NCBI GenBank assembly: GCA_965213925.1
Contig: OZ243927.1
Location: 4,352,001-4,416,000 of the forward strand
Origin: Trueperaceae bacterium
GTDB taxonomy: Bacteria > Deinococcota > Deinococci > Deinococcales > Trueperaceae
Length of the DNA: 64,000 bases
Reading direction: 5' to 3'
Positions within the stretch are counted from its first letter, which is position 1. Every line of letters begins with the position of its first letter. Both the position numbers and the translations under genes were made by a program. The notes under the pieces were generated by a model. It was not told the DNA's origin. It saw nothing but the letters and a program-made list of their open reading frames with translations, and searched no databases. Shown here one piece after another: positions 1-64,000 of the stretch.

Positions 1-9
1 CTTGTTGAA

Positions 10-38
10 AGTATAACAACATCATTCAAGCTTGTCAA
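10..38 (-). promoter_or_regulatory. sigma70-type promoter firing off the left edge of the window
   Basis: Minus strand reads TTGACA-N17-TATACT. Confidence 0.65.
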
Positions 39-374
39 TAGATATGAGTCTAGTTATATCAAGTTTATAGAGGGTCTCTTTTAATTTTCTACGGTAGATG
101 CGCGGGGCTCGTGTTCCACGATGCCCATCAGCACTTAGACTCGAGACCGACCCCGTCCCGTAAAGGTTCTACGGACGCTAACAGAAGTCCATCCTCTTAA
201 TCTCGACCTTCTTGATGGGCGCTCTGTAAGCCTTTTCCAAGTTTTCTGACCAGAACATCTCTATGATGACGTTATACCGAGTGAAAAACTTAACACGTCG
301 GTGTAAGACTAGGTAAGAAGACAAAAAACCGGGGGCGTTGCTCCACGACATCTCACACTTCAGGAGGAGAGCAG

Positions 375-908
375 ATGAAAAAGGTTAGTTTATTCGTTTT
401 AGGACTTTTGATGAGCGCCGCGCTAGCCCAGGACACGGGCGGCATGATGACCGGCGGCACGAGCACGGGGGGCATGATGACCGGCGGCATGACCGACGAA
501 TCCCCTACAGTTTCGGGAACTATTGAGGCGTTAGAGGGCGGTCTCACAAACCTGTCCGCTGAGCAAGCGGTGGGTAACATCGAGGGGTGGCAGACGCGCC
601 TAGAAAGCTCCGGCGACCCTGCCCTTTTAGCCATCGCCGAGCAGTTAGAGGAGCTTAAAGCGGCGCTACAAACCGAGGAGGTCGACCAAACGTCCGTCGG
701 GCTGCTACTTATCGAACTAGGTGGCAGGACGAGTGCAGCGGCTGACATGGCGCAGGGTGACGAAGGGGCGCAGCTCTCCAGCCTCGGGACGCTCCTTACG
801 GACGCGGGCTCGAGCCTCTCGGACGTCGAAGTTGAGGACGTTACGGTGACGGGGGGTGGGATGACCGGCGGCATGACAACCGGTGGTGATATGACGGGCG
901 GAAACTAG
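375..908 (+). CDS. secreted acidic protein with TGGMM repeats at both ends of a helical core
   Basis: AGGAGGAG RBS; signal peptide ending ALA-QD; TGGMM/TGGM repeats; followed by a terminator. Confidence 0.85.
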   Translation: MKKVSLFVLGLLMSAALAQDTGGMMTGGTSTGGMMTGGMTDESPTVSGTIEALEGGLTNLSAEQAVGNIEGWQTRLESSGDPALLAIAEQLEELKAALQTEEVDQTSVGLLLIELGGRTSAAADMAQGDEGAQLSSLGTLLTDAGSSLSDVEVEDVTVTGGGMTGGMTTGGDMTGGN

Positions 909-934
909 CGCTTTCGCTAAAAACTGAGCAAGTC

Positions 935-973
935 AAAGGACCGAGCCTCCTCGAGAAGGCTCGGTCCTTTTTT
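935..973 (+). terminator. Rho-independent terminator
   Basis: AAAGGACCGAGCCT...AGGCTCGGTCCTTTTTT. Confidence 0.85.
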
Positions 974-1240
974 AACTGTTCAAAGCCGGTGAAATGGTGC
1001 TGTCGGAAACTTAATAGTAACTTTTGTGAGAATTTTAGTGAGAAAGGAAAGCTTAAAACGCCCGTCCAACACCTCTATATCTTTATAACGACGAGTTTTC
1101 TTTACCGTTTACACATATCTATCTCATCAAACACCTCTTGCATCTTCGCTCGTCAGCCTCTATACTTCTAGCCATATGGACGCAGTGTAATTTCTTACAT
1201 TTGAGTTCATATATGAAAAAGTTCACAGAAAGGAGAATTT

Positions 1241-1384
1241 ATGAAAAAGGCTCTAGGTATTTCTGCACTACTCGTCCTCGTCCTTTCGGTCTTTGCTTTA
1301 GCGCAAGATACGGGCGGCATGATGACCGGTGGCATGATGACTGGTGGCATGATGACCGGCGGTATGATGACTGGCGGAGGCTAA
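1241..1384 (+). CDS. 47-aa secreted micro-protein, mature part QD(TGGMM)4TGGG (not in ORF track)
   Basis: AAGGAG RBS; MKKALGISALLVLVLSVFALA-QDTGGMMTGGMMTGGMMTGGMMTGGG; paralogous to the N-terminus of 375..908. Confidence 0.85.
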   Translation: MKKALGISALLVLVLSVFALAQDTGGMMTGGMMTGGMMTGGMMTGGG

Positions 1385-1406
1385 GTAACGTTGCAGGCGT
1401 AAGTAA

Positions 1407-1434
1407 AGAGGGGTAGCGCTGACGCTACCCCTCT
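1407..1434. terminator. hairpin after the micro-protein gene
   Basis: AGAGGGGTAGCG-CTGA-CGCTACCCCTCT perfect 12-bp stem. Confidence 0.65.
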
Positions 1435-1505
1435 CCTAGTTTATGAAGCCTCGAGCTAAATCCCGCTCGAGGCTTTGAACATTGGTGAGAACACCCACAT
1501 AATTG

Positions 1506-3539
1506 TTACGCAATTTTTGGGTCAGTATCTTTCTGAACACCCTCCGCGCTCTGCGCACCTACGCTCCGCGCGCGCTCCGCGATCACCAGCGCGAGCCCGG
1601 CGCTCAGCGACCACCACACCAGGTGACTGAACTGGGCGGTGTCGAACCAAGCTAGACAGTAGACGAGGTGGACCAAGGCGACGACCTCGAGGCCGCGCCC
1701 TATCCCGCTTCCGGTCAAATAGATGAAATAGCCGATCAGCAGCAAGTAGGCGACAAACCCGACGATGCCCACCGACAGAATCGTATCTATAAAGAAGTTG
1801 TGCGCTTTGTTGGTGTAGACGCGCCCAACTCGCTCCTGACCATCGGTGCCGATATACCTGAAATTGTAGTTATTATTTTCCAGCACCTCTTGCACGGGCA
1901 CGTTATCGTCTAAGCGGTCGATGAGTCCATACTTAAAAGGGTCTTCCCAGTCCGCGACGAAGGGCCAGGAAAGCCCGAAGCCGTTGAAGCCCCAGCCGAA
2001 GAGCGGCCGCTCCTTGATGCCTGCGTAGCCCGTGCGCCACAGATAGGTACGTCCCGAGGAGAGGTCGTCCCAGTTGCCGTCCAGCGAGGGCATCTTCCTC
2101 ATCCCGCCGCCGCCCGTCAAGACGAGGAGGAACGCGCCGCCTAGTACGACGGGAATCATTAGAGCGAGAAGCGCCCTAACCTTTCCCGAAGACCTGCGCC
2201 AGAAACGCGCCAGCGGAAACCGCACCAAGAGGTAAATAAGCCCGACGATAAAGGCGAACTGCGGCCCGCGCGACGAGGTGAGATAGACCCCGCCGACGAG
2301 CACGATGAAAAGAGGCCAGAAGAGGGTAGGTCTGAGCCAACCCCTCATCAGACTCAGCAGCGCGAGAACGCCTGCGAACGCCAGCACGATGGCGGCGTGC
2401 CCCCGGTGTGAGTAGAGACCGATGGGCATCCACGTGACGAAAGCACCGCTCCGGAGTCTATTCGCGTATGCGCGCTCACCCGAGGTCGCCGTATAGTCTA
2501 TCGTCCAGTCGAAGGCTTGAGGCACCAAGCTCAGCGCGAGGATAAAGGAGCCGAGCAAGATGCCGTAGAGCTGCACCTTAAAGAACCTCGGGTTGAGACT
2601 CAGCAGCAGAACGTTGCCGAGCGTGAACGCGCCGACGATCGCCCAGTAGTACCAGCCGTCACCCATCTCGACCTGCCCGCGTAGAGCGCTCACGGGTGCA
2701 GGGCTTAAATACACCGAAAGTAGCCCTAGAGCGAGGTAGACCATCCATAGAATGAGCGAGCCGCGCCACGCAGGGTGCGACGTCACCGCCGCTAAGTCCG
2801 CTTCCTTCTCATCAACCGCTGCTTCGGGCACCGCGCTTCTCGCCGCCATGAGCCAGCGGAGCAGCACCACACCCCAAGCGAGGAGCGTAAACATGAGTGC
2901 AACAACGATTTGATTGCGCGTGGGTTCCAAGTGGAGCGCGCCCGGCAAGAGTGTCGCGGCGAGCAAGTAGCTCCAGACCAGCGTGGTGAAAATCGCGACA
3001 AACGAGGTTTCGTGCTGAATATCCGTCCAACCAGGCACCCCTTTCGCCCTGGTGAGCCACGTGAAGAGCACGACGCCCCAGGCGAGCACGGTGGTAAGCG
3101 CAGCTATGAAGAGCTTGTTGTCGCCGATAAGCTCCGGGTAGAACGAGCCTGGAATAAAACGGCTCAGGAGCAAATAGCTCCAACCCATAAGCGTGAGTAC
3201 GGTGGCGAGCGAGATGTGCCGTCCGAGCATCCTCTGCCTCGCGCCCTCTTGTCTTTCGTCCTCTTGTCTCTCGTCCTCGCTACCCGTTTTAGCTTCACCG
3301 GGCGAAAGCCACCTGTAGAGGAGATAGCCCCAAGTCGTCAACGTAAGAAAGATGATGACGAAGACCTTAGGGCGCGTCCAGATGGGTCCCCTGCCGTTGC
3401 CGCCCCAAGGGTCTATCGCTAAGACGACTGCAGCGAAGAGTCCGCCGTAAAGAACCGTCAAGGCGACGCTCCACCACACAACCCGAGCTTTGGACCCCGC
3501 CCGCGTCTCGCCCCTTTGCCCTAATGCCGAAGACGACAT
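1506..3539 (-). CDS. O-antigen ligase / O-oligosaccharyltransferase-like (Wzy_C) membrane protein
   Basis: Many TM segments; motifs LTSSRG, SSGRTYLW, RPLFGWGFNGF, KAHNFF. Confidence 0.85.
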   Translation of the reverse strand: MSSSALGQRGETRAGSKARVVWWSVALTVLYGGLFAAVVLAIDPWGGNGRGPIWTRPKVFVIIFLTLTTWGYLLYRWLSPGEAKTGSEDERQEDERQEGARQRMLGRHISLATVLTLMGWSYLLLSRFIPGSFYPELIGDNKLFIAALTTVLAWGVVLFTWLTRAKGVPGWTDIQHETSFVAIFTTLVWSYLLAATLLPGALHLEPTRNQIVVALMFTLLAWGVVLLRWLMAARSAVPEAAVDEKEADLAAVTSHPAWRGSLILWMVYLALGLLSVYLSPAPVSALRGQVEMGDGWYYWAIVGAFTLGNVLLLSLNPRFFKVQLYGILLGSFILALSLVPQAFDWTIDYTATSGERAYANRLRSGAFVTWMPIGLYSHRGHAAIVLAFAGVLALLSLMRGWLRPTLFWPLFIVLVGGVYLTSSRGPQFAFIVGLIYLLVRFPLARFWRRSSGKVRALLALMIPVVLGGAFLLVLTGGGGMRKMPSLDGNWDDLSSGRTYLWRTGYAGIKERPLFGWGFNGFGLSWPFVADWEDPFKYGLIDRLDDNVPVQEVLENNNYNFRYIGTDGQERVGRVYTNKAHNFFIDTILSVGIVGFVAYLLLIGYFIYLTGSGIGRGLEVVALVHLVYCLAWFDTAQFSHLVWWSLSAGLALVIAERARSVGAQSAEGVQKDTDPKIA

Positions 3540-3701
3540 AGCCTCGCCTCCCTTTCACCGCTCAACTGTTTGGTATGTATTCGCTCTATGGAGGGACAGC
3601 CCGCAAGTCGGGCGCTCGTTCGTTGGCACATAGGGAGATTTTAGCAAGTTTCGTGTGGCATTTGTCACGCGCCGCCGCTTTTAGAAGGAGTGTGAAGGCT
3701 C

Positions 3702-4592
3702 TCAGTCCGAACTCGGCGCAGGCTTGGGCATCTCTGCTAGAGCGAACTTTTCGGCGTGTTCCTCACGAAAGGCGTGCCAACCCGACCAATCTTTGGGGCG
3801 CTCCTGCTGCTCCGACCACATCCAAAACGTCGAGTAAAGCGCCCGCGCTGTGCGCAGCTCCTCGTAAAAGATGCGGGCGCTAAGCCCTCCCTCTTCCAAG
3901 TAGCCCGACGTTTCGAACTCGCGCAGCGCCGCCTCCCGGTCATAGCTCACTGCCCTGAATTCAGGCGTCCAGCCCTCGTCTTCCCCCGCGTCGTCTAGGC
4001 GCATAAGCAAGTATTGCGCCCTGGGGTCGCCATTAAAGGGCGTGCCGACCGCGCCCGTGTTAAGCACGGTGTAGGGTCCCCAGTAACGCTCCATCTGACG
4101 GTGCGTGTGCGAACCGATGAGCACATCCGCGGGGTGATGCTGCACGATCTCGGCGATATCTTCGTCGCTCAAAAACTTGCCGTAGCCTTCGCGGTAGTGG
4201 CGCGGACTGCCGTGGGAAACGAGCAAGCTGGGCGCGTCACCTTTTTCAACTCTGTAGGTCATCGGTAGGTCGCGGAAGATGCCTATAAGCCCCGCACCGT
4301 CGAGCTGCCGCGCCGACCACGCGGTCCCTTCCCAGAAGGGGTCGTCGAACCAGACGACGGGCAAGCTTTCGTCTCTATCTATCCACTTGCGCACCAAGTC
4401 GTCGTGGTTGCCGAGGGTCATGGGATAACCGAGCGCCAAAAGGCGCTCTAACACCGCCACGTTGTTCGGACCCCGGTTCACCACGTCACCGTTGACGACG
4501 ACCTCTTCGACGCCTAGCGAATTAATATCAGCCAAAACCGCCTCCAACGCATGGAGGTTCGCGTGGATGTCTGAAATAACGGCAATAATCAA
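3702..4592 (-). CDS. metallophosphoesterase family protein
   Basis: DIHAN, GDVVNRG, GNHD, HGSP, SHTH motifs. Confidence 0.9.
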   Translation of the reverse strand: MIIAVISDIHANLHALEAVLADINSLGVEEVVVNGDVVNRGPNNVAVLERLLALGYPMTLGNHDDLVRKWIDRDESLPVVWFDDPFWEGTAWSARQLDGAGLIGIFRDLPMTYRVEKGDAPSLLVSHGSPRHYREGYGKFLSDEDIAEIVQHHPADVLIGSHTHRQMERYWGPYTVLNTGAVGTPFNGDPRAQYLLMRLDDAGEDEGWTPEFRAVSYDREAALREFETSGYLEEGGLSARIFYEELRTARALYSTFWMWSEQQERPKDWSGWHAFREEHAEKFALAEMPKPAPSSD

Positions 4593-4680
4593 AGTAGTGC
4601 AACTATACCAAGTAAGGCGTCACGGCTTTGTAGAGTGTGCCGTGGTAGGTCGTCTGACCAACACGTTCTCGCGCGCCCAT

Positions 4681-4920
4681 CTACTCTCGCGCTTCGCTTC
4701 TCAAATCGAAGAGCATCCGGTGCTTGACCGCCTCGCCAAACATCGCCAAGCCCGCGTTGAGTACGACTAGGCTTAGCGTACCCCACGTAAACCAGGTGCC
4801 GAAACTCGCTCTTTCGATCCTGCGTTGGACGGCGTAGCCCAGCAAACTCGCGCCGAAGCCGACCGTTCCTAGCGAGACGGGCGCGAGCCAGCGCCACTTC
4901 TTGTAGTGCTCGTCGTTCAT
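4681..4920 (-). CDS. small two-TM membrane protein
   Basis: GGAGG RBS before ATG at 4920; two hydrophobic segments. Confidence 0.7.
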   Translation of the reverse strand: MNDEHYKKWRWLAPVSLGTVGFGASLLGYAVQRRIERASFGTWFTWGTLSLVVLNAGLAMFGEAVKHRMLFDLRSEARE

Positions 4921-5045
4921 GAGGCACCTCCAAAAGCAGCCTGACATGCTTTTAGAGCTAACACAAGCTTGGGGAGCAACCAGCTACTCCGAGTTCACGC
5001 AGTTCTGCGGTAGAGCACGGGTATAGGCAATAGAGCGTAGATAAT

Positions 5046-5291
5046 AAAAAAGCGCTCGCCTATGAACAACTTTGGGAGCGCGTCTTCTTGCTGATTGATA
5101 AAAAGTATTATACACCCGTATGCGCTATTCGTCAAGAGGTTGCACCCAAACCCGGACGAAAGTCTGTATAACGCTTTTCGGATTTGTCAAAAACCTCTTT
5201 GGAGACGAAGAAGCTGCCTCTCTGAGAACCCGAAGCGGTTTTACCGTTCTGAACGGACTCAACTTAGTTTCGTCCGAGTTTTAGCTTGCAC
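5046..5291. repeat. dispersed element family A, copy 1 (promoter + short terminated RNA + inverted-repeat segment)
   Basis: Similar to 50021-50255 and 51085-51150; minus-strand TTGACG-N17-TATAAT at 5135-5107; imperfect IR TTGCACCCAAACCCGGACGAAA / TTTCGTCCGAGTTTTAGCTTGCAC. Confidence 0.8.
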
Positions 5292-5396
5292 TCGAGTCGT
5301 TGAGGCTCGAGCCCTCACACCGATATCCCGCTCTTTTTCTACTTCAAATCTAACCAAACCTTGTTTTGGAGCGCCCAAAGGGCGTTTAATAAGCGC

Positions 5397-6383
5397 ATGA
5401 CTGCGACTTTATCCGAGCACGCAAGCTTTGCAGGTATTCAAAAGGCAGCGGAGCGTTTAGAAGGAACCGCCGTGCGCACGCCGCTCATTCGTTTACCCTT
5501 TTACAAAAACGTCTACGCCAAAGCCGAGAGCTTGCAGCTTACGGGCTCATTCAAGCTGCGCGGGGCGTACAATTTTCTCGCGTCGTTGGGTGAAGAGGTG
5601 CGGACAAGGGGAGTGGTGGCGTTCTCGAGCGGCAACCACGCCCAGGGCGTCGCCTGCGCCGCGCACCTCTTCGGCGTGAGCGCGACCATCGTCATCCCCG
5701 ATAACGCACCCGACATCAAAGTGCAGCGCACTAGAGCGTGGGGCGCAGAGGTGGTGCGCTGTGAAAGTCGGAGCGGCGAGCGTGAGCGAGTGGCGCATGA
5801 ACTCGCCCGAACGACAGGTAAGACGCTCGTGCCCCCCTTCGACCATCCCTGGATTATCGAGGGGCAAGGCACGGTGGGCTTGGAAATCGCTGAGGACTTA
5901 CCCCAAGTTGCCAACGTCTTGGTCTGTCTGGGCGGCGGAGGTCTGTTGGCAGGCATCGCGACCGCTATCCGCGAACGCTGCCCCGACGCGCAGGTCGTTG
6001 GCGTGGAGCCCGAACTCGCTGCTGATGGGAAGGCGTCGTTTGACTCGGGCACGCTGCAAACGTGGGACATGGCGCTCACCGCGCGAACGGTGGCGGACGG
6101 GGTGAGGACGCAGAGCTTAGGGGAGCACACCTTCGCGATCATTCGGGAGAAAGTGGCGGGCATCGTTACGGTCTCCGAAGAGGCGATTCTGGAGGCGACG
6201 AGGGACTACCTCACCGACGCCAAACTCGTCGTCGAGCCGACAGGCGCGATCACGCTAGCGGCGTATCGGCGGCTTTTGGAGGGTCCGGTAGACGGTCTCA
6301 GCCTGAAGGAAGGACCGACCGTTCTGCTCGTGAGCGGCGGCAACGCGGACCCGGCGAGGTTGGCTGACATTCTAAGGGGATAG
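5397..6383 (+). CDS. PLP-dependent threonine/serine dehydratase (no ACT domain)
   Basis: KAESLQLTGSFKLRGA, SSGNHAQG, GGGGL, VSGGN motifs. Confidence 0.9.
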   Translation: MTATLSEHASFAGIQKAAERLEGTAVRTPLIRLPFYKNVYAKAESLQLTGSFKLRGAYNFLASLGEEVRTRGVVAFSSGNHAQGVACAAHLFGVSATIVIPDNAPDIKVQRTRAWGAEVVRCESRSGERERVAHELARTTGKTLVPPFDHPWIIEGQGTVGLEIAEDLPQVANVLVCLGGGGLLAGIATAIRERCPDAQVVGVEPELAADGKASFDSGTLQTWDMALTARTVADGVRTQSLGEHTFAIIREKVAGIVTVSEEAILEATRDYLTDAKLVVEPTGAITLAAYRRLLEGPVDGLSLKEGPTVLLVSGGNADPARLADILRG

Positions 6384-6447
6384 TTCGCGAGTCTTTCGGA
6401 GCTTTCTAACGGGTTGAAACGCCGACGGGCACCGCGCGTTCGGTTAG

Positions 6448-6558
6448 TAGCAGGTATCATCTGGTCAGCTACACTCTCACTGAAAAGAACATCGCCTAGC
6501 ACGCACTTTAAGTGATGATATCTGCGGAGAAGTGTAGCAACGGTAAATGGAACTGCTA
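6448..6558 (+). repeat. dispersed element family B, copy 1 (111 bp, MITE-like or structured)
   Basis: TAGCAG...CTGCTA ends; internal GCAGGTATCATC...GATGATATCTGC stem; homologous to 9196-9306 (reverse), 40913-41023 and 44394-44470. Confidence 0.8.
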
Positions 6559-6637
6559 TAGGTGTAGAACTCGAGTCCCTAGCCCCATCCAAAGTCTTAA
6601 CACACGAAGCGGTAGAGGCGTACTATAATCGTTGCAT

Positions 6638-7180
6638 ATGCCTTTCGGTCCACTCGTCACCCTCATGCTCCTCGTCTACATCTTATTTCTCGGCGTCGTG
6701 CTGACGCTGTGGTTCATCCTCTCGCCGGGGCGCAAGCCCGACGTACAAAAGAACGTGCAAAAGGACGCTCGAGAGAACGCCGAGCAAGACGAGGCTGAAT
6801 TTTGGAGCGTTCAGCGGGAGAGACCTACGCGCGCAGAGGAGCGAAGTGCGAAACGTTCGGCTCGGGTTTACACAGGCTCCAGCAACGACGAGGTGCGCGG
6901 CGCGAACGCAAGACCGGAAACGAACAGGGCGAGCGAGACGAGAAGAGAACGTGTCGAGACGAATAGGCGGGCGCGGGATACAGGAGCAAGAACTAGAACG
7001 AGTGATACGCGGGCAAGGGGCTCTGAAATGAGAGATGCGGGAACAAGAGACAGAGACACCAAGACGAGAGACGAGGGCGCAAAGCGCACGCCTGCGCCTA
7101 GCACGGCAACGACTAAAAAGCGCAGCAGCGACGCCTTCGAAGACTTTATCCGCTCTAAAAACGACGACTTCGAGTTTTAG
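6638..7180 (+). CDS. hypothetical protein, N-terminal TM anchor + R/E/T-rich disordered tail
   Basis: TATAAT just upstream (leaderless); ends SDAFEDFIRSKNDDFEF; abuts the next gene. Confidence 0.75.
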   Translation: MPFGPLVTLMLLVYILFLGVVLTLWFILSPGRKPDVQKNVQKDARENAEQDEAEFWSVQRERPTRAEERSAKRSARVYTGSSNDEVRGANARPETNRASETRRERVETNRRARDTGARTRTSDTRARGSEMRDAGTRDRDTKTRDEGAKRTPAPSTATTKKRSSDAFEDFIRSKNDDFEF

Positions 7181-8389
7181 ATGAAGGCGTTAGACAGCCT
7201 CAGGAAAATCAGCACGACGGGCGGGCTCTTCAACATCCTCCGGGAGGTGGACTTGAAGGCGGTGCAGCTCGAGGCTGAGCAGCGCTTCTCCCTACTCATC
7301 TTAGGGGACTACGCCCTCACCCAACCCGTCACCGAGACGCTCTGCGTCGCGAAAGGTGAGGAGCGGGCGGGCTACGTCCACCCCTGGCTCACCCAAGCGC
7401 CTTTTGGCACGGACGACCCAGACGCTGACTTGGCGCTTCTCCTCGTCGCCGCGCCCGCTAAGTCCACCGAACTTTCTGCGGGGTCCACGGCGTTATCTAA
7501 AAAGGCGTCCCCAAAAACCTACACAACGCCGACGCTCGGTGAGGCGGCGACGCAAGCCCTCACGAACCTGGCGCGGCGCGGCGTGCCCGCTGTCGTCGTT
7601 TTCATCGGCGCAGAACACGCGGAGGAAGAGGTTCCCCACAAGCTCGAGGCGGCGCGGGTCCGCTTAGGTAGACCGAGCGCCCCGACGTGGCGCGACGAAG
7701 TCGAAGCGGTGCTCGTGCCGGCGGTTCTGAGCGCTCTCCCTTCTAAGTATCACCTCTCCTTCGCCCGCCACTTGCCCCGCTTCCGGGACGCGGTGATGCG
7801 TGCGCTCATCGACGAGACCTCCCGCGCGAACGCCGTCTACGCCACCTCGACGGGCATTGCGCAAGTCGTCCCCGTCTTAAACATCCCCATCAGCGCCGCC
7901 GACATGGTGGTGCTGACCAAAAACCAGCTCATCATGGCGTATAAGATCGCGCTCGCCTCCGGTAAAAAAGGGCAGCCGCAAGAGGTCATGGGCGAGCTTA
8001 TCGGCGTGCTGGGGGGCGGCTTCCTCTTTCGGCAGGTGGCGCGGCAGCTCATCGGGCTGGTGCCGGTCTGGGGCATCGTACCGAAAGTTGCGGTGTCGTA
8101 CGCGGGCACGTGGGCTATCGGGCAGAGCGTGCAGCTCTGGGCGACGCGGGGCAAGGTGCCTGACCAGGAGGATTTGCGCGGGTTTTATGACGCGGCGTTG
8201 GAGCGCGGCAGAGCGTTCGCTAAGCGGTTGACGAACCGGGGTGAAGAGGCGGAATTAGAGGACGGAGCGGCGGCGGGTGAGTTAGAAGCATCTGACGAGA
8301 AGAGGTGGCGCTTACGACTACCTAATTTCAGACGCACGTCTCCGAAAGTGTCACCCGAGCTGCCGCCTTCGGAAGAGGACGAAATCTAA
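7181..8389 (+). CDS. YcjF/DUF697-like protein
   Basis: C-terminal region PVLNIPISAADMVVLTKNQLIMAYKIA...LVPVWGIVPKVAVSYAGTWAIG resembles DUF697. Confidence 0.7.
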   Translation: MKALDSLRKISTTGGLFNILREVDLKAVQLEAEQRFSLLILGDYALTQPVTETLCVAKGEERAGYVHPWLTQAPFGTDDPDADLALLLVAAPAKSTELSAGSTALSKKASPKTYTTPTLGEAATQALTNLARRGVPAVVVFIGAEHAEEEVPHKLEAARVRLGRPSAPTWRDEVEAVLVPAVLSALPSKYHLSFARHLPRFRDAVMRALIDETSRANAVYATSTGIAQVVPVLNIPISAADMVVLTKNQLIMAYKIALASGKKGQPQEVMGELIGVLGGGFLFRQVARQLIGLVPVWGIVPKVAVSYAGTWAIGQSVQLWATRGKVPDQEDLRGFYDAALERGRAFAKRLTNRGEEAELEDGAAAGELEASDEKRWRLRLPNFRRTSPKVSPELPPSEEDEI

Positions 8390-8403
8390 ATCTTTAATCG
8401 GTC

Positions 8404-8432
8404 TTTACAGTATCACCTCAAGGTGATATATT
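8404..8432 (+). promoter_or_regulatory. TA promoter with a palindromic operator in the spacer
   Basis: TTTACA-N17-TATATT; TATCACCT-CA-AGGTGATA at 8411-8428. Confidence 0.75.
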
Positions 8433-8464
8433 GTTCTCAGGTGATTTATTGATTGTCTTTTGAT

Positions 8465-8818
8465 ATGCCCTACACTATCAACTATTCCAACGAATTCGAG
8501 ATATGGTTCACCAACCTCAGCGAAGTGCTACAAGATGACATTCTCATCACCGTCGGTTTGCTCGAGGAGCACGGTCCTCAGTTGCGACGTCCCTACGCGG
8601 ATACGCTCGAGGGCTCCAGCTTGAGCAATCTCAAGGAGTTGCGGGTGCAACATAGAGGCGAGCCCTACCGCATCCTTTTCGCCTTCGATCCTAGACGTGA
8701 AGCGTTGCTCCTCATCGGAGGCAACAAAGCGAGTGACAAACGTTGGTACAAGCGGATGATACCGCTTGCAGAAGAGATTTTCGAACGATATTTAGCGACT
8801 TTGGAGGATGAGCCATAG
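8465..8818 (+). CDS. RelE/ParE-superfamily (Gp49-like) type II toxin
   Basis: GPQLRRPYADTLEGS..LKELRVQ..PYRILFAFDPRREALLLIGGNK pattern. Confidence 0.9.
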   Translation: MPYTINYSNEFEIWFTNLSEVLQDDILITVGLLEEHGPQLRRPYADTLEGSSLSNLKELRVQHRGEPYRILFAFDPRREALLLIGGNKASDKRWYKRMIPLAEEIFERYLATLEDEP

Positions 8819-9129
8819 CGAAACCCTACCGCAAACTAATGGAAAATTTTAGCGAGGAGCGTAAAGCGCGTATCGAGCAAAGTCAAAAGCTGCTCCTCAT
8901 GGAATATGACCTCTTATCTCAGCTTCGGAAAGACCGTGATCTAACTCAGAAAGAGCTTGCTGACGTTTTAGAGATTCGTCAATCCGCTATCTCTAAGTTG
9001 GAGAGCCAAGACGACATTATGCTTGGGACTTTAGAGCGTTATATTCACGCTTTGGGTGGCGAGTTGGAGATAAGGGCAAAATTCTCGGATGTGGACGTGA
9101 AGCTCAATCAATTCGTGCGAGGAGCCTGA
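8815..9129 (+). CDS. XRE-HTH antitoxin (HigA-like); start ambiguous (ATA at 8815 or ATG at 8839)
   Basis: LTQKELADVLEIRQSAISKLE HTH; downstream of toxin. Confidence 0.85.
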   Translation: MAKPYRKLMENFSEERKARIEQSQKLLLMEYDLLSQLRKDRDLTQKELADVLEIRQSAISKLESQDDIMLGTLERYIHALGGELEIRAKFSDVDVKLNQFVRGA

Positions 9130-9195
9130 AGCTCGAGCCCCTCTTCATGTCAAGATGGAGACAGACCAACGCTAAAGTCTGTATCATCCTCTTGT

Positions 9196-9306
9196 TAGCA
9201 GTTCCACCTATCATTGCTGCACTTCTTCGCAGATATCATCACCTAAAGTGCGTACTAAACAATGTTCTCTTTGGTGAGGGTGTAGCTGACCAGCTGATAC
9301 CTGCTA
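9196..9306 (-). repeat. family B element, copy 2 (111 bp)
   Basis: Reverse complement is colinear with 6448-6558. Confidence 0.8.
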
Positions 9307-9322
9307 TATTAAGGAGACCGAC

Positions 9323-10528
9323 ATGAAACGACTGATCTTTGAAGGGGCGCATGGGGACACGCTAGCGGCGCGGCTCGAGCTGCCGCGAGACAAGCCCGAA
9401 GCCTACGCGCTCTTCGCCCACTGCTTCACCTGCTCGAAGAACCTAAACGCCGCCGTGAACATCAGCCGCGCCTTAGCCGAGGCGGGCATCGCCGTGTTGC
9501 GCTTCGACTTCACGGGTCTGGGCGAGAGCGAGGGCGACTTCGCCGACACGAACTTCTCGTCGAACGTAGACGACTTGGTGGCGGCGGCGGAGTTTTTAGA
9601 GGAGCACTACGACGCGCCGCAACTCCTCGTCGGGCATTCGCTGGGCGGCGCGGCGGTCCTGCAGGCGGCGCACCGTATCCCCTCCGCGAAAGCCGTAGCG
9701 ACGCTGGGCGCACCGAGCGAGCCCGAGCACGTCACCAGACTTCTGGAGAGCAGCCGCGAAGAGATTGAGCGTGAGGGCGTCGCGGAGGTGTCGCTCGCGG
9801 GGCGCGGCTTCACCATCAGAAAGCAGTTTTTAGACGATTTGCGCACCTCGCACATGCGCCGCGTGATTCACAAACTCAACAAGGCGCTGCTCGCGCTTCA
9901 TTCGCCCATCGACAACACGGTAGGTGTGCGGAACGCGGCGGATATCTTCATCACTGCGAAACACCCTAAGAGCTTCGTGTCGCTGGACAACGCGGACCAC
10001 CTCTTGACGAGGGACAGAGACTCCTGCTACGCGGGCGCGGTTATCGCGACGTGGGCGGCGAAGTATCTGGACACGCAGCCACAGCCGACGTGGGCGGACG
10101 ACATCGGCAAGGAGCGCACCGTCGCCCGCACCGAGGAGACCTTCCGCACGGAAGTGCTCACGCACGGCGAGATGCTTTTAGCGGACGAGCCCGAGTCGAT
10201 GGGCGGCACCGACACCGGACCGACGCCGTACGACTACCTCGCCGCCGCGCTGAGTTCTTGCACCTCCATCACGCTGCGCATGTACGCAGACCGCAAGGAG
10301 TGGCCCTTAGAAGCCGTCGAAGTCGAGGTCAAGCACAAGAAAGTCAAGAGCGAGAACGGCAACGGTAAACCCACCCGACACGACCACTTCGACCGCGAAC
10401 TCAAACTTTACGGCGACCTCGACGAGACGCAGCGCAAGCGGCTTTTGGAGATTGCCGAGCGCTGCCCCGTCCACCGCACCTTGGAGTCGCAAGAGGTCGA
10501 AGTCGCTACGAAGCTCGTCGGGGGCTAG
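9323..10528 (+). CDS. bifunctional alpha/beta hydrolase - OsmC family protein
   Basis: FAHCFTCSK, GHSLGG, ADHLL; C-terminal DEP...GPTPYD..SCTSIT..CPVHRTL. Confidence 0.92.
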   Translation: MKRLIFEGAHGDTLAARLELPRDKPEAYALFAHCFTCSKNLNAAVNISRALAEAGIAVLRFDFTGLGESEGDFADTNFSSNVDDLVAAAEFLEEHYDAPQLLVGHSLGGAAVLQAAHRIPSAKAVATLGAPSEPEHVTRLLESSREEIEREGVAEVSLAGRGFTIRKQFLDDLRTSHMRRVIHKLNKALLALHSPIDNTVGVRNAADIFITAKHPKSFVSLDNADHLLTRDRDSCYAGAVIATWAAKYLDTQPQPTWADDIGKERTVARTEETFRTEVLTHGEMLLADEPESMGGTDTGPTPYDYLAAALSSCTSITLRMYADRKEWPLEAVEVEVKHKKVKSENGNGKPTRHDHFDRELKLYGDLDETQRKRLLEIAERCPVHRTLESQEVEVATKLVGG

Positions 10529-10634
10529 CCGACTAAACCCCGCTTCATGAAAGCGCGACCTCTCGCTCATATTGGGCTCATATAATAGCAGAGACGCCTT
10601 GGGCTAAGTACTCCGTCAGCTAAAGAATGAGTGA

Positions 10635-10771
10635 TGTCATTCTGAACGTAGCCCTACGGCGAGCGTAGGATAGACTCCGCGGAGTGAAAGAATCTCTGCA
10701 TTCGCCTTCTTCTCTTACAGAGAGTGCAAGGCGAGACCCCTCGACTACGCAAAGCTACGCTCGGGGTGACA
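10635..10771. repeat. dispersed palindromic element family C, copy 1 (137 bp)
   Basis: TGTCATTCTGAACG...CGCTCGGGGTGACA with nested stems; second copy at 59925-60061. Confidence 0.85.
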
Positions 10772-10833
10772 TAGTAAGAGGTTATGTCGTAAATCTTGAT
10801 TTATAGAGTATTGAGTGGAGAGGAACGATAAGA

Positions 10834-11358
10834 ATGAGAAGGGTCAATATAGGGCTGCTATTTGCGCTGCTAGGTCTTCTAGCGGGCTGCGAAATCACGT
10901 TGGTTGACGGCGGACCGTCGCCGAGTCCTAGCGTGGAACGGCTCGAGGTCTACGACGCCCGCTACACCACCAACTACCGCGACCGCAGCGGACGCAACTA
11001 CATCTGCGACAATTTGGAAACACCCTTGACGTACGAGTTTTCCTATGACGGCGACTTGGACTCTTGGAAGCTCTACTTGGAGGGAAGTCGAGGCGGCGTC
11101 ATCGAGTCGAAGCGGTTGACGCCTAGAAGCTCGAGCGTCGAAGTGTCTAAACGTGGTTACATCCGCGACAGGTATGCGATTCCCCGTTACGCGGCACCTC
11201 TGTCTGTACAAACGGATTTAGAGGCGCAAGACATCATCGTCGTCTTCGAACCTTACATCATCGGGGAGAGCAAACTTTACCTCGAGGTGAAAGACGAGTC
11301 GGGGCGCACGAAGACCTTTGAGACTAGGTGGCTACCGATTGCGGATAACTGTCCTTGA
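10834..11358 (+). CDS. lipoprotein of unknown function
   Basis: LAGC lipobox; GAGGA RBS. Confidence 0.8.
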   Translation: MRRVNIGLLFALLGLLAGCEITLVDGGPSPSPSVERLEVYDARYTTNYRDRSGRNYICDNLETPLTYEFSYDGDLDSWKLYLEGSRGGVIESKRLTPRSSSVEVSKRGYIRDRYAIPRYAAPLSVQTDLEAQDIIVVFEPYIIGESKLYLEVKDESGRTKTFETRWLPIADNCP

Positions 11359-11363
11359 AAAAC

Positions 11364-11447
11364 AGCAATGAGCAATGAGGAACGAGCAATGAGTGAAAAC
11401 CAAAAGCCTTTTACTCATTGCTCATTGCTTTTAACTCGTTGCTACTT
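11364..11447. repeat. heptamer-built inverted repeat (AGCAATG)n / (CATTGCT)n between convergent genes
   Basis: AGCAATG x3 followed by CTCATTG CTCATTG CT. Confidence 0.7.
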
Positions 11448-11472
11448 CTCTAACCGCCTTCAAAACCAAACC

Positions 11473-11970
11473 CTAACGAATCCGGCGTCCCTCGAACGTC
11501 GCGTGAGTCCGCAGATAGCGCAACCAACCACGCAAGCTCAGCGGACCTAAGTCGTTGTGCGGAACGCGCGTCGTTTCGTCGGCGTTGGTCTCCGCCAGAT
11601 ACCGCGCCAACTTGACGGTTTCTTGACGCGTCGTCCTGAATTTGGCGATGAGTTCGTCCCAAGTAGCGGAGTCGGCGGGCTTGTAGGCGTGGTGCGCGTC
11701 GCTGAAGGCGGCTTCGGCGCTGCGCACGCCGCTCTCGCCGCCGTAGCGGACCGCGAGCCATAAGCGGCGCTGCCCCCAGCGTTCGATGCCGATGATGTGG
11801 CGCAAGGTTCGCTTCTGCTCGGGCGTACCTTCGGCTTTCGCGAGACGCGCTTCTAAACGCTGACCGGAGGTCTCCAACTTCTGCGCCATCTGCTCGAACT
11901 TGCGCCGCTTCGCAGGCAACTCAATAAGCACCTGCACGGCTGCGTTTCTGGCTCTCGTCTGAATACTCAT
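11473..11970 (-). CDS. DinB-like four-helix protein
   Basis: TLRHIIGIERWGQRRL...VPHNDLGPLSLRGWLRYLRTHA. Confidence 0.75.
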   Translation of the reverse strand: MSIQTRARNAAVQVLIELPAKRRKFEQMAQKLETSGQRLEARLAKAEGTPEQKRTLRHIIGIERWGQRRLWLAVRYGGESGVRSAEAAFSDAHHAYKPADSATWDELIAKFRTTRQETVKLARYLAETNADETTRVPHNDLGPLSLRGWLRYLRTHATFEGRRIR

Positions 11971-12032
11971 TAGACGACAGTCTATCTGAAAAGAGATGGG
12001 CGCGCACATGGAAAAGCCGACACGCGCAGAGC

Positions 12033-13328
12033 CTAAAGCTCGGGCGGCTGCGCGTCGGCGACGCTGACGCCGCCGCCTAAGCGTTTCGCTTCGTACATCG
12101 CCACGTCCGCGCTGCTCATGAGCGCCCCTAACGTGCCGCCCTCCTCGGGATACTCCGCCACCCCGATGCTCGCGCCGATGCGAACGAGTCGCCCCTGCAC
12201 ATCGAAGGGTTCCGCGAAGGTCTCCAAGTAGCGCTCCCCCACCGTTTGCGCGCCCACGTCGCCCTCGACGAGCGCAACGAATTCGTCGCCGCCTAGACGC
12301 CCTAAGAGGTCACTCGAGCGCACCCTCGCCCTGAAACGCTGCGCCACCTGCACGAGCAAGTCGTCGCCAGCAGCGTGTCCTTGGGTGTCGTTGACCTCTT
12401 TGAAGCCGTCCAAGTCGATATAGATGAGGTGCATCTTGCGCCTATGCCTTCTCGCGAGCGCCAAGAGCGTTTCAGCTTGCTTCTCGAAAAAGAGGCGATT
12501 CGGAAGTTCGGTCAGGGCGTCTTGATACGCGAGTTGCTCCATCATCTGTTCGTTCTTCGTCTGCTCGGTGACATCTTTCATCACGCCGACAAAGCGCCTC
12601 GGCTGCCGCACGGTGCCCTCCCGCTCGAAGTCACATTTTCCCTGCGCGAGCAGCCAGCGCGGTGGGTAGAACTCGGTGGGGCGAAACCTCACCTCGAAGG
12701 TGTTGTCGCTCGCGGGGTTCAGCGCGGCGCGAACTGCGCCCCATACGTCGGCGCGGTCTTTAGGATGGATGCGCTCCAACACCTCTTGGTAGCGCATCCG
12801 CTTGGACACGTTAAGAAGTTCGCGGCAGCGCTCGTCAAAGCGCAGCAGACCCGTTCTCATATCCAGACTCCAAGTGCCTAAGTCGCCCGCCTCGAGCGCA
12901 AACCCGAGCTGCGACTCCCGCTCCTGCAGCGCCACCGTTTCTCGCTTGCGCTGCGTGCTGTCGCGCATAATCTTGGTAAACCCGACGAGCGTATCCGCGT
13001 CGCTATAAAGCGGCGTCACGATGCTCAGCGCCCAGAAGAGGCTGCCGTCCGCCTTGAGGTGCCACCTTTCGTCCTGCGCCCGCCCGGTTTGCTGAGCGAT
13101 GCGCATCTCCTGCTCGGGAAGCCCTACATTACGGTCCACTTCGGTGTAGATGAGATGGAGCTTCTGCCCGACAAAGGACGCTTCGTCGTAACCGAGAACG
13201 CTTCCAACGCCCGGTTGCCAGGTCAAGATCGTTCCGTCCAAGTCGATGACGAAAACAGCGTACGCCTCGAGGTTATCCAGAACGACCTGCTGCCAATTGC
13301 CGAGTTTTTGAGTGAGCGTGCCCTCCAC
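12033..13328 (-). CDS. PAS-PAS-GGDEF diguanylate cyclase
   Basis: PAS/PAC motifs; DLDGFKEVND, RSSD I-site, RLGGDEF. Confidence 0.92.
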   Translation of the reverse strand: MEGTLTQKLGNWQQVVLDNLEAYAVFVIDLDGTILTWQPGVGSVLGYDEASFVGQKLHLIYTEVDRNVGLPEQEMRIAQQTGRAQDERWHLKADGSLFWALSIVTPLYSDADTLVGFTKIMRDSTQRKRETVALQERESQLGFALEAGDLGTWSLDMRTGLLRFDERCRELLNVSKRMRYQEVLERIHPKDRADVWGAVRAALNPASDNTFEVRFRPTEFYPPRWLLAQGKCDFEREGTVRQPRRFVGVMKDVTEQTKNEQMMEQLAYQDALTELPNRLFFEKQAETLLALARRHRRKMHLIYIDLDGFKEVNDTQGHAAGDDLLVQVAQRFRARVRSSDLLGRLGGDEFVALVEGDVGAQTVGERYLETFAEPFDVQGRLVRIGASIGVAEYPEEGGTLGALMSSADVAMYEAKRLGGGVSVADAQPPEL

Positions 13329-13410
13329 GCCGTTAGAATATCACCTCATTTGCGAGATAAAATGTTGTGCGTTACGGACCTCTTTGAGAAGTACATCACA
13401 CCAATCGACG

Positions 13411-14169
13411 TCAGCGCGGCAGTTTATCTAAAATCGCGCGGCGCATCACCCTACCCGTGACACCCGGCGCGAGACGTCCCGCGAACGCCACCACCTTGTT
13501 GCTGAAACCGGGCACGAGAACAGGACGCTTGATGCGGACGGCGCGGACGATTTTTTGTGCCAGGACGCCCGGTGGCATCCGGCGGGACTCGAGGCTGTTA
13601 TCTGGGCTATAGCGCGCGGCGTGCGGCGTGCGCGTCGGACCGGGGTAAACGGTGAGCACGTGAACCCCTCGCGGCGCAAGCGCTACCGACAGGCTCCGTG
13701 CGTACGCCGCGAGTCCCGACTTGCTCGCCGCGTAGACCGCCGCGCCAGGGTAGCCGACGAAGTGCGACAGCGATGAGATGAAGACGAGCGAGCTGCCGCG
13801 CTTCAAGACCTCTTCGCTGAGCAGGTGCGCTGTGAGGAGAAGAGGGGCGCGTAAGTTGACCTCGAGCACAGAGCGCTGACGGGAGAGGTCCGAATTTACG
13901 AATGCACCTACATGGTTGATGCCCGCGCTGTGAATGAAGATATCAAGAGGTGAACCTTGTGCGAGTTGAGTAGCGAGCGACTCCAATCCTTCCCTCTCAC
14001 CTAAATCCATTTGGATGAAAGAGAACGACTCCCCGAGTTCTTGCGCTACTGCCCCTAAACCGTTCTCATCACGGTCGATGCCCACGACTTCGAAACCTTC
14101 GGCAACGTACGCCGCCGCGAGCGCGCGCCCGATGCCGCTTGCCGCGCCCGTAACCGCGCACCGCTTCAC
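13411..14169 (-). CDS. SDR family oxidoreductase
   Basis: TGAASGIG, YAASK. Confidence 0.9.
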   Translation of the reverse strand: MKRCAVTGAASGIGRALAAAYVAEGFEVVGIDRDENGLGAVAQELGESFSFIQMDLGEREGLESLATQLAQGSPLDIFIHSAGINHVGAFVNSDLSRQRSVLEVNLRAPLLLTAHLLSEEVLKRGSSLVFISSLSHFVGYPGAAVYAASKSGLAAYARSLSVALAPRGVHVLTVYPGPTRTPHAARYSPDNSLESRRMPPGVLAQKIVRAVRIKRPVLVPGFSNKVVAFAGRLAPGVTGRVMRRAILDKLPR

Positions 14170-14945
14170 CCTTCGGACCTCTTCGCCCGGTACCGCATCA
14201 ACCTATCAAGAGGTCCAGAGAGATGTGTACCCGCAAAGCGCAACGCCTTGTTATTCACGCCAATCGTCACGTCTTTACGGCTACCCGCAATCACCCTAAA
14301 GACCTCTTCCGCCACCTTCTCCGCACTGGGAAACCGCTCGATGTTGAACTTTCCTTTGGGCACGCCGCTCTTCGCGTGCATCTCGGTGCGAATCGCGCCG
14401 GGGTGGATGGTCTGTACTTCCGGCGCACCTCTCGCCTCGAGCCGCAAGTTCCGCGCAAACGCATCTAAAGCCGCTTTGGAGGAGCCGTACGCCGCGTACT
14501 CCGGCGCAGGTACGTCCGCCACGACGGAACTGATAAAGACGACCTTCTTCGTGCGAGCGGCTAGCGCGTGCGTCAGGGCGATGGGGGCGAAGAGGTTGAC
14601 CTCGAGGAGCGCCTCGACCTCTTCGCCCGGATGTTCCTCGACGTCACCGTAGAGCCCGACGCCCGCGTTGTGGATGAGAAGTAGGGGCGCGTCGATTTGG
14701 GCGTGTTGTAGGAACTCGAGGATGACGTCGACCGCGCCAGGTTGCGAGAGGTCCGCCTGGCAGTAGTTTTTAGGTGTGAAGAAAGCGTCTAACTCAGAGA
14801 GAGGTTTGCGCCCGACCAAAACGAGCGGCGCACCTTTAGAGGCGTAGAGGCGAGCTAGCTCGAGACCTAGTCCACTCGTCGCGCCCGTCAGGAGCACCGT
14901 ACCTGATACTGTGCCTGATACCGCACCTGGTACCGCGCCGGGCAT
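14166..14945 (-). CDS. SDR family oxidoreductase
   Basis: TGATSGLG, HNAG, YGSSK; downstream of dnaJ on the same strand. Confidence 0.9.
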   Translation of the reverse strand: MPGAVPGAVSGTVSGTVLLTGATSGLGLELARLYASKGAPLVLVGRKPLSELDAFFTPKNYCQADLSQPGAVDVILEFLQHAQIDAPLLLIHNAGVGLYGDVEEHPGEEVEALLEVNLFAPIALTHALAARTKKVVFISSVVADVPAPEYAAYGSSKAALDAFARNLRLEARGAPEVQTIHPGAIRTEMHAKSGVPKGKFNIERFPSAEKVAEEVFRVIAGSRKDVTIGVNNKALRFAGTHLSGPLDRLMRYRAKRSEG

Positions 14946-14951
14946 CAGCGC

Positions 14952-16097
14952 TTACTTCTCGACTTTGTCTTTTTTATGGTCTTTATGCTTGAAGAGCCCG
15001 CGCAAGCGCCCTAAGAGGTTCTCGTGCTCCTCGATGCCTTCGTCCACCTCGTCGGCGTACGCCTCTAGTAGCTCCCTCGCTTTCGCGCTGAGCCGTTTGG
15101 GAATCTGCACGTCCGCCGTAACGATGAGGTCGCCCACGCCGACTTTCTGCAAGCGGGGCATCCCTTTGCCGCGCAAGCGGAACTCCGTGCCGGGCTGTGT
15201 CCCTGGTGGAACGCTCAGCGCTTCGGGTCCCTCCATCGTCGGAATCTCAAAGGCGCTCCCCAAGGTCGCTTGCGCCAAGCCGAGCGGCAGGGCGTAGCGC
15301 AGGTGGTCGCCGTCCCTGGTGAAGTGGGGGTGAGGCTCCATGTCGATGTAGACGTACAAGTCACCATTTCTCGCGCCGTCGATTCCGGCGTTGCCCTCGT
15401 TCGATAAGCGCAAGCGGTAGCCCGCGTCGATACCTTTAGGCAGGTTGACTTCTACGGATTCTCGCACGCGCTGCCGCCCGCTGCCTACACACTTGCCACA
15501 CGGCGTGATGACGACTTCGCCCAGACCGCGACACTGCGGGCAGACCTGGTTGGTCACAACCGTGCCGAAGAACGACTGCGTCTGCGCGCGCACCTGCCCC
15601 GCGCCGCGACAGGTCGGGCAGGTCTCGCGCCCTTCGCTGCCGGGTTCAGCTCTTTCTCCGTCACAGCGGTCACATACGCCTAAGCGCTCCACCTCTAGGG
15701 GGACGCTCTCCCCTGCCCTCGCTTGCTCCAAGGTAATGCTCAGCGACGCCTCCAAGTCCTCGCCCGGCTGTCCGCGCTGCCGCGTCCTACCAAACCCTGC
15801 TCCGCCGAAGCCGCCGCCCGCCACGCCCCCACCGAAGACCGACGAGAAGATGTCGAAGATGTCGCCGGAAAACGCCGCTTGCGGGTCAGCGGAGCCGTAG
15901 CGGTCGTAGCGCGTGCGCTTCTCCGGGTCGGAGAGGACCGCGTACGCCTCGTTGAGGCTCTTGAAGGTCTCCTCCGCCTCTTTGTCACCGGGGTTCTTGT
16001 CGGGGTGGTAGCGTAGCGCGAGCTTTCGGTACGCGGCTTTGATTTCCTTCGCGTCCGCGCTCTGAGAGACGCCGAGTAGCTCGTAGTAATCTGCCAT
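14952..16097 (-). CDS. dnaJ: molecular chaperone DnaJ
   Basis: J-domain HPD, G/F region, four CxxCxG zinc repeats. Confidence 0.97.
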
Positions 16098-16214
16098 TTG
16101 CGTAGTATAAAGGAGGTACGGGGGTGGGCGGGTAATCCTCGTGCGTGGTGGCGCGGGGGATGTGGAATTGTGTACGTTAGGGATAGCTCGAGTTCGCTAC
16201 TGAAAGGACCCCCG

Positions 16215-16685
16215 ATGAACGACATCACCTTCTCCGGCTTGGACTTCACCAACCTAGAAGAGATCAAAACCATCGCCCGCCTGCACCAAAGTGCCCCGCT
16301 CGAGAACGGTTGGATCGAAGGCTACGAAGTCGAGGAAGCGTCGGTCGAACAGACCTACACCGTTTTGTCGAATTCGTCGGGCAGCGCTAAAACGCACGTG
16401 GTGGTGGCTCGAGACATGGCAGACAACCTCGTGGGCTTTCACTGGGTCAGCGTTTCAGATGAACAGGGCGAAGTATCCGCCCGCATCGAGTCTTTGTGGG
16501 TAGACCAAGGGCATAGACGCAAAGGAGTTGCTAGAGAACTCAAGCGGCTAGGGGAAAATTGGTTGAGGGAGCGCGGCGCTAAGCGTATTACTACAGGCGT
16601 CTTTTACGTGAACAAAGCGATGATCGAGCTTAACCTTAAAGAGGGATTTACCCCTTGGCAGGTGCAGATGACGAAAGAGTTGTGA
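16215..16685 (+). CDS. GNAT family N-acetyltransferase
   Basis: LWVDQGHRRKGVA motif A; AAAGGA RBS before ATG 16215. Confidence 0.85.
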   Translation: MNDITFSGLDFTNLEEIKTIARLHQSAPLENGWIEGYEVEEASVEQTYTVLSNSSGSAKTHVVVARDMADNLVGFHWVSVSDEQGEVSARIESLWVDQGHRRKGVARELKRLGENWLRERGAKRITTGVFYVNKAMIELNLKEGFTPWQVQMTKEL

Positions 16686-16741
16686 CCAAGGCATTGGATT
16701 TCGCGCACTGCCTCTACCGAGAAGTCAGCCCTAAACCCGCT

Positions 16742-18526
16742 TTAGGCGCGCAGTTCTATCCCTGCGCGGTCCATCTCCTCTTTAAGTGCCCGCAGCCGCT
16801 TGTGCCTTTCGCTTAGCCCCCACACGTAGCTCTCCCACTCGTCGATTTGCCCGAGCATTTCGCACAAGTCTTGTACGCGCACGAGATGTTGCGCGGCTTC
16901 GGCGTAGTTGGGGCGACCTCTCGCCTCGATCAATCTCTCTATCTGGTCACGGTAGAGCCTAATTGCCTCCTCGGGTCTCGAGCGTTCAGCAACTCGCGCC
17001 ACCGCCAAGCTGAGCTGGTTGGACGAGCGCCCCACCCGTTCCATCTGCCCTAAGCTCCCGAGCGCCGCGTCTACCGCGCCGTGTAAGAGGTAGATTTCGG
17101 TCAGCAGCGCGTAGTGTTCTCTCTGATTCAAAACCGTCAGAACCGTCTCGCGTTTAGCTTGCCAGCCGGACGTTTTTTCGCCGAGCCGCCGCATCTCCTT
17201 ATAAGTCTCAATGTAGGGGCGACGCCAGAAGAGGGTCACGCTGTAGTCAAACGCCTCCTTGAACTCGCCGCGCCGCTCGTGCCACGCTCTAAGCCATTCC
17301 AAAAAGCGGGTGTCATCGCTCGTTCGGCTGCGCTCTAGCACGAGTTCGTACGCCCTGTCTGCATGTCCACCTTCTGTAAAGAGGTCGGTGAGCCTCAGCA
17401 GTCTGTAGTCTTCCGCATTTCTGACCTCTTGGACGGCGTCGTCTAGCCGGTTAAGCTCGAGGAGCCGCGCCACGAAATCCTCTAAACGCCCCGTCTCGCG
17501 GCTGATGCGTAAAAAGGTCTCGTCGTCTAGGGTGTCAGCTTGGAGCTGGAGCAGAAACTGTCCTAAATATTCACGCTGAAAGCGTTTGCTCCAACCGTCA
17601 TCTTTCGGAATGACCTTTTCCACCCACCGCGCCACCTCTTGCCGCTCCTCTTGCGTCGCGTGCCCCACAATCGCTTCGGGAATCCCGTCGCCGATGCCGT
17701 AACCGCCCAGGTCCAAATCTTCGCAGTAGAGTTCGAATAAAGAGGTGAGGATGATGTCGCGCAAATTTCCCTCTTCCTCGTCAGCCTTCGCCAGACACTT
17801 CATCAGCCCTTCAGCGCAGTTTTGCGCCACGCTCGCTAGGCTGCCCTCTTCATCTTCAAATTCGTGATAGTCGCGCAAGACCTCATCTGCGATGGTTTTG
17901 TACGTCGTGGCGGCGCTGTTGAGCTGTCCGCTCTCCAAGTAGCGGTCTGCCATGTGGGTGACGTCGTCTAGGTCGTTTTGCGCGTAGGAAGCGTAACCAT
18001 CACCGTAACTATCGTAGCCCCGATAGGTGTCGCGCTCGTAGAGGTTGCCTAAAAGTCCCTGCATTTGCGCTTTGACCGCCTCCGTACTCACAGGTTTTTC
18101 GGTGAGGTTAGGGTCGGAGGTTTCGACGAGGGTTTCTAGGTCGGGGTAGCGCTCGACCATCTTGCTCACTAAAGCGATGAGGTCGTCTTTGCTGTAGCTA
18201 TCCAGACTCGCCTTTAGCGCTTCGACTTCGGTGAACAGCTCGGGAAAGTCTATCCGGGTCAGCAGCAAGGCGGCGGTGTGTTTGCAGCGTCCGCCGTCTC
18301 CGACGGGGCAAGAGCAGTTGGCGCGTTGAATACCCTGCTTGCTCAGTTTGACCTCGACGCGGTAGGGTCGGGGGCTACTGCCCAAACAGTCCCCCTTGAT
18401 CACCCCGTCTTGCACCCGCAGCCGCAAGAGCGCCCCCCGCTGCGCATACGGACGCCCCTTGTCTATCTCCTTTTGTCCGAGCCAAGCCCGCACGTCGTCT
18501 TTGGTGAGAGTTGAGGTCATGGTCAT
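16742..18526 (-). CDS. SWIM zinc-finger protein with helical-repeat C-terminus
   Basis: CSCP...RCKH SWIM motif; probable start 18520 (TATAGT-N6-ATG). Confidence 0.85.
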   Translation of the reverse strand: MTMTSTLTKDDVRAWLGQKEIDKGRPYAQRGALLRLRVQDGVIKGDCLGSSPRPYRVEVKLSKQGIQRANCSCPVGDGGRCKHTAALLLTRIDFPELFTEVEALKASLDSYSKDDLIALVSKMVERYPDLETLVETSDPNLTEKPVSTEAVKAQMQGLLGNLYERDTYRGYDSYGDGYASYAQNDLDDVTHMADRYLESGQLNSAATTYKTIADEVLRDYHEFEDEEGSLASVAQNCAEGLMKCLAKADEEEGNLRDIILTSLFELYCEDLDLGGYGIGDGIPEAIVGHATQEERQEVARWVEKVIPKDDGWSKRFQREYLGQFLLQLQADTLDDETFLRISRETGRLEDFVARLLELNRLDDAVQEVRNAEDYRLLRLTDLFTEGGHADRAYELVLERSRTSDDTRFLEWLRAWHERRGEFKEAFDYSVTLFWRRPYIETYKEMRRLGEKTSGWQAKRETVLTVLNQREHYALLTEIYLLHGAVDAALGSLGQMERVGRSSNQLSLAVARVAERSRPEEAIRLYRDQIERLIEARGRPNYAEAAQHLVRVQDLCEMLGQIDEWESYVWGLSERHKRLRALKEEMDRAGIELRA

Positions 18527-18553
18527 ACTATAAGCGAGACGTAATACGGTTTC

Positions 18554-18588
18554 CGGTTAAATACGAAATGTTTATTTCGTATTTAACC
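18554..18588. promoter_or_regulatory. AT-rich inverted repeat between divergent SWIM and DGC genes
   Basis: GGTTAAATACGAAAT-GTTT-ATTTCGTATTTAACC (15-bp arms). Confidence 0.55.
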
Positions 18589-18753
18589 CGAGTGTAACGA
18601 GTTGAAAAAGATACGGATTCCGATGAGAACGCAGCGACTCAATCTCTCTCCTACACCGACGTACATGCTAAAAGGTCCATATTTTTATCTTGAAAGGTCC
18701 GCGGAGTGAAAAGCTTGTCAAGCCAACGCCGTTGGGTTCGCTACACTGCCTTC

Positions 18754-21015
18754 ATGGTTCTCGCACGGCTTCGCAACCTCTTCTCGCGGACACCTTCGCT
18801 GGGCACTAGGCTTTTCCTTATCGCCTTGGCCTCGACGCTTATCCCCTTGGGCGTGATGTTTTATACAGCGACGCTGCAGCGCCAATCGTTAGAGGCGTAC
18901 GCCAAAGAGGAAGCCCTGCGCTCGGTGCGCCTCATCTCCGCGGAGCAGCGCCAACACATCGAGCAGGCGCAGAAGCTCCTCGCCGCGCTGTCGCACGTGC
19001 CCGCGGTCAGAACCCGCGACGCCGAGGCGTGCCCCGCGCTTCTAAGCGACATCATGGCGCAGTTCCCCATCTACACGATGATAGGCGTGGTGGAGCCGAA
19101 CGGCGATATGTCTTGTAGCGCCCTACCGCTGGACAAACCCCTCAACGTCACCCACCGCGGGTGGTTTCAAGAGGTCGCCCGAACGAAGGAATTCGTCGTG
19201 GGCGACTATATGATTGGTGGCATCACGGGAAAACCTGTGTTGGCGCTTAGTCGCCCGGTGCTAGACGCGGCGGGAGGGCTCGAGGCGATGAGCGTGGTCG
19301 GGCTCAACTTGCGCTGGCTCGACGCGCTTATCGGCAACGCGCAGCTCCCCGAGGGCGCGACGCTCACCATCGTCGACGCCGAGGGCACGGTGCTCGCCAG
19401 CCGAGGACCGCGGGGTGAAGCCTTCGCCATCGGCGAGAGCCTCGCCGAGATGCCGCTCGTGCAGCAGGTGCTCGCGGAACAGACCGGCGTGACGCAGCTC
19501 GAGGTGGACACGCAACGGGAGGTCGTCGGCTTCGCGCCGCTCGACCCCGACCTCACAGCGGGTTCGGTCATTGTAAGCGTGCCGAGGGCGGTCGCCTTTG
19601 CAGAGGCGGATAGGATTTTCTACCGCAGCATCGTGATTGTACTCGTCGTCTGCGTGAGCCTACTCGCGGCGACTTGGTGGACGCTGCACCGCTACGTGGC
19701 GCGTCCGGCGCAGGTGCTCTTGCAAGCGACCACGCGGCTGCGCGACGGCGACTTAGAAGCCCGCGCCGCGCTAGAGGCAAAGGGCGAACTCGGTCAACTC
19801 GCTCGCCACTTCGACGCGATGGCGGCGTCTTTACAAGCGAGAGAAAAGGAGACCGGACACGCCAAACATCAGCTTCAGGAGGCGAACGGGAAGCTCTCAT
19901 ACTCCGTGCGGACGCTCGAGGTGCGCAACCGCGAGATGACGCTCCTGAGCCACTTCGGTGAACTTTTACAAGCGAGCTTATCCGTCCATGAGGCGTACCG
20001 GATTTTGGAGCAGGTCTCGGGCAGGCTCTTTCCTGGGCTGTCCGGTGAGGTCTATATTATAGATAGACCCCAAGGTGACGCGGTGCGTCAAGCGAGTTGG
20101 ACCTCTGGCGAAGGCGAGGGCAAACCAGGACCAGCGGAGATATCCAAAGAGGTCTTCGCGCTCACCGATTGCTGGGCGCTGCGCCGCGCACAGGCGCACC
20201 TCTATACAGAGGAGAACATGGACGTTCTTTGCACGCACCTTATGGCTCCAAGCCTTGACGGTTCCAGCGCTCAACCTCACGCTGCCTCCGAACCCGTTGC
20301 GACGCATCTATGCGTTCCGCTTATCGCACAGGGCGAGGTCTTCGGTATGCTCCACTTGCGAGGCGACGCTTTAGCGTCAGAGGACGCGCAGCGTCTTAGC
20401 CAAACTGCCGCCGAGCAGTTCGCGCTCAGCCTCTCCGGGCTCAAGCTCAAAGAGGAACTGCACTATCAGTCCACGCGCGACCCGCTGACCGGGCTCTTCA
20501 ACCGCCGCTATTTAGAGGAGACTTTGGAGCGCGAACTCGCCCGCGCTGCGCGTAATCGGACCCCTTTGGGCATTATCATGATCGATATCGACCACTTCAA
20601 GACCTTTAACGACACCTTCGGGCACCGCGCAGGCGACTACGTCTTGCGCGAAGTCGCCGCGCTCTTACAGCAGAGCGTGCGCTCGAGCGACATCTGCTGC
20701 CGCTACGGGGGCGAAGAGCTTACGCTCGTGCTGCTCGACGCTTCTTTAGAAAATACCTGCAAGCGAGCGGAGTATATCAGAGAGGCGCTCGCGGCGCTTT
20801 CCCTCACCCATGAGGGCGTTTCGCTCGGCAAGCTTACCGCTTCGTTCGGCGTGGTCAGTGCGCCGCAGCACGGCGAGCGTATAGACGACCTCTTGGAAAA
20901 GGCGGATGTGGCGCTTTACAAGGCGAAGCACTGGGGACGTAACCGCGTCGAGGCGGCGGGGGTTGAAGTTCAAGACGAGGCGGCGCAAGAAGAGGTCTCT
21001 ATAGAGAACGGTTAG
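18754..21015 (+). CDS. membrane sensor diguanylate cyclase (Cache-HAMP-GAF-GGDEF)
   Basis: Two TMs flanking a Cache-like domain; ELGQLARHFDAMA HAMP; RSSD + RYGGEEL; TACACT-N6-ATG start. Confidence 0.92.
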   Translation: MVLARLRNLFSRTPSLGTRLFLIALASTLIPLGVMFYTATLQRQSLEAYAKEEALRSVRLISAEQRQHIEQAQKLLAALSHVPAVRTRDAEACPALLSDIMAQFPIYTMIGVVEPNGDMSCSALPLDKPLNVTHRGWFQEVARTKEFVVGDYMIGGITGKPVLALSRPVLDAAGGLEAMSVVGLNLRWLDALIGNAQLPEGATLTIVDAEGTVLASRGPRGEAFAIGESLAEMPLVQQVLAEQTGVTQLEVDTQREVVGFAPLDPDLTAGSVIVSVPRAVAFAEADRIFYRSIVIVLVVCVSLLAATWWTLHRYVARPAQVLLQATTRLRDGDLEARAALEAKGELGQLARHFDAMAASLQAREKETGHAKHQLQEANGKLSYSVRTLEVRNREMTLLSHFGELLQASLSVHEAYRILEQVSGRLFPGLSGEVYIIDRPQGDAVRQASWTSGEGEGKPGPAEISKEVFALTDCWALRRAQAHLYTEENMDVLCTHLMAPSLDGSSAQPHAASEPVATHLCVPLIAQGEVFGMLHLRGDALASEDAQRLSQTAAEQFALSLSGLKLKEELHYQSTRDPLTGLFNRRYLEETLERELARAARNRTPLGIIMIDIDHFKTFNDTFGHRAGDYVLREVAALLQQSVRSSDICCRYGGEELTLVLLDASLENTCKRAEYIREALAALSLTHEGVSLGKLTASFGVVSAPQHGERIDDLLEKADVALYKAKHWGRNRVEAAGVEVQDEAAQEEVSIENG

Positions 21016-21275
21016 GCTGTTTCTCGCAAACACCTCTTGATGACTTTCGATTGGAGCGCTGCTTATTCCCTTGCTCAAACGGCCTGCTATGTCATCTTCT
21101 ACACTGACTCAAAAGCAGCTTCTTTATAACTGAGCGCGTCAGTGACCAGTTCCGAACGCCTTCACAAAGTCTCTAGCGAGACGCGACCACGCGCGTTACG
21201 AAGTTTTCGCACTTGCGAAACGCGTAGCCTTGAGAGACTGACCTTGATTGCGCGAAGCTTTTCGAAGAAACCTGC

Positions 21276-21671
21276 TTAACGCCCCAGCACCCGCTCGAGC
21301 AGCGCCTCAAACGACGCATCCCCCATGCGCCGCACGTTGCAGCCCTCGGTGTCTTTACAGAGCGAGACGTAGCGGTAGCGCCGCCCCTTCGAACCGGGCA
21401 ACTCGGCGCGAAACATCTGCAAGAAGTGGCGCGGCGCACTCCTCATGCAGAGGTCACAGCAGACCTGCGTAGAGGCGTTGCCCGCTTGCGAGATGGGGAT
21501 CAACACAGCGGCGCGGTCCTTCTTCTCGTCGCGAAGGAGGATGTGACCGTCGCCGTGCTCGAGCCGGTACGCCCCCGACGCAGGCAAGAGGTGTTCGTCT
21601 GTCGCAGGGAAGAACTCTAGGAGGATTTCTCTGTCGGTATAGGTCTTGGGTTGATTACTATCGTCGCTCAC
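21276..21671 (-). CDS. FBP_C (FusB-type zinc treble-clef) domain protein
   Basis: CCDLC ... RYRYVSLCKDTEGC cysteine pattern. Confidence 0.6.
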   Translation of the reverse strand: MSDDSNQPKTYTDREILLEFFPATDEHLLPASGAYRLEHGDGHILLRDEKKDRAAVLIPISQAGNASTQVCCDLCMRSAPRHFLQMFRAELPGSKGRRYRYVSLCKDTEGCNVRRMGDASFEALLERVLGR

Positions 21672-21730
21672 TAGAGGTAGTATACGCTACGCGAGGTGAG
21701 CCGGGGAAGCCAGGTGAAACGTGGGGAAAA

Positions 21731-21855
21731 GGACTGAGAGAAGAGGACTAGGGACTGAGTAAGAAAGAGGGTTTTACTCAGTCCCTCTGCTACGCAGAAA
21801 CTTATGTAATAGCACTCAGTCCTTTAGCCTTCTTGTCACTTCTCATTGCTTTTAA
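21731..21855. repeat. heptamer-built inverted repeats (GGACTGAG / CTCAGTCC)
   Basis: GGACTGAG, GGACTAG, GGACTGAG then CTCAGTCC x2. Confidence 0.6.
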
Positions 21856-21914
21856 CCCACCGTTCGTTTGCTTCGCAAGAACTAGCGTGTACCAGCTCGA
21901 CTGGATTGCTGCTT

Positions 21915-22697
21915 CTAATACTGCCCCAAAAGTCCCAACCGCATCGCCCTCTTCTCCGCAAGCCGGTAAAGCGAAACGCCGAGCGCGAAGTATACGGCGG
22001 CGTTCGAGATGAGCGAGAGCCAGTCGAATGGGGAGAACTGCAGGAGAAACGTTCCCTCGATCATCGTGCGGCGAATCATGTCCGAGCCTTTGATGACGGG
22101 GAGTAGCTCGAGCCAGCCCACAAAGGGCGGCACCGACACGAGCGCTAAAAAGATGAACTGCGCAATCTGCAAAAACGCCTGAATCCGTTTGAATATCAGA
22201 GCGAGCCCTGCCACCATAAAGCCGATGCCGAGCATACATAAAATCGTGAAGAACAGCACGGGCAAAAGCGTCAAGAGGTCAAAGGTGAGCCACCTCTGCG
22301 CTGTGAGCATCGCGAGCACGAGCATGACCGCGATGACGAGCGCGTTGGCGAGCACGGTGCCGATCATCCGCGCTAGGAGGATGCGCCACGCGCCTACGGG
22401 CGACATGTAGAGCTGCTCCAAGGTGCCCCGCGTCGCCTCCTGCTCGATCTCCCAGCCGATGCCCTGCATCGCCATGAGCGCCAAAAACCAGAGCACCGTA
22501 TTGACGATGATGTAGGGCGTCCCCTGCGCCGCGTCTTCGGGCGAGCCGAGGAACTGAACGCCCAAGAAGAGTCCGAAGAAAACCGCGTAGAAGGTGAACA
22601 GTAAGCTGAGCGTGTTGGGCAAGTAGCGCCGCAGTTCGATGGCGACTTTGCGGACGTTCGCCTCTAAGACGTTAAACCAGAGCATGTTCGGCCTCAC
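21915..22697 (-). CDS. ABC-2 type exporter permease
   Basis: Six TMs; EQEATRGTLEQLYMSP motif. Confidence 0.9.
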   Translation of the reverse strand: MRPNMLWFNVLEANVRKVAIELRRYLPNTLSLLFTFYAVFFGLFLGVQFLGSPEDAAQGTPYIIVNTVLWFLALMAMQGIGWEIEQEATRGTLEQLYMSPVGAWRILLARMIGTVLANALVIAVMLVLAMLTAQRWLTFDLLTLLPVLFFTILCMLGIGFMVAGLALIFKRIQAFLQIAQFIFLALVSVPPFVGWLELLPVIKGSDMIRRTMIEGTFLLQFSPFDWLSLISNAAVYFALGVSLYRLAEKRAMRLGLLGQY

Positions 22698-23673
22698 CCT
22701 CGAGCTTCTCCGAGGGTTCTTTGACGAGTTCCATAAAGACCCGCTCGAAATTGACGGCGGTGCGGTCTATCGCCTCGACGGGGGTGCGCCCCAACCGCAA
22801 AATCTCCATGAGGTCATAGATGGCGTCGCTGTGCTCGAGGCTCACCTTGAGCGTCCCTTTCTCCCCGCCACTATTCTTCCCGTCGTCATAACTCAAGACC
22901 GGAAACGCACGCTCTAGCCGCCGCTGCTGCTCCGCACTGAGCGGTGCGCCCAACGTGACGACGTACGCCCTCGTCTCGAAGAGTCGCATCAAGTTCTCGA
23001 CCTTATCGTCCACCACCACACGACCCGCATTGATAATCACGGTGCGCTCGCAGAGGTCTTGCACCACGGGCATGTCGTGGGTACTCACGATGATGGTGCG
23101 CCCTGCAGCAGCGACTTGGCGGAGCAGTCCTCTCACCTCGTAACCCGTCGCTACATCTAACCCAAGCGTCGGCTCGTCTAGGAGGATAACCTCGGTCTCA
23201 GCGAGCATGGCGACGGCGATGGCGAGTTTTTGCTGCATCCCCCTCGAGAGGTTGTTGACCAGCTCACCCGCTTTCTCCTCCAGGTGAAACCGCGCTAAGA
23301 GGTTATCGATTTTGCCCCTAACGCTTCGCCGCGACACGCCCCGGTTGCCCGCGAAGTATTCCAGGTTCTCCCGCACGCTCAAGCGCCAGTAGAGGTTACG
23401 GTTGCCTTCTAGCACGGCGCTGATGTGCTTAAGCGCCTCCAACCTCTTGCGCTGATTGTCCACGCCGTTCACGGTGACGCGCCCCTCGTCGGGTTTGAGA
23501 AGTCCGCAGATCGTCTTGATCGTCGTGGTCTTCCCCGCGCCGTTCGGACCTAAGAGCCCTAAGATTTCACCTCTCGCCACCTCGAACGACACGTCTTCGA
23601 CGGCGGTAACGACCTCTTTCGACTTGCGTTTTCCGTAGCGCTTGGTGACGTGCTCGAGTCGGATGATGGGCAT
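22672..23673 (-). CDS. ABC exporter ATP-binding protein
   Basis: GPNGAGKT, LSRGMQQK, LLDEPT. Confidence 0.95.
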   Translation of the reverse strand: MPIIRLEHVTKRYGKRKSKEVVTAVEDVSFEVARGEILGLLGPNGAGKTTTIKTICGLLKPDEGRVTVNGVDNQRKRLEALKHISAVLEGNRNLYWRLSVRENLEYFAGNRGVSRRSVRGKIDNLLARFHLEEKAGELVNNLSRGMQQKLAIAVAMLAETEVILLDEPTLGLDVATGYEVRGLLRQVAAAGRTIIVSTHDMPVVQDLCERTVIINAGRVVVDDKVENLMRLFETRAYVVTLGAPLSAEQQRRLERAFPVLSYDDGKNSGGEKGTLKVSLEHSDAIYDLMEILRLGRTPVEAIDRTAVNFERVFMELVKEPSEKLEGEAEHALV

Positions 23674-23676
23674 GGC

Positions 23677-23883
23677 TTAGTGTGCGCTTTTGGCAGGCTG
23701 TCTGTCTACCTGAAAGGACCCGTGTGGAGTAGGCTCGAGCCGCTCCGCCCAACCTCTTAACGCCTGCGCCGAGCGACTTCTAAGCGACGTGTGACCCAGC
23801 ATCTTCGCGCGGTTGACCTCTTGATGATAGCGAGCGAGTTTATCTTGACCTTCTCTGATTACGAAACTCGTTTCCTTCCACAT
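23677..23883 (-). CDS. small helical protein (paralog 1 of 3)
   Basis: AAAGGAG RBS; ...LRGWAERLEP; first gene of the ABC operon. Confidence 0.75.
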   Translation of the reverse strand: MWKETSFVIREGQDKLARYHQEVNRAKMLGHTSLRSRSAQALRGWAERLEPTPHGSFQVDRQPAKSAH

Positions 23884-24049
23884 ACTGCACTCCTTTCATT
23901 GAGTGAATTTTAGAGGTTTACTTATTAAATGCCAATTTTATTTTTATATTTGAAAATATTAAGTTCCCAAATTTGCATTTATCTTTACCTTGTTTTACTA
24001 TCACGTATCTCTCCTCGCCTAATCTCATCATGGGGGTAAGCTACTTCAA

Positions 24050-24733
24050 ATGGAAGACACCTCTTTGAACAAGCCAACAGATAAAACTGTTGTGGTGACG
24101 AACCCTGAAGCGGCGCGGGTCTTGGCGGACCCCGCCGAGCGGCGTTTCTTAAACCCCTTCATACGCGGCAATAGAACGCTCAGCGAAGCGGCGGCGGAGG
24201 TTGGGCTCAAACTCAACGCGATGCACTACCGCGTGCAAAAACTCCTAGACTTAGAGCTTATCGAAGTGGCGCGCGAGGAGCCGCGCAAGGGGCGAGCCGT
24301 CAAGGTGTACCGGGCGAGCGCCAAAGCGTTCTTTGCGCCTTTCGAAGTGACGCCTTACGCCTCATTAGAAGCGCTTATCACCGAGATGCTGCACGCCTCT
24401 TCGGAGCGCTTTATCCGCCTTCTCGCGCAGACCTTCTTGGACCGAGCCGACAGTTGGGGCGTCTTGTTGGCGAAAGAGGGAGGGAGCGGTGTCGCCCGCC
24501 TCGCGCCTTCTCGCAGACCCGAAGCGGAAAGACCGGGCGCAAGTATCCTAGACCCCGACTTTCCCGCTGTATGGATTAGCAACGGCTTCACCGCGCTCAC
24601 GTTCGAAGAGGCGAAGGCGTTTCAGCGGGAGTTGTCGGAATTGTTGGGGCGGTACTCGAGACCCGAGTCATCCTCGGAGCAACGCTACTATTTCACGTTG
24701 GGACTCACGCCCGTGAAGGACTCCCCCAAATAG
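24050..24733 (+). CDS. ArsR-like winged-HTH transcriptional regulator
   Basis: ARVLADPAERRFL...TLSEAAAEVG..NAMHYRVQKL...RKGRAVKVY. Confidence 0.85.
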   Translation: MEDTSLNKPTDKTVVVTNPEAARVLADPAERRFLNPFIRGNRTLSEAAAEVGLKLNAMHYRVQKLLDLELIEVAREEPRKGRAVKVYRASAKAFFAPFEVTPYASLEALITEMLHASSERFIRLLAQTFLDRADSWGVLLAKEGGSGVARLAPSRRPEAERPGASILDPDFPAVWISNGFTALTFEEAKAFQRELSELLGRYSRPESSSEQRYYFTLGLTPVKDSPK

Positions 24734-24831
24734 TGACCTTAGAGGCTAGAAATCCGAAACGTAAGCCCAGCCTCCTATGTAGAGGACTGGGCGAACCGTT
24801 TAGCGTTTTTGCTCTTCGTATTGGGTCAATT

Positions 24832-25020
24832 TTAGCGGCTTAGAAGCTCGGGCGCAGGGGCGCTTTCGACTTCGGGCTCGAGCCACTTCGCAATTTTCAT
24901 CAAGCGAGCAGCTAAGCGCTGGCGGTAGCTAGGGCGCTGGCGCTCTATAGCGGCTTCTTTCTGGAAGTCTTGTATTCGGTCTTTGGCGATGCGCTCTAAA
25001 AACTTATCCGAGTGAATCAT
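24832..25020 (-). CDS. small helical protein (paralog 2 of 3)
   Basis: GAGGAG RBS; IAKDRIQDFQKEA...LMKIAKWLEP. Confidence 0.8.
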   Translation of the reverse strand: MIHSDKFLERIAKDRIQDFQKEAAIERQRPSYRQRLAARLMKIAKWLEPEVESAPAPELLSR

Positions 25021-25077
25021 CGGCTCTCCTCTTGCTGAGGCGAAGCCGCCACACCACCTGCTCTTAAAACGTGTGGT

Positions 25078-25215
25078 TTAGCGGTTCGCCCAGTGTCTGA
25101 GAATGCGGGGGCGTCTTTCGCGGTCCGGGTAGTTGGCTAGCGCGTCGCGCTTGGCTTTGCGGCGCAGGTCGCGGGCGTGGTCTTTGGCGATTTGAAGCAT
25201 CGGGTCAGTGAACAT
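25078..25215 (-). CDS. 45-aa small protein (paralog 3 of 3; not in ORF track)
   Basis: AAGGAG RBS; MFTDPMLQIAKDHARDLRRKAKRDALANYPDRERRPRILRHWANR. Confidence 0.7.
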   Translation of the reverse strand: MFTDPMLQIAKDHARDLRRKAKRDALANYPDRERRPRILRHWANR

Positions 25216-25331
25216 CTGGTTCTCCTTAGAAATTGCTGGTTTTGAATTGCGCAGATATTGTCCTTAGAATGTGCGCGTTAGCTTGCGCACAGTTCGGTGA
25301 GGGTATTTGTGCAGACAAACCTGCTTGGGGC

Positions 25332-25360
25332 AAAAAAAACCCCGACTGATAAGGTCGGGG
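25332..25360 (-). terminator. Rho-independent terminator (possible attenuator)
   Basis: Minus strand CCCCGAC-CTTATCA-GTCGGGG-T8. Confidence 0.85.
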
Positions 25361-25381
25361 AAACGGCGCGGCTCGAGTCAG

Positions 25382-25513
25382 TCAACTCAAACACGTCTCC
25401 CCTGGCGACGCGAAGCCCTTGCAAAGTCCAGCCATGCAGACGTTTAGGTAAGCCGCTTCGCAGCTCAGCTTCGCGCAAACTTTAGGCTTGACTTGGGTAT
25501 AAATGTAAACCAT
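25382..25513 (-). CDS. 43-aa Cys-rich peptide / putative leader peptide (not in ORF track)
   Basis: GAGGAGGT RBS; MVYIYTQVKPKVCAKLSCEAAYLNVCMAGLCKGFASPGETCLS; TTGCAT-N17-TACACT promoter upstream. Confidence 0.7.
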   Translation of the reverse strand: MVYIYTQVKPKVCAKLSCEAAYLNVCMAGLCKGFASPGETCLS

Positions 25514-25551
25514 CTTCGCACCTCCTCTTCCGCCCGGTTAGGGCACTTAAA

Positions 25552-25591
25552 AGTGTAGCAGAAAGGGCGCAACTATGCAACAAGTTATGCA
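25552..25591 (-). promoter_or_regulatory. promoter with repeated TGCATA boxes over the -35 region
   Basis: TTGCAT-N17-TACACT with TG extension; TGCATAACT and TGCATAGTT direct repeats. Confidence 0.55.
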
Positions 25592-25856
25592 GCCAAAATC
25601 GAGGTTTGGCTTTCTAAGCCTAAGTGTGACGCAGGATTGACAGATGTTTATACGGAGAAATGGGGTTTAGAGTTCATTTTTTGAGGTCCTTAGTCAATTT
25701 GAAAACCTCTCGGACGTGCTGAACGAAGGTTGACCGACGCCGATTCAACAGGCTCGCTTTAGAGGGGTTGAGGCTCGAGCAACACTCATAGCGCTTCAGC
25801 GCTCGAGCCACGAAAAAAGGGGCTCAGCGCCCCTTGAATATTTCGATATTCCGAAC

Positions 25857-26210
25857 TTAGCGCGAACTCGGCAACGACACCCGTTTGCTGAAGTTGCGCA
25901 GCTTGGCGCGGCGCTCCATCTCTTGGCTGGGCTGCTCGCGCAGTTTGCGCGTGACGACTAACGTGAGCTTGTAATCTGCACCTTGCACCTGCGAGGCGAT
26001 GAGTTCGATGTCGGCGTACGGCAAGTAGTCCTGCAGGTGAACCGGCAGCGCCATCGCGTCCTTCTTCTCGCCCCTAGTAATGAGCAGGGCGAGGTCGGTT
26101 TCGCGTTTGCCCGCGAGTATCTCCACCTCTACACCGAGGCGCTTGCGGGCGTCGCTCACGACGTCTTCGACCTGAGCGACGAGTTCGTTATGGCTCATGC
26201 TAGCGAACAT
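25857..26210 (-). CDS. hypothetical protein
   Basis: GAGGAGG RBS before ATG 26210; terminator at about 25813-25835. Confidence 0.75.
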   Translation of the reverse strand: MFASMSHNELVAQVEDVVSDARKRLGVEVEILAGKRETDLALLITRGEKKDAMALPVHLQDYLPYADIELIASQVQGADYKLTLVVTRKLREQPSQEMERRAKLRNFSKRVSLPSSR

Positions 26211-26280
26211 AGGTAGCCTCCTCGTAACCCCCAGTGCGGGCACCAAAGCGAGTAGCAACTCTCATAGCCTTTATCATACG

Positions 26281-27942
<1,662 letters not shown>

Positions 27943-28022
27943 CTATCGTTCGTGAGCAGCACTGAGACCCGTTGGGAGCACTTTTGGTTGAACTCAAACA
28001 TGTACGAGTGTGTAAAGCCATG

Positions 28023-28050
28023 AAAAAAGGCGAGCACGAAGCTCGCCCTT
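28023..28050 (-). terminator. Rho-independent terminator
   Basis: Minus strand GGCGAGC-TTCGT-GCTCGCC-T6. Confidence 0.75.
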
Positions 28051-28072
28051 CTACTGATTACGTGAAGAAGGC

Positions 28073-28231
28073 TTAGCCGCCTCCGGTGCTCGAGCCCTCA
28101 GCCGTGCCACTTTCGCTACCGCCTTCGCCGCCGCCCGAAGGGCCGCACGCGGCGAGCGAGAGGGTGAAAACGGCGAACACGCTGAGCAAAACGATTCTAG
28201 GGGAACGGAAAACTTTCATTACATCTTTCAT
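28073..28231 (-). CDS. 52-aa micro-lipoprotein, G/S/E-rich (not in ORF track)
   Basis: AAGGAGG RBS; ...FTLSLAA-CGPSGGGEGGSESGTAEGSSTGGG; paralog of 28392..28667. Confidence 0.8.
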   Translation of the reverse strand: MKDVMKVFRSPRIVLLSVFAVFTLSLAACGPSGGGEGGSESGTAEGSSTGGG

Positions 28232-28391
28232 TGTTGCCTCCTTATGGGGTACTTTAACGCTCTCACATGAAAACTCATAAAGGATTATATGAGCAACGTT
28301 AGCGTGAGAGCGGCACTGCTCGAGTTACAGACGCCGAGACAACCTCTTAGTATGAGAGCCGTCTCACAGAGTCTGATTATTCGCCAGCTTC

Positions 28392-28667
28392 CTACTCACC
28401 GCCCGTGCTGCCGCCCGTACTACCACCGGTCGCGCCGCCCGTACTGCCGCTCGAGGCTTCACCCGAGGCCTGCTCTTCTAGGTTCTCAGCCTCGTTTTGC
28501 ACCTCTTCGGCTTCACCCGCGACTTCGTTGGCGGCTTCCTCTTCGCTGCCAGACTCTACCGTTGCGGAGCTATCGTTGTCGTTGCTCGCGCCGCCGTCGC
28601 CGGGGCCGCAAGCGGCTAAAGAAAATACGAGTAGAAACGCGCTTAATAGGGCTATCAGTTTTTTCAT
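28392..28667 (-). CDS. disordered acidic lipoprotein with C-terminal (S/A)TGG repeats
   Basis: AAGGAGG RBS; LAAC lipobox. Confidence 0.85.
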   Translation of the reverse strand: MKKLIALLSAFLLVFSLAACGPGDGGASNDNDSSATVESGSEEEAANEVAGEAEEVQNEAENLEEQASGEASSGSTGGATGGSTGGSTGGE

Positions 28668-28958
28668 AAAACCCGCCTCCTTTCGAAAAAGCGTAACAAA
28701 TCACATTTTAATAAATATGAACGTAGCCCACAGACACTCATCTTCATGAAGACAGCGGGTAACATCTGGTCATCAACGCGCTTAGCTAAAGCCGTGAGAG
28801 GTGCGGAAAGAGTCGGCATGAACGAGAACCCCTGCTTCGCGCCCTATAAAACAACTCAGGCGTCTTATAGCGCTTGTGCGCTCGGTATGTCCTCATCAGC
28901 AACCAGCAACGAGAGGGGTAGGCTCGAGCTAACCATCCACCTCGAGCCTACCGCGTCC

Positions 28959-30563
28959 TCACCAGAAATACACCACCGTCGCAGCCATCAGCACGAAGAG
29001 CGCCGCGGACTGGTAGCGAAAGTCGCGGTACCAGGGCACGCCCTGACCCTTGATGTCCTCCCGGTAGTTCTCCCGCGTAAAGGTGTACTCGCGAATCTTT
29101 TCGGGGTCGGGTGCTTCGGTGGCGTAGCTGATGACCGTCATCAGGACGAAAGCGAAGATGAACATCAGGACCGCCATGTAGGTAAAGTGGATGTTCGGCA
29201 GACCGATATTTGTCCAGACGTTCGTGACCTCTTTCATGATAAAGAGGGGAATGCCGACGACGAGACCCGAAAGGATCGTCCAGAACGCGCCGTTCGCGTT
29301 GATACGCTTCCAGAAAAGCCCGATGATGTAGACGGCGACGATAGCCGGGATGATGTAAGAGAGCACCGACTGAAAGTACTGAAAGAGCGTCTCGAAGCTG
29401 GCGATCGCGGGCGCGTAGATTGCGCCGATCACCATGACCACACCCGTGATGATGCGCCCGAGCCGCACGAGCATGCTCTGCGAGGTGTCGGGGCGGAGTT
29501 CTTTGATGAAGTCCAAGGTGATGAGCGACGAGGCGGCGTTCAGCGCGGAGTCTAGACTCGACATAATAGCGGCGATGAGCGCCGACATCACGAGCCCGCG
29601 CAGACCGATAGGCAAGAGGTCAAACGCAAGCGTCGGGAAGACCAAGTCAGGGTTGGATAGCTCAGGGTATAAGAGAAGCGCCATAACGCCTGGTAAGATC
29701 ATGATGAAGAGGTTAGGGAGTTTGAGGAGCCCGGCGAAGAGCGCCCCCTTGCGCCCTTCATCCAAATTGCTCGCCCCCAAGGTGCGCTGCACGATGAACT
29801 GATTTAAGGTCCAGTAGTAAAAGCCGAGCAAGATCACGCCCAAAATGCCGGGCCAGGGCAGGAAGTCGTCACCTACAGGTCTGATAAGGCTGAGCTGACC
29901 GGGCGCGAGCTGGCTCGTCATCGCGCCCCAACCGCCCACCTGGTTTAAGCCGATGATAAAGATCGCCGTCGCCCCTACGATGAGCAAAATCGCTTGTACC
30001 GTGTCGGTCACAACGACGGCGGAGAGCCCACCCAAAATCGTATAGATACCCGCGACAAAGGCTAAAACCGCCACCGCCTGCCACAGAGCGAAGTTCGAAA
30101 AGACGGTGGTGATAACCAACCCGCCCGCGTAGAGCGCCCCCGCCGTGTCGATAAACATGATCGCCAAAACCGTAAAGGCGGAGTAGGCGTAGCGCGAGCG
30201 CTTGTCGAAGCGGGTCTCTAAATATTCGGGAATCGTAAAGAGGTTCGCCCGCAAAAAGTAGGGCAGCATAAAGAAGGCGAAGAAGATAAGGACCAACGCG
30301 GCGGTCCACTCGTAGTTGAAGATGACGAGACCGTTGTCGTACGCGCCGCCCATCAGCCCAACAAACGACGAGCCCGACATGTTCGAGGCGAAGAGCGAGA
30401 AGCCGATGAGGTACCAGGGCAACCCGCGCCCCGCTAAAAAGTACCCTTCAGCGTCCTCATTTCCTTTGCGGCTCATGTAGACGCCGTGCGCGATGACGCC
30501 CACGAAGTAGAGCACGATGATAACGATATCGATCGTAGCTAAATCAAACTGCGGTTGGTCCAT
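28959..30563 (-). CDS. sodium:solute symporter (SSS/SLC5 family, probably sugar)
   Basis: YFLAGR, SLFASN, TDTVQA, NQFIVQRTL, AAIMSSLDS. Confidence 0.93.
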   Translation of the reverse strand: MDQPQFDLATIDIVIIVLYFVGVIAHGVYMSRKGNEDAEGYFLAGRGLPWYLIGFSLFASNMSGSSFVGLMGGAYDNGLVIFNYEWTAALVLIFFAFFMLPYFLRANLFTIPEYLETRFDKRSRYAYSAFTVLAIMFIDTAGALYAGGLVITTVFSNFALWQAVAVLAFVAGIYTILGGLSAVVVTDTVQAILLIVGATAIFIIGLNQVGGWGAMTSQLAPGQLSLIRPVGDDFLPWPGILGVILLGFYYWTLNQFIVQRTLGASNLDEGRKGALFAGLLKLPNLFIMILPGVMALLLYPELSNPDLVFPTLAFDLLPIGLRGLVMSALIAAIMSSLDSALNAASSLITLDFIKELRPDTSQSMLVRLGRIITGVVMVIGAIYAPAIASFETLFQYFQSVLSYIIPAIVAVYIIGLFWKRINANGAFWTILSGLVVGIPLFIMKEVTNVWTNIGLPNIHFTYMAVLMFIFAFVLMTVISYATEAPDPEKIREYTFTRENYREDIKGQGVPWYRDFRYQSAALFVLMAATVVYFW

Positions 30564-30783
30564 AGCTATCCCCCCTAATTGTGTAGTTCCTTTATCGAGG
30601 CTACCCTACACGACGTCCCACTTTTCAAACCGTATGAGAAACCCATATTGCTGAGACATCCTCCGACTCGAGGACAAGACCGCGCGTCAAGTAGAACTTA
30701 GACCCCAAGTCGGAAAGTTTGAAGCCGCCGCCTCACTAAAGCTCAGCCGATCACGAGAAAACGCGCCCGACCTCTTTTTCTGC

Positions 30784-30888
30784 TATACTCGCCCCTATGC
30801 ACTGGACGAATGATGCAACTTCACCCTGGTCACGGATAAGTCCACACTTAACCGTCACAGGGCGCTTTGCGAAGAGCGTCCTTTTTTT
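30784..30888 (+). promoter_or_regulatory. metG leader: -10 box, mini-ORF MMQLHPGHG, alternative antiterminator/terminator hairpins
   Basis: TATACT 30784-30789; ORF 30810-30839; terminator GGGCGCTTT-GCGA-AGAGCGTCC-T7 at 30860-30888. Confidence 0.6.
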
Positions 30889-30925
30889 ATGTTCTAAATT
30901 TTATGTTCTACATATGGAGGTCAAC

Positions 30926-32860
30926 ATGGACACCGCAGAAGAGAAGAAAAGCGCCGCCGACACGCCCACAAAAACCACCTACTACGCCACCACGCCCATC
31001 TTCTACGTCAACGCGGAGCCCCACATCGGGCACGCCTACACCACCACACTCGTGGACGTGGTGACGCGCTTTCACCGCCTCAAAGGGGACGACACCTACT
31101 TCTTGACGGGCACCGACGAGCACGGCGAGAAGATTCAGAAAGCCGCCGAGACCGCCAACCTCTCGCCGCAGGCGTACACGGACCAGATCGCGGGTCAATT
31201 CCGCGCGGTTTGGGACAGCTTGGACATCCGCTACGACGAATTCATCCGCACCACCGAGGAGCGTCACCAAAAAGTCGTCCGTGAAATTTTGCAGCGCGTG
31301 TACGACAAGGGCGACATCATCTTCGGCGAGTACGGCGGACTCTACTGCACGGGCTGCGAGCGCTACTACACCGAAAAGGAACTCGTAGACGGCAGGTGCC
31401 CACAGCATGACATCAGGCTCGAGTACCGCAGCGAAGAGAACTACTTCTTCCGCATGGAAAAGTATCGCCCTTGGCTCCGCGAAACCATCGAAGACAACCC
31501 CGTCTTCATCCGCCCCGAGCGCTACCGCAACGAGGTCTTGGGCATCCTGCGCGAGCCTATAGGCGACCTCTCGATCAGCCGCCCCCGCGCCCGCGTGCCG
31601 TGGGGCGTTCCGCTTCCTTGGGACGAGAACCACGTCACGTACGTCTGGTTCGACGCGCTCATCAACTACTTTTCCGCCCTGGAGAGCCGAGACCTGACAG
31701 AGCGGTACTGGCCGCACGCCCAACACTTCATCGCCAAAGACATCCTGAAACCGCACGGCGTCTTCTGGCCTACGATGCTCAAAGCGGCGGAGTTGCCTGT
31801 GTACCAGCACCTCAACGTGCACGGCTACTGGCTCGTAGACGGCGGCAAGATGAGCAAGTCGAAGGGGAACGTGGTGCGCCCCTTGGACCTCAAAGATACC
31901 TACGGCAACGACGCTTTTAGGTACTACCTCTTGCGTGACATGACCTTTGGGCTCGACGCGACCTTTAGCGAAGTCGGCTTGGCGGAGCGCATCAACTCGG
32001 ACTTAGCCAACGACCTCGGCAACCTCTTGAACCGCACGCTGGGGATGCTCGGGAAGTACCGTGGGGGCGTGATCGGTAAGCCGAGCGAGTTAGAGCCGTT
32101 TGACGTGGAGCTGCGCGACGCTTTCGCCGACTTGCCCCGAACCGTGAGCGACCTCTTTGACGCGCTCCAATTCGAGCGGGCGATCGAAAAAGTTTTAGAA
32201 GCGGTGCGCAAGGCGAACAAGTATATCGCCGACACGCAGCCCTGGGTTTTAGCGAGAAACGAGGCGCACGCGGCGCGTTTGGACACGGTTCTATACAACT
32301 GCGCGGAATCCTTGCGGTGCGCGTCCATCTTACTCGAGCCCATCATCCCCCAGAAGTCCCTTGAACTCCGCGAACAGCTCGGTCTCACGGGTGCGGTCAC
32401 ACTGCAAGACGCCGGTCAGTGGAACCTCACGCCGGAAAACACCCAGACGAAGCCCGGCCAGCCGCTCTTTCCGCGCATCGATATGGCGGCGTTACAAGAC
32501 GCCTTGGAGCCGAAAGAGGACGCCCTGGAGCACAAACCCGAGGTGACGATCGACGACTTCGGCAAGCTCGAGTTCCGCGTCGCTGAAGTCACCAAGGTAG
32601 AGCCGCACCCGAAAGCCGACAAGCTCTTGGTTCTATCTGTCAAGCTCGGACCCGAGGAGCGCACCATCGTCTCGGGCATCAAGCAGTTTTATAAGCCGGA
32701 GGAGCTAGTCGGTAAAAAGGTCGTGATTATCGCTAACCTCAAGCCCGTCAAGCTGCGCGGAATCGAGTCGCAGGGGATGATCTTGGCGGCGGAGGACGCC
32801 GAAACATTAAGTGTAACGACGCTGGATAGGGACATCTCGAGCGGGGCGGAGGTGCGCTAA
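30926..32860 (+). CDS. metG: methionine--tRNA ligase with C-terminal tRNA-binding domain
   Basis: HIGH, KMSKS, GTDEHG; GGAGG RBS before ATG 30926. Confidence 0.97.
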   Translation: MDTAEEKKSAADTPTKTTYYATTPIFYVNAEPHIGHAYTTTLVDVVTRFHRLKGDDTYFLTGTDEHGEKIQKAAETANLSPQAYTDQIAGQFRAVWDSLDIRYDEFIRTTEERHQKVVREILQRVYDKGDIIFGEYGGLYCTGCERYYTEKELVDGRCPQHDIRLEYRSEENYFFRMEKYRPWLRETIEDNPVFIRPERYRNEVLGILREPIGDLSISRPRARVPWGVPLPWDENHVTYVWFDALINYFSALESRDLTERYWPHAQHFIAKDILKPHGVFWPTMLKAAELPVYQHLNVHGYWLVDGGKMSKSKGNVVRPLDLKDTYGNDAFRYYLLRDMTFGLDATFSEVGLAERINSDLANDLGNLLNRTLGMLGKYRGGVIGKPSELEPFDVELRDAFADLPRTVSDLFDALQFERAIEKVLEAVRKANKYIADTQPWVLARNEAHAARLDTVLYNCAESLRCASILLEPIIPQKSLELREQLGLTGAVTLQDAGQWNLTPENTQTKPGQPLFPRIDMAALQDALEPKEDALEHKPEVTIDDFGKLEFRVAEVTKVEPHPKADKLLVLSVKLGPEERTIVSGIKQFYKPEELVGKKVVIIANLKPVKLRGIESQGMILAAEDAETLSVTTLDRDISSGAEVR

Positions 32861-32955
32861 ACGTAGTGAGCGGTGAGGTTTAGCAGTGCGTTTTGAAGTA
32901 CTCGCAAACCTCGCCGCTCAGCGTCTGTAGGTGGGGGAGATTCGGTGAAAAGTCG

Positions 32956-33351
32956 CTAAGGTGTACCCTTCAGAATGTTGACCGCTAGAGGTGCGACTTT
33001 CGCCAAACGGTCGTCATTAGTCCAAACTTGCGAGCAGCCGTAGGTTTCAGCTACAGAGAGGTGTAACGCATCCGGCGTTTTAAGACCGAACTGCGCCCGC
33101 TTCTCAGCCGCTTTTCGAAACACAGCTTCGTCTAAGTCTAAAGATGTTGTAGCAGCAAAAAACTGCTCAAAACGCTTCTCCAACATGGTGTCGCCGCGTT
33201 TGAGCGGTCCGACTGTACTCTCGAGTATGACCAGCGGTGAGATTGCAAAACCTTCGCGAGCATTTTGCCGAAACTGTTTCTCAATAGAGCTATAGAAGGT
33301 GGGGTGCTTCTCGACTAGATAGATAACGATACAACTATCGAGATAGATCAT
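32956..33351 (-). CDS. vapC: VapC PIN-domain toxin
   Basis: YLDSC, LKTPDALHL, WTNDDRL. Confidence 0.9.
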   Translation of the reverse strand: MIYLDSCIVIYLVEKHPTFYSSIEKQFRQNAREGFAISPLVILESTVGPLKRGDTMLEKRFEQFFAATTSLDLDEAVFRKAAEKRAQFGLKTPDALHLSVAETYGCSQVWTNDDRLAKVAPLAVNILKGTP

Positions 33352-33578
33352 TCATCCCAAGCGTTGCGCTCAGCTTGGATGTCTGCCTCAATTTCGTCAG
33401 GGCTGCGCGGTGAAAAGGGAATGGAGGCTAGGTGGTCGAGGAAGGTGAGCAGTGAAGTCTGAGGGCGGGTATCCTCTTCAAGAATCGTGACGAGAGCCTG
33501 CCTTGTATCGTTGAGAGTAACGGGCTCGAGCAGTTCCACCTTACCCTCTTTGTCAATTGTGGCTCTGAGCGTACGCAT
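33348..33578 (-). CDS. putative antitoxin for the adjacent VapC
   Basis: Upstream of vapC with 4-nt overlap; ends IQAERNAWDE; TAAACT-N5-ATG start. Confidence 0.8.
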   Translation of the reverse strand: MRTLRATIDKEGKVELLEPVTLNDTRQALVTILEEDTRPQTSLLTFLDHLASIPFSPRSPDEIEADIQAERNAWDE

Positions 33579-33674
33579 AGAATAGTTTAGCATCTGCTTT
33601 GTGGAGGAGGCTCGAGCCTAAATATCAGAAAAGGCTCGAATATCACGCCTAACGTGACCTGCTAAACTAACCTT

Positions 33675-33983
33675 ATGACGACACAAAAGCGACAATTCAT
33701 CACGGATGAGGCAGGTAAGCCCGTCGCAGTGATTCTGTCTTTAGAAGATTACGCCCGTGTTCGGAGTATTCTCGAGCCCGAGCAGAGCGAAGAGGACAAG
33801 CTAGCCCTCTTGCAAGAAGCGGCGAACGACGAGGCTTTCTTAGCTGATCTTTGGCAAGTTTTAGATGATGAGGCACTTTTAAGCCGTAGTGCAGATGACT
33901 TGCGAGCTGAGCTAAATAACCTCGAGCAAGATGTCGCTCAGTCTGACTTAGATGAATGGTTAGCCGCATTTGATAACGCATGA
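33675..33983 (+). CDS. putative antitoxin (acidic; GKPVAVIL motif)
   Basis: QFITDEAGKPVAVILSLEDY; ATGA overlap with the toxin. Confidence 0.75.
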   Translation: MTTQKRQFITDEAGKPVAVILSLEDYARVRSILEPEQSEEDKLALLQEAANDEAFLADLWQVLDDEALLSRSADDLRAELNNLEQDVAQSDLDEWLAAFDNA

Positions 33984-34327
33984 CTTACGAGCGGGGCGAT
34001 ATTGTTCTCGTTGACCTCGAGCCTACTATTGGTAGTGAACAAGGGTTTAAGCGCCCTTGTATTGTTATCTCAAACCTAGAGGTTATTACTGCGTCACGCT
34101 CGAGACCCCTCTACGTTATCATCCCTCTTACCCGCTCCGAAAAGCTTGTTGGACTACTTGCGCCGCGCCTTAGAGCGAGAGAAGGCGGTCTTCCCGCTGA
34201 TTCTACGGCACTAGTTATGCATGTGAGGAGCATTGACCCGAAACGAATTGTTCGCAAAGTAGGGACGCTCGATTCGGACGAGTTAGGTATAATTCAAGAG
34301 GGTTTGCGGGAGCTTTTGCAGATGTAA
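33980..34327 (+). CDS. PemK/MazF family endoribonuclease toxin
   Basis: RGDIVLVDLEPTIGSEQGFKRPCIVIS. Confidence 0.92.
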   Translation: MTYERGDIVLVDLEPTIGSEQGFKRPCIVISNLEVITASRSRPLYVIIPLTRSEKLVGLLAPRLRAREGGLPADSTALVMHVRSIDPKRIVRKVGTLDSDELGIIQEGLRELLQM

Positions 34328-34383
34328 GGCTCGAGCAGTTCCACCTTGTCCTCCTCATCAATTGTGGCTTTGAGCGTACGCAT
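34328..34383 (-). pseudogene. 5' fragment of a second copy of the 33348..33578 antitoxin, truncated at GCTCGAGC
   Basis: 50/56 nt identical to 33523-33578; encodes MRTLKATIDEEDKVELLEP then stop. Confidence 0.8.
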
Positions 34384-34406
34384 ATCCGCCAGAGCTAGAA
34401 ACACCT

Positions 34407-34703
34407 TTAATTCACCCGCCGTACCGTGTCAAGCACCGCGTCAGGGTGTTTAGCCGCTACCTCCAGGAGCATCCTCGCAGGTCCTCTAGGTTTGCGCCGC
34501 CCCTGTTCCCAACCCTCGAGCGTACGCTCGCTGATGCCGAGCAAGGCCGCAAACTTACTGCGAGACATGCTGAAACTCTCGCGGATAGCGCGAACGTCAA
34601 TGTCTGCCACTCGAGAAACCCGTGCAGCTTCGGCTTCGCCGCGCAAGATGCGCCCGCCCTCGCGCACGCTCTCTAAAAGTTCATCAAAAAGTTCGTCGTT
34701 CAT
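34407..34703 (-). CDS. HigA/NadS-like XRE-HTH antitoxin
   Basis: MNDELFDELLESVREGG...FAALLGISERTLEGWEQGRRKPRGPA. Confidence 0.9.
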   Translation of the reverse strand: MNDELFDELLESVREGGRILRGEAEAARVSRVADIDVRAIRESFSMSRSKFAALLGISERTLEGWEQGRRKPRGPARMLLEVAAKHPDAVLDTVRRVN

Positions 34704-34797
34704 AAGTAGTCCTTTACAATCTGCATGAGCGCCTTGCGCTGCTTTGGGGTGAGGTCGTCTTGTACGTTCTTCGGATAAGCGTAGAGCATGAGCAGCG
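34700..34797 (-). pseudogene. C-terminal remnant of a RelE/HigB toxin
   Basis: Reads LLMLYAYPKNVQDDLTPKQRKALMQIVKDYL* with ATGA overlap onto the antitoxin; 5' part missing. Confidence 0.8.
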
Positions 34798-34850
34798 AAT
34801 TTCTCAGTCTGTTTATGTTAGTAAAAGACACGCTATGCTAAATTGAACCT

Positions 34851-35072
34851 ATGGCTCACCTTACATTACATTTGCCGCATGAACTCAGCGAAAAGCTCAA
34901 ACACGCGGCCATGCAAGAGGACAAGGAACCTGAGAGGTTTGTGCTTGACGCGCTCGAGCGTCTGCTGGAAGAACCTTCGCTCGAGTTTATCGGGGCGTGG
35001 GAAGGTTCTAGCATAAAGCCCGAGGATGTCCTCGCCGCGCGAACATCGGGACGAGACATCGCCCTCGATTAG
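34851..35072 (+). CDS. RHH-like VapB antitoxin
   Basis: LTLHLPHELSEKLKHAA; directly upstream of vapC. Confidence 0.8.
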   Translation: MAHLTLHLPHELSEKLKHAAMQEDKEPERFVLDALERLLEEPSLEFIGAWEGSSIKPEDVLAARTSGRDIALD

Positions 35073-35468
35073 ATGTACCTGCTCGACAGCGACACGCTCA
35101 TCTTTCTGCTCCGCAATCACCAAGCTGTCGTCGCACGTTTTCAGCGAGAGAAGAAGCAGGACCTACGTACTAGCATCATCTGTATCTCCGAGTTGCACTA
35201 CGGCGCTTACAAGTCGGGCGACGTGCAAAAGCACTTGTCACCCGTTCAGCAGTTGGCGCGTTACCTCTCCGTTCTTCCGCTCGACATAGCAGGTGCTGAC
35301 CAGTTCGGGCGTCTCAAAGCGCAGCTCGAGCGTCAAGGACAGCGCCTGAACGACGCAGACTTGTGGATTGCGGCGACGGCGCTTAGCCACAACTTTACGT
35401 TGGTGACGCATAACCAGAAACACTTTGCCCGCGTTCAAGGGTTGAAGTTGGAGGATTGGGTGGGTTGA
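35073..35468 (+). CDS. vapC: VapC PIN-domain toxin
   Basis: YLLDSD, SELHYGA, DLWIAATAL, LVTHNQKHF. Confidence 0.93.
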   Translation: MYLLDSDTLIFLLRNHQAVVARFQREKKQDLRTSIICISELHYGAYKSGDVQKHLSPVQQLARYLSVLPLDIAGADQFGRLKAQLERQGQRLNDADLWIAATALSHNFTLVTHNQKHFARVQGLKLEDWVG

Positions 35469-36990
35469 GGCTCGAGGTCAGTTTCCTAAGTGAGTTTACC
35501 AGCCATGTTTAGAATTACGAGAATGCTAAAGCTCATCCGAACTGTTTAACATTGAAAGAATAAGTGGACGACTATAGATGTTCACTGCCAAATACCACAG
35601 ATAAATACTCTGAGCATCAAAGAATTGCCCATCGAATAGAAGACCGTGAGCTAAGTTGTTGCGGAAGTTGGCTCCAAATCTATCTACTAATAATCCTCTG
35701 AGGTCGTAGGAGGTATCTTTTCCAAGAACTTGTGAGATAGCAGAAAAGAACTCTTTCTCTTCCAACATCTTATTGAGGCTTATCTCATCCTGCACCCCTT
35801 TATCTGTATATTTCGAGGTAATTTCTCCCTGATAAAGAAGTATGTGACGAAGCGTTGCTTCTAGTTGAGGAACTAAGAGGTGTGAAGCCGTTAAAAAATC
35901 GCCCTGTAGACCTGCTACTATTCCCTTCAACACAGCGTACTCGTGTGCTTGAGGGATAAAGGGATTGCTGTTTGCGATGGGCGCTAGGTCCTGCAAAGTA
36001 AATATATGCGTATGTAATATTTCTTGTCGAGCAGGCTCTATAGCTATGCTGACAATTCCTTGACGGTGAATATTTTGAGACTGAAATACGTCAGCTAACA
36101 ATGTCTCATCTTGACTTCGCGGCGGGTTAGCGATGGTTCGCCCAAAACCATCGACAATTCTTGTAGGAAAGAGCTTCTTCAGTACGTATCGTTCTTCAGC
36201 AGCTTTGGCGCTTTCAACTAACATGTCAAAAGATAGGGGAGGTTGTAATCGAGCAAATTTTAGAAAAGAAGAAAGGAAATCTTGCGCTGTAACGGCTTCA
36301 ATAGCTCTGTGTCGCATCTTTTCTACTTCCGGGTTATCTTTGAGCGAAACTGAAGTAGAAACCATCTGCTCTTTGGCTTCTTTCTGTACTTTTAAGAGTT
36401 GCCTGTGTAACTCGCCTACCCTCTCCTGAGTATCAGAAATTGACCGATAGATGTGTATTGCTTTTTCCAACTGATACGTAACTTGAAACCGCACCAGGTT
36501 AGGGTTCTTCAAGCTTAAATTAGCTGCTTTTACCCACGTCTCAGCACTGTTGATAATAGCTTGTCTCGCGCTGTCTTCGTCTCCAAGCTTTTGGTAACAT
36601 CTTTCTGCTAACTTCCAATGCTCTTCTGCCCTAGACCAACTAGGTTCTGAGCTTCCCTCTTCGTTTTTAGCAAGCTTTTCTGCTAATTGGGCGAACTGGT
36701 TTATGTCACCGTAGTCGTTGTCAATCAGAAGGTGAATGAGTCGGTTGGAATAGAAAAGGGAATCTTGACCATCCTTTCGTGTGACGCACTTTTCAATGTA
36801 TTCGAGGATGTTACTGATCTCAGGCTTCTTCCTCAAGCTTTTCGCTAAATTTAGTGCGCGAGTCAACGCATAAACAGGTTCGACCCATCTTTCTGAACTA
36901 TCAGTGCGTTTAGCGTAATCTTGATACGCTAATATAGCAACTTCTGCACTTTGGTAGTCCTTCTTGAATTTCCATAAGACATCACCAATC

Positions 36991-37873
36991 ACCCCAATTC
37001 GGAAAAGGGAAATTCAAAGCTCAAATGCCCCTAAACGGCTGAGTTGGTAAGCGAGCAAGGTGGTGTAAACGTGCAGGATGCAGCCCACCGTCGAGCGGTA
37101 GGGTCTGTCAGAGAGTCCAAGTCTATCCAAGGACGAGAAGACCGACTCAACGATGCGGTGTCCTTGGTAAAGCCTCTGCTCACGCTTGGGCGGGGGTAGC
37201 TGGTTGCTGCGGCGCGGGGTTATAAGGTCAACCGCTTGGGAGGCAACGTCGGCTTTAAGCTCGGAGCTGATATAGCCTTTATCGGCGGTTACAATGGCGT
37301 AAGTGAGTTTGTCTAGTAGGCGAGGCGCGACCTTAACATCATGTTCGTTCGCGCCTCGCAGCAGTACCTCACAGAGTCTGCCTGTATCGTCCACACGCGC
37401 ATGAAGCCGAAAGCCATAGAAGGTGGTGTTATGGACGTGGTCACGCCCATAACTGCCCGCAAGCTTGGTCCTTTTAGCACGGGCAAAATCTACTACTTCT
37501 AGTTTCTTCGAGTCGAGGTGCTGTTTCGTCGTGTTATGCCCGGTGCAAAGCTGTTTAACCGCGAGAATAATCTGTCCTATCAGGAGGCGCTTACGCTCAC
37601 AAAACGTTGAGGGTACAGGTACGTCCACGCCGAACGATGCAGCAACTTCAAGCATCTTCCGGCTATAGCGAAAACTCGACAGCTTCTGATAGACCGCTAA
37701 GGCGATGATGAACGAGTCTGGAAAAACAGGAGCACGTCCTTGAGGGGCTTTTCTACGCTTCTTGAGGGGTAAACGTTCGACGGCTTGTATAATCTCTTCG
37801 AGGGTTGGGATTTTGCGCATACATCATTGCAACCCTCACTTCTCCCGCTGTCAAATCTTTTCCGAATTGGCGT
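36991..37873 (-). mobile_element. IS982-family insertion sequence (883 bp)
   Basis: 17-bp TIRs ACCCCAATTCGGAAAAG / ACGCCAATTCGGAAAAG; 5-bp target duplication CAATC (36986-36990, 37874-37878). Confidence 0.88.
37014..37820 (-). CDS. DDE transposase (IS982-like)
   Basis: LDSKKL, FYGFRLH, ANEHD, ADKGYIS, RIVESVFS. Confidence 0.9.
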   Translation of the reverse strand: MRKIPTLEEIIQAVERLPLKKRRKAPQGRAPVFPDSFIIALAVYQKLSSFRYSRKMLEVAASFGVDVPVPSTFCERKRLLIGQIILAVKQLCTGHNTTKQHLDSKKLEVVDFARAKRTKLAGSYGRDHVHNTTFYGFRLHARVDDTGRLCEVLLRGANEHDVKVAPRLLDKLTYAIVTADKGYISSELKADVASQAVDLITPRRSNQLPPPKREQRLYQGHRIVESVFSSLDRLGLSDRPYRSTVGCILHVYTTLLAYQLSRLGAFEL

Positions 37874-38302
37874 CAATCCTACTCTTCAAAGCAGCATTAC
37901 TGATATTCCCAAGAATACTCTTTAGTATCTCTGCGTCAGTATCTGCTAGCTGTCCACTGTTAAATAATCGGCTGCTTAACTGCTCAGGATTACCAAAAAC
38001 CTCCTTTTGATCAGGGTGAAATGGTAGAAGAACAACTACTGCTAGCAGATCAAATAGATGTGCAAACCGCAAATTCTTTTGTTTAATATATTCATTGTGC
38101 TTTTCAACAAGAGGGCTATAAAGTTTGCGCACATTGTTGTCGGGTAAAACTTCATCTAAATTTAGTTGTTGCAACTCTAAATCTGAAAACGAAAACTTGT
38201 TCATATATATAGCTATTTTACGCCTTCTTTCGCTTCTACACGAAGAATCCCGATGCCCTTCCTCAAAATTTGATAAGGGTTTGTAGTCGTATTCCATCGC
38301 CC

Positions 38303-38419
38303 TCAAACTACACTCATCCCCCCATCCACCCCTACAACCTGCCCCGTCATAAACCCCGACGCATCCGAGCCCAAAAGTACCGCCACCCCTTTCAGGTCCT
38401 CTGACCCACCCACATGACC
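38303..38419 (-). pseudogene. 3' remnant of an SDR oxidoreductase gene
   Basis: GHVGGSEDLKGVAVLLGSDASGFMTGQVVGVDGG matches the classical SDR C-terminus. Confidence 0.7.
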
Positions 38420-38516
38420 CTCACACATACCTCTCTAACCCCTCTTTCGTAAACTGACAGCTAGCGTTCCGCGTGCTCGAGCTTACCGGTCGGGAGAAGA
38501 TGCAGAGAGGGAGACC

Positions 38517-39260
38517 ATGCCTACAATCGACGTTCGCTTCTTAGGCGGCTTGAGCGCCGCGCAGCAAAGTGCTTTTTCGGTCGCAGCGGCGCGGTGGCAA
38601 GAGGTCTTGCCCGCGCCACTGCCAGCGGTAACAGTGGACGGCGAAGTCACCGACGGCGTCATCATCGAGGCGGAGGGGGTTAATATCGACGGCAGCGGCA
38701 GCGTGTTGGGCTCGGCGGGTCCGACAGTCTTACGTCCTAACCTGCTCCTGCCCGTGAAAGGCATCATGCGCTTTGACATTGCGGATATTCGGCAGCTCGA
38801 GGCTGAGGGAACCTTCCAGAGCGTCATCTTGCACGAGATGGGGCACGTCTTAGGTATCGGCACGCTCTGGGTGCAACTCGGACTGCTGCGGGGCGCGGGT
38901 ACAGAAAATCCGACCTTTACGGGGCTAACAGCGCAAGCGGTCTACGGCGAGCTTTTGGACGCCCTCCAACCTCTCCCCGTGCCCGTCGCGAACACGGGCG
39001 GACCCGGCACGCGCGAAGGGCATTGGCGCGAGGCGGTCTTCGGCAACGAGTTGATGACAGGCTTTTTGTCCGGCGAATGCCAACCCCTGAGCCGCCTCAC
39101 CGCCGCGTCCCTGAGCGACTTAGGCTACGAGGTTGACGAGGGTGCGGCTGACCCTTACGCGCTCGGCGAAGCGTCGGATAGCGTCCAGGCACTCCCCCTT
39201 TGCAAGCGCGACATGATGAGACCCGAGCCCGTCGTTCTACCTGAAAGTGCGCTCCTCTAA
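38517..39260 (+). CDS. leishmanolysin-like zinc metallopeptidase
   Basis: HEMGHVLGIG, GHWRE, NELMTG. Confidence 0.88.
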   Translation: MPTIDVRFLGGLSAAQQSAFSVAAARWQEVLPAPLPAVTVDGEVTDGVIIEAEGVNIDGSGSVLGSAGPTVLRPNLLLPVKGIMRFDIADIRQLEAEGTFQSVILHEMGHVLGIGTLWVQLGLLRGAGTENPTFTGLTAQAVYGELLDALQPLPVPVANTGGPGTREGHWREAVFGNELMTGFLSGECQPLSRLTAASLSDLGYEVDEGAADPYALGEASDSVQALPLCKRDMMRPEPVVLPESALL

Positions 39261-39335
39261 ACGATTCAACGACGAGTATAGCGCCCGACATCCCCTCCAC
39301 AGGAGAGGTGTAGACTGGCTCTCCTGGAGGCTGCC

Positions 39336-40727
39336 GTGCGCACCCGCTCGCGTTTATTCACCCACACAGGCTTAACCCACAAAGTCGCGTTTCTCGCCGC
39401 GCCTTTAATCTTGCAAAACCTCTCGTACACCCTGTTGGGCGTGACGGATACCTTTTTCGTGTCTAGGGTCAGTACCGAAGCGGTGGGCGCAGTGGGCTTG
39501 GCGGGCGTGCTCTTCTTCTCGCTGATGCTCCTCTTTCGCTCGACGGCGGCGAGCAGCGTCGTCTTCGTCGGGCGGGCGCACGGCGCGAAGGATGACGCGG
39601 GCGTAGGCGAAGCGGTCTGGCAGGTGCTCAACATGATCGCGCTCCTCACGCTTTTAGCCTTGACGCTGCCTTGGGTCTTCACCTTTTTGTTTCAGTTTGC
39701 TGCCCCGGATGACGGCGCGGTGCTGGCGCTCGGCACGCAGTACTTGCAGATTCGGGCGTTTGAGGTTCCTTTAGCCATGTTCAACGGCGTGGTGTGGGGC
39801 TTTTTGGTCGGGCGCGGCGACTCGCGCACGCCGATGCTGTTAGCTTGGTTGCAGGTTTTAATCAACATTGTGCTCGACTGGTTTTTGGTCTTGGGCAACT
39901 TCGGGTTTCCGGCTTGGGGGGTCGCGGGTGCGGCGGTTGCGACGGTTGTGGCGAACGCCGTTGTCACGTTGGTCAGCGCGTGGCTTTTGTGGCGTCCGGC
40001 GGCGCACGCGCGTTTTGCGACGAGACGCGCCCGCCGTTCGACCTTGCCGCAACTGCGCCGCGTGCTCGCGACGGGGTTGCCGATGGGCGTAGGCGACTTT
40101 GTCGAGGTCGCGTCGTTCACCGCCTTTTTTGCGCTCATTGGGAGGCTCGGTACGGAGGTCTTAGCGGCGAACAACATCGCCTTGCAGTTTATGAGCCTCT
40201 CGTTCACGGCGGGGATTGCGGTGGCGCAGGCAAGCTCGAGCCTCGTCGCCCAGCATCTAGGCGCAGAAGAGCCCCAACAAGCCGAGCGCGTCGGCTACCG
40301 CGCGACCTTTTTGGGAATGGGGCTGATGGGTCTCATCGGGCTCAGCTACCTCATCGCGCCGACCTTTTTGATGCGAATCTTCAGCGACGACCCGCAAGTC
40401 ATTGCGGCGGGCGTCGCGATTTTGCGCCTCGTCGCGCTCTACCAAATTTTCGACGCGGCGGCGATTGTCTTAGGCGGCTCGCTCAATGGGGCAGGCGACA
40501 CGACCTACACCATGCTGATGCGGCTCTTTTTCGCCTGGGGGATGTTTATCCCGCTCTCGTACCTCTTAGCGTTTCCGCTCGGCTACGGGGTGAGAGGGGC
40601 GTGGGCTGGCGCGATGGTATATCTGGCAGGGCTCGCGCTCATCTATCTGTTGCGCTTTCGTTCGGGGCGGTGGAAGCGGTTGGACGTTGGGGTTGAAAGG
40701 AGAGCGTCAGCGGTGCCGAACAGTTAA
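39336..40727 (+). CDS. MATE family efflux transporter
   Basis: About 12 TMs; DTFFVSR, GRGDSRTPM, GAGDT. Confidence 0.92.
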   Translation: MRTRSRLFTHTGLTHKVAFLAAPLILQNLSYTLLGVTDTFFVSRVSTEAVGAVGLAGVLFFSLMLLFRSTAASSVVFVGRAHGAKDDAGVGEAVWQVLNMIALLTLLALTLPWVFTFLFQFAAPDDGAVLALGTQYLQIRAFEVPLAMFNGVVWGFLVGRGDSRTPMLLAWLQVLINIVLDWFLVLGNFGFPAWGVAGAAVATVVANAVVTLVSAWLLWRPAAHARFATRRARRSTLPQLRRVLATGLPMGVGDFVEVASFTAFFALIGRLGTEVLAANNIALQFMSLSFTAGIAVAQASSSLVAQHLGAEEPQQAERVGYRATFLGMGLMGLIGLSYLIAPTFLMRIFSDDPQVIAAGVAILRLVALYQIFDAAAIVLGGSLNGAGDTTYTMLMRLFFAWGMFIPLSYLLAFPLGYGVRGAWAGAMVYLAGLALIYLLRFRSGRWKRLDVGVERRASAVPNS

Positions 40728-40912
40728 AAGTAGCGTCTCTACATTCTCCGTCTCCAAAGCGTTCGAACGTTGCACCAGTAGACCACGCTGGAAAAGTTCC
40801 AGAAAGAGGCAAATGTAGGGGCGATTCATACAGTGATGAACATGTGCCCCTACGCCGCGCACTTCTTCGCGGAGAAAGATAATCGTATAAAATTCAAAGA
40901 GGTTGAGCAATA

Positions 40913-41023
40913 TAGCAGGTATCATCTGGTTTGAGCCAATCTCACGAGATAAAACATCGTTCAGCACGCACTTTAGGGGATGATACCTGCGTGATTCAAA
41001 CTCAGTACTTCTGATAACCGCTA
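40913..41023 (+). repeat. family B element, copy 3 (111 bp)
   Basis: Perfect GCAGGTATCATC...GATGATACCTGC stem; TAGC...GCTA ends. Confidence 0.75.
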
Positions 41024-41035
41024 TACTAAAAAGTA

Positions 41036-41066
41036 AAAAATGGAGGGAGGCTCGAGCCTCCCTCCA
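41036..41066 (-). terminator. terminator hairpin centred on GGCTCGAGCC
   Basis: TGGAGGGAGGCTCGAGCCTCCCTCCA perfect palindrome next to an A-tract. Confidence 0.8.
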
Positions 41067-41092
41067 TTCCAAACTTTGAAGCCGCGTAGACC

Positions 41093-41251
41093 CTAAGACT
41101 GATTCGCCTCCTCGACCTCTCCCTCCATCTTCTCGATCTGCTGCCTCAGCTCCTCTTTGCGCTCGGGGTCTTCCTCTTTGGCGTGCTCCTCGACGAGCAG
41201 ATTAAGCTCGGTCAGGGTCGGGCGTTCGCGTTTGGGTCTGTCGTCGTTCAT
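41093..41251 (-). CDS. 52-aa acidic coiled-coil micro-protein (not in ORF track)
   Basis: AAAGGA RBS; MNDDRPKRERPTLTELNLLVEEHAKEEDPERKEELRQQIEKMEGEVEEANQS. Confidence 0.65.
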   Translation of the reverse strand: MNDDRPKRERPTLTELNLLVEEHAKEEDPERKEELRQQIEKMEGEVEEANQS

Positions 41252-41382
41252 TGCGTTTCCTTTCTAGCGTTGTATCCGATGATTTGGCGGGGTGGCATAA
41301 TAGTAGTCAGGAATCAGCGGTCAGAATTCAGTAGACAGCGTAAAGCTCATCCACCGAATTTTGACCCCCGGCTGCTCACTCC

Positions 41383-42822
41383 CTACTGCGTCGCGGGCGC
41401 GTGCCACGACCTGCCGTGTTTGGCTAACAGCTCGTTCGCCTCGTCCGGTCCCCAACTGCCCGGCTCGTAAAAAGCGGGGTCTTCGTCGGAGTTTTCCCAG
41501 TTTTCTAACAAGGGCTTGACGATGCGCCACTGCGCCTCGACTTCGTCAGCGCGCATGAAGAGCGTCGGGTCGCCCATCATCACGTCTTGGATGAGCGTCT
41601 CATAGGCGTCGGGGTTGCCCCGGTTGAACTCTTGGTCGTAGTAAAAGTCCATGCTGGCTTTGGTGAGGTTAATTCCCTGCCCCGGACGTTTCGCGTCGAA
41701 GCGGAGTGTGATACCTTCATTCGGGACGAGCCGCAGAATCATCCGGTCTTGCTTGACGGGTTTATCGAGGTCAAAAGGAACATGCGGTGGTCTCTTGTAA
41801 ATGACGACGATTTCGCTCGACTTGGACTTGAGCCGCTTGCCGCAGCGCACGAAGAAGGGCACGTTCGCCCAGCGCCAGTTTTCGATGCGGAGTTCGACGG
41901 CGGCGTAGGTGCCCTGGCGAGAGTCCTCAGGTACCCCTTCCTCCTGCCGGTACGCCTTCGCCTCGCCGTTGCCCGTGTATTGCCCGATGATTGCCTGCGA
42001 CGGATTCACGCACTTCATCGCCTGGAAAACTTTGACCTTCTCGTCGCGGACGCTCTTGGCGTCGTAGCGCGAGGGGGGCTCGGTGGCGGTCAGGGCGACG
42101 AGCTGCAAGAGGTGGTTCTGGAAGACGTCGCGAATCACGCCCGCCTCTTCGTAGAACGAGCCGCGCCCGCCGATGCCGATGGGCTCCGCCATCGTGACCT
42201 GCACGTGGTCCACGTACTGCGCGCTCCAGGTCGGCTCGAAGATGGTGTTGGCGAAGCGCAAAGCGGCGATATTCTGCGCGGTCTCTTTGGCTAAGTAGTG
42301 GTCGATGCGGTAGATTTGCTGCTCTTGAAAGTTCGCCTGGACGATGTCGTTGAGTTCTTTGGCGCTCTCCAAGTCGTGTCCGAAGGGTTTTTCGATGACG
42401 ACTCGAGCCGAGCCCTCTCTGTTGAGCCCGACCTCGCCCAAGTTCTTGACGATGTCGGTATAGGTGCCGGGCGGCGTCGAGGTGTAGAAGATGTGGGTGT
42501 CAATGTCAAGTGAGTCCAAGTGCTCCTTGAGTCCTTTGAAGGCCTCCACCTCGGTATATGAGCCCGAGACGAACGAGAAGCGCGGCGCGAGCGAACCCCA
42601 GCTCTCCTCATCGAAGTTGTCCGAGTCGTACTCCTTGAGCGCTTTTTTCATCTCTTCGCGCAGGTCGTCGTCCGACCAGTCGCGGCGAGAGAAGCCGACG
42701 ATTTGCGTGTCCTTGTTGAGTGCGCCCGTGCGGTGCAGGGCGTACAGGGCGGGCATCAGCTTGCGGGCGGCGAGGTCGCCCGTGATGCCGAAAATGACGA
42801 ATGCACAAGGTGGAATGTCCAT
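41383..42822 (-). CDS. zwf: glucose-6-phosphate 1-dehydrogenase
   Basis: GITGDLA, EKPFG, RIDHYLAKE. Confidence 0.97.
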   Translation of the reverse strand: MDIPPCAFVIFGITGDLAARKLMPALYALHRTGALNKDTQIVGFSRRDWSDDDLREEMKKALKEYDSDNFDEESWGSLAPRFSFVSGSYTEVEAFKGLKEHLDSLDIDTHIFYTSTPPGTYTDIVKNLGEVGLNREGSARVVIEKPFGHDLESAKELNDIVQANFQEQQIYRIDHYLAKETAQNIAALRFANTIFEPTWSAQYVDHVQVTMAEPIGIGGRGSFYEEAGVIRDVFQNHLLQLVALTATEPPSRYDAKSVRDEKVKVFQAMKCVNPSQAIIGQYTGNGEAKAYRQEEGVPEDSRQGTYAAVELRIENWRWANVPFFVRCGKRLKSKSSEIVVIYKRPPHVPFDLDKPVKQDRMILRLVPNEGITLRFDAKRPGQGINLTKASMDFYYDQEFNRGNPDAYETLIQDVMMGDPTLFMRADEVEAQWRIVKPLLENWENSDEDPAFYEPGSWGPDEANELLAKHGRSWHAPATQ

Positions 42823-43736
42823 TAAGCCTCCTCTTTCTCTTTTCGTTTAACACTGTGACCGCCGAACTCGTTACGCAACGCGGCGGCGACTTTGGCAGCG
42901 AAGGAGTCTTGCTGGCGGCTCGAGAACCGCGCGTAGAGTGACGCGGCAATCGCAGGCGTGGGCACGGCGTGGTTCACACCATACTCCACCGTCCAGCGGC
43001 CCATGCCCGAGTCGTTGACAAACGCTTCGATATTCTCTAAACGTCTGTCCTCTTCTAACGCGCTGATAGTCAACTCTAAAAGCCATGAGCGAATCACCGA
43101 GCCGTTCGTCCAGAGCTTGGCAATCTGGTGCAAATCAAGCTCCGCGTGTTCATAGGACGCCAGTATCTCAAACCCCTCCCCGTAAGACTGCATCAGCGCG
43201 TACTCGACGCCGTTATGGACCATCTTAACAAAGTGACCGCTACCGGCTGGACCGACGTGGGCGTAGCCGCCTTCAGGTGCGAGAGCTTTTAAGGCAGGCT
43301 CGATGTCGCCAAACGCCTTGTCGCTGCCGCCGACCATGAGGTTATAACCTTCGCGCAGCCCCCAGATGCCGCCCGAGATGCCCGCGTCTACGAAGTGAAC
43401 GCCTGCCTCTTCTGCTTTTCGGTCTCTCGAGCGCGTGTCCCGCCAGTCGCTATTCGCCCCGTCTACTAAAACGTCGCCCGCCTCCAGTAACGAGAGCGCC
43501 TGCGTCACGCTCTTCTCGGTAATCTCACCCGAGGGGAGCATGAGCCAGAGGACGCGGGGCGGCTCGAGTTGGCTGACCATATCTTCCACGCTGCTTGAAG
43601 GCGACGCCCCCTCGTCCGCCAACCTCTTAACCGCCTCCTCAGAAATATCGAAAACCACGACCTCATGACCGTGCTGCATAAGCCGCCGCGTCATATCGCC
43701 GCCCATCTTGCCGAGCCCCACTATGCCTAATTTCAC
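42822..43736 (-). CDS. gnd: decarboxylating 6-phosphogluconate dehydrogenase (short type)
   Basis: GLGKMG, GHFVKMVHNGVEY, LRNEFGGH. Confidence 0.95.
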   Translation of the reverse strand: MKLGIVGLGKMGGDMTRRLMQHGHEVVVFDISEEAVKRLADEGASPSSSVEDMVSQLEPPRVLWLMLPSGEITEKSVTQALSLLEAGDVLVDGANSDWRDTRSRDRKAEEAGVHFVDAGISGGIWGLREGYNLMVGGSDKAFGDIEPALKALAPEGGYAHVGPAGSGHFVKMVHNGVEYALMQSYGEGFEILASYEHAELDLHQIAKLWTNGSVIRSWLLELTISALEEDRRLENIEAFVNDSGMGRWTVEYGVNHAVPTPAIAASLYARFSSRQQDSFAAKVAAALRNEFGGHSVKRKEKEEA

Positions 43737-43941
43737 GTAAGACCTCCATAGACGTTCTTTAACCTCTTACACCGACACCGTTATCAGTCTCTCATCAATT
43801 TCTCGTTGACCTCTCGCTTGTCATCTCACGCCGTTCTGCTCTGATGCTACACGTTTATATGAACGCATGTGTGTAGGCTGCTTGGCGGAACGCTCGCGGG
43901 ACGCTTCAAACGCTACCTTTACAAGCAACATGGAGGCAAGC

Positions 43942-44289
43942 ATGAGCACCCCACCGACACCTTACAGCCAAGATGAGATGCAACGTTTAGAAAGACTGCT
44001 TTTAGACTTCGATGTCGTAAAAAAAGCCGTCGAGGTTCACCCGGACTTTGAGACGATTCTACGCGACTATCCCGCAGCCGAGGCAGGTATTGAGCGCTCC
44101 TCGCGCGTTGCCGCCGAAGCGTGGCAAGTGGTCATCCTCTCGAAGAACACGCCCGAGTCGGTTCTTCTCGAGACGCCCCAATACGTGGACACCTTCGTCA
44201 ACCTTCTAAGCGTGAGCGTCTACGTGCTGAGCCACTGGCTGCGCATTTTAGAAGGTAACACGTTGCCGACGATACGCGTTTTGAACTGA
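43942..44289 (+). CDS. hypothetical protein
   Basis: GGAGG RBS before ATG 43942. Confidence 0.65.
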   Translation: MSTPPTPYSQDEMQRLERLLLDFDVVKKAVEVHPDFETILRDYPAAEAGIERSSRVAAEAWQVVILSKNTPESVLLETPQYVDTFVNLLSVSVYVLSHWLRILEGNTLPTIRVLN

Positions 44290-44295
44290 TAGCAG

Positions 44296-44470
44296 TAGCA
44301 TTTCCACGTTTCTTTGCTGTAGCAAAGAAACGTGCGAGCGGATGCGAGAAGAAACAGACGCAATCAGTTGGTGCAGCGAAGTGTGGAAATGCTGCAGGTA
44401 CCATCTGGTCAAAAACATTCTCACTATAAAAAACACTGTTCAACACGCACGTTCAGAGATGAGGTTCCGT
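44296..44470. repeat. IR-bounded segment fused to a degenerate family B core (copy 4)
   Basis: AGCATTTCCAC...GTGGAAATGCT arms; then GCAGGTACCATCTGGTC...CTCAC...ACACGCAC...GATGA. Confidence 0.6.
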
Positions 44471-44561
44471 TACAGCAAGCTGTGAAATCTGCGGCGTTCT
44501 GTTTCAGTATGTCGTGGAACTTCTGATACCTACCTTTTTCACCTCACAACCCAGATAGCTC

Positions 44562-44585
44562 AACAAGGGGTTGCAACCCCTTGTT
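44562..44585. repeat. perfect 24-bp palindrome (REP-like or operator)
   Basis: AACAAGGGGTTG-CAACCCCTTGTT, about 16 nt upstream of the TAGACT -10 box of the SDR gene. Confidence 0.65.
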
Positions 44586-44614
44586 CATGTCGGATGCCGT
44601 ATTAGACTGTCTCC

Positions 44615-45376
44615 ATGAGTTTTCAAAACAGATGCGCCGTCGTGACAGGTGGCGCTCAGGGTATCGGACGGGCGACGGTCAAACACCTCTTAGAACAAGG
44701 GGCAAAAGTCGTCGTCGCAGACACGGACGCCGAAGCGGGACAAGAGGTCGTCGAGACGTATTTAGATGTAGGTGAGGTCCATTTTGCGCAGGTGGACGTC
44801 TCGAGCGAAACCTCTGTGGAATCGTTGGTCTCCGAGACGGTCGAGCGCTTAGGTGGCTTGGATTACCTCGTTAACAACGCAGGTACGATGATTCGCAAGC
44901 CTATTACCGAACTGAGTTTGGACGAGTGGAACGAGGTTTTAGGCATTAACCTCACGGGGATGTTTCTCTGCACGAAGTACGCCGCGCCGCATCTGAAAGA
45001 GGGTCAGGGAGCGGTGGTGAATGTCGCCTCGAGCCGCGCGGTCATGTCCGAGCCCAACACCGAGTCTTACGCCGCTTCGAAAGGGGGCGTCGTCGCACTG
45101 ACGCACGCGCTCAGCGTCAGTTTAGGACCGGACGTGCGCGTGAACGCTGTGAGCCCCGGCTGGATTTCGGTGAGCGAGTGGCAGAAAGAAGCGGAGCGTG
45201 ACGACGCCTCACTTCGCCCGGTAGACCACGAGCAGCATCCGGTGGGACGGGTCGGCAAGCCGGAAGATGTCGCAAAGCTGATCGGCTATCTGCTCTCGGA
45301 TGAGAGCGGCTTTATCACCGGGCAGAACTTCGTGATAGACGGCGGTATGACGCGCAAGATGATCTATGCGGAGTAA
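44615..45376 (+). CDS. classical SDR oxidoreductase
   Basis: TGGAQGIG, NNAG, YAASK, ITGQNFVIDGG. Confidence 0.92.
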   Translation: MSFQNRCAVVTGGAQGIGRATVKHLLEQGAKVVVADTDAEAGQEVVETYLDVGEVHFAQVDVSSETSVESLVSETVERLGGLDYLVNNAGTMIRKPITELSLDEWNEVLGINLTGMFLCTKYAAPHLKEGQGAVVNVASSRAVMSEPNTESYAASKGGVVALTHALSVSLGPDVRVNAVSPGWISVSEWQKEAERDDASLRPVDHEQHPVGRVGKPEDVAKLIGYLLSDESGFITGQNFVIDGGMTRKMIYAE

Positions 45377-45569
45377 ACCTTCGCGAGACCATCTTACTCT
45401 GCAAATGATAAACCCATCTTTTCACTCTTCTCAAACGCCTTCCTACAAGCGCGACTAAAAGGCCACAGAGCGTAGGAAAAGCTCGCACGAGACAATGTGG
45501 GATACGCTGTCAAAGCGCCCTATAAACTCCCGGTAGGATGAACCAAACGCTTCTGAACGGAGAGAGATA

Positions 45570-46136
45570 ATGAAACGACGGACAACTTTTTTTCTTACAG
45601 CACTACTTTGCGCGGGGCTCACCTACGCTCAAACTACGGGGGGCGCATCTCCGTCCGAAAGCGCGAACCTAGTCGCGACCGCCGAGATTATAGACGCGGA
45701 CGGCAACGTCATCGGCGACGCGAACTTCACCACGGGCGTGGACGACTCGAGCTTCGTCACGGTTCAAATCGGTCTCTCAGAAGGCTCGGGGCTCGCGCCG
45801 GGCGAGCACGGCGTTCACGTCCACGAGGTGGGCGAATGCAGCGCGCCCGACTTTGAGAGCGCGGGCGGACACTACAATCCGACGGGCGCGCAGCACGGTC
45901 TGCTCAACCCGGAGGGACCCCACGCGGGCGACTTGCCCAACCTCATGGTGAGTCAGAACGGCACTGTAGACTATGTTGTGACAACAGCGCTTGTCACGGC
46001 GAGTGACGGGGAGCGTACGCTCTTTGACGGGGACGGCAGTGCATTGATGATTCACGCAGGGGCGGATGATTACGTGACAGATTCCAGCGGCGACAGCGGC
46101 AGCCGCGTAGCGTGCGGTGTCATTACGCAGCCTTGA
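45570..46136 (+). CDS. sodC: secreted Cu/Zn superoxide dismutase
   Basis: Signal peptide; HVHE, GGHYNP, HG, HAGDL, IHA, SGSRVACG. Confidence 0.92.
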   Translation: MKRRTTFFLTALLCAGLTYAQTTGGASPSESANLVATAEIIDADGNVIGDANFTTGVDDSSFVTVQIGLSEGSGLAPGEHGVHVHEVGECSAPDFESAGGHYNPTGAQHGLLNPEGPHAGDLPNLMVSQNGTVDYVVTTALVTASDGERTLFDGDGSALMIHAGADDYVTDSSGDSGSRVACGVITQP

Positions 46137-46359
46137 CGTCAAGCTATCCGCAAAATAGCGAACGCGCTAAGGGTAAGTAGAGCGTCCCTAGCAGGACGCT
46201 CTTTTCTGATACAACGGGAGTCTCTGCAATCTTTTAGGCAGCGTAAAGGACAAACTGTAAGGCAAGGCAAGGCGCGGCAATCCGCAGCCGCCTAACATAA
46301 TGCTGTCCAGGCTTTCTAATTCGAGAGAGCCACCATGTACATTTCAAGGGGGTAAAGAG

Positions 46360-47115
46360 ATGGATGATAGAAAGATGAACGATAGAAGAGACGAGTACGG
46401 ACGTTACGGATCAGGTAACTACGGATCAGATAACTACGGAGCAAAGAACGATCAAACAGGACGCTATAATAGTCAAGATCGCAAAGAGGACGCAGGCGCG
46501 GGCATAGCCGCCGCTGTTGTCGGTACCGTTCTTTTAGGCGTCGGGAGCTACCTCATCTACCGCGGCGTGGCGAAGCAAGGGGGCTCGAGCAGCCGTAACA
46601 CCGGCACTTACGGGCAAAACCGCGGGGGTGGCAGTCAGGGTGAAGCCCAGCGTGTGCGCGAGAGCGTCACCATCAACAAGAGCGCCTCGGAGCTGTATCA
46701 CTACTGGCGGCACCTCAGCAACCTCTCCGACATCATGAGCCACTTGGAGTCGGTCACGGAGAAGACCGACACGCGCTCACATTGGGTGGCGCGCGGTCCG
46801 GTCGGCACCAATGTCGAGTGGGACGCCGAAGTCACCCAGGATATCGAGAATCAGCTCATCGCTTGGAAAGCGGTGGAGGACGCCGACGTGCAGAACGAAG
46901 GCAGCGTGACCTTCGCCGAAGCGCCGGGCGGACGCGGTACCGAGGTGCGCGTCAACCTGACCTATCACCCACCGGGCGGACAGCTCGGCGCAGCCGTCGC
47001 TAAGCTCTTCGGCGAGGAGCCCTCGCAGCAGCTCAGCGACGACTTGCGCCGCTTTAAGCAGCGCATGGAAACGGGCGTCACCGCGACGACGCAGGGTCAG
47101 CCGAGCGGAAACTAG
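46360..47115 (+). CDS. SRPBCC (cyclase/dehydrase-like) protein with N-terminal TM
   Basis: ESVTINK..ELYHYWR..SHWVARGP..VEWDAE..DDLRRFKQ. Confidence 0.88.
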   Translation: MDDRKMNDRRDEYGRYGSGNYGSDNYGAKNDQTGRYNSQDRKEDAGAGIAAAVVGTVLLGVGSYLIYRGVAKQGGSSSRNTGTYGQNRGGGSQGEAQRVRESVTINKSASELYHYWRHLSNLSDIMSHLESVTEKTDTRSHWVARGPVGTNVEWDAEVTQDIENQLIAWKAVEDADVQNEGSVTFAEAPGGRGTEVRVNLTYHPPGGQLGAAVAKLFGEEPSQQLSDDLRRFKQRMETGVTATTQGQPSGN

Positions 47116-47294
47116 AGGGACAAACGGGGCGCACCTTTCGGGGTGCGTCCCTCTTCTATTTTAGATTTGTAGTGAGGTTGAGGCTCGAGCGTTCCCAACT
47201 TCCTGTATACGGTATCGACTGCTTGGAACGCAACTCACCGAAATTTCTCGAGATTACGCATTTAATCCCAACAAAAACTTTATAGGGGGGCATC

Positions 47295-48464
47295 ATGAAA
47301 GCACTTTGCTGGTACGGTTCGAACGACGTCCGCGTCGAGCGGGTTCCTGACCCGGAACTCCTCACCCCGCGCGACGCCATCATCAAGGTCACGTCCACCG
47401 CGATTTGCGGCTCCGACTTGCACCTTTACGACGGGTTCATCCCGACGATGGAAAAAGGGGATATTTTAGGGCACGAGTTTATGGGCGAAGTTGTCGAGGT
47501 GGGCGCAGAGGTCACGAACCTCTCGGTCGGAGACCGCGTCGTCGTCCCCTTTCCTATCGCGTGCGGCGACTGCTACTTCTGCCGCAACGAGCTGTATTCG
47601 CTATGCGATAACTCGAACCCGAGCACCGTTTTAGCAGAGACCATGTTCGGTCATGCGCCCGCCGGGATTTTCGGCTACTCGCACCTCATGGGCGGCTACG
47701 CGGGCGGGCAAGCGGAGTACGTGCGCGTGCCCTTCGCGGACGTCGGTCCGTACAAGGTGCCCGAAAGCCTCACGGATGACCAGGTTCTTTTCTTGACCGA
47801 TATCTTGCCGACGGGCTACCAAGCGGCGGAAAATTGCAATATTCAGGGCGGCGACACCGTCGCGGTGTGGGGCTGCGGTCCGGTGGGGCTCTTCGCCATC
47901 AAGAGTGCCTATTTGCTCGGCGCGGAGCGCGTGATTGCGATTGACCGCGTCGAGGAGCGTCTGGCGATGGCGAAAACCTTCGGCGGCGCGGAGGTCATCA
48001 ACTATGAGGAGAGGGACGTTATCGAGACCCTGCGGGAGATGACGGCGGGACGCGGACCAGATTCGTGCATCGACGCGGTGGGCATGGAAGCGCACGGCGC
48101 GGGCGTCTTGGACGTGTTCGACAAGGCGAAGCAGGCGGTGATGCTCCAGACGGGACGCCCCATCGTCCTACGCGAAGCCATCCAAATTTGCCGCAAAGGG
48201 GGCACGGTCTCGCTCGGCGGGGTGTACGGCGGCATCTTAGATAAGATTCCACTGGGCGCTGCCTTCAACAAGGGGCTTACCTTCAAGATGGGGCAAACGC
48301 ACGTCCACCGCTATTTGGAAACTTTGACCGAGCGCATCTTAGATGGAGCGCTTGACCCCTCGAGGATCATCACCCACCACATGAGCCTGGATGACGCCCC
48401 GCACGGCTACGATATCTTTAAGAATAAAGAGGATAGCTGCGTGAAGGTGGTGCTGCAACCGTAG
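47295..48464 (+). CDS. zinc-dependent alcohol/formaldehyde dehydrogenase
   Basis: ICGSDLH, GHEFMG, CGDCYFC..C, GCGPVG. Confidence 0.93.
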
Positions 48465-48967
48465 TGGACGCGCAGAATCAGCGAGACGAGAAGGTCCGCG
48501 TCGTACCAGAACAGAGCACAGAAAGAGGTCTCTTCCGCGCGGGCATGGTTTTAGGCTTCGGGCTCGGCGGCTTCTTCGACGGGATTGTGCTCCATCAAGT
48601 CTTGCAGTGGCACCATATGGTCTCGAACTGGCGCACCGCGCAGACGCTCGCGGGGCTCAGGCTGAACACGCTCGCGGACGGCGTGTTTCACCTCTTCACG
48701 TACAGCTTTACAATTGTCGGCATCGTTCTCTTGTGGCGCGTCGGCTTGCGGGCGGGGGCACCGCTTTCGCGGCAGCGTCTCTTCGGCGCGGTTCTTGTCG
48801 GCTTCGGCAGCTTCCACGTGTTCGACGAAATTGTAGACCACCGCCTCTTGGGGCTGCACCACATCAAGCCGGGACCGAACGAGTTGGCGTGGGATTTAGG
48901 GTTTTTTGCCGTAGGACTAGTGCTCGTCTTTTTGGGCGTAACGCTGTGGCGCAGGGCAGAAAGATAG
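48464..48967 (+). CDS. DUF2243 membrane protein
   Basis: GGFFDGIVLHQVLQWHHM, DGVFH, DHRLLGLHH. Confidence 0.85.
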   Translation: MDAQNQRDEKVRVVPEQSTERGLFRAGMVLGFGLGGFFDGIVLHQVLQWHHMVSNWRTAQTLAGLRLNTLADGVFHLFTYSFTIVGIVLLWRVGLRAGAPLSRQRLFGAVLVGFGSFHVFDEIVDHRLLGLHHIKPGPNELAWDLGFFAVGLVLVFLGVTLWRRAER

Positions 48968-48975
48968 AGGATGAG

Positions 48976-50010
48976 ATGAAGAAAACAGGCTTTCTCTTAG
49001 GTGCACTCGGGCTAGGTGCACTGACTTACGTCCTCAAGCGTCCCGCTTACGACTTCGAGGACAAAGTCGTGTTGATTACGGGCGGGTCACGCGGGCTCGG
49101 GTTGGCACTGGCGAGGGTTTTTGCGGAAGAGGGCGCACACTTGGCGCTGCTAGCTCGAGACGAGAACGAGTTGGAGAGAGCCGCAAGGGAGCTTCGCGCA
49201 AAGGGAACACAAGTCCTCACACTCCCTTGCGATGTTCGTGAACGTCAAGAGGTTGAAAATGCTGTGCAGGAGACCGTAGCGCACTTCGGCTCACTCGACG
49301 TGCTGGTCAACAACGCCGGGGTCATCCAGGCGGGACCCTTCGCGCACATGCAAGAGGATGACTTCAGAGATGCGCTCGAGGTTCACTTGTGGGGCGCACT
49401 CTACACGGTTTTAGCCGCGTTGCCGCACCTCGAGAGGATGCAAAAAGGTACGGGCGGACGCATCGTCAACATCTCTTCAATCGGTGGCAAAGTCGCCGTG
49501 CCGCACCTGCTCCCTTACGCCGTGAGCAAGTTTGCGCTGGTTGGCTTGTCAGAGGGGCTCCGCGCCGAACTCGCCCAAGCAGGCGTCAAAGTGACGACGG
49601 TCTGCCCCGGCTTGCTGCGCACAGGCTCCTACCCCAACGTGCGCCTCAAAGGACAGCACGCCCAAGAACTCGCCTGGTTCGCTGTGGGCGACTCGCTCCC
49701 TCTTCTCACCATGAGCGCACCTAAAGCGGCGCGGAAGATCGTCGAGGCGTGCCGCCGAGGAAAGGCGCAGCAGCTACTCACGCTTCCCGCGAAGGGCGCG
49801 GTGCTCGCCAATGCCCTCTTACCGGAGGTCACGGCGAAACTGCTCAGCGCAACGAACCGCCTGTTGCCGGGCGTCAATCTTGTGAACGGCGACGAAGCGA
49901 AACAGGGGCGAGAGGTCCATTCGAGCTGGGCTCCCTCCCCTTTAACGATCCTTTCGGACCGCGCCGCAAAGCGTCACAATCAGCCGCCACTTGATCGAAG
50001 TGAACGTTAG
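48976..50010 (+). CDS. SDR oxidoreductase with N-terminal membrane anchor
   Basis: TGGSRGLG, NNAG, YAVSK. Confidence 0.9.
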   Translation: MKKTGFLLGALGLGALTYVLKRPAYDFEDKVVLITGGSRGLGLALARVFAEEGAHLALLARDENELERAARELRAKGTQVLTLPCDVRERQEVENAVQETVAHFGSLDVLVNNAGVIQAGPFAHMQEDDFRDALEVHLWGALYTVLAALPHLERMQKGTGGRIVNISSIGGKVAVPHLLPYAVSKFALVGLSEGLRAELAQAGVKVTTVCPGLLRTGSYPNVRLKGQHAQELAWFAVGDSLPLLTMSAPKAARKIVEACRRGKAQQLLTLPAKGAVLANALLPEVTAKLLSATNRLLPGVNLVNGDEAKQGREVHSSWAPSPLTILSDRAAKRHNQPPLDRSER

Positions 50011-50020
50011 CAGAAGCCAT

Positions 50021-50255
50021 AAAAAAGCGCTCGTCCTGAGCGCGTCTCCCTGTTGATTGATAAAAAGTATTATATACCCGTATACGTTATTCGTCAAGAG
50101 GTTGCACCCAAACTCGGACAAAAGTTTGTGTAACGCTTCTCGAGGTTCTTAAAGAACACTGTTGAGGACAAGAAAATCGGCTGTTCTGAGGTTCACGGCT
50201 AGGTTCACCGTGCTGAACGGTGCTAAGTGAGTTTCGTCCGGGTTTTAGGTTGCAC
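50021..50255. repeat. family A element, copy 2
   Basis: Minus-strand TTGACG-N17-TATAAT (50097-50069); GCGCTC-AGGAC-GAGCGC-T6; IR segment 50100-50255. Confidence 0.8.
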
Positions 50256-50383
50256 CGGGATTCGAAAAAAGGGGTGCACAAACCGCTCTAAACTCGAAAG
50301 AACACCTCTCGCTCAGGTTGCGACGGTTGAATCTAGGGGATACTCACCTTTTGTCCAGCTCTTTCTCTCGTCGTTGAAACTGC

Positions 50384-50974
50384 TCAGGGCAGCTTTGCTA
50401 TAACGGCTTCGCTCAGCCATACTCGAGCCTGATCAGGGAAACGTCGGGGCGCGGTAGGCTCGCTCAGCTCGAGGCTACTCACTGCTCCGTATATCTCGCC
50501 CTGCGGCTCAACATAGACCTCCAAACGCTTCTCTGCGAGGTTAAAGAGCCAGACCTCTTGCACATCTGCAGCGGCGTAAAGGGGCAGCTTCACCTTACGG
50601 TCTTTAAGCAGCGTGGTGTCCGAAACCTCGATCAGCAAATAAACATCTTCGGGTTGCGGGTGGTCCTCGTAGTCGCGCCGCGCTAAGAGCATCAGGTCAG
50701 GCACGGGCAGTTGGCGGTCATCTAAGTCAGTCGAGAGCCGCAGCGGATTCTGCACATCAATTTTGGCGACGTTTAGGAAAGCTAGGGATAACGTTTCGGT
50801 GAGTTCACGTACGACTAGCGCGTGGGGCGGGTTGACGGTTATAGGGACGATGCTCCCATGTAGAAGTTCGACGCGCTCGTCCTCACCTAAAATTCCTGCT
50901 CGCTCCATCGCCAGCAGTTCGCGGTAGGTGAACGCGCGAGGTTCGTATTCAGGTTGCAGCCTGGGAAGCGCCAT
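50384..50974 (-). CDS. Uma2 family (PD-(D/E)XK-like) endonuclease
   Basis: ERVELLHG, PVPDL, LLIEVSDTTL.KDR..KLPLYA. Confidence 0.92.
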   Translation of the reverse strand: MALPRLQPEYEPRAFTYRELLAMERAGILGEDERVELLHGSIVPITVNPPHALVVRELTETLSLAFLNVAKIDVQNPLRLSTDLDDRQLPVPDLMLLARRDYEDHPQPEDVYLLIEVSDTTLLKDRKVKLPLYAAADVQEVWLFNLAEKRLEVYVEPQGEIYGAVSSLELSEPTAPRRFPDQARVWLSEAVIAKLP

Positions 50975-51084
50975 AGCTCTATCTTACCGCACGTGAACGG
51001 CAGCTTGGGCTCGAGCCTCAATTTGTAGGGGAACAAAAAAATCGCCGGGGACCTTTCGCAACACGTCCTTAGCGTATATATACT

Positions 51085-51150
51085 TTAAGTATACGCCCGT
51101 ATGCGCTATTCGCCAAGAGGTTGCACTCAAACCCCGACGAAAGTCTGTAT
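51085..51150. repeat. family A element, partial copy 3
   Basis: Minus-strand TTGGCG-N17-TATACT (51116-51088) followed by GGTTGCACTCAAACCCCGACGAAAGTCTGTAT. Confidence 0.75.
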
Positions 51151-51414
51151 ACTCAAAGATGGACCAGCGAACGAGCTTTTCAGCTGCCTTTTTACGACCT
51201 CTTCTCGGTTTGCAAGTCGAGGTGCGGGCGTTACCGAGTCGCCCTAGACGCGCCGAGTTGCTTGAAGAGGTCGCCTGGGTTAGTCCTCGCGGCGCGCGTA
51301 AAGGACGTGCGCAAGCTGCAGAGAAAACGTTTCGCTAACCTCGCACTGAGCCCCGCTAGAAATATGAGGATTTGCGCTCCACACGTGTGAGCGCGCCGTT
51401 ACAATGGTCGGCAT

Positions 51415-52527
51415 ATGACTTTTAATGACATGCTCACCCAGTTCGTCGCCAAGGGCGCATCAGACATCCATCTGCACGCCGGACTTCCGCCGATGGCGCG
51501 TATCGGCGGCAAGCTCGTACCCGTAGGTCAAACCCAACTCACGCCCGCGATGACCGACTCGTTCGTCAAGATTATGTGCGATGACCGTCAAAAAGCGATC
51601 TTTCAGGAGAAGCATCAGGCGGACCTTGCCTACAGCATTCCCGGTATGAGCCGCTTTCGCGTGAACCTCTTTCGGCAGCGCGGCTCGGTCAGCGCGGTGC
51701 TGCGCGTGATCAACAGTGACGAGTCGCAGCTCCAGGTGGTGAATTTAGCGCCGGAACTTATCGAGTATTTCCGCGACCAAGAGAAGGGACTCATCCTCGT
51801 AACGGGTCCGACAGGCTCGGGTAAGTCCACCACGCTCTCGCGCATCATCGACGAGATCAACGTGGCGCACAACAAGATGATCATCACCGTCGAGGACCCC
51901 ATCGAGTATTTGCACCGGGCGAAAAAGTCGGTCATCGTCCAGCGGGAAATCGGCGTGGACGCGCCGTCCTTTAGCGAGGCGCTCGTCGCGGCGATGCGCC
52001 AGGACCCCGAGGTCATCATGATCGGGGAGATTCGCGACTACGCGACAGCTTCCGCGGCGATTTCCGCGGCGCAGACGGGTCACTTGGTCTTCAGCACGCT
52101 CCACACGCTCGACACGGTGCGCACGGTCAACCGCGTGATGGAACTCTTCCCGCCGCACGAACGCGACTCGGCGCGCATACTTTTCGCGGACTCTTTAGTC
52201 GGCATCGTGTCCCAGCGGCTCTTGCCGCGCATGGGCGGCGGGCGCGTGGCGGCGATGGAGATCATGAAGGGCACGCTCCGCATCAAAGACCTCTTGCGCG
52301 ACGAAGACCGCAACGCAGAGCTTTATGACGCGCTTAAAGACTCGAGGCTCGACGGAATGCAGATTTTTGACGACGCTTTAGCCGACCTTTACCGAGACGA
52401 CCTCATCGACTACGTGACCGGCATGACCGCCGCAACGAGTTCGCAAGCCTTTAAGATGGCGGCGACGCAAATTGACATCCAGAGAGACCGCAGCACGCCG
52501 AGCGTCGGACTGACCCAGTTCGGGTAA
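51415..52527 (+). CDS. pilT: type IV pilus retraction ATPase PilT/PilU
   Basis: ASDIHL, GPTGSGKST, EDPIE, RQDPEVIMIGEIRD, TGHLVFSTLH. Confidence 0.9.
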   Translation: MTFNDMLTQFVAKGASDIHLHAGLPPMARIGGKLVPVGQTQLTPAMTDSFVKIMCDDRQKAIFQEKHQADLAYSIPGMSRFRVNLFRQRGSVSAVLRVINSDESQLQVVNLAPELIEYFRDQEKGLILVTGPTGSGKSTTLSRIIDEINVAHNKMIITVEDPIEYLHRAKKSVIVQREIGVDAPSFSEALVAAMRQDPEVIMIGEIRDYATASAAISAAQTGHLVFSTLHTLDTVRTVNRVMELFPPHERDSARILFADSLVGIVSQRLLPRMGGGRVAAMEIMKGTLRIKDLLRDEDRNAELYDALKDSRLDGMQIFDDALADLYRDDLIDYVTGMTAATSSQAFKMAATQIDIQRDRSTPSVGLTQFG

Positions 52528-52636
52528 GCGATCTAAAGCTCCAGATTAAAAAACCAAGATGCCGTTCATGTGTCCTGGTTCCTTGCAGCCCTCATGCGGT
52601 TTCCGGATAAAAGGGCAGTGTGGCATACTAAAATCT

Positions 52637-53092
52637 ATGCGCTATCAGCTCGTCACCATCGGACAACTCAAGCGCGGTTTTATCCGCGAGGGGTGTCGGC
52701 ACTTTTTGACGCGCTTGGAGAAGTACGCCAAAGTCGAGGTTGTCGAGCTGAAAGAGGGTAAGGGACGCGCCGAAGAGGTCCAAGCGAGAGAGGGCGAGGC
52801 GCTGCTGGGGGCGGCGAGCGGCTACCTCATCGCGCTGGACGAGCGCGGCAAAGAGCGGCGCTCGGCTGAGCTTGCCGAGCGCATCACGGCGTTGGAAAAC
52901 CGTTCTGTCGGTCAGGTCAGCGTGCTCATCGGCGGGGCGGAAGGGCTTAGCGGTGAGGTCAAGCGGCGCGCGGACGAGTCGTGGAGCCTGTCTAAGCTGA
53001 CGCTGCCGCACGAACTCGCCCGGCTCGTCTTGTTAGAGCAGCTTTACCGCCTGGAGACGATACGCTCAGGGCATCCGTATCATAGGGAGTGA
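52637..53092 (+). CDS. rlmH: 23S rRNA (pseudouridine1915-N3)-methyltransferase
   Basis: LDERGK, IGGAEGL, SLSKLTLPHELARLVLLEQLYR, HPYHRE. Confidence 0.96.
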   Translation: MRYQLVTIGQLKRGFIREGCRHFLTRLEKYAKVEVVELKEGKGRAEEVQAREGEALLGAASGYLIALDERGKERRSAELAERITALENRSVGQVSVLIGGAEGLSGEVKRRADESWSLSKLTLPHELARLVLLEQLYRLETIRSGHPYHRE

Positions 53093-53244
53093 TACCAATT
53101 CCGATTAATTCGCGCATGATAGCGAACCAATCTGAGCGTTTCACGAAGTCGCCAGCGGGAGCGGTTTCCTTCGGAAGTACTTCGTGAACCACGCGATGCG
53201 TAGCCTTACGAATAGGAACAAAGATACGGGTGGAGTGGACGCCG

Positions 53245-54549
53245 TCACTCCGTAGGCGCGTCGCCCACCGCTTGTGCCCAGGTGATAAAAGCGGGGTCGG
53301 TCAGTTCGGGGATGGAGAAGGGGGTGATGATGATGTCGTCGTCCTCTTCAAAGGTCCGCGGGTCGAAGAGGCTGATGGTCCCACCCAGGGCGAAGTAGAC
53401 GAAGCTATTGTTGGGCTCGTACACGGCGTCCGCCGCGCTGATGTCTGCCGCCTCTTCAGCGGCTGAGGTGATATCCGCGTGGACCGTGAACTCGTCCTCG
53501 CCCAACACGAACACGCGGCCGAGTTCTAAGAAGGGGTCGGCGATGAGCTTTCTACTCTCTTCTATCGTACCGATGCGGCTACCTAACGCGGGTTCGTCTT
53601 CTGCGTTCGGACCGGTGCTCGCGTAGTTGCGAATCGGCACGAAGCTCTCCTCGAGCAGCGTCACGAGAACGGGCGCGTCGGTAGCGGCGTCGGGGTCGTC
53701 GTCGCCGGTGTCGCGCACGAGTCCCAAATCCACAGCGTCCTGGTTGTCGTTCGGCACGTCGATGACCTCCGCTACGTCGCTGTCAGGTCCGGGGCTGGTG
53801 TCGATGTCCGGGTTGTTGTCGTTTTCGCTCGGCAGCGTGACCTCGGTGACCTGGACGCTCGTCGGGTCGTCCCGGAAGAAGTAGAGGCGGTCGCCCCCGG
53901 CGTTGGCGCGTGCTTGGCGCAGAAAGAAGCTCGAGGGCTCAATTTGGATGCTGAAGCGCTCGAGCAGCTTAGGCGGTCCCGTCTCCGGCTCCAAGTCGAT
54001 CACGTCCACTGCGGCGAGCCGCGACAAGCCGCAGGGCTCGCCGTCGTGGAGCAGCGCGGCGTAGCGCCCCTCGCTGCTGACTTGCACGTCGACGGGGCAG
54101 AAGTCCAGGTTGAGCGGCAGCTCGGGCTCGGTGGTGTCCAAAGCGTTCGCGTTAAGCGCGACGTTCTCCCTGGTCAGCTGAAAGTTCGCGAGGTTGCTCG
54201 CGCTGAGATTTTCCAGGTCAAAAAAGCTGAGAAACGCCGCGCTGCCGCTCGCCGCGTCGTCGCGGCTCAACACGACCAAGCTGTCTCTCGTGAAGTTGCG
54301 GTCGGTAAGGTCGTGGGCGACGGGCGCGGCGGGCAGGAAACGGCTGCTTCCCTCTAAAAAGGTGAGCCTGTCGGGTGAAGCGCCGGAGACCGCGAAAGCG
54401 TCCTCGACCAGAGCGACGCTGCCTTGCGCGCCCGCTTCGTAGCCGACGACGAGCAAGATGGGTGTACCCGTTTCGCTGGTGCCCGTGCAGGCGACCAGCG
54501 ACATCAGCAACGACACGAGTAAGGCAAAAAGCAAGGCGAAACGTTTCAT
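53245..54549 (-). CDS. acidic beta-rich lipoprotein
   Basis: LVAC lipobox; last gene of the Lpt-like cluster. Confidence 0.8.
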   Translation of the reverse strand: MKRFALLFALLVSLLMSLVACTGTSETGTPILLVVGYEAGAQGSVALVEDAFAVSGASPDRLTFLEGSSRFLPAAPVAHDLTDRNFTRDSLVVLSRDDAASGSAAFLSFFDLENLSASNLANFQLTRENVALNANALDTTEPELPLNLDFCPVDVQVSSEGRYAALLHDGEPCGLSRLAAVDVIDLEPETGPPKLLERFSIQIEPSSFFLRQARANAGGDRLYFFRDDPTSVQVTEVTLPSENDNNPDIDTSPGPDSDVAEVIDVPNDNQDAVDLGLVRDTGDDDPDAATDAPVLVTLLEESFVPIRNYASTGPNAEDEPALGSRIGTIEESRKLIADPFLELGRVFVLGEDEFTVHADITSAAEEAADISAADAVYEPNNSFVYFALGGTISLFDPRTFEEDDDIIITPFSIPELTDPAFITWAQAVGDAPTE

Positions 54550-54597
54550 ATTGACCTCTCTAACGTTGGCGTGAGGGTAGCGCGCATGATGAAACCT

Positions 54598-57500
54598 CTA
54601 CTCCGACCGGCGGCGCGGTAGGGCGAGCGGCGTGTCCAAGGCTTGCTGAAAGAGACCCGTCTCCTCGCCCGGAAAGCCTAGCGCGATTTCGAGCGTGCCG
54701 TCTCTCGTGTCGAGCGAGCCGTAGAGTGCCCAGCAGCAGCGGTCCCAGGTGACGTAGAGGATCGGCTGAAAGTTGAAGGCGCTGCTAAGGTCCGAGTCGG
54801 CGCTCGTGCCCGTGAAGTCCCAAATATCGTTCAGCAGCGCGGAGACGTAGACCTCATTCGTGACTCGAGCCGTCACGCCGAATTCGTCGAATTCCAGGGT
54901 GCTCGCGGTGAGTTCGCCGTCACCACTAAGCTCGGCGTTGTACTCGAGCCCGCCCTGCACGCCGAAGCGCGAGAAGAAGTCGCTGAACAGGACGAGGTCA
55001 GCGTTGTCAAGGTACGTTCTGGCGAGCTGCGCGTCCGCTAAGAGGAGTTCGCTAGAGAGGTTGACGCGAAAGCCGATGTCCCCCGCGCGGGTGCCGATGT
55101 AGGTGCTGGGCAATTCGACGAGGAACTCGAGCTGCGTGTCCCTATAGCCGCCTACGCCGCCGGAACGAGTCTCCAAGTCGCGGTCGTAGGTCGTGCTGTA
55201 GGTGAGTTCCCAAGTGCGGTCGTCGTCGGGCTGCGTCTCGTCGCGCAGGCTCACGCTGAAGTCCGCTTCGCCGTCCGGGTTGACCTCCAACCCGAGCGCG
55301 GAGGGCGGTACGAGCCTGTAGCCCGTCGCCTCGGCGCTTATAACGTCCTCCCAGGTGAGGTTGTAGAGGGTCTCGTCGGCGTCGTCGTTCGCGAAGTCGA
55401 AGGTCTGCGTGGCGCGGGCGGTGAAGGGTCCGTAGCGCCCAGTCACCTCATAACCGAGTTCTTGGGTCTCGCCCTGCGCCAAGTTGCGGGTGTAGAAGAG
55501 GCGCGCGCCGGGCAGGTCGTCCTCCTGCTCCAAGCTACCTAAAGTCGCGCCGAGTTCCAGCGGCTTACGCTCGCCGACGATCTCGTTCTCGCCGTCCACT
55601 TGGACGGTGTTGTATTCGTAGCCGCCCGAGAGGTCGACGCTGAAGAGGTTGCGGTAGCCGAGTTCGGCTTCGACGGTGGTCTCGGACTCGTCCACCTCAT
55701 CCTCCGCGCCGTCGGTGCGGTTCGTGCTGGTCGTGTCGAAGTCTTGAACGTTCTCGAAGCTGAGCCGCCCGTTGACGGTCGCGTCGGGCGAGCTTAGGAT
55801 GACCGTGGTGTCCAAGGTGCCGGGGTCCTCCTCCTCGAAGTCGTAGTCGTTGGCGAACGTGACGTCCAACCAGGTGAGGTTGCCGAACAGCTCGAGGCGG
55901 GACTCGAGCGGCCCCGCCCCTACCTCGTCGGGGGTGCGGGTGTCCACGAAGACGTAGGTCTGGTCGAGGTTCAAACGGAGCCAAGCGGAAGGCGTGAGCA
56001 CGAGGGAAGACGCGAGGTCGGTGCGCGTCTGCGACGCCGAGAGCGTGTCGAAGCGAAAGGGCGTCTCGCCCTCGTTCACGTCGCGGCGGAAGGTCGCCGA
56101 AAGCGTACCGACGCCGAAATCTTGCGCCGCGCCCAGCTCGCTATTCCAGTTTACGAGCCGCTCGCCCGTCGTGTAGTAGCGCCCCGTAAAGTCGGTGAAG
56201 CCCGATACGCTAAAGCCCGGCAGCGGCGTGAGTGTGTCTAACGACAAGCGGTGGCGCTCCACGAGCCGCCCGGCGGTGGACTTGGGCGAGAGCGACGCGC
56301 TGCGGTTGCCTGGGCTGCTCGCGTCTTCGAACACGCCCACGTCCACGAGGACCTCGGAGAGCGTAAAGGGTCCGATGCTGAAGTCCGCGCTCTCGGTCGG
56401 CTGCAGCGTGACCCGCCCGTAGGTGAGTTCGGGCGTGTTCCGCCCGGCGTAGGAGGGCAGCGTTACGTCGTCCGTTTTGTCGAAGTCGTAGTACCCTTGC
56501 GTGAAAAAGCGCGCGTCCAGAGCGTACAAAGACCCTCCGAAGAGCGTATCCGTGTAGGAGACGCCGTACTCGCCGATGCGCTGGTTCTCCTCGTCGTCGC
56601 GCTCGGCGACAACGCTCAGTTGCGGGATGTTCAAGTTCTCGATCGTGTCGTAGGCGAAGCGGAAGGAGAACGCGTTGCGGGTGCTCTCCCTTTCTCCCTC
56701 GTCTCCTTCTCCTTCGTCAAAGGCAGGCAAGTAGAAGAAATCTACCTCGCCCTGACCCTGCGCCGTGTAGAAGTTGTGGTCGAAGCCGCCGCCTATGTAG
56801 CTCTTGTCGATGCGTCCACCAAAAAAGCTCTCCGTAAAGCCGTTGCCCGCGCCCGGCGTCACGTCGGCGTAGTAGCGCAGCGAGGTCGTGCCGAAGGCGC
56901 TCGCGCCGACTACATAAGGCCAGTCGAGCGCGACCTCCGCGCCGTTGTCGTTACTCACCAGACCGGTTCCCTGGCTTATGCTGAAGCGCGGTTGGCGCTC
57001 CTGCGGACCGAGCGGGATGACGAGCAGCGGCAAGAAGAGCACGGGTGCTTCGCGCACGAGCACGCTCACGTCGAACGCGACCAAGCGGTCGCCCGGATAG
57101 AGACGCATCCTCTCGGCGCGAAACGAGTAGTCCTGCCGCTCCTGGTTGCAGCGGCTGCAGGGGCTGAACGCGCCCGAGGTGATGTTGACCTGACCCGGCA
57201 ACCGCTCCGCGCTGACGCCCTGGATGTCGATGGGCGCGGTGAAGATAAACACGTCTTGCGCCGTAAATTCCTGCGTGGAGAGGTCCACGACGTAGTCCTC
57301 GCCCTGCGTCGCGATGTCGTCGTAGGTGAGGTCGCCTGCGCCGACGATGCGCAAGAGGCGGCTCTCGCGGTCGAACTCGATGTATTCGGCGGTGATCTCG
57401 TCGTCGTCTACGCGCAGCCGCACGGGAGAGCCCGAAATCACGATAAGTTCGCCCTCGCTCCCGTCGGGCAGGGTGATGGGGCGGCGCTCCAAGGTGTCCG

Positions 57501-57600
57501 CTGAAAGCACCTCGATGCGCACGGCGAGGGCGAGCGGGGCGAGCCCTAAGAGGATGAGGCTGAGGAGGAGCCTGGGGAGCCCCGACACGACAGTCGGCAC
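54598..57600 (-). CDS. large LptD/OstA-like outer-membrane beta-barrel protein
   Basis: Signal peptide; N-terminal OstA-like repeats, FSPCSRC..YSFRAERM..YPGD; beta-strand-rich C-terminus; follows LptF/G-like genes; start re-called to GTG 57600. Confidence 0.75.
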   Translation of the reverse strand: MPTVVSGLPRLLLSLILLGLAPLALAVRIEVLSADTLERRPITLPDGSEGELIVISGSPVRLRVDDDEITAEYIEFDRESRLLRIVGAGDLTYDDIATQGEDYVVDLSTQEFTAQDVFIFTAPIDIQGVSAERLPGQVNITSGAFSPCSRCNQERQDYSFRAERMRLYPGDRLVAFDVSVLVREAPVLFLPLLVIPLGPQERQPRFSISQGTGLVSNDNGAEVALDWPYVVGASAFGTTSLRYYADVTPGAGNGFTESFFGGRIDKSYIGGGFDHNFYTAQGQGEVDFFYLPAFDEGEGDEGERESTRNAFSFRFAYDTIENLNIPQLSVVAERDDEENQRIGEYGVSYTDTLFGGSLYALDARFFTQGYYDFDKTDDVTLPSYAGRNTPELTYGRVTLQPTESADFSIGPFTLSEVLVDVGVFEDASSPGNRSASLSPKSTAGRLVERHRLSLDTLTPLPGFSVSGFTDFTGRYYTTGERLVNWNSELGAAQDFGVGTLSATFRRDVNEGETPFRFDTLSASQTRTDLASSLVLTPSAWLRLNLDQTYVFVDTRTPDEVGAGPLESRLELFGNLTWLDVTFANDYDFEEEDPGTLDTTVILSSPDATVNGRLSFENVQDFDTTSTNRTDGAEDEVDESETTVEAELGYRNLFSVDLSGGYEYNTVQVDGENEIVGERKPLELGATLGSLEQEDDLPGARLFYTRNLAQGETQELGYEVTGRYGPFTARATQTFDFANDDADETLYNLTWEDVISAEATGYRLVPPSALGLEVNPDGEADFSVSLRDETQPDDDRTWELTYSTTYDRDLETRSGGVGGYRDTQLEFLVELPSTYIGTRAGDIGFRVNLSSELLLADAQLARTYLDNADLVLFSDFFSRFGVQGGLEYNAELSGDGELTASTLEFDEFGVTARVTNEVYVSALLNDIWDFTGTSADSDLSSAFNFQPILYVTWDRCCWALYGSLDTRDGTLEIALGFPGEETGLFQQALDTPLALPRRRSE

Positions 57601-58673
57601 TACCGCCTCCAGCTCAGCGACAAGAGCACGCTCGCCGCCACCGCATAGAGTGCGACGGGCAACCAGCCCGCCACGTATGCGGGGATGGTCCCCTGCGCGC
57701 CCAAAAGCTTCGAGACGCTCCACACCGCGTAGTAGATAAAGGTCAAAAAGAGCACCGAGACGAGCCCCAAGCCGAAGTTGCGGCGGAAGCTGTAGAGCCC
57801 GATGGCGAGGGCGAACATCGCAAACGCGGTCGCCGCTAAAGGCTCGGCGAACTTGCGGTGGAGCGCCGTCCACTCCGCGCTCTGCTGAAAGCCGCCGCCG
57901 TTACGCAGGCGCGACAGAAGCTCGCCCATCGGCAGCTTGGTCAGGTCGGGCGTTTCGGGGCTGCTCGTGGCGAGGTTGCGCACGGGCAAGGTCGCGCCGA
58001 CAGCGGGCGCGTCTAAGATGGGCTGTCCTTGGCGGTACTTCACGAAGCGGATGCCCTCCAAGCGCCACACGCCCGCCTCCTCATCCAACACGCCGCGCTC
58101 CGCCCGGATGACCTCTTTGGGTCCGAGCGAGTTCTCCGGCTGGATGACGGTCACACCGCTCACATTGCCACCCGGCTCCAAGCTTTCGATATAGACGCTG
58201 CGCCCGAGCGCGTCGGTGAAGAAGTTGCCCGCTTCGACTAACGCTTGCGGGCTCTGGATCAAGATATCCTTCTGGACCTCCTGCGCCCGTTGGTCGCTCC
58301 AGGGAACGACGAGTTCGTTGTTGATAAAGCTGACCGCGCTGACCGCGAGCCCTAGGAGTAAAAGCGGAATCAAAAACTGCTTAGGACTGAGCCCTAAGAG
58401 GAGCCCCGCTTTGATTTCGCTGTCTTGGTTGAGGCGGGTGACGCCTAAAAGCGCCGCGAATAGGAGCGCCAAGGGGATACCCATGCCCGCCGCGCTCGGC
58501 AAGCTGAAGAGCAAAAACTCGGCGACTAAAGCGGGGCTGACGCCCCTCGAGATCGCCCCCGCCAAGATGTCCAAGAGGTACGCGCCCAAAAGGAGAATGA
58601 GGAGCGCGGTGAAGCCCGCCGCGTAGAGCGGCAAGATTTCGCGGATGAGGTAGAAGCTGAAGCGTTTGTTCAT
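57600..58673 (-). CDS. LptF/LptG family permease
   Basis: YLIREI, RLNQDSEIKA, HRKFAEPLA. Confidence 0.88.
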   Translation of the reverse strand: MNKRFSFYLIREILPLYAAGFTALLILLLGAYLLDILAGAISRGVSPALVAEFLLFSLPSAAGMGIPLALLFAALLGVTRLNQDSEIKAGLLLGLSPKQFLIPLLLLGLAVSAVSFINNELVVPWSDQRAQEVQKDILIQSPQALVEAGNFFTDALGRSVYIESLEPGGNVSGVTVIQPENSLGPKEVIRAERGVLDEEAGVWRLEGIRFVKYRQGQPILDAPAVGATLPVRNLATSSPETPDLTKLPMGELLSRLRNGGGFQQSAEWTALHRKFAEPLAATAFAMFALAIGLYSFRRNFGLGLVSVLFLTFIYYAVWSVSKLLGAQGTIPAYVAGWLPVALYAVAASVLLSLSWRR

Positions 58674-59731
58674 CGCAGCCGCACCGCCGCCACACCTACG
58701 CCGATAAGCCCGACCACCGCGCTCGTAAACCACGCCGCCACGATGGGCGAAAAGACCCCCTGCTCGAAGAGGTTTTCTGAGAGTGTCCAGAGCGCGAAAA
58801 AGAGCACCAACAATACAATGGTCCAGGCGAAGCCCGCGCTGCGCCCGCGAATATGCAGCCCCAACGCGCCCGCGATCAGCACGAAGATCGCGGCGCTAAA
58901 GGCGTCGGCTAAGCGCTGATGAAAGTTGAAGAGGTCGTCGCGCAGGTCGCGCCCCGCCGCGCCCGCACTCTGAATACGCCCCCACAGCTCGCTCAGGGTG
59001 AGCTGCTCCGACTCGGCGAGGTTCGTCGCGGCGTCGTCGTCCAAGTCGAAGGGCAAGATGACCTGCGCCTCTTCGTAGGGCAAGCCCTCGGCGGGCAGAA
59101 CTTCCACGCCGTCGAGCGTCCAAGTCCGCGCCACGCTGTCCCAGGTGCCGCTCTGCGCGGTAAGAAGTGCGCCGTCGTTCCGGTAGATCAAGACGCCGCT
59201 CAGCCCCGCCCTGGTGCGGTCCTCGATGTCAGCGCGGATGCGGGCGGCGTAGTAGACGCCCTCCTCTTGGGTGAACGAGGCGTCGCGCTGCGTTTCGGCG
59301 GACGGGCGGGCGTTGTAGAACGAGGCGACGAGTTCTTCCTGGGCGATCTCGCCCCTCGGCTCCAAGTAGCCGTTATTAAATACAGCAACCGCGCTCACCG
59401 CAAGCCCGAAAAAGAGGAGCGGACCGAGCAGCGAAAAGGGCGGCACGCCGAGCGCGTACGCCGCTTTGAGTTCGGAGTCTTTGGCGAGTCGTCCGGTGGC
59501 GAGTAAAACGGCGAACACCGCCGCAATCGGCAGCGAGATGTGCAAGAAGAAGGGCGTTTGGTAGAGCATGAGGCGGCCCACGTCGAGTAGCGTGGCGTCT
59601 TGCTCTAGGAGGTAACTCGCCCAGACGGTCAGGGTATCGATGGAGAGGAGCAGGCAGAACGCGGCGACGCCGAAAGCGTAGAGCCAGGTCGTTTCGCGCA
59701 GCACGTAGCCCGCTAAGCGCAACTTAAACAC
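58670..59731 (-). CDS. LptF/LptG family permease
   Basis: YVLRE, GRLAKDSELKA, HQRLA; TATACT-N7-GTG start. Confidence 0.88.
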   Translation of the reverse strand: MFKLRLAGYVLRETTWLYAFGVAAFCLLLSIDTLTVWASYLLEQDATLLDVGRLMLYQTPFFLHISLPIAAVFAVLLATGRLAKDSELKAAYALGVPPFSLLGPLLFFGLAVSAVAVFNNGYLEPRGEIAQEELVASFYNARPSAETQRDASFTQEEGVYYAARIRADIEDRTRAGLSGVLIYRNDGALLTAQSGTWDSVARTWTLDGVEVLPAEGLPYEEAQVILPFDLDDDAATNLAESEQLTLSELWGRIQSAGAAGRDLRDDLFNFHQRLADAFSAAIFVLIAGALGLHIRGRSAGFAWTIVLLVLFFALWTLSENLFEQGVFSPIVAAWFTSAVVGLIGVGVAAVRLR

Positions 59732-59924
59732 GACACGCAGTATACCCAAGACGCTATGAGAAGACTCGAGGGAAAAGCTGCAAGAATCTTCACATTTCGG
59801 TGCACAAGCTGTTCGGCGTACGGACGTAATGACTGGCTCGGCTTCCTCCGCTGCCAACCCCGCTCGGCAGGTCACATGTCTTTTTTAGATTCTTTTACTA
59901 CATTGTCAGCCAAAGAATGAACCA

Positions 59925-60061
59925 TGTCATTCTGAACGTAACCCATTCGACGTTGCTCAGGGCAGGCTGTGGAGTGAAAGAATCTCTGCATTTGCCTTCT
60001 TGTCTGGCAGAGAATGCAAGGCGAGACCCCTCGACTGCGCTTCGCTTCGCTCGGGGTGACA
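59925..60061. repeat. family C element, copy 2 (137 bp)
   Basis: Same ends, length and stems as 10635-10771. Confidence 0.85.
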
Positions 60062-60166
60062 ACAGTGTTGCAGAACGTAATTTACGGTGCGTTTAGAGGC
60101 GGCTCTGTACGTACGCACCTAGAAACCGCTTCATGCGCGCGGCTACCCTTTGCGGTAGACTTCGGC

Positions 60167-60814
60167 ATGGCGTTTCCTCTAAGCCGCCCCGCCCGCCTCG
60201 CGGTTTTCGTTTCCGGGCGCGGTTCGAACTTGCGCGCGCTCCGGGAGGCGTTTCCGCCCGGACATCCGCTAGCGTCGGTCCATCTCGTCGTAAGCAACCA
60301 AGCGGAGGCGGGCGCGCTCACGTACGCGCAAGATGAAGGTATCCTCGCCCACTTTGTCCCCTTCGGCAAGAACCGTGAAGGTTTCGAGCGGGCAGCGGCG
60401 GGGCTTATAGAAGGTGAAACAGTCGACCTCATCTGCTTGGCGGGGTTTATGCGCGTGCTCTCGCCGGAGTTCGTGGGCCGCTACGCCGGGCGCATCCTCA
60501 ACGTTCATCCGTCGCTCTTGCCACGCTTCCCTGGGCTCGAGCCGCAGCAGCGTGCCCTGGACGCGGGCGTGAACGAATCGGGCTGCACCGTGCACTTCGT
60601 GGACGCAGGCGTGGACACCGGGCAAATCATCGTGCAGCGGCGCGTGCCCGTCCATCCAGAGGACGACGTTCAGACCCTCTCGGCGCGAATATTAGCGGCG
60701 GAGCACCTCGCTTACCCCGAGGCGGTGCGCCTCGTGTTGGAGGGAAAAGCCGTCATGGACACGCCACAAGGCGCGTCCCAGGATGCGAAGGTCGATGGGA
60801 AGGTCGAGCGGTGA
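60167..60814 (+). CDS. purN: phosphoribosylglycinamide formyltransferase
   Basis: SGRGSNL, LAGFMR, NVHPSLLP, GCTVHFVD. Confidence 0.96.
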   Translation: MAFPLSRPARLAVFVSGRGSNLRALREAFPPGHPLASVHLVVSNQAEAGALTYAQDEGILAHFVPFGKNREGFERAAAGLIEGETVDLICLAGFMRVLSPEFVGRYAGRILNVHPSLLPRFPGLEPQQRALDAGVNESGCTVHFVDAGVDTGQIIVQRRVPVHPEDDVQTLSARILAAEHLAYPEAVRLVLEGKAVMDTPQGASQDAKVDGKVER

Positions 60815-62055
60815 AGGTGCTCGTTATCGGTAGCGGCGGACGAGAACACGCGGTGGCGCGGAAGTTAGCTCAGTCATCTCGCGTTAGAGAGATTGTCGCC
60901 GCCCCCGGCAACGCAGGCATGGCTCAAATTGGACGCTGCCTGGGCACCGACTTGACGCCTGAAAACCTCCTAGACCTTGCCCAACGCGAGCGCGCAGACC
61001 TCACTTTTGTCGGACCGGAAGCGCCCTTAGTCGCTGGCGTCGTAGACCTTTTCGAGGCGGAAGGGTTGCGGATTTTCGGACCCAAGGGGGTAGCAGCTCG
61101 GCTCGAGGGCTCCAAACGCTACGCCAAAGACTTCATGATGCGTCACGGTATTCCTACTGCAAACTATGCGAGCTTCGGAGAGGTCGAAAGGGCGCTCGAG
61201 CACCTGAAAACCACCTCTTACCCTACCGTCGTCAAAGATTCCGACCTCGCAGCGGGCAAAGGCGTCACGGTCGCCCAGACGTTCGAAGAGGCGCGGCGGG
61301 CCGTGGAAGAGGTGCTTAGCCCCGGTGAAGGAGAAGTCGTTATCGAAGATTTTCTGACAGGGCAAGAGGTCAGTTTACTCCTCTTGACCGACGGGAGGAG
61401 CGCCGTCTCTATGCCCCTCGCTCAGGACTATAAGCAAGCCCTCGACGCCGACGAGGGACCGATGACGGGCGGCATGGGCGCAGTTGCGCCCGTATCCTTG
61501 CTAAGCGACGCGCAGATGAAAGAGGTCGCGGCGCAGATCATCGAGCCGACCTTGAAAGGTCTGCGCGACGAGGGCGTGACGTATAAGGGCGTGCTCTTCA
61601 TCGGTTTGATGGTGACGGAGGGGGGCGTCAAGGTTTTAGAGTACAACGTGCGCCTGGGCGACCCCGAAACACAGGTCGTTTTACCGCTTCTGGAGACGGA
61701 CTTGGTCGACGTTCTCGAGGCTGTTATAGACGAACGTTTGCATGAGGTGACGCTCAGATGGTCTCCTAAACGTGCCGCGTGCGTCGTGATGGCTGCGCCG
61801 GGGTATCCGGGCGACTACCCCAAGGGATTACCCCTCAGCGTTCCGCCGCTACCTGAAAACATCACCGTGTTCCACGCAGGCACCTCGCTTCGGGATGGTC
61901 GCTTGGTCAGTTCGGGCGGGCGGGTGCTCGGCGTGACGGCGCTGGCGGATACGCTGGACGAAGCGGTTCGCTCGGCTTACGGCGCGGTTGACGAGATCGA
62001 CTTTAGGGGTGCGCATTACCGCCGCGACATCGGACAGCGTTTAGGGCTCGAATAA
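60811..62055 (+). CDS. purD: phosphoribosylamine--glycine ligase
   Basis: GSGGREHA, GPEAPL, TGGMGA, EYNVRLGDPE. Confidence 0.97.
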   Translation: MKVLVIGSGGREHAVARKLAQSSRVREIVAAPGNAGMAQIGRCLGTDLTPENLLDLAQRERADLTFVGPEAPLVAGVVDLFEAEGLRIFGPKGVAARLEGSKRYAKDFMMRHGIPTANYASFGEVERALEHLKTTSYPTVVKDSDLAAGKGVTVAQTFEEARRAVEEVLSPGEGEVVIEDFLTGQEVSLLLLTDGRSAVSMPLAQDYKQALDADEGPMTGGMGAVAPVSLLSDAQMKEVAAQIIEPTLKGLRDEGVTYKGVLFIGLMVTEGGVKVLEYNVRLGDPETQVVLPLLETDLVDVLEAVIDERLHEVTLRWSPKRAACVVMAAPGYPGDYPKGLPLSVPPLPENITVFHAGTSLRDGRLVSSGGRVLGVTALADTLDEAVRSAYGAVDEIDFRGAHYRRDIGQRLGLE

Positions 62056-62372
62056 GCGTCTTGGCAACTCTCCTTTCCGTCCCGCCTCCTGTTTAATCTC
62101 CTTTTCCTATCGCCTCGCTGCTCTGCTCTATAGGTCGCAGCACACGCCGCTGCTATGGCGCTGAACGTCTCCCGCGTCAGTTCTACGGGCGCTTTGAGGT
62201 ACCGTTCATCTCCTCTTCGCCAACATTTCGTCGGCGTAGGGGCTTTTGGAAGGGTTGAGAAACCGTAAAACACGTTCAATCCGAGCCCAAACCCCGCTCG
62301 GTGTTGAAAGATGATACCTCTCGGTTGTTGCCTGCCTTTGTACTTGTTTACCTTTTCTGCTTACAATGAGGT

Positions 62373-64000
62373 ATGGCAGCTGATACCCTCACCAAACCCA
62401 CCCCGGAAACGAACCCCTGGCGGCGCATCTTCGAGGATGTGCGGGAGGGAATTGGCAACAAGCGGGACGAGGCAGGCGTGGTCGGCAGCATCAACTGGCT
62501 GCGCAAGCAGATGGAGCAGCGCGGCGCGAACCCCAACGTGGTGCGCAACATCATCTACCGCGACAAGGGCAAACTGAGCGACAAGCGCGTGCTCTTTGAA
62601 ATCTTGAGCGAATTGTGGACGAAGTCAGGCAAACCGCCCCTGCAGGTACCTGAGTTGGAGGTCTTGCTCGCGGCGAGCACGAACGATGACCAAGAGGTCA
62701 TGCAGCTTTTGGGGCGCGAGAAGCGGCGGGCGTATCAGAGCTTCGTGAGCGGCGTGCGCTCGGAGCTGAGTCCGAAGCTGCTCGTAACCGGCAAGCCGGG
62801 CTCGGGTAAAACGCTCCTGACCGACTACATTCAGCAGGCTTTAGAGCTGCCGCCAAGAGCTGCCGAGACGATCTTGCGTCAGGAGTTCGGCGGCGACTTG
62901 GCGGCGGCGCTGAGCCGTTTAGCGACCTCTTTAGGCGTGAGCGCGGGCGCGTTCGAATCGCGGCTCATCAAGATCGGGGTCTCGAGCGCCTACGCTGTAC
63001 AAGCCGACGCGCAAGCGGACGTGGCGCGGGTCATCCTAGACGGCGTCCGCTCGCACGCGGGACCGCTCGTGCTTCTTTTTCACCTCTCGCAGTCTACGGT
63101 GGGGCAAGACCGTTTAGGCGCAGCTCCCTTGCGCCTCTCCACCGCCGACGTGCCGCGCGTCAACGTGGCGGAGTGGTTGTGGCTTTCTCTTTTAGAGCCG
63201 CTCAGCCACATGACCCACGTGAACCTCTTGGTCAGCACGACGAGCGTACCCGCGAGGGTTCTGGGGCATTTGGGCGCGTTCGAAGGTCCGGTCAAGCTCA
63301 ACCCGCCCACCGTGAGCGAGGCGCGGCGCTTTGTGAAGGCTCGTGTTCCCCACCTGCCGCAGGGCGAGCAAGAGGTCTTAGTCGGACGGGCGAAGCGCTC
63401 CTTCGAGGACCTGCGCACCCTGACGCTCTTAGCTGAAATCCGCGAGCCGCTGCCTGAAGGGACGGCGAGCGACAAACACATCGAGCAGCTCAGCCAACTC
63501 GCGCTGACCTCTTCCGAGCCGCGCCTCAGAGACTTTCTAGGCGCGGTGGCGGTCTTATCGCTGCCGGAGCTGAGCTTTTCGCACGCCGCTCTGACGGCGA
63601 TTTTTCCTCACGACGAGCCGCTGAGCAGCCTCGAGAGTGCCTTTTTAGACGCTGTGCCCAGCACCTCCCCGGACGAGGCGAATTACTGGCGCTGTTTCTC
63701 ACGGCAGCTCGTTCGCGCCTTACAAAAGCAACTCGTCAACGCTGACTTGCCCCGTTACCGCGCCCTCAATGAAGCGGCGAGCCGTCACTACGAAGGGGAC
63801 GCCCGCGCCGCGCCCAAGAGCGCACAAGCGACGCGCTATCTGTGTCATCTGCTAGAGGCTAGAGACTGGTCAACCCTGCAGACGTGGCTGACCCGCCACG
63901 GCGCGTCACAGTCCCTCCTGCAGAGCGCGTGGCAGGCTGCCACTGAAGAGTTACAAGACGCTTCGCGAGACGATTCGCAGAGTGCTGAGTTTGAAGCCAT
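62373..64000 (+). CDS. partial P-loop NTPase (STAND/NB-ARC-like), runs off the window
   Basis: TACAAT-N5-ATG; Walker A GKPGSGKT at 62790-62813; absent from the ORF track, consistent with no in-window stop. Confidence 0.75.
   Translation, partial: MAADTLTKPTPETNPWRRIFEDVREGIGNKRDEAGVVGSINWLRKQMEQRGANPNVVRNIIYRDKGKLSDKRVLFEILSELWTKSGKPPLQVPELEVLLAASTNDDQEVMQLLGREKRRAYQSFVSGVRSELSPKLLVTGKPGSGKTLLTDYIQQALELPPRAAETILRQEFGGDLAAALSRLATSLGVSAGAFESRLIKIGVSSAYAVQADAQADVARVILDGVRSHAGPLVLLFHLSQSTVGQDRLGAAPLRLSTADVPRVNVAEWLWLSLLEPLSHMTHVNLLVSTTSVPARVLGHLGAFEGPVKLNPPTVSEARRFVKARVPHLPQGEQEVLVGRAKRSFEDLRTLTLLAEIREPLPEGTASDKHIEQLSQLALTSSEPRLRDFLGAVAVLSLPELSFSHAALTAIFPHDEPLSSLESAFLDAVPSTSPDEANYWRCFSRQLVRALQKQLVNADLPRYRALNEAASRHYEGDARAAPKSAQATRYLCHLLEARDWSTLQTWLTRHGASQSLLQSAWQAATEELQDASRDDSQSAEFEA

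Follow-up and report, generated by a model that had tools for sequence, protein, structure and literature searches.

CTCGAG, a highly iterated palindrome of Trueperaceae, as a probable preferred crossover site between toxin–antitoxin modules

Highly iterated palindromes and the exchange of modules

The closest described counterparts of the palindrome considered here are HIP1 (GCGATCGC) and the alternative HIPs of cyanobacteria, whose function has been an open question for three decades. A 352-bp deletion between two HIP1 copies has been reported, and a homology arm with a HIP1 site is reported to integrate up to 7-fold better (PMC13756078, PMC4390886 and bioRxiv 2024.09.10.611283). The evidence cited there for recombination at HIP1 comes from a single selected deletion, from work with plasmids and from assays of transformation. 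The open-access literature yielded no report of HIP1 at natural island breakpoints, nor one that describes CTCGAG in the Trueperaceae group as a HIP or as a hotspot of recombination. Homology-facilitated illegitimate recombination, described in S. pneumoniae, A. baylyi and P. stutzeri, is a further relative, for which the available part of PMC3240628 names no single favoured word. The events described below resemble it in combining long homology on one side with 3–10 bp of microhomology on the other, and in kilobase gains and losses; the known hosts of that process are naturally competent, and ComEC is present in all three genomes of the genus. The events differ from it in that CTCGAG is over-used and in that the products are tandem stacks with a duplicated flank.

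Integrons are defined by IntI, by an attC site after each cassette, by cassettes that pass through a circular form and by an attI site with a Pc promoter; their cassette arrays may be rich in toxin–antitoxin (TA) modules. In dif modules, TA and defence modules are swapped at short pdif sites by XerC/XerD.

In the Trueperaceae genome studied here (G000), CTCGAG is the top palindromic 6-mer, with 7,299 sites (1,538 per Mb, or one per 650 bp) and GGCTCGAGCC as its preferred context. The most frequent 8-mer of the genome is GCTCGAGC (1,751 sites, 369 per Mb), which occurs 29 times in the window, the whole stretch of 64,000 nt that was analysed, as against 4.6 times in shuffles; it exceeds 200 copies per Mb in 19 of 25 family genomes (counts over rounded sizes). 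Enrichment over a second-order model is 2.4-fold for the hexamer and 4.8-fold for the 8-mer, which is lower than the 55–228 given for HIP1 by another method. Conservation of CTCGAG, with codon effects included, is 0.653, where the median of 1,983 hexamers is 0.359 and only one hexamer ranks higher; its density is 17.5 per 10 kb in non-coding and 15.0 in coding DNA, rising to 22 close to TA genes. CTCGAG is a word of the HIP class: GC-rich, the most frequent palindromic hexamer, over-represented and conserved between related genomes. Like HIP1 it is the top-ranked GC-rich palindrome, and it is found in coding and non-coding DNA alike. It is nevertheless another word from another phylum, and no cognate methyltransferase was identified: several N6/N4 methyltransferase genes of G000 are not assignable to CTCGAG, and no C5 methyltransferase was found in the three genomes of the genus.

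The array downstream of metG and its alleles

The island is anchored on its conserved left side by metG, the methionyl-tRNA synthetase gene (30929..32860, + strand; Pfam tRNA-synt_1g), at whose stop homology with the congener G001 and a further genome, G002, ends. The array consists of two tandem units, U1 (33523-34327, 805 bp) and U2 (34328-35468, 1141 bp), both of which begin with CTCGAG and the 5' end of an antitoxin of one common family. On the minus strand lie the PIN-domain toxin gene vapC1 (32956..33351; PF01850, E 5e-16) and the antitoxin A1 (33348..33578; no Pfam hit), whose protein begins MRTLRATID...VELLEP and whose Leu-Glu codons encode CTCGAG at 33525-33530. Homologues of A1 precede PIN genes in two Trueperaceae MAGs, L280 and L281, and at C1:1255726 of G000. 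U1 opens with repeat copy a (33523..33579, +), made up of GGCTCGAG and the 5' end of A1, which is intact here. A copy of GGCTCGAGCC (33609..33618), at whose equivalent L280 and L281 begin to be homologous, then lies between divergent leaderless promoters. It is followed by a Phd/RelB-like antitoxin (33675..33983, +), within which homology with the G001 allele breaks at 33847 without CTCGAG, and by the mazF/PemK toxin (33980..34327, +; PF02452, E 7e-22), with CTCGAG beginning 3 nt past its stop.

The left direct repeat of U2, AGGCTCGAG (34327..34335, 9 bp), is a sequence seen at joints. U2 opens with repeat copy b (34328..34384, +), the 5' part of another A1 allele, truncated at CTCGAG; in the metagenome contigs X3, sequence matching copy b runs on as an intact A1 reading frame (a loose end at 34328). 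A HigA-like HTH antitoxin follows on the minus strand (34407..34703; PF01381; NCBIfam NadS/MqsA-like, below cut-off). Beside it, translation reveals the 3' remnant of a toxin (~34700..34801, −) that has no profile match, is presumably HigB/RelE-like to judge by a motif, and breaks away from CTCGAG; since only this remnant is left, the HigA module is not intact. The unit ends with a leaderless vapB2-like antitoxin (34851..35072, +; weak RelB-like match) and the PIN-domain toxin gene vapC2 (35073..35468, +; PF01850, E 4e-16; NCBIfam VapC), past whose stop CTCGAG again begins after 3 nt. The right direct repeat, AGGCTCGAG at 35468..35476, is the point at which mazF, not vapC2, ends in X3. The right flank is a DUF7380/DUF4209 gene (35526..38306, −), split by an insertion sequence at 36991-37873 and unbroken in X3 and in L280. 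Far to the left lies a higB-higA pair (8465..9139, +; PF05973, PF01381).

The features stated in the preliminary description are all present in the sequence, and its coordinates are correct. The MazF-type module is bracketed by GGCTCGAGC at 33609 and at 34328, the latter being the first base past the mazF TAA; the antitoxin fragment at 34328-34383 is identical to 33523-33578 at 50 of 56 positions and ends 2 nt beyond CTCGAG; AGCTCGAGCC follows the final stop of the distant pair at 9129; and the three intact modules of the array each have a TAAACT or TAAATT box 5–6 nt upstream of the ATG (that of A1 taken as 33578, supported by homologues), consistent with the leaderless −10 boxes claimed. The palindrome reported after vapC2 needs qualification, because GGCTCGAG does stand directly after the TGA, at 35469, and the next base is G, so that the full 8-mer is lacking. 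The choice of the 8-mer as the active word was not borne out; the active word is CTCGAG.

Metagenome contigs (X1, X2 and X3, the last from another sample) align to the array and carry variant alleles. One X3 contig, with 21 differences in 1,520 nt of the right flank, joins mazF at 34324 straight to 35466, with the junction at the palindrome, and U2 is therefore absent there. In further X3 contigs 33580/33581 is joined to 34385, and U1 is therefore absent; these X3 joints come from contigs placed at 85% likeness, the short side being 33 letters. The earlier proposal was that 33523-34328 had been inserted by crossover at the palindrome; the better documented unit is 34328-35468. An X1/X2 contig has a joint 35467 -> 34327 with the 9 letters of AGGCTCGAG in common, which a circle would explain, as would a duplication or a third unit; in X1, a joint of equal depth continues 34384 -> 38302, which speaks for a third tandem unit more than for a circle.

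The same modules occur in other combinations in L280 and L281, again with a breakpoint at CTCGAG. These MAGs are 94% alike starting exactly at CTCGAG, upstream of which lies the DUF4209 gene in L280 and phd-mazF in L281. In L281, G-CTCGAG and then the 5' part of an A1 gene come after the mazF stop, so that the same mazF-to-A1 junction is present in two species. The A1 fragments are closer to their own A1 (50/56 and 52/56) than to each other (44/56), and remnants of the mazF 3' end that stop at CTCGAG number five in L281 and two in L280. The alignment of relatives downstream of metG, suggested at the outset, places breakpoints at CTCGAG in X3 and in L280/L281, and away from it at 33847 in G001 and at the metG stop in G002; the higB break also lies off the motif. 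That G001 homology resumes exactly at 33523 was not accepted as evidence: about 5 nt past 33523, A1 holds a miniature element flanked by a TA duplication, and beyond this element the antitoxin continues. Scans of JGI metagenomes returned no conspecific alleles (no matches to the pattern; best MetG 80% identical).

The array is like an integron in that its TA modules stand in tandem, are self-contained and each have a promoter, in that a recombination point lies right past the last stop, and in that the order of modules differs between genomes. It differs in having neither IntI nor an attC pattern: IntI (TIGR02249) is above cut-off in none of the three genomes of the genus (best 61.5 vs 265 bits), and a plain pattern search of both strands of 32861-35600 found none of the RYYYAAC...GTTRRRY hairpins that follow integron cassettes. 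The longer repeats are locus-specific and derive from flanking genes, with 6–10 bp common to loci. The original term 'integron-like' therefore overstates the case, since sharing is short and most modules lie off the motif as well; arrays resembling those of integrons could, even so, arise without an integrase. As for dif modules, the likeness would lie in short-site exchange of TA and defence modules by an enzyme encoded elsewhere. The junctions here differ in lacking a two-armed site of 28–32 bp: a XerC/XerD-type site of that length is not present at every boundary, and the boundary repeats vary by locus.

Breakpoints and CTCGAG across the genome

Between G000 and G001, an 887-bp MNT-HepT module is filled or empty between two copies of GGCTCGAGCC, half a vapC and its partner have been lost between two copies of CCACTCGAG, and a 2-kb gene pair has been gained or lost at TCTCGAG. 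Clean indels at CTCGAG number 3 of 68, with 0.27 expected (P 0.003). A 14.6-kb 'insertion' (G000 C1:2146188-2160800) was not counted, because its genes align elsewhere in G001 and it is a rearrangement; a 620-bp event at C1:187.6-188.2 kb looked clean, but is a reordering between 30–35 nt repeats and so falls outside the three. Among indels of 15–149 nt, none of 10 junction words of at least 6 nt contains CTCGAG.

It had also been proposed that the boundaries of TA or accessory genes be compared with the local density of the motif, and here the expected excess is found. Of 35 small-gene loci flanked by repeats, 11 have a repeat that ends at CTCGAG, as against 0 of 100 other loci and a mean of 3.1 in permutations at local density (P 0.0002), for a class drawn up after the list was seen and with two of the 11 loci orthologous. 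Identity past the motif is just 0–4 nt at these 11 loci, and the cargo of all 11 is TA or defence genes (Pfam). The remaining 24 of the 35 end away from CTCGAG. TA stops adjoin CTCGAG in 8 of 88 modules, with about one expected, and still in 5 of 85 (P 0.001–0.005) once the three flagged modules are removed; for all called genes, CTCGAG 1–4 nt past the stop is seen in 59 of 4,471 (1.3%). The other 80 of the 88 TA modules do not adjoin the palindrome.

Such boundaries could conceivably have been labelled afterwards, by a mutational or repair ratchet that makes CTCGAG from near-matches beside stops and junctions in unconstrained DNA, without the motif having created them. A ratchet has been proposed for HIP1 (PMC13756078), and the higher density of CTCGAG in non-coding DNA is in keeping with one. 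Short accessory genes, however, show little enrichment after the stop (6 of 303), and point mutation can neither collapse two copies into one at an empty site nor yield duplications that begin within coding Leu-Glu codons. We regard this explanation as very improbable.

Ends of homology with the congener fall at CTCGAG in 46 of 1,270 cases against 25.4 in a simulation that takes in conservation bias (1.8-fold, P 1.5e-4). This figure replaces raw enrichments (63 vs 19.6; 87 vs ~46), which were inflated by conservation. The excess is about 20 of 1,270, and non-coding ends alone are marginal (16 vs 10.1, P 0.05). The words ACCTCT and AAGAGG, of equal abundance and conservation, are at expectation, and GC-rich CGCCGC shows no excess. 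When all site pairs were scanned loosely for repeats on one side only, the rates were 1.95 and 3.49 per 10,000, within the 0.8–7.2 spanned by the control words.

These tests bear on the plainest account, ordinary illegitimate recombination in which CTCGAG has no special role and is seen at junctions through abundance alone and context, being placed there by its frequency, GC-rich surroundings, conservation and the Leu-Glu pairs of small acidic TA proteins. The density of the word, especially near TA genes, its rank as the second most conserved hexamer, and the modules and breaks that lack it all favour such an account, as does the fact that homology-facilitated illegitimate recombination accepts any microhomology of 3–10 bp (PMC3240628). 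On the other side, the excess survives correction for local density and for conservation bias, and is absent from the matched and GC-rich control words, by which this account is already weakened; we judge it unlikely. The claim of crossover at the palindrome is supported, as far as sequence comparison goes, by filled and empty alleles here and elsewhere together with three controlled genome-wide tests, and it does not extend to the majority of TA modules or to some breaks of the island.

A proposed crossover at the palindrome

CTCGAG is a hyper-abundant, conserved palindrome of the family at which TA modules join, vanish and reorder, and it seems rather probable that they do so by preferential host crossover, favouring 7–10 bp of identity centred on the motif. 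Different strains would hold different modules at one and the same island. DNA from a donor strain would enter, likely via natural transformation, and pair through long homology on one side, while on the other a crossover would take place between two non-allelic CTCGAG sites, here one past a toxin stop and one inside the A1 antitoxin. The outcome would be stacked cargoes, with the 25–200 nt of flank between palindrome and cargo duplicated; a crossover in the opposite direction would remove a unit, with a single palindrome left behind, and the duplicated flank pieces could then act as homology arms for more reordering. What is observed is that the motif is abundant and conserved, that alleles occur both filled and empty with their junction at it, and that it is in excess of what abundance predicts; from this we infer the chemistry of crossover, transformation as the entry route and the direction of each event. 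The junctions, of 7–10 nt with homologous flanks, match the one-sided microhomology pattern, although the pattern does not prove the route. The words shared at the junctions are 10, 9, 9 and 7 nt long; among random site pairs, 9% share as much as 9 nt.

An enzyme dedicated to CTCGAG might act instead. It could be an endonuclease or a nickase for which CTCGAG, possibly in methylated form, is the target, with matching ends rejoined after cleavage, or a trans-acting recombinase that releases circles and treats each CTCGAG-to-CTCGAG segment as a cassette. Repeats that end 0–4 nt from the motif, the circle-type joint of X1/X2 and the mazF-to-A1 junction common to two species would suit such an enzyme, and HIP1 has been linked to site-specific plasmid recombination (cited in PMC4390886). 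Against it, a search of G000 and 24 further genomes of the family found no nuclease of the XhoI family, IntI is far below cut-off, and the closest tyrosine recombinase gene lies 400 kb from the array and 68–401 kb from nine loci checked. Three of four clean junctions share at least 9 nt (9–10 nt), beyond the six bases that XhoI-type cutting and rejoining could account for (P 0.003), and the second X1 joint better suits a third tandem unit than a circle. An enzyme of this kind is accordingly improbable. Single-strand annealing by DdrB was also considered, and DdrB was not found in G000 or the 24 other family genomes.

A broader possibility, which we hold only tentatively, is that CTCGAG is the genome-wide crossover signal of a dedicated and perhaps methylation-guided repair or uptake pathway, any segment between two CTCGAG sites being a potential cassette that could leave as a circle; each circle would bring along a homology arm of its own and could insert again where a gene matches. 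If true, a highly iterated palindrome would underlie a cassette system that works without an integrase, and this would point directly to the purpose of HIP1.

The analogy with HIP1 drawn in the preliminary description was apt, and rearrangement between direct copies of CTCGAG is seen by comparison of genomes. At about ten independent loci, which carry addiction and defence modules, natural gain, loss and reordering are marked by another palindrome than HIP1 and in another phylum, and its use is above that of matched control words. The evidence also differs in kind from that for HIP1, since it comes from alleles that occur filled and empty in nature, at several loci, and neither from mutants obtained by selection nor from plasmids. 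Swapping the hexamer is predicted to abolish the hotspot, and the breakpoint test is directly applicable to pairs of cyanobacterial genomes for HIP1.

Other short sites occur in the same genomes. At C1:211322 and C1:2686034 there are repeats resembling pdif, and their ends lie away from CTCGAG. The site of the array at C1:185-189 kb is present, of 41 genomes, only in G000 (4 copies), G001 (5) and G002 (2), and in G000 and G001 it is confined to that array.

The toxin–antitoxin array downstream of metG

The island downstream of metG has a GC content of 52%, against 60% for metG, and carries an array of toxin–antitoxin (TA) modules. First after metG comes vapC1 with its antitoxin A1, on the minus strand; this is followed by phd-mazF (plus strand) and by a truncated second A1, of which 56 nt of the 5' end remain. 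Next are higA with the surviving 3' part of its toxin gene (minus strand) and vapB2-vapC2 (plus strand). After vapC2 comes the right end of the island, a DUF7380/DUF4209 gene interrupted at 36991-37873 by a DDE insertion sequence of 883 bp, of which five near-identical copies lie elsewhere. The gene is unbroken in sequencing run X3 and in L280, a locus in a Trueperaceae MAG.

The array contains two tandem units, U1 (33523-34327) and U2 (34328-35468). Each starts with GGCTCGAG and the 5' end of an A1, and closes with a toxin stop that immediately precedes the next GGCTCGAG; two copies of AGGCTCGAG bracket U2. Within A1, the palindrome is a Leu-Glu codon pair. The preliminary description of TA modules joined at a palindrome was correct as an observation on the sequence; the word concerned is CTCGAG. 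A dispersed element of 80-118 nt with TAGCAG...CTGCTA ends has dozens of matches in the genome, with copies in the window at 9196-9310, ~6448-6560 and 40913-41028.

Alleles in other strains and species

Strains were compared using contigs only, matched at 85% likeness (a level that calls for caution with metagenomes), and rested on 15 of the 29 joints and 20 of the 141 loose ends. In X3, which derives from a separate sample, the right flank is matched by a contig of 2,450 nt that shows 21 differences over 1,520 nt and does not contain the insertion sequence. Three X3 joints of equal depth (22.3), which we take to be this contig, lead from the 5' end of A1 to unknown sequence, on to a diverged mazF, and from 34324 to 35466; thus the palindrome that follows vapC2 in the window follows mazF here, and U2 is lacking. 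Loose letters preceding 34328 in X3, read by hand, carry on the A1 frame (LLEP-ITLNA), so the fragment in the window represents the truncated start of an allele found whole in the X3 population. Two further X3 contigs join 33580/33581 to 34385 and thus lack U1. In X1 and X2, runs from one sample that may be the source of the window, a contig links 35467 with 34327 through nine letters common to both, and an X1 joint, likewise of depth 6.2, runs on from 34384 to 38302, which a third unit fits better than a circle.

The congener G002 carries no TA array at metG. In the congener G001, A1 is broken by a miniature element, a copy of the TAGCAG...CTGCTA element with TA duplication, and phd begins as in the window before continuing into another phd end and another mazF. 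The apparent G001 breakpoint at 33523 was not counted as evidence, since the miniature element accounts for it. CTCGAG is not present at the G001 swap point, 33847. Breakpoints in relatives at this locus had been expected at the palindrome; the X3 joint falls there, whereas the G001 swap does not, and the results from the two congeners speak against a universal CTCGAG rule.

L280 and L281, loci in two Trueperaceae MAGs, hold the same cast of modules at a different genomic place. They are the nearest loci that carry a name, and the host's probable placement in Trueperaceae follows from them. They are 94% alike starting exactly at the CTCGAG preceding the A1 promoter (window 33611). Upstream of it, L280 has a DUF4209 gene, as though U1 and U2 were both missing, and in L281 the stop of phd-mazF runs into G-CTCGAG and then a 5' piece of A1, the junction seen at window 34328. 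The A1 fragments are closer to their own A1 (50/56, 52/56) than to each other (44/56), and the mazF-A1 junction has therefore recurred or been homogenised locally. Pieces of the mazF end (its final ~55 nt), every one stopping at CTCGAG, lie at five L281 sites and two L280 sites, and look like scars as would be expected from crossover at the motif.

CTCGAG at module boundaries across the genome

The commonest 8-mer in the 4.75-Mb host genome (G000) is GCTCGAGC (1,751 sites), and CTCGAG has 7,299 sites, 2.4-fold relative to a second-order model. Most of the 25 family genomes have the 8-mer in abundance, as does a second family, with 1,540-2,544 sites; it is scarce in a third family (20-199) and in another genus (5-19). 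Conservation of CTCGAG between G000 and G001 ranks second among 1,983 hexamers; ACCTCT and AAGAGG served as control words because they about match it in abundance and conservation. The most over-represented 8-mer, GACCTCTT/AAGAGGTC (3,005 sites, 10.5-fold), shows neither strand bias nor breakpoint excess over the whole genome. GGCGCC (0.03 of expectation), TTTAAA, GAGCTC, CCATGG, CCCGGG, GGCC and GATC are strongly avoided genome-wide, in contrast to the excess of CTCGAG.

Of the 54 toxin-family matches in each of G000 and G001, the test used 49 from G000, after four in long frames and a fragment were set aside, and 39 from G001, where 13 lay beyond the 2.49 Mb examined, one was in a long frame and one was a duplicate; module ends were assigned by an automatic rule. 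CTCGAG begins 1-4 nt past the last stop in 8 of these 88 modules; the frequency after all called genes (59/4,471) predicts ~1.1, and near-TA density 0.78. With three flagged cases removed the count is 5/85 (P 0.001-0.005), for G001 alone 3/39 (P 0.012), and for short accessory genes generally 6/303. Another nine of the 88 have the motif within the final 21 nt, and it is commonly placed 2-4 nt past the stop rather than anywhere downstream. The L192 vapC (G000 C1:2347835-2348231), left out of the eight, has one extra base close to its end compared with G001, in whose frame CTCGAG lies at +2 past the stop.

Once dispersed and intragenic repeats were removed, 135 loci with local direct repeats were left in G000 and the G001 part. 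A repeat ends at CTCGAG in 11, all of them among the 35 bracketing only small genes (up to 210 residues) and none among the 100 remaining loci (Fisher P 9e-8); this class was defined once the list had been seen. Permutation at local density gave a mean of 3.1 (P 0.0002; 0.0008 for ten loci, with an orthologous pair counted once). The proposed genome-wide coincidence of TA boundaries with the motif, above local density, is supported by both stops and repeats. Identity extends 0-4 nt past the motif in 19/19 pairs; the flanking repeats are locus-specific, and several are 5' or 3' pieces of adjacent genes. By Pfam, the cargo includes PIN, PemK, DUF433/DUF5615, MNT/HepT, HigB/HTH, ParE-like, DUF4160/DUF2442, Uma2 and GmrSD. 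By eye, ~14 further TA-like loci of the small-gene class have repeat ends without CTCGAG, and a looser scan of all site pairs placed CTCGAG no higher than controls.

A second TA/defence array (G000 C1:185000-189100, L191 and L199; G001 C4:4179400-4184000, L105) contains a 30-35 nt repeat opening at CTCGAG, with five copies per genome and two copies of the site in G002; its modules stand in different order in G000 and G001. Another TA array (G000 C1:2915470-2920300) has a different repeated spacer, with 22 repeat pairs not ending at CTCGAG. At G000 C1:3965209-3966243, two small genes resembling a BrnT-type pair lie, by eye, between CRISPR-like repeats. At G000 C1:1255466-1256544, an A1-type antitoxin and a PIN toxin lie between 222-bp repeats that are 99.5% identical, with CTCGAG 2 nt ahead of the first copy only; this is a very recent gain or duplication.

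Proposed crossover at CTCGAG and its alternatives

Alignment of G000 with G001 gave 633 collinear block pairs and 90 clean indels of at least 150 bp, or 68 after 22 that were mostly repeat were dropped. CTCGAG occurs in 25 of their 136 junction windows (shifted controls 13, 6, 6 and 13; P 0.0009 relative to the frequency after stops), and three of the 68 have it at both ends, collapsed to a single copy where the site is empty (P 0.003). These three are an MNT-HepT module of 887 bp that lies immediately after a vapBC pair and is flanked by two GGCTCGAGCC; a loss, from one CCACTCGAG to a second, of half a vapC together with its partner; and, at TCTCGAG, a pair of genes spanning 2 kb. Indels of 15-149 nt between the two genomes showed no association with CTCGAG. 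Homology ends fall at CTCGAG in 46 of 1,270 cases, against 25.4 predicted by random cuts of real alignments (P 1.5e-4), a simulation that thereby covers conservation bias; control words match expectation (17 vs 15.3, 21 vs 17.2, 15 vs 21.6), and ends in non-coding DNA, taken by themselves, show a marginal excess (16 vs 10.1).

Modules are joined at CTCGAG more often than its abundance and conservation predict. Crossover at the palindrome, as first proposed, is upheld by the other-strain alleles and the controls, but it explains only a minority of module junctions. A hotspot at which host machinery crosses over is the reading we moderately favour, and we infer annealing across 7-10 bp. In the simplest route, DNA of another strain would integrate by one-sided homology and the second crossover would fall between non-allelic CTCGAG sites; alternatively, a circle might be excised and re-enter, with an identical product. 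ComEC is present, and the junction pattern fits homology-facilitated illegitimate recombination (PMC3240628). Among the clean junctions, in a small sample, three of four share 9-10 nt, against 9% of random site pairs. This argues against cut-and-rejoin at six bases; a dedicated enzyme is improbable, no XhoI-family nuclease having been found in G000 or in 24 other genomes of the family and the tyrosine recombinase gene nearest to the array being 400 kb off. Plain microhomology, which would give CTCGAG no special part, is unlikely, and that the motif was written in later is more improbable still than an enzyme.

The suggestion of an integron-like array fails: neither IntI nor an attC pattern was found, and the array belongs neither to integrons nor to dif modules. 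The likeness to HIP1 holds. HIP1 is described as a site of deletion between two copies and of plasmid recombination, with better integration when it lies in the homology arm (PMC13756078, PMC4390886, bioRxiv 2024.09.10.611283, PMC9239245, PMC5861425). CTCGAG works alike and shows the testable features of the HIP class, at lower enrichment and with no cognate methyltransferase identified. The boldest reading, and a less probable one than the hotspot, is that a highly iterated palindrome might here be the key to a cassette system that works with no integrase. No report of CTCGAG as a hotspot was found in a literature search covering mainly open-access papers. The flanks of CTCGAG are lopsided: in non-coding DNA, C outnumbers G for ~15 nt 3' of the motif, and a G-rich run precedes the motif at many homology ends.
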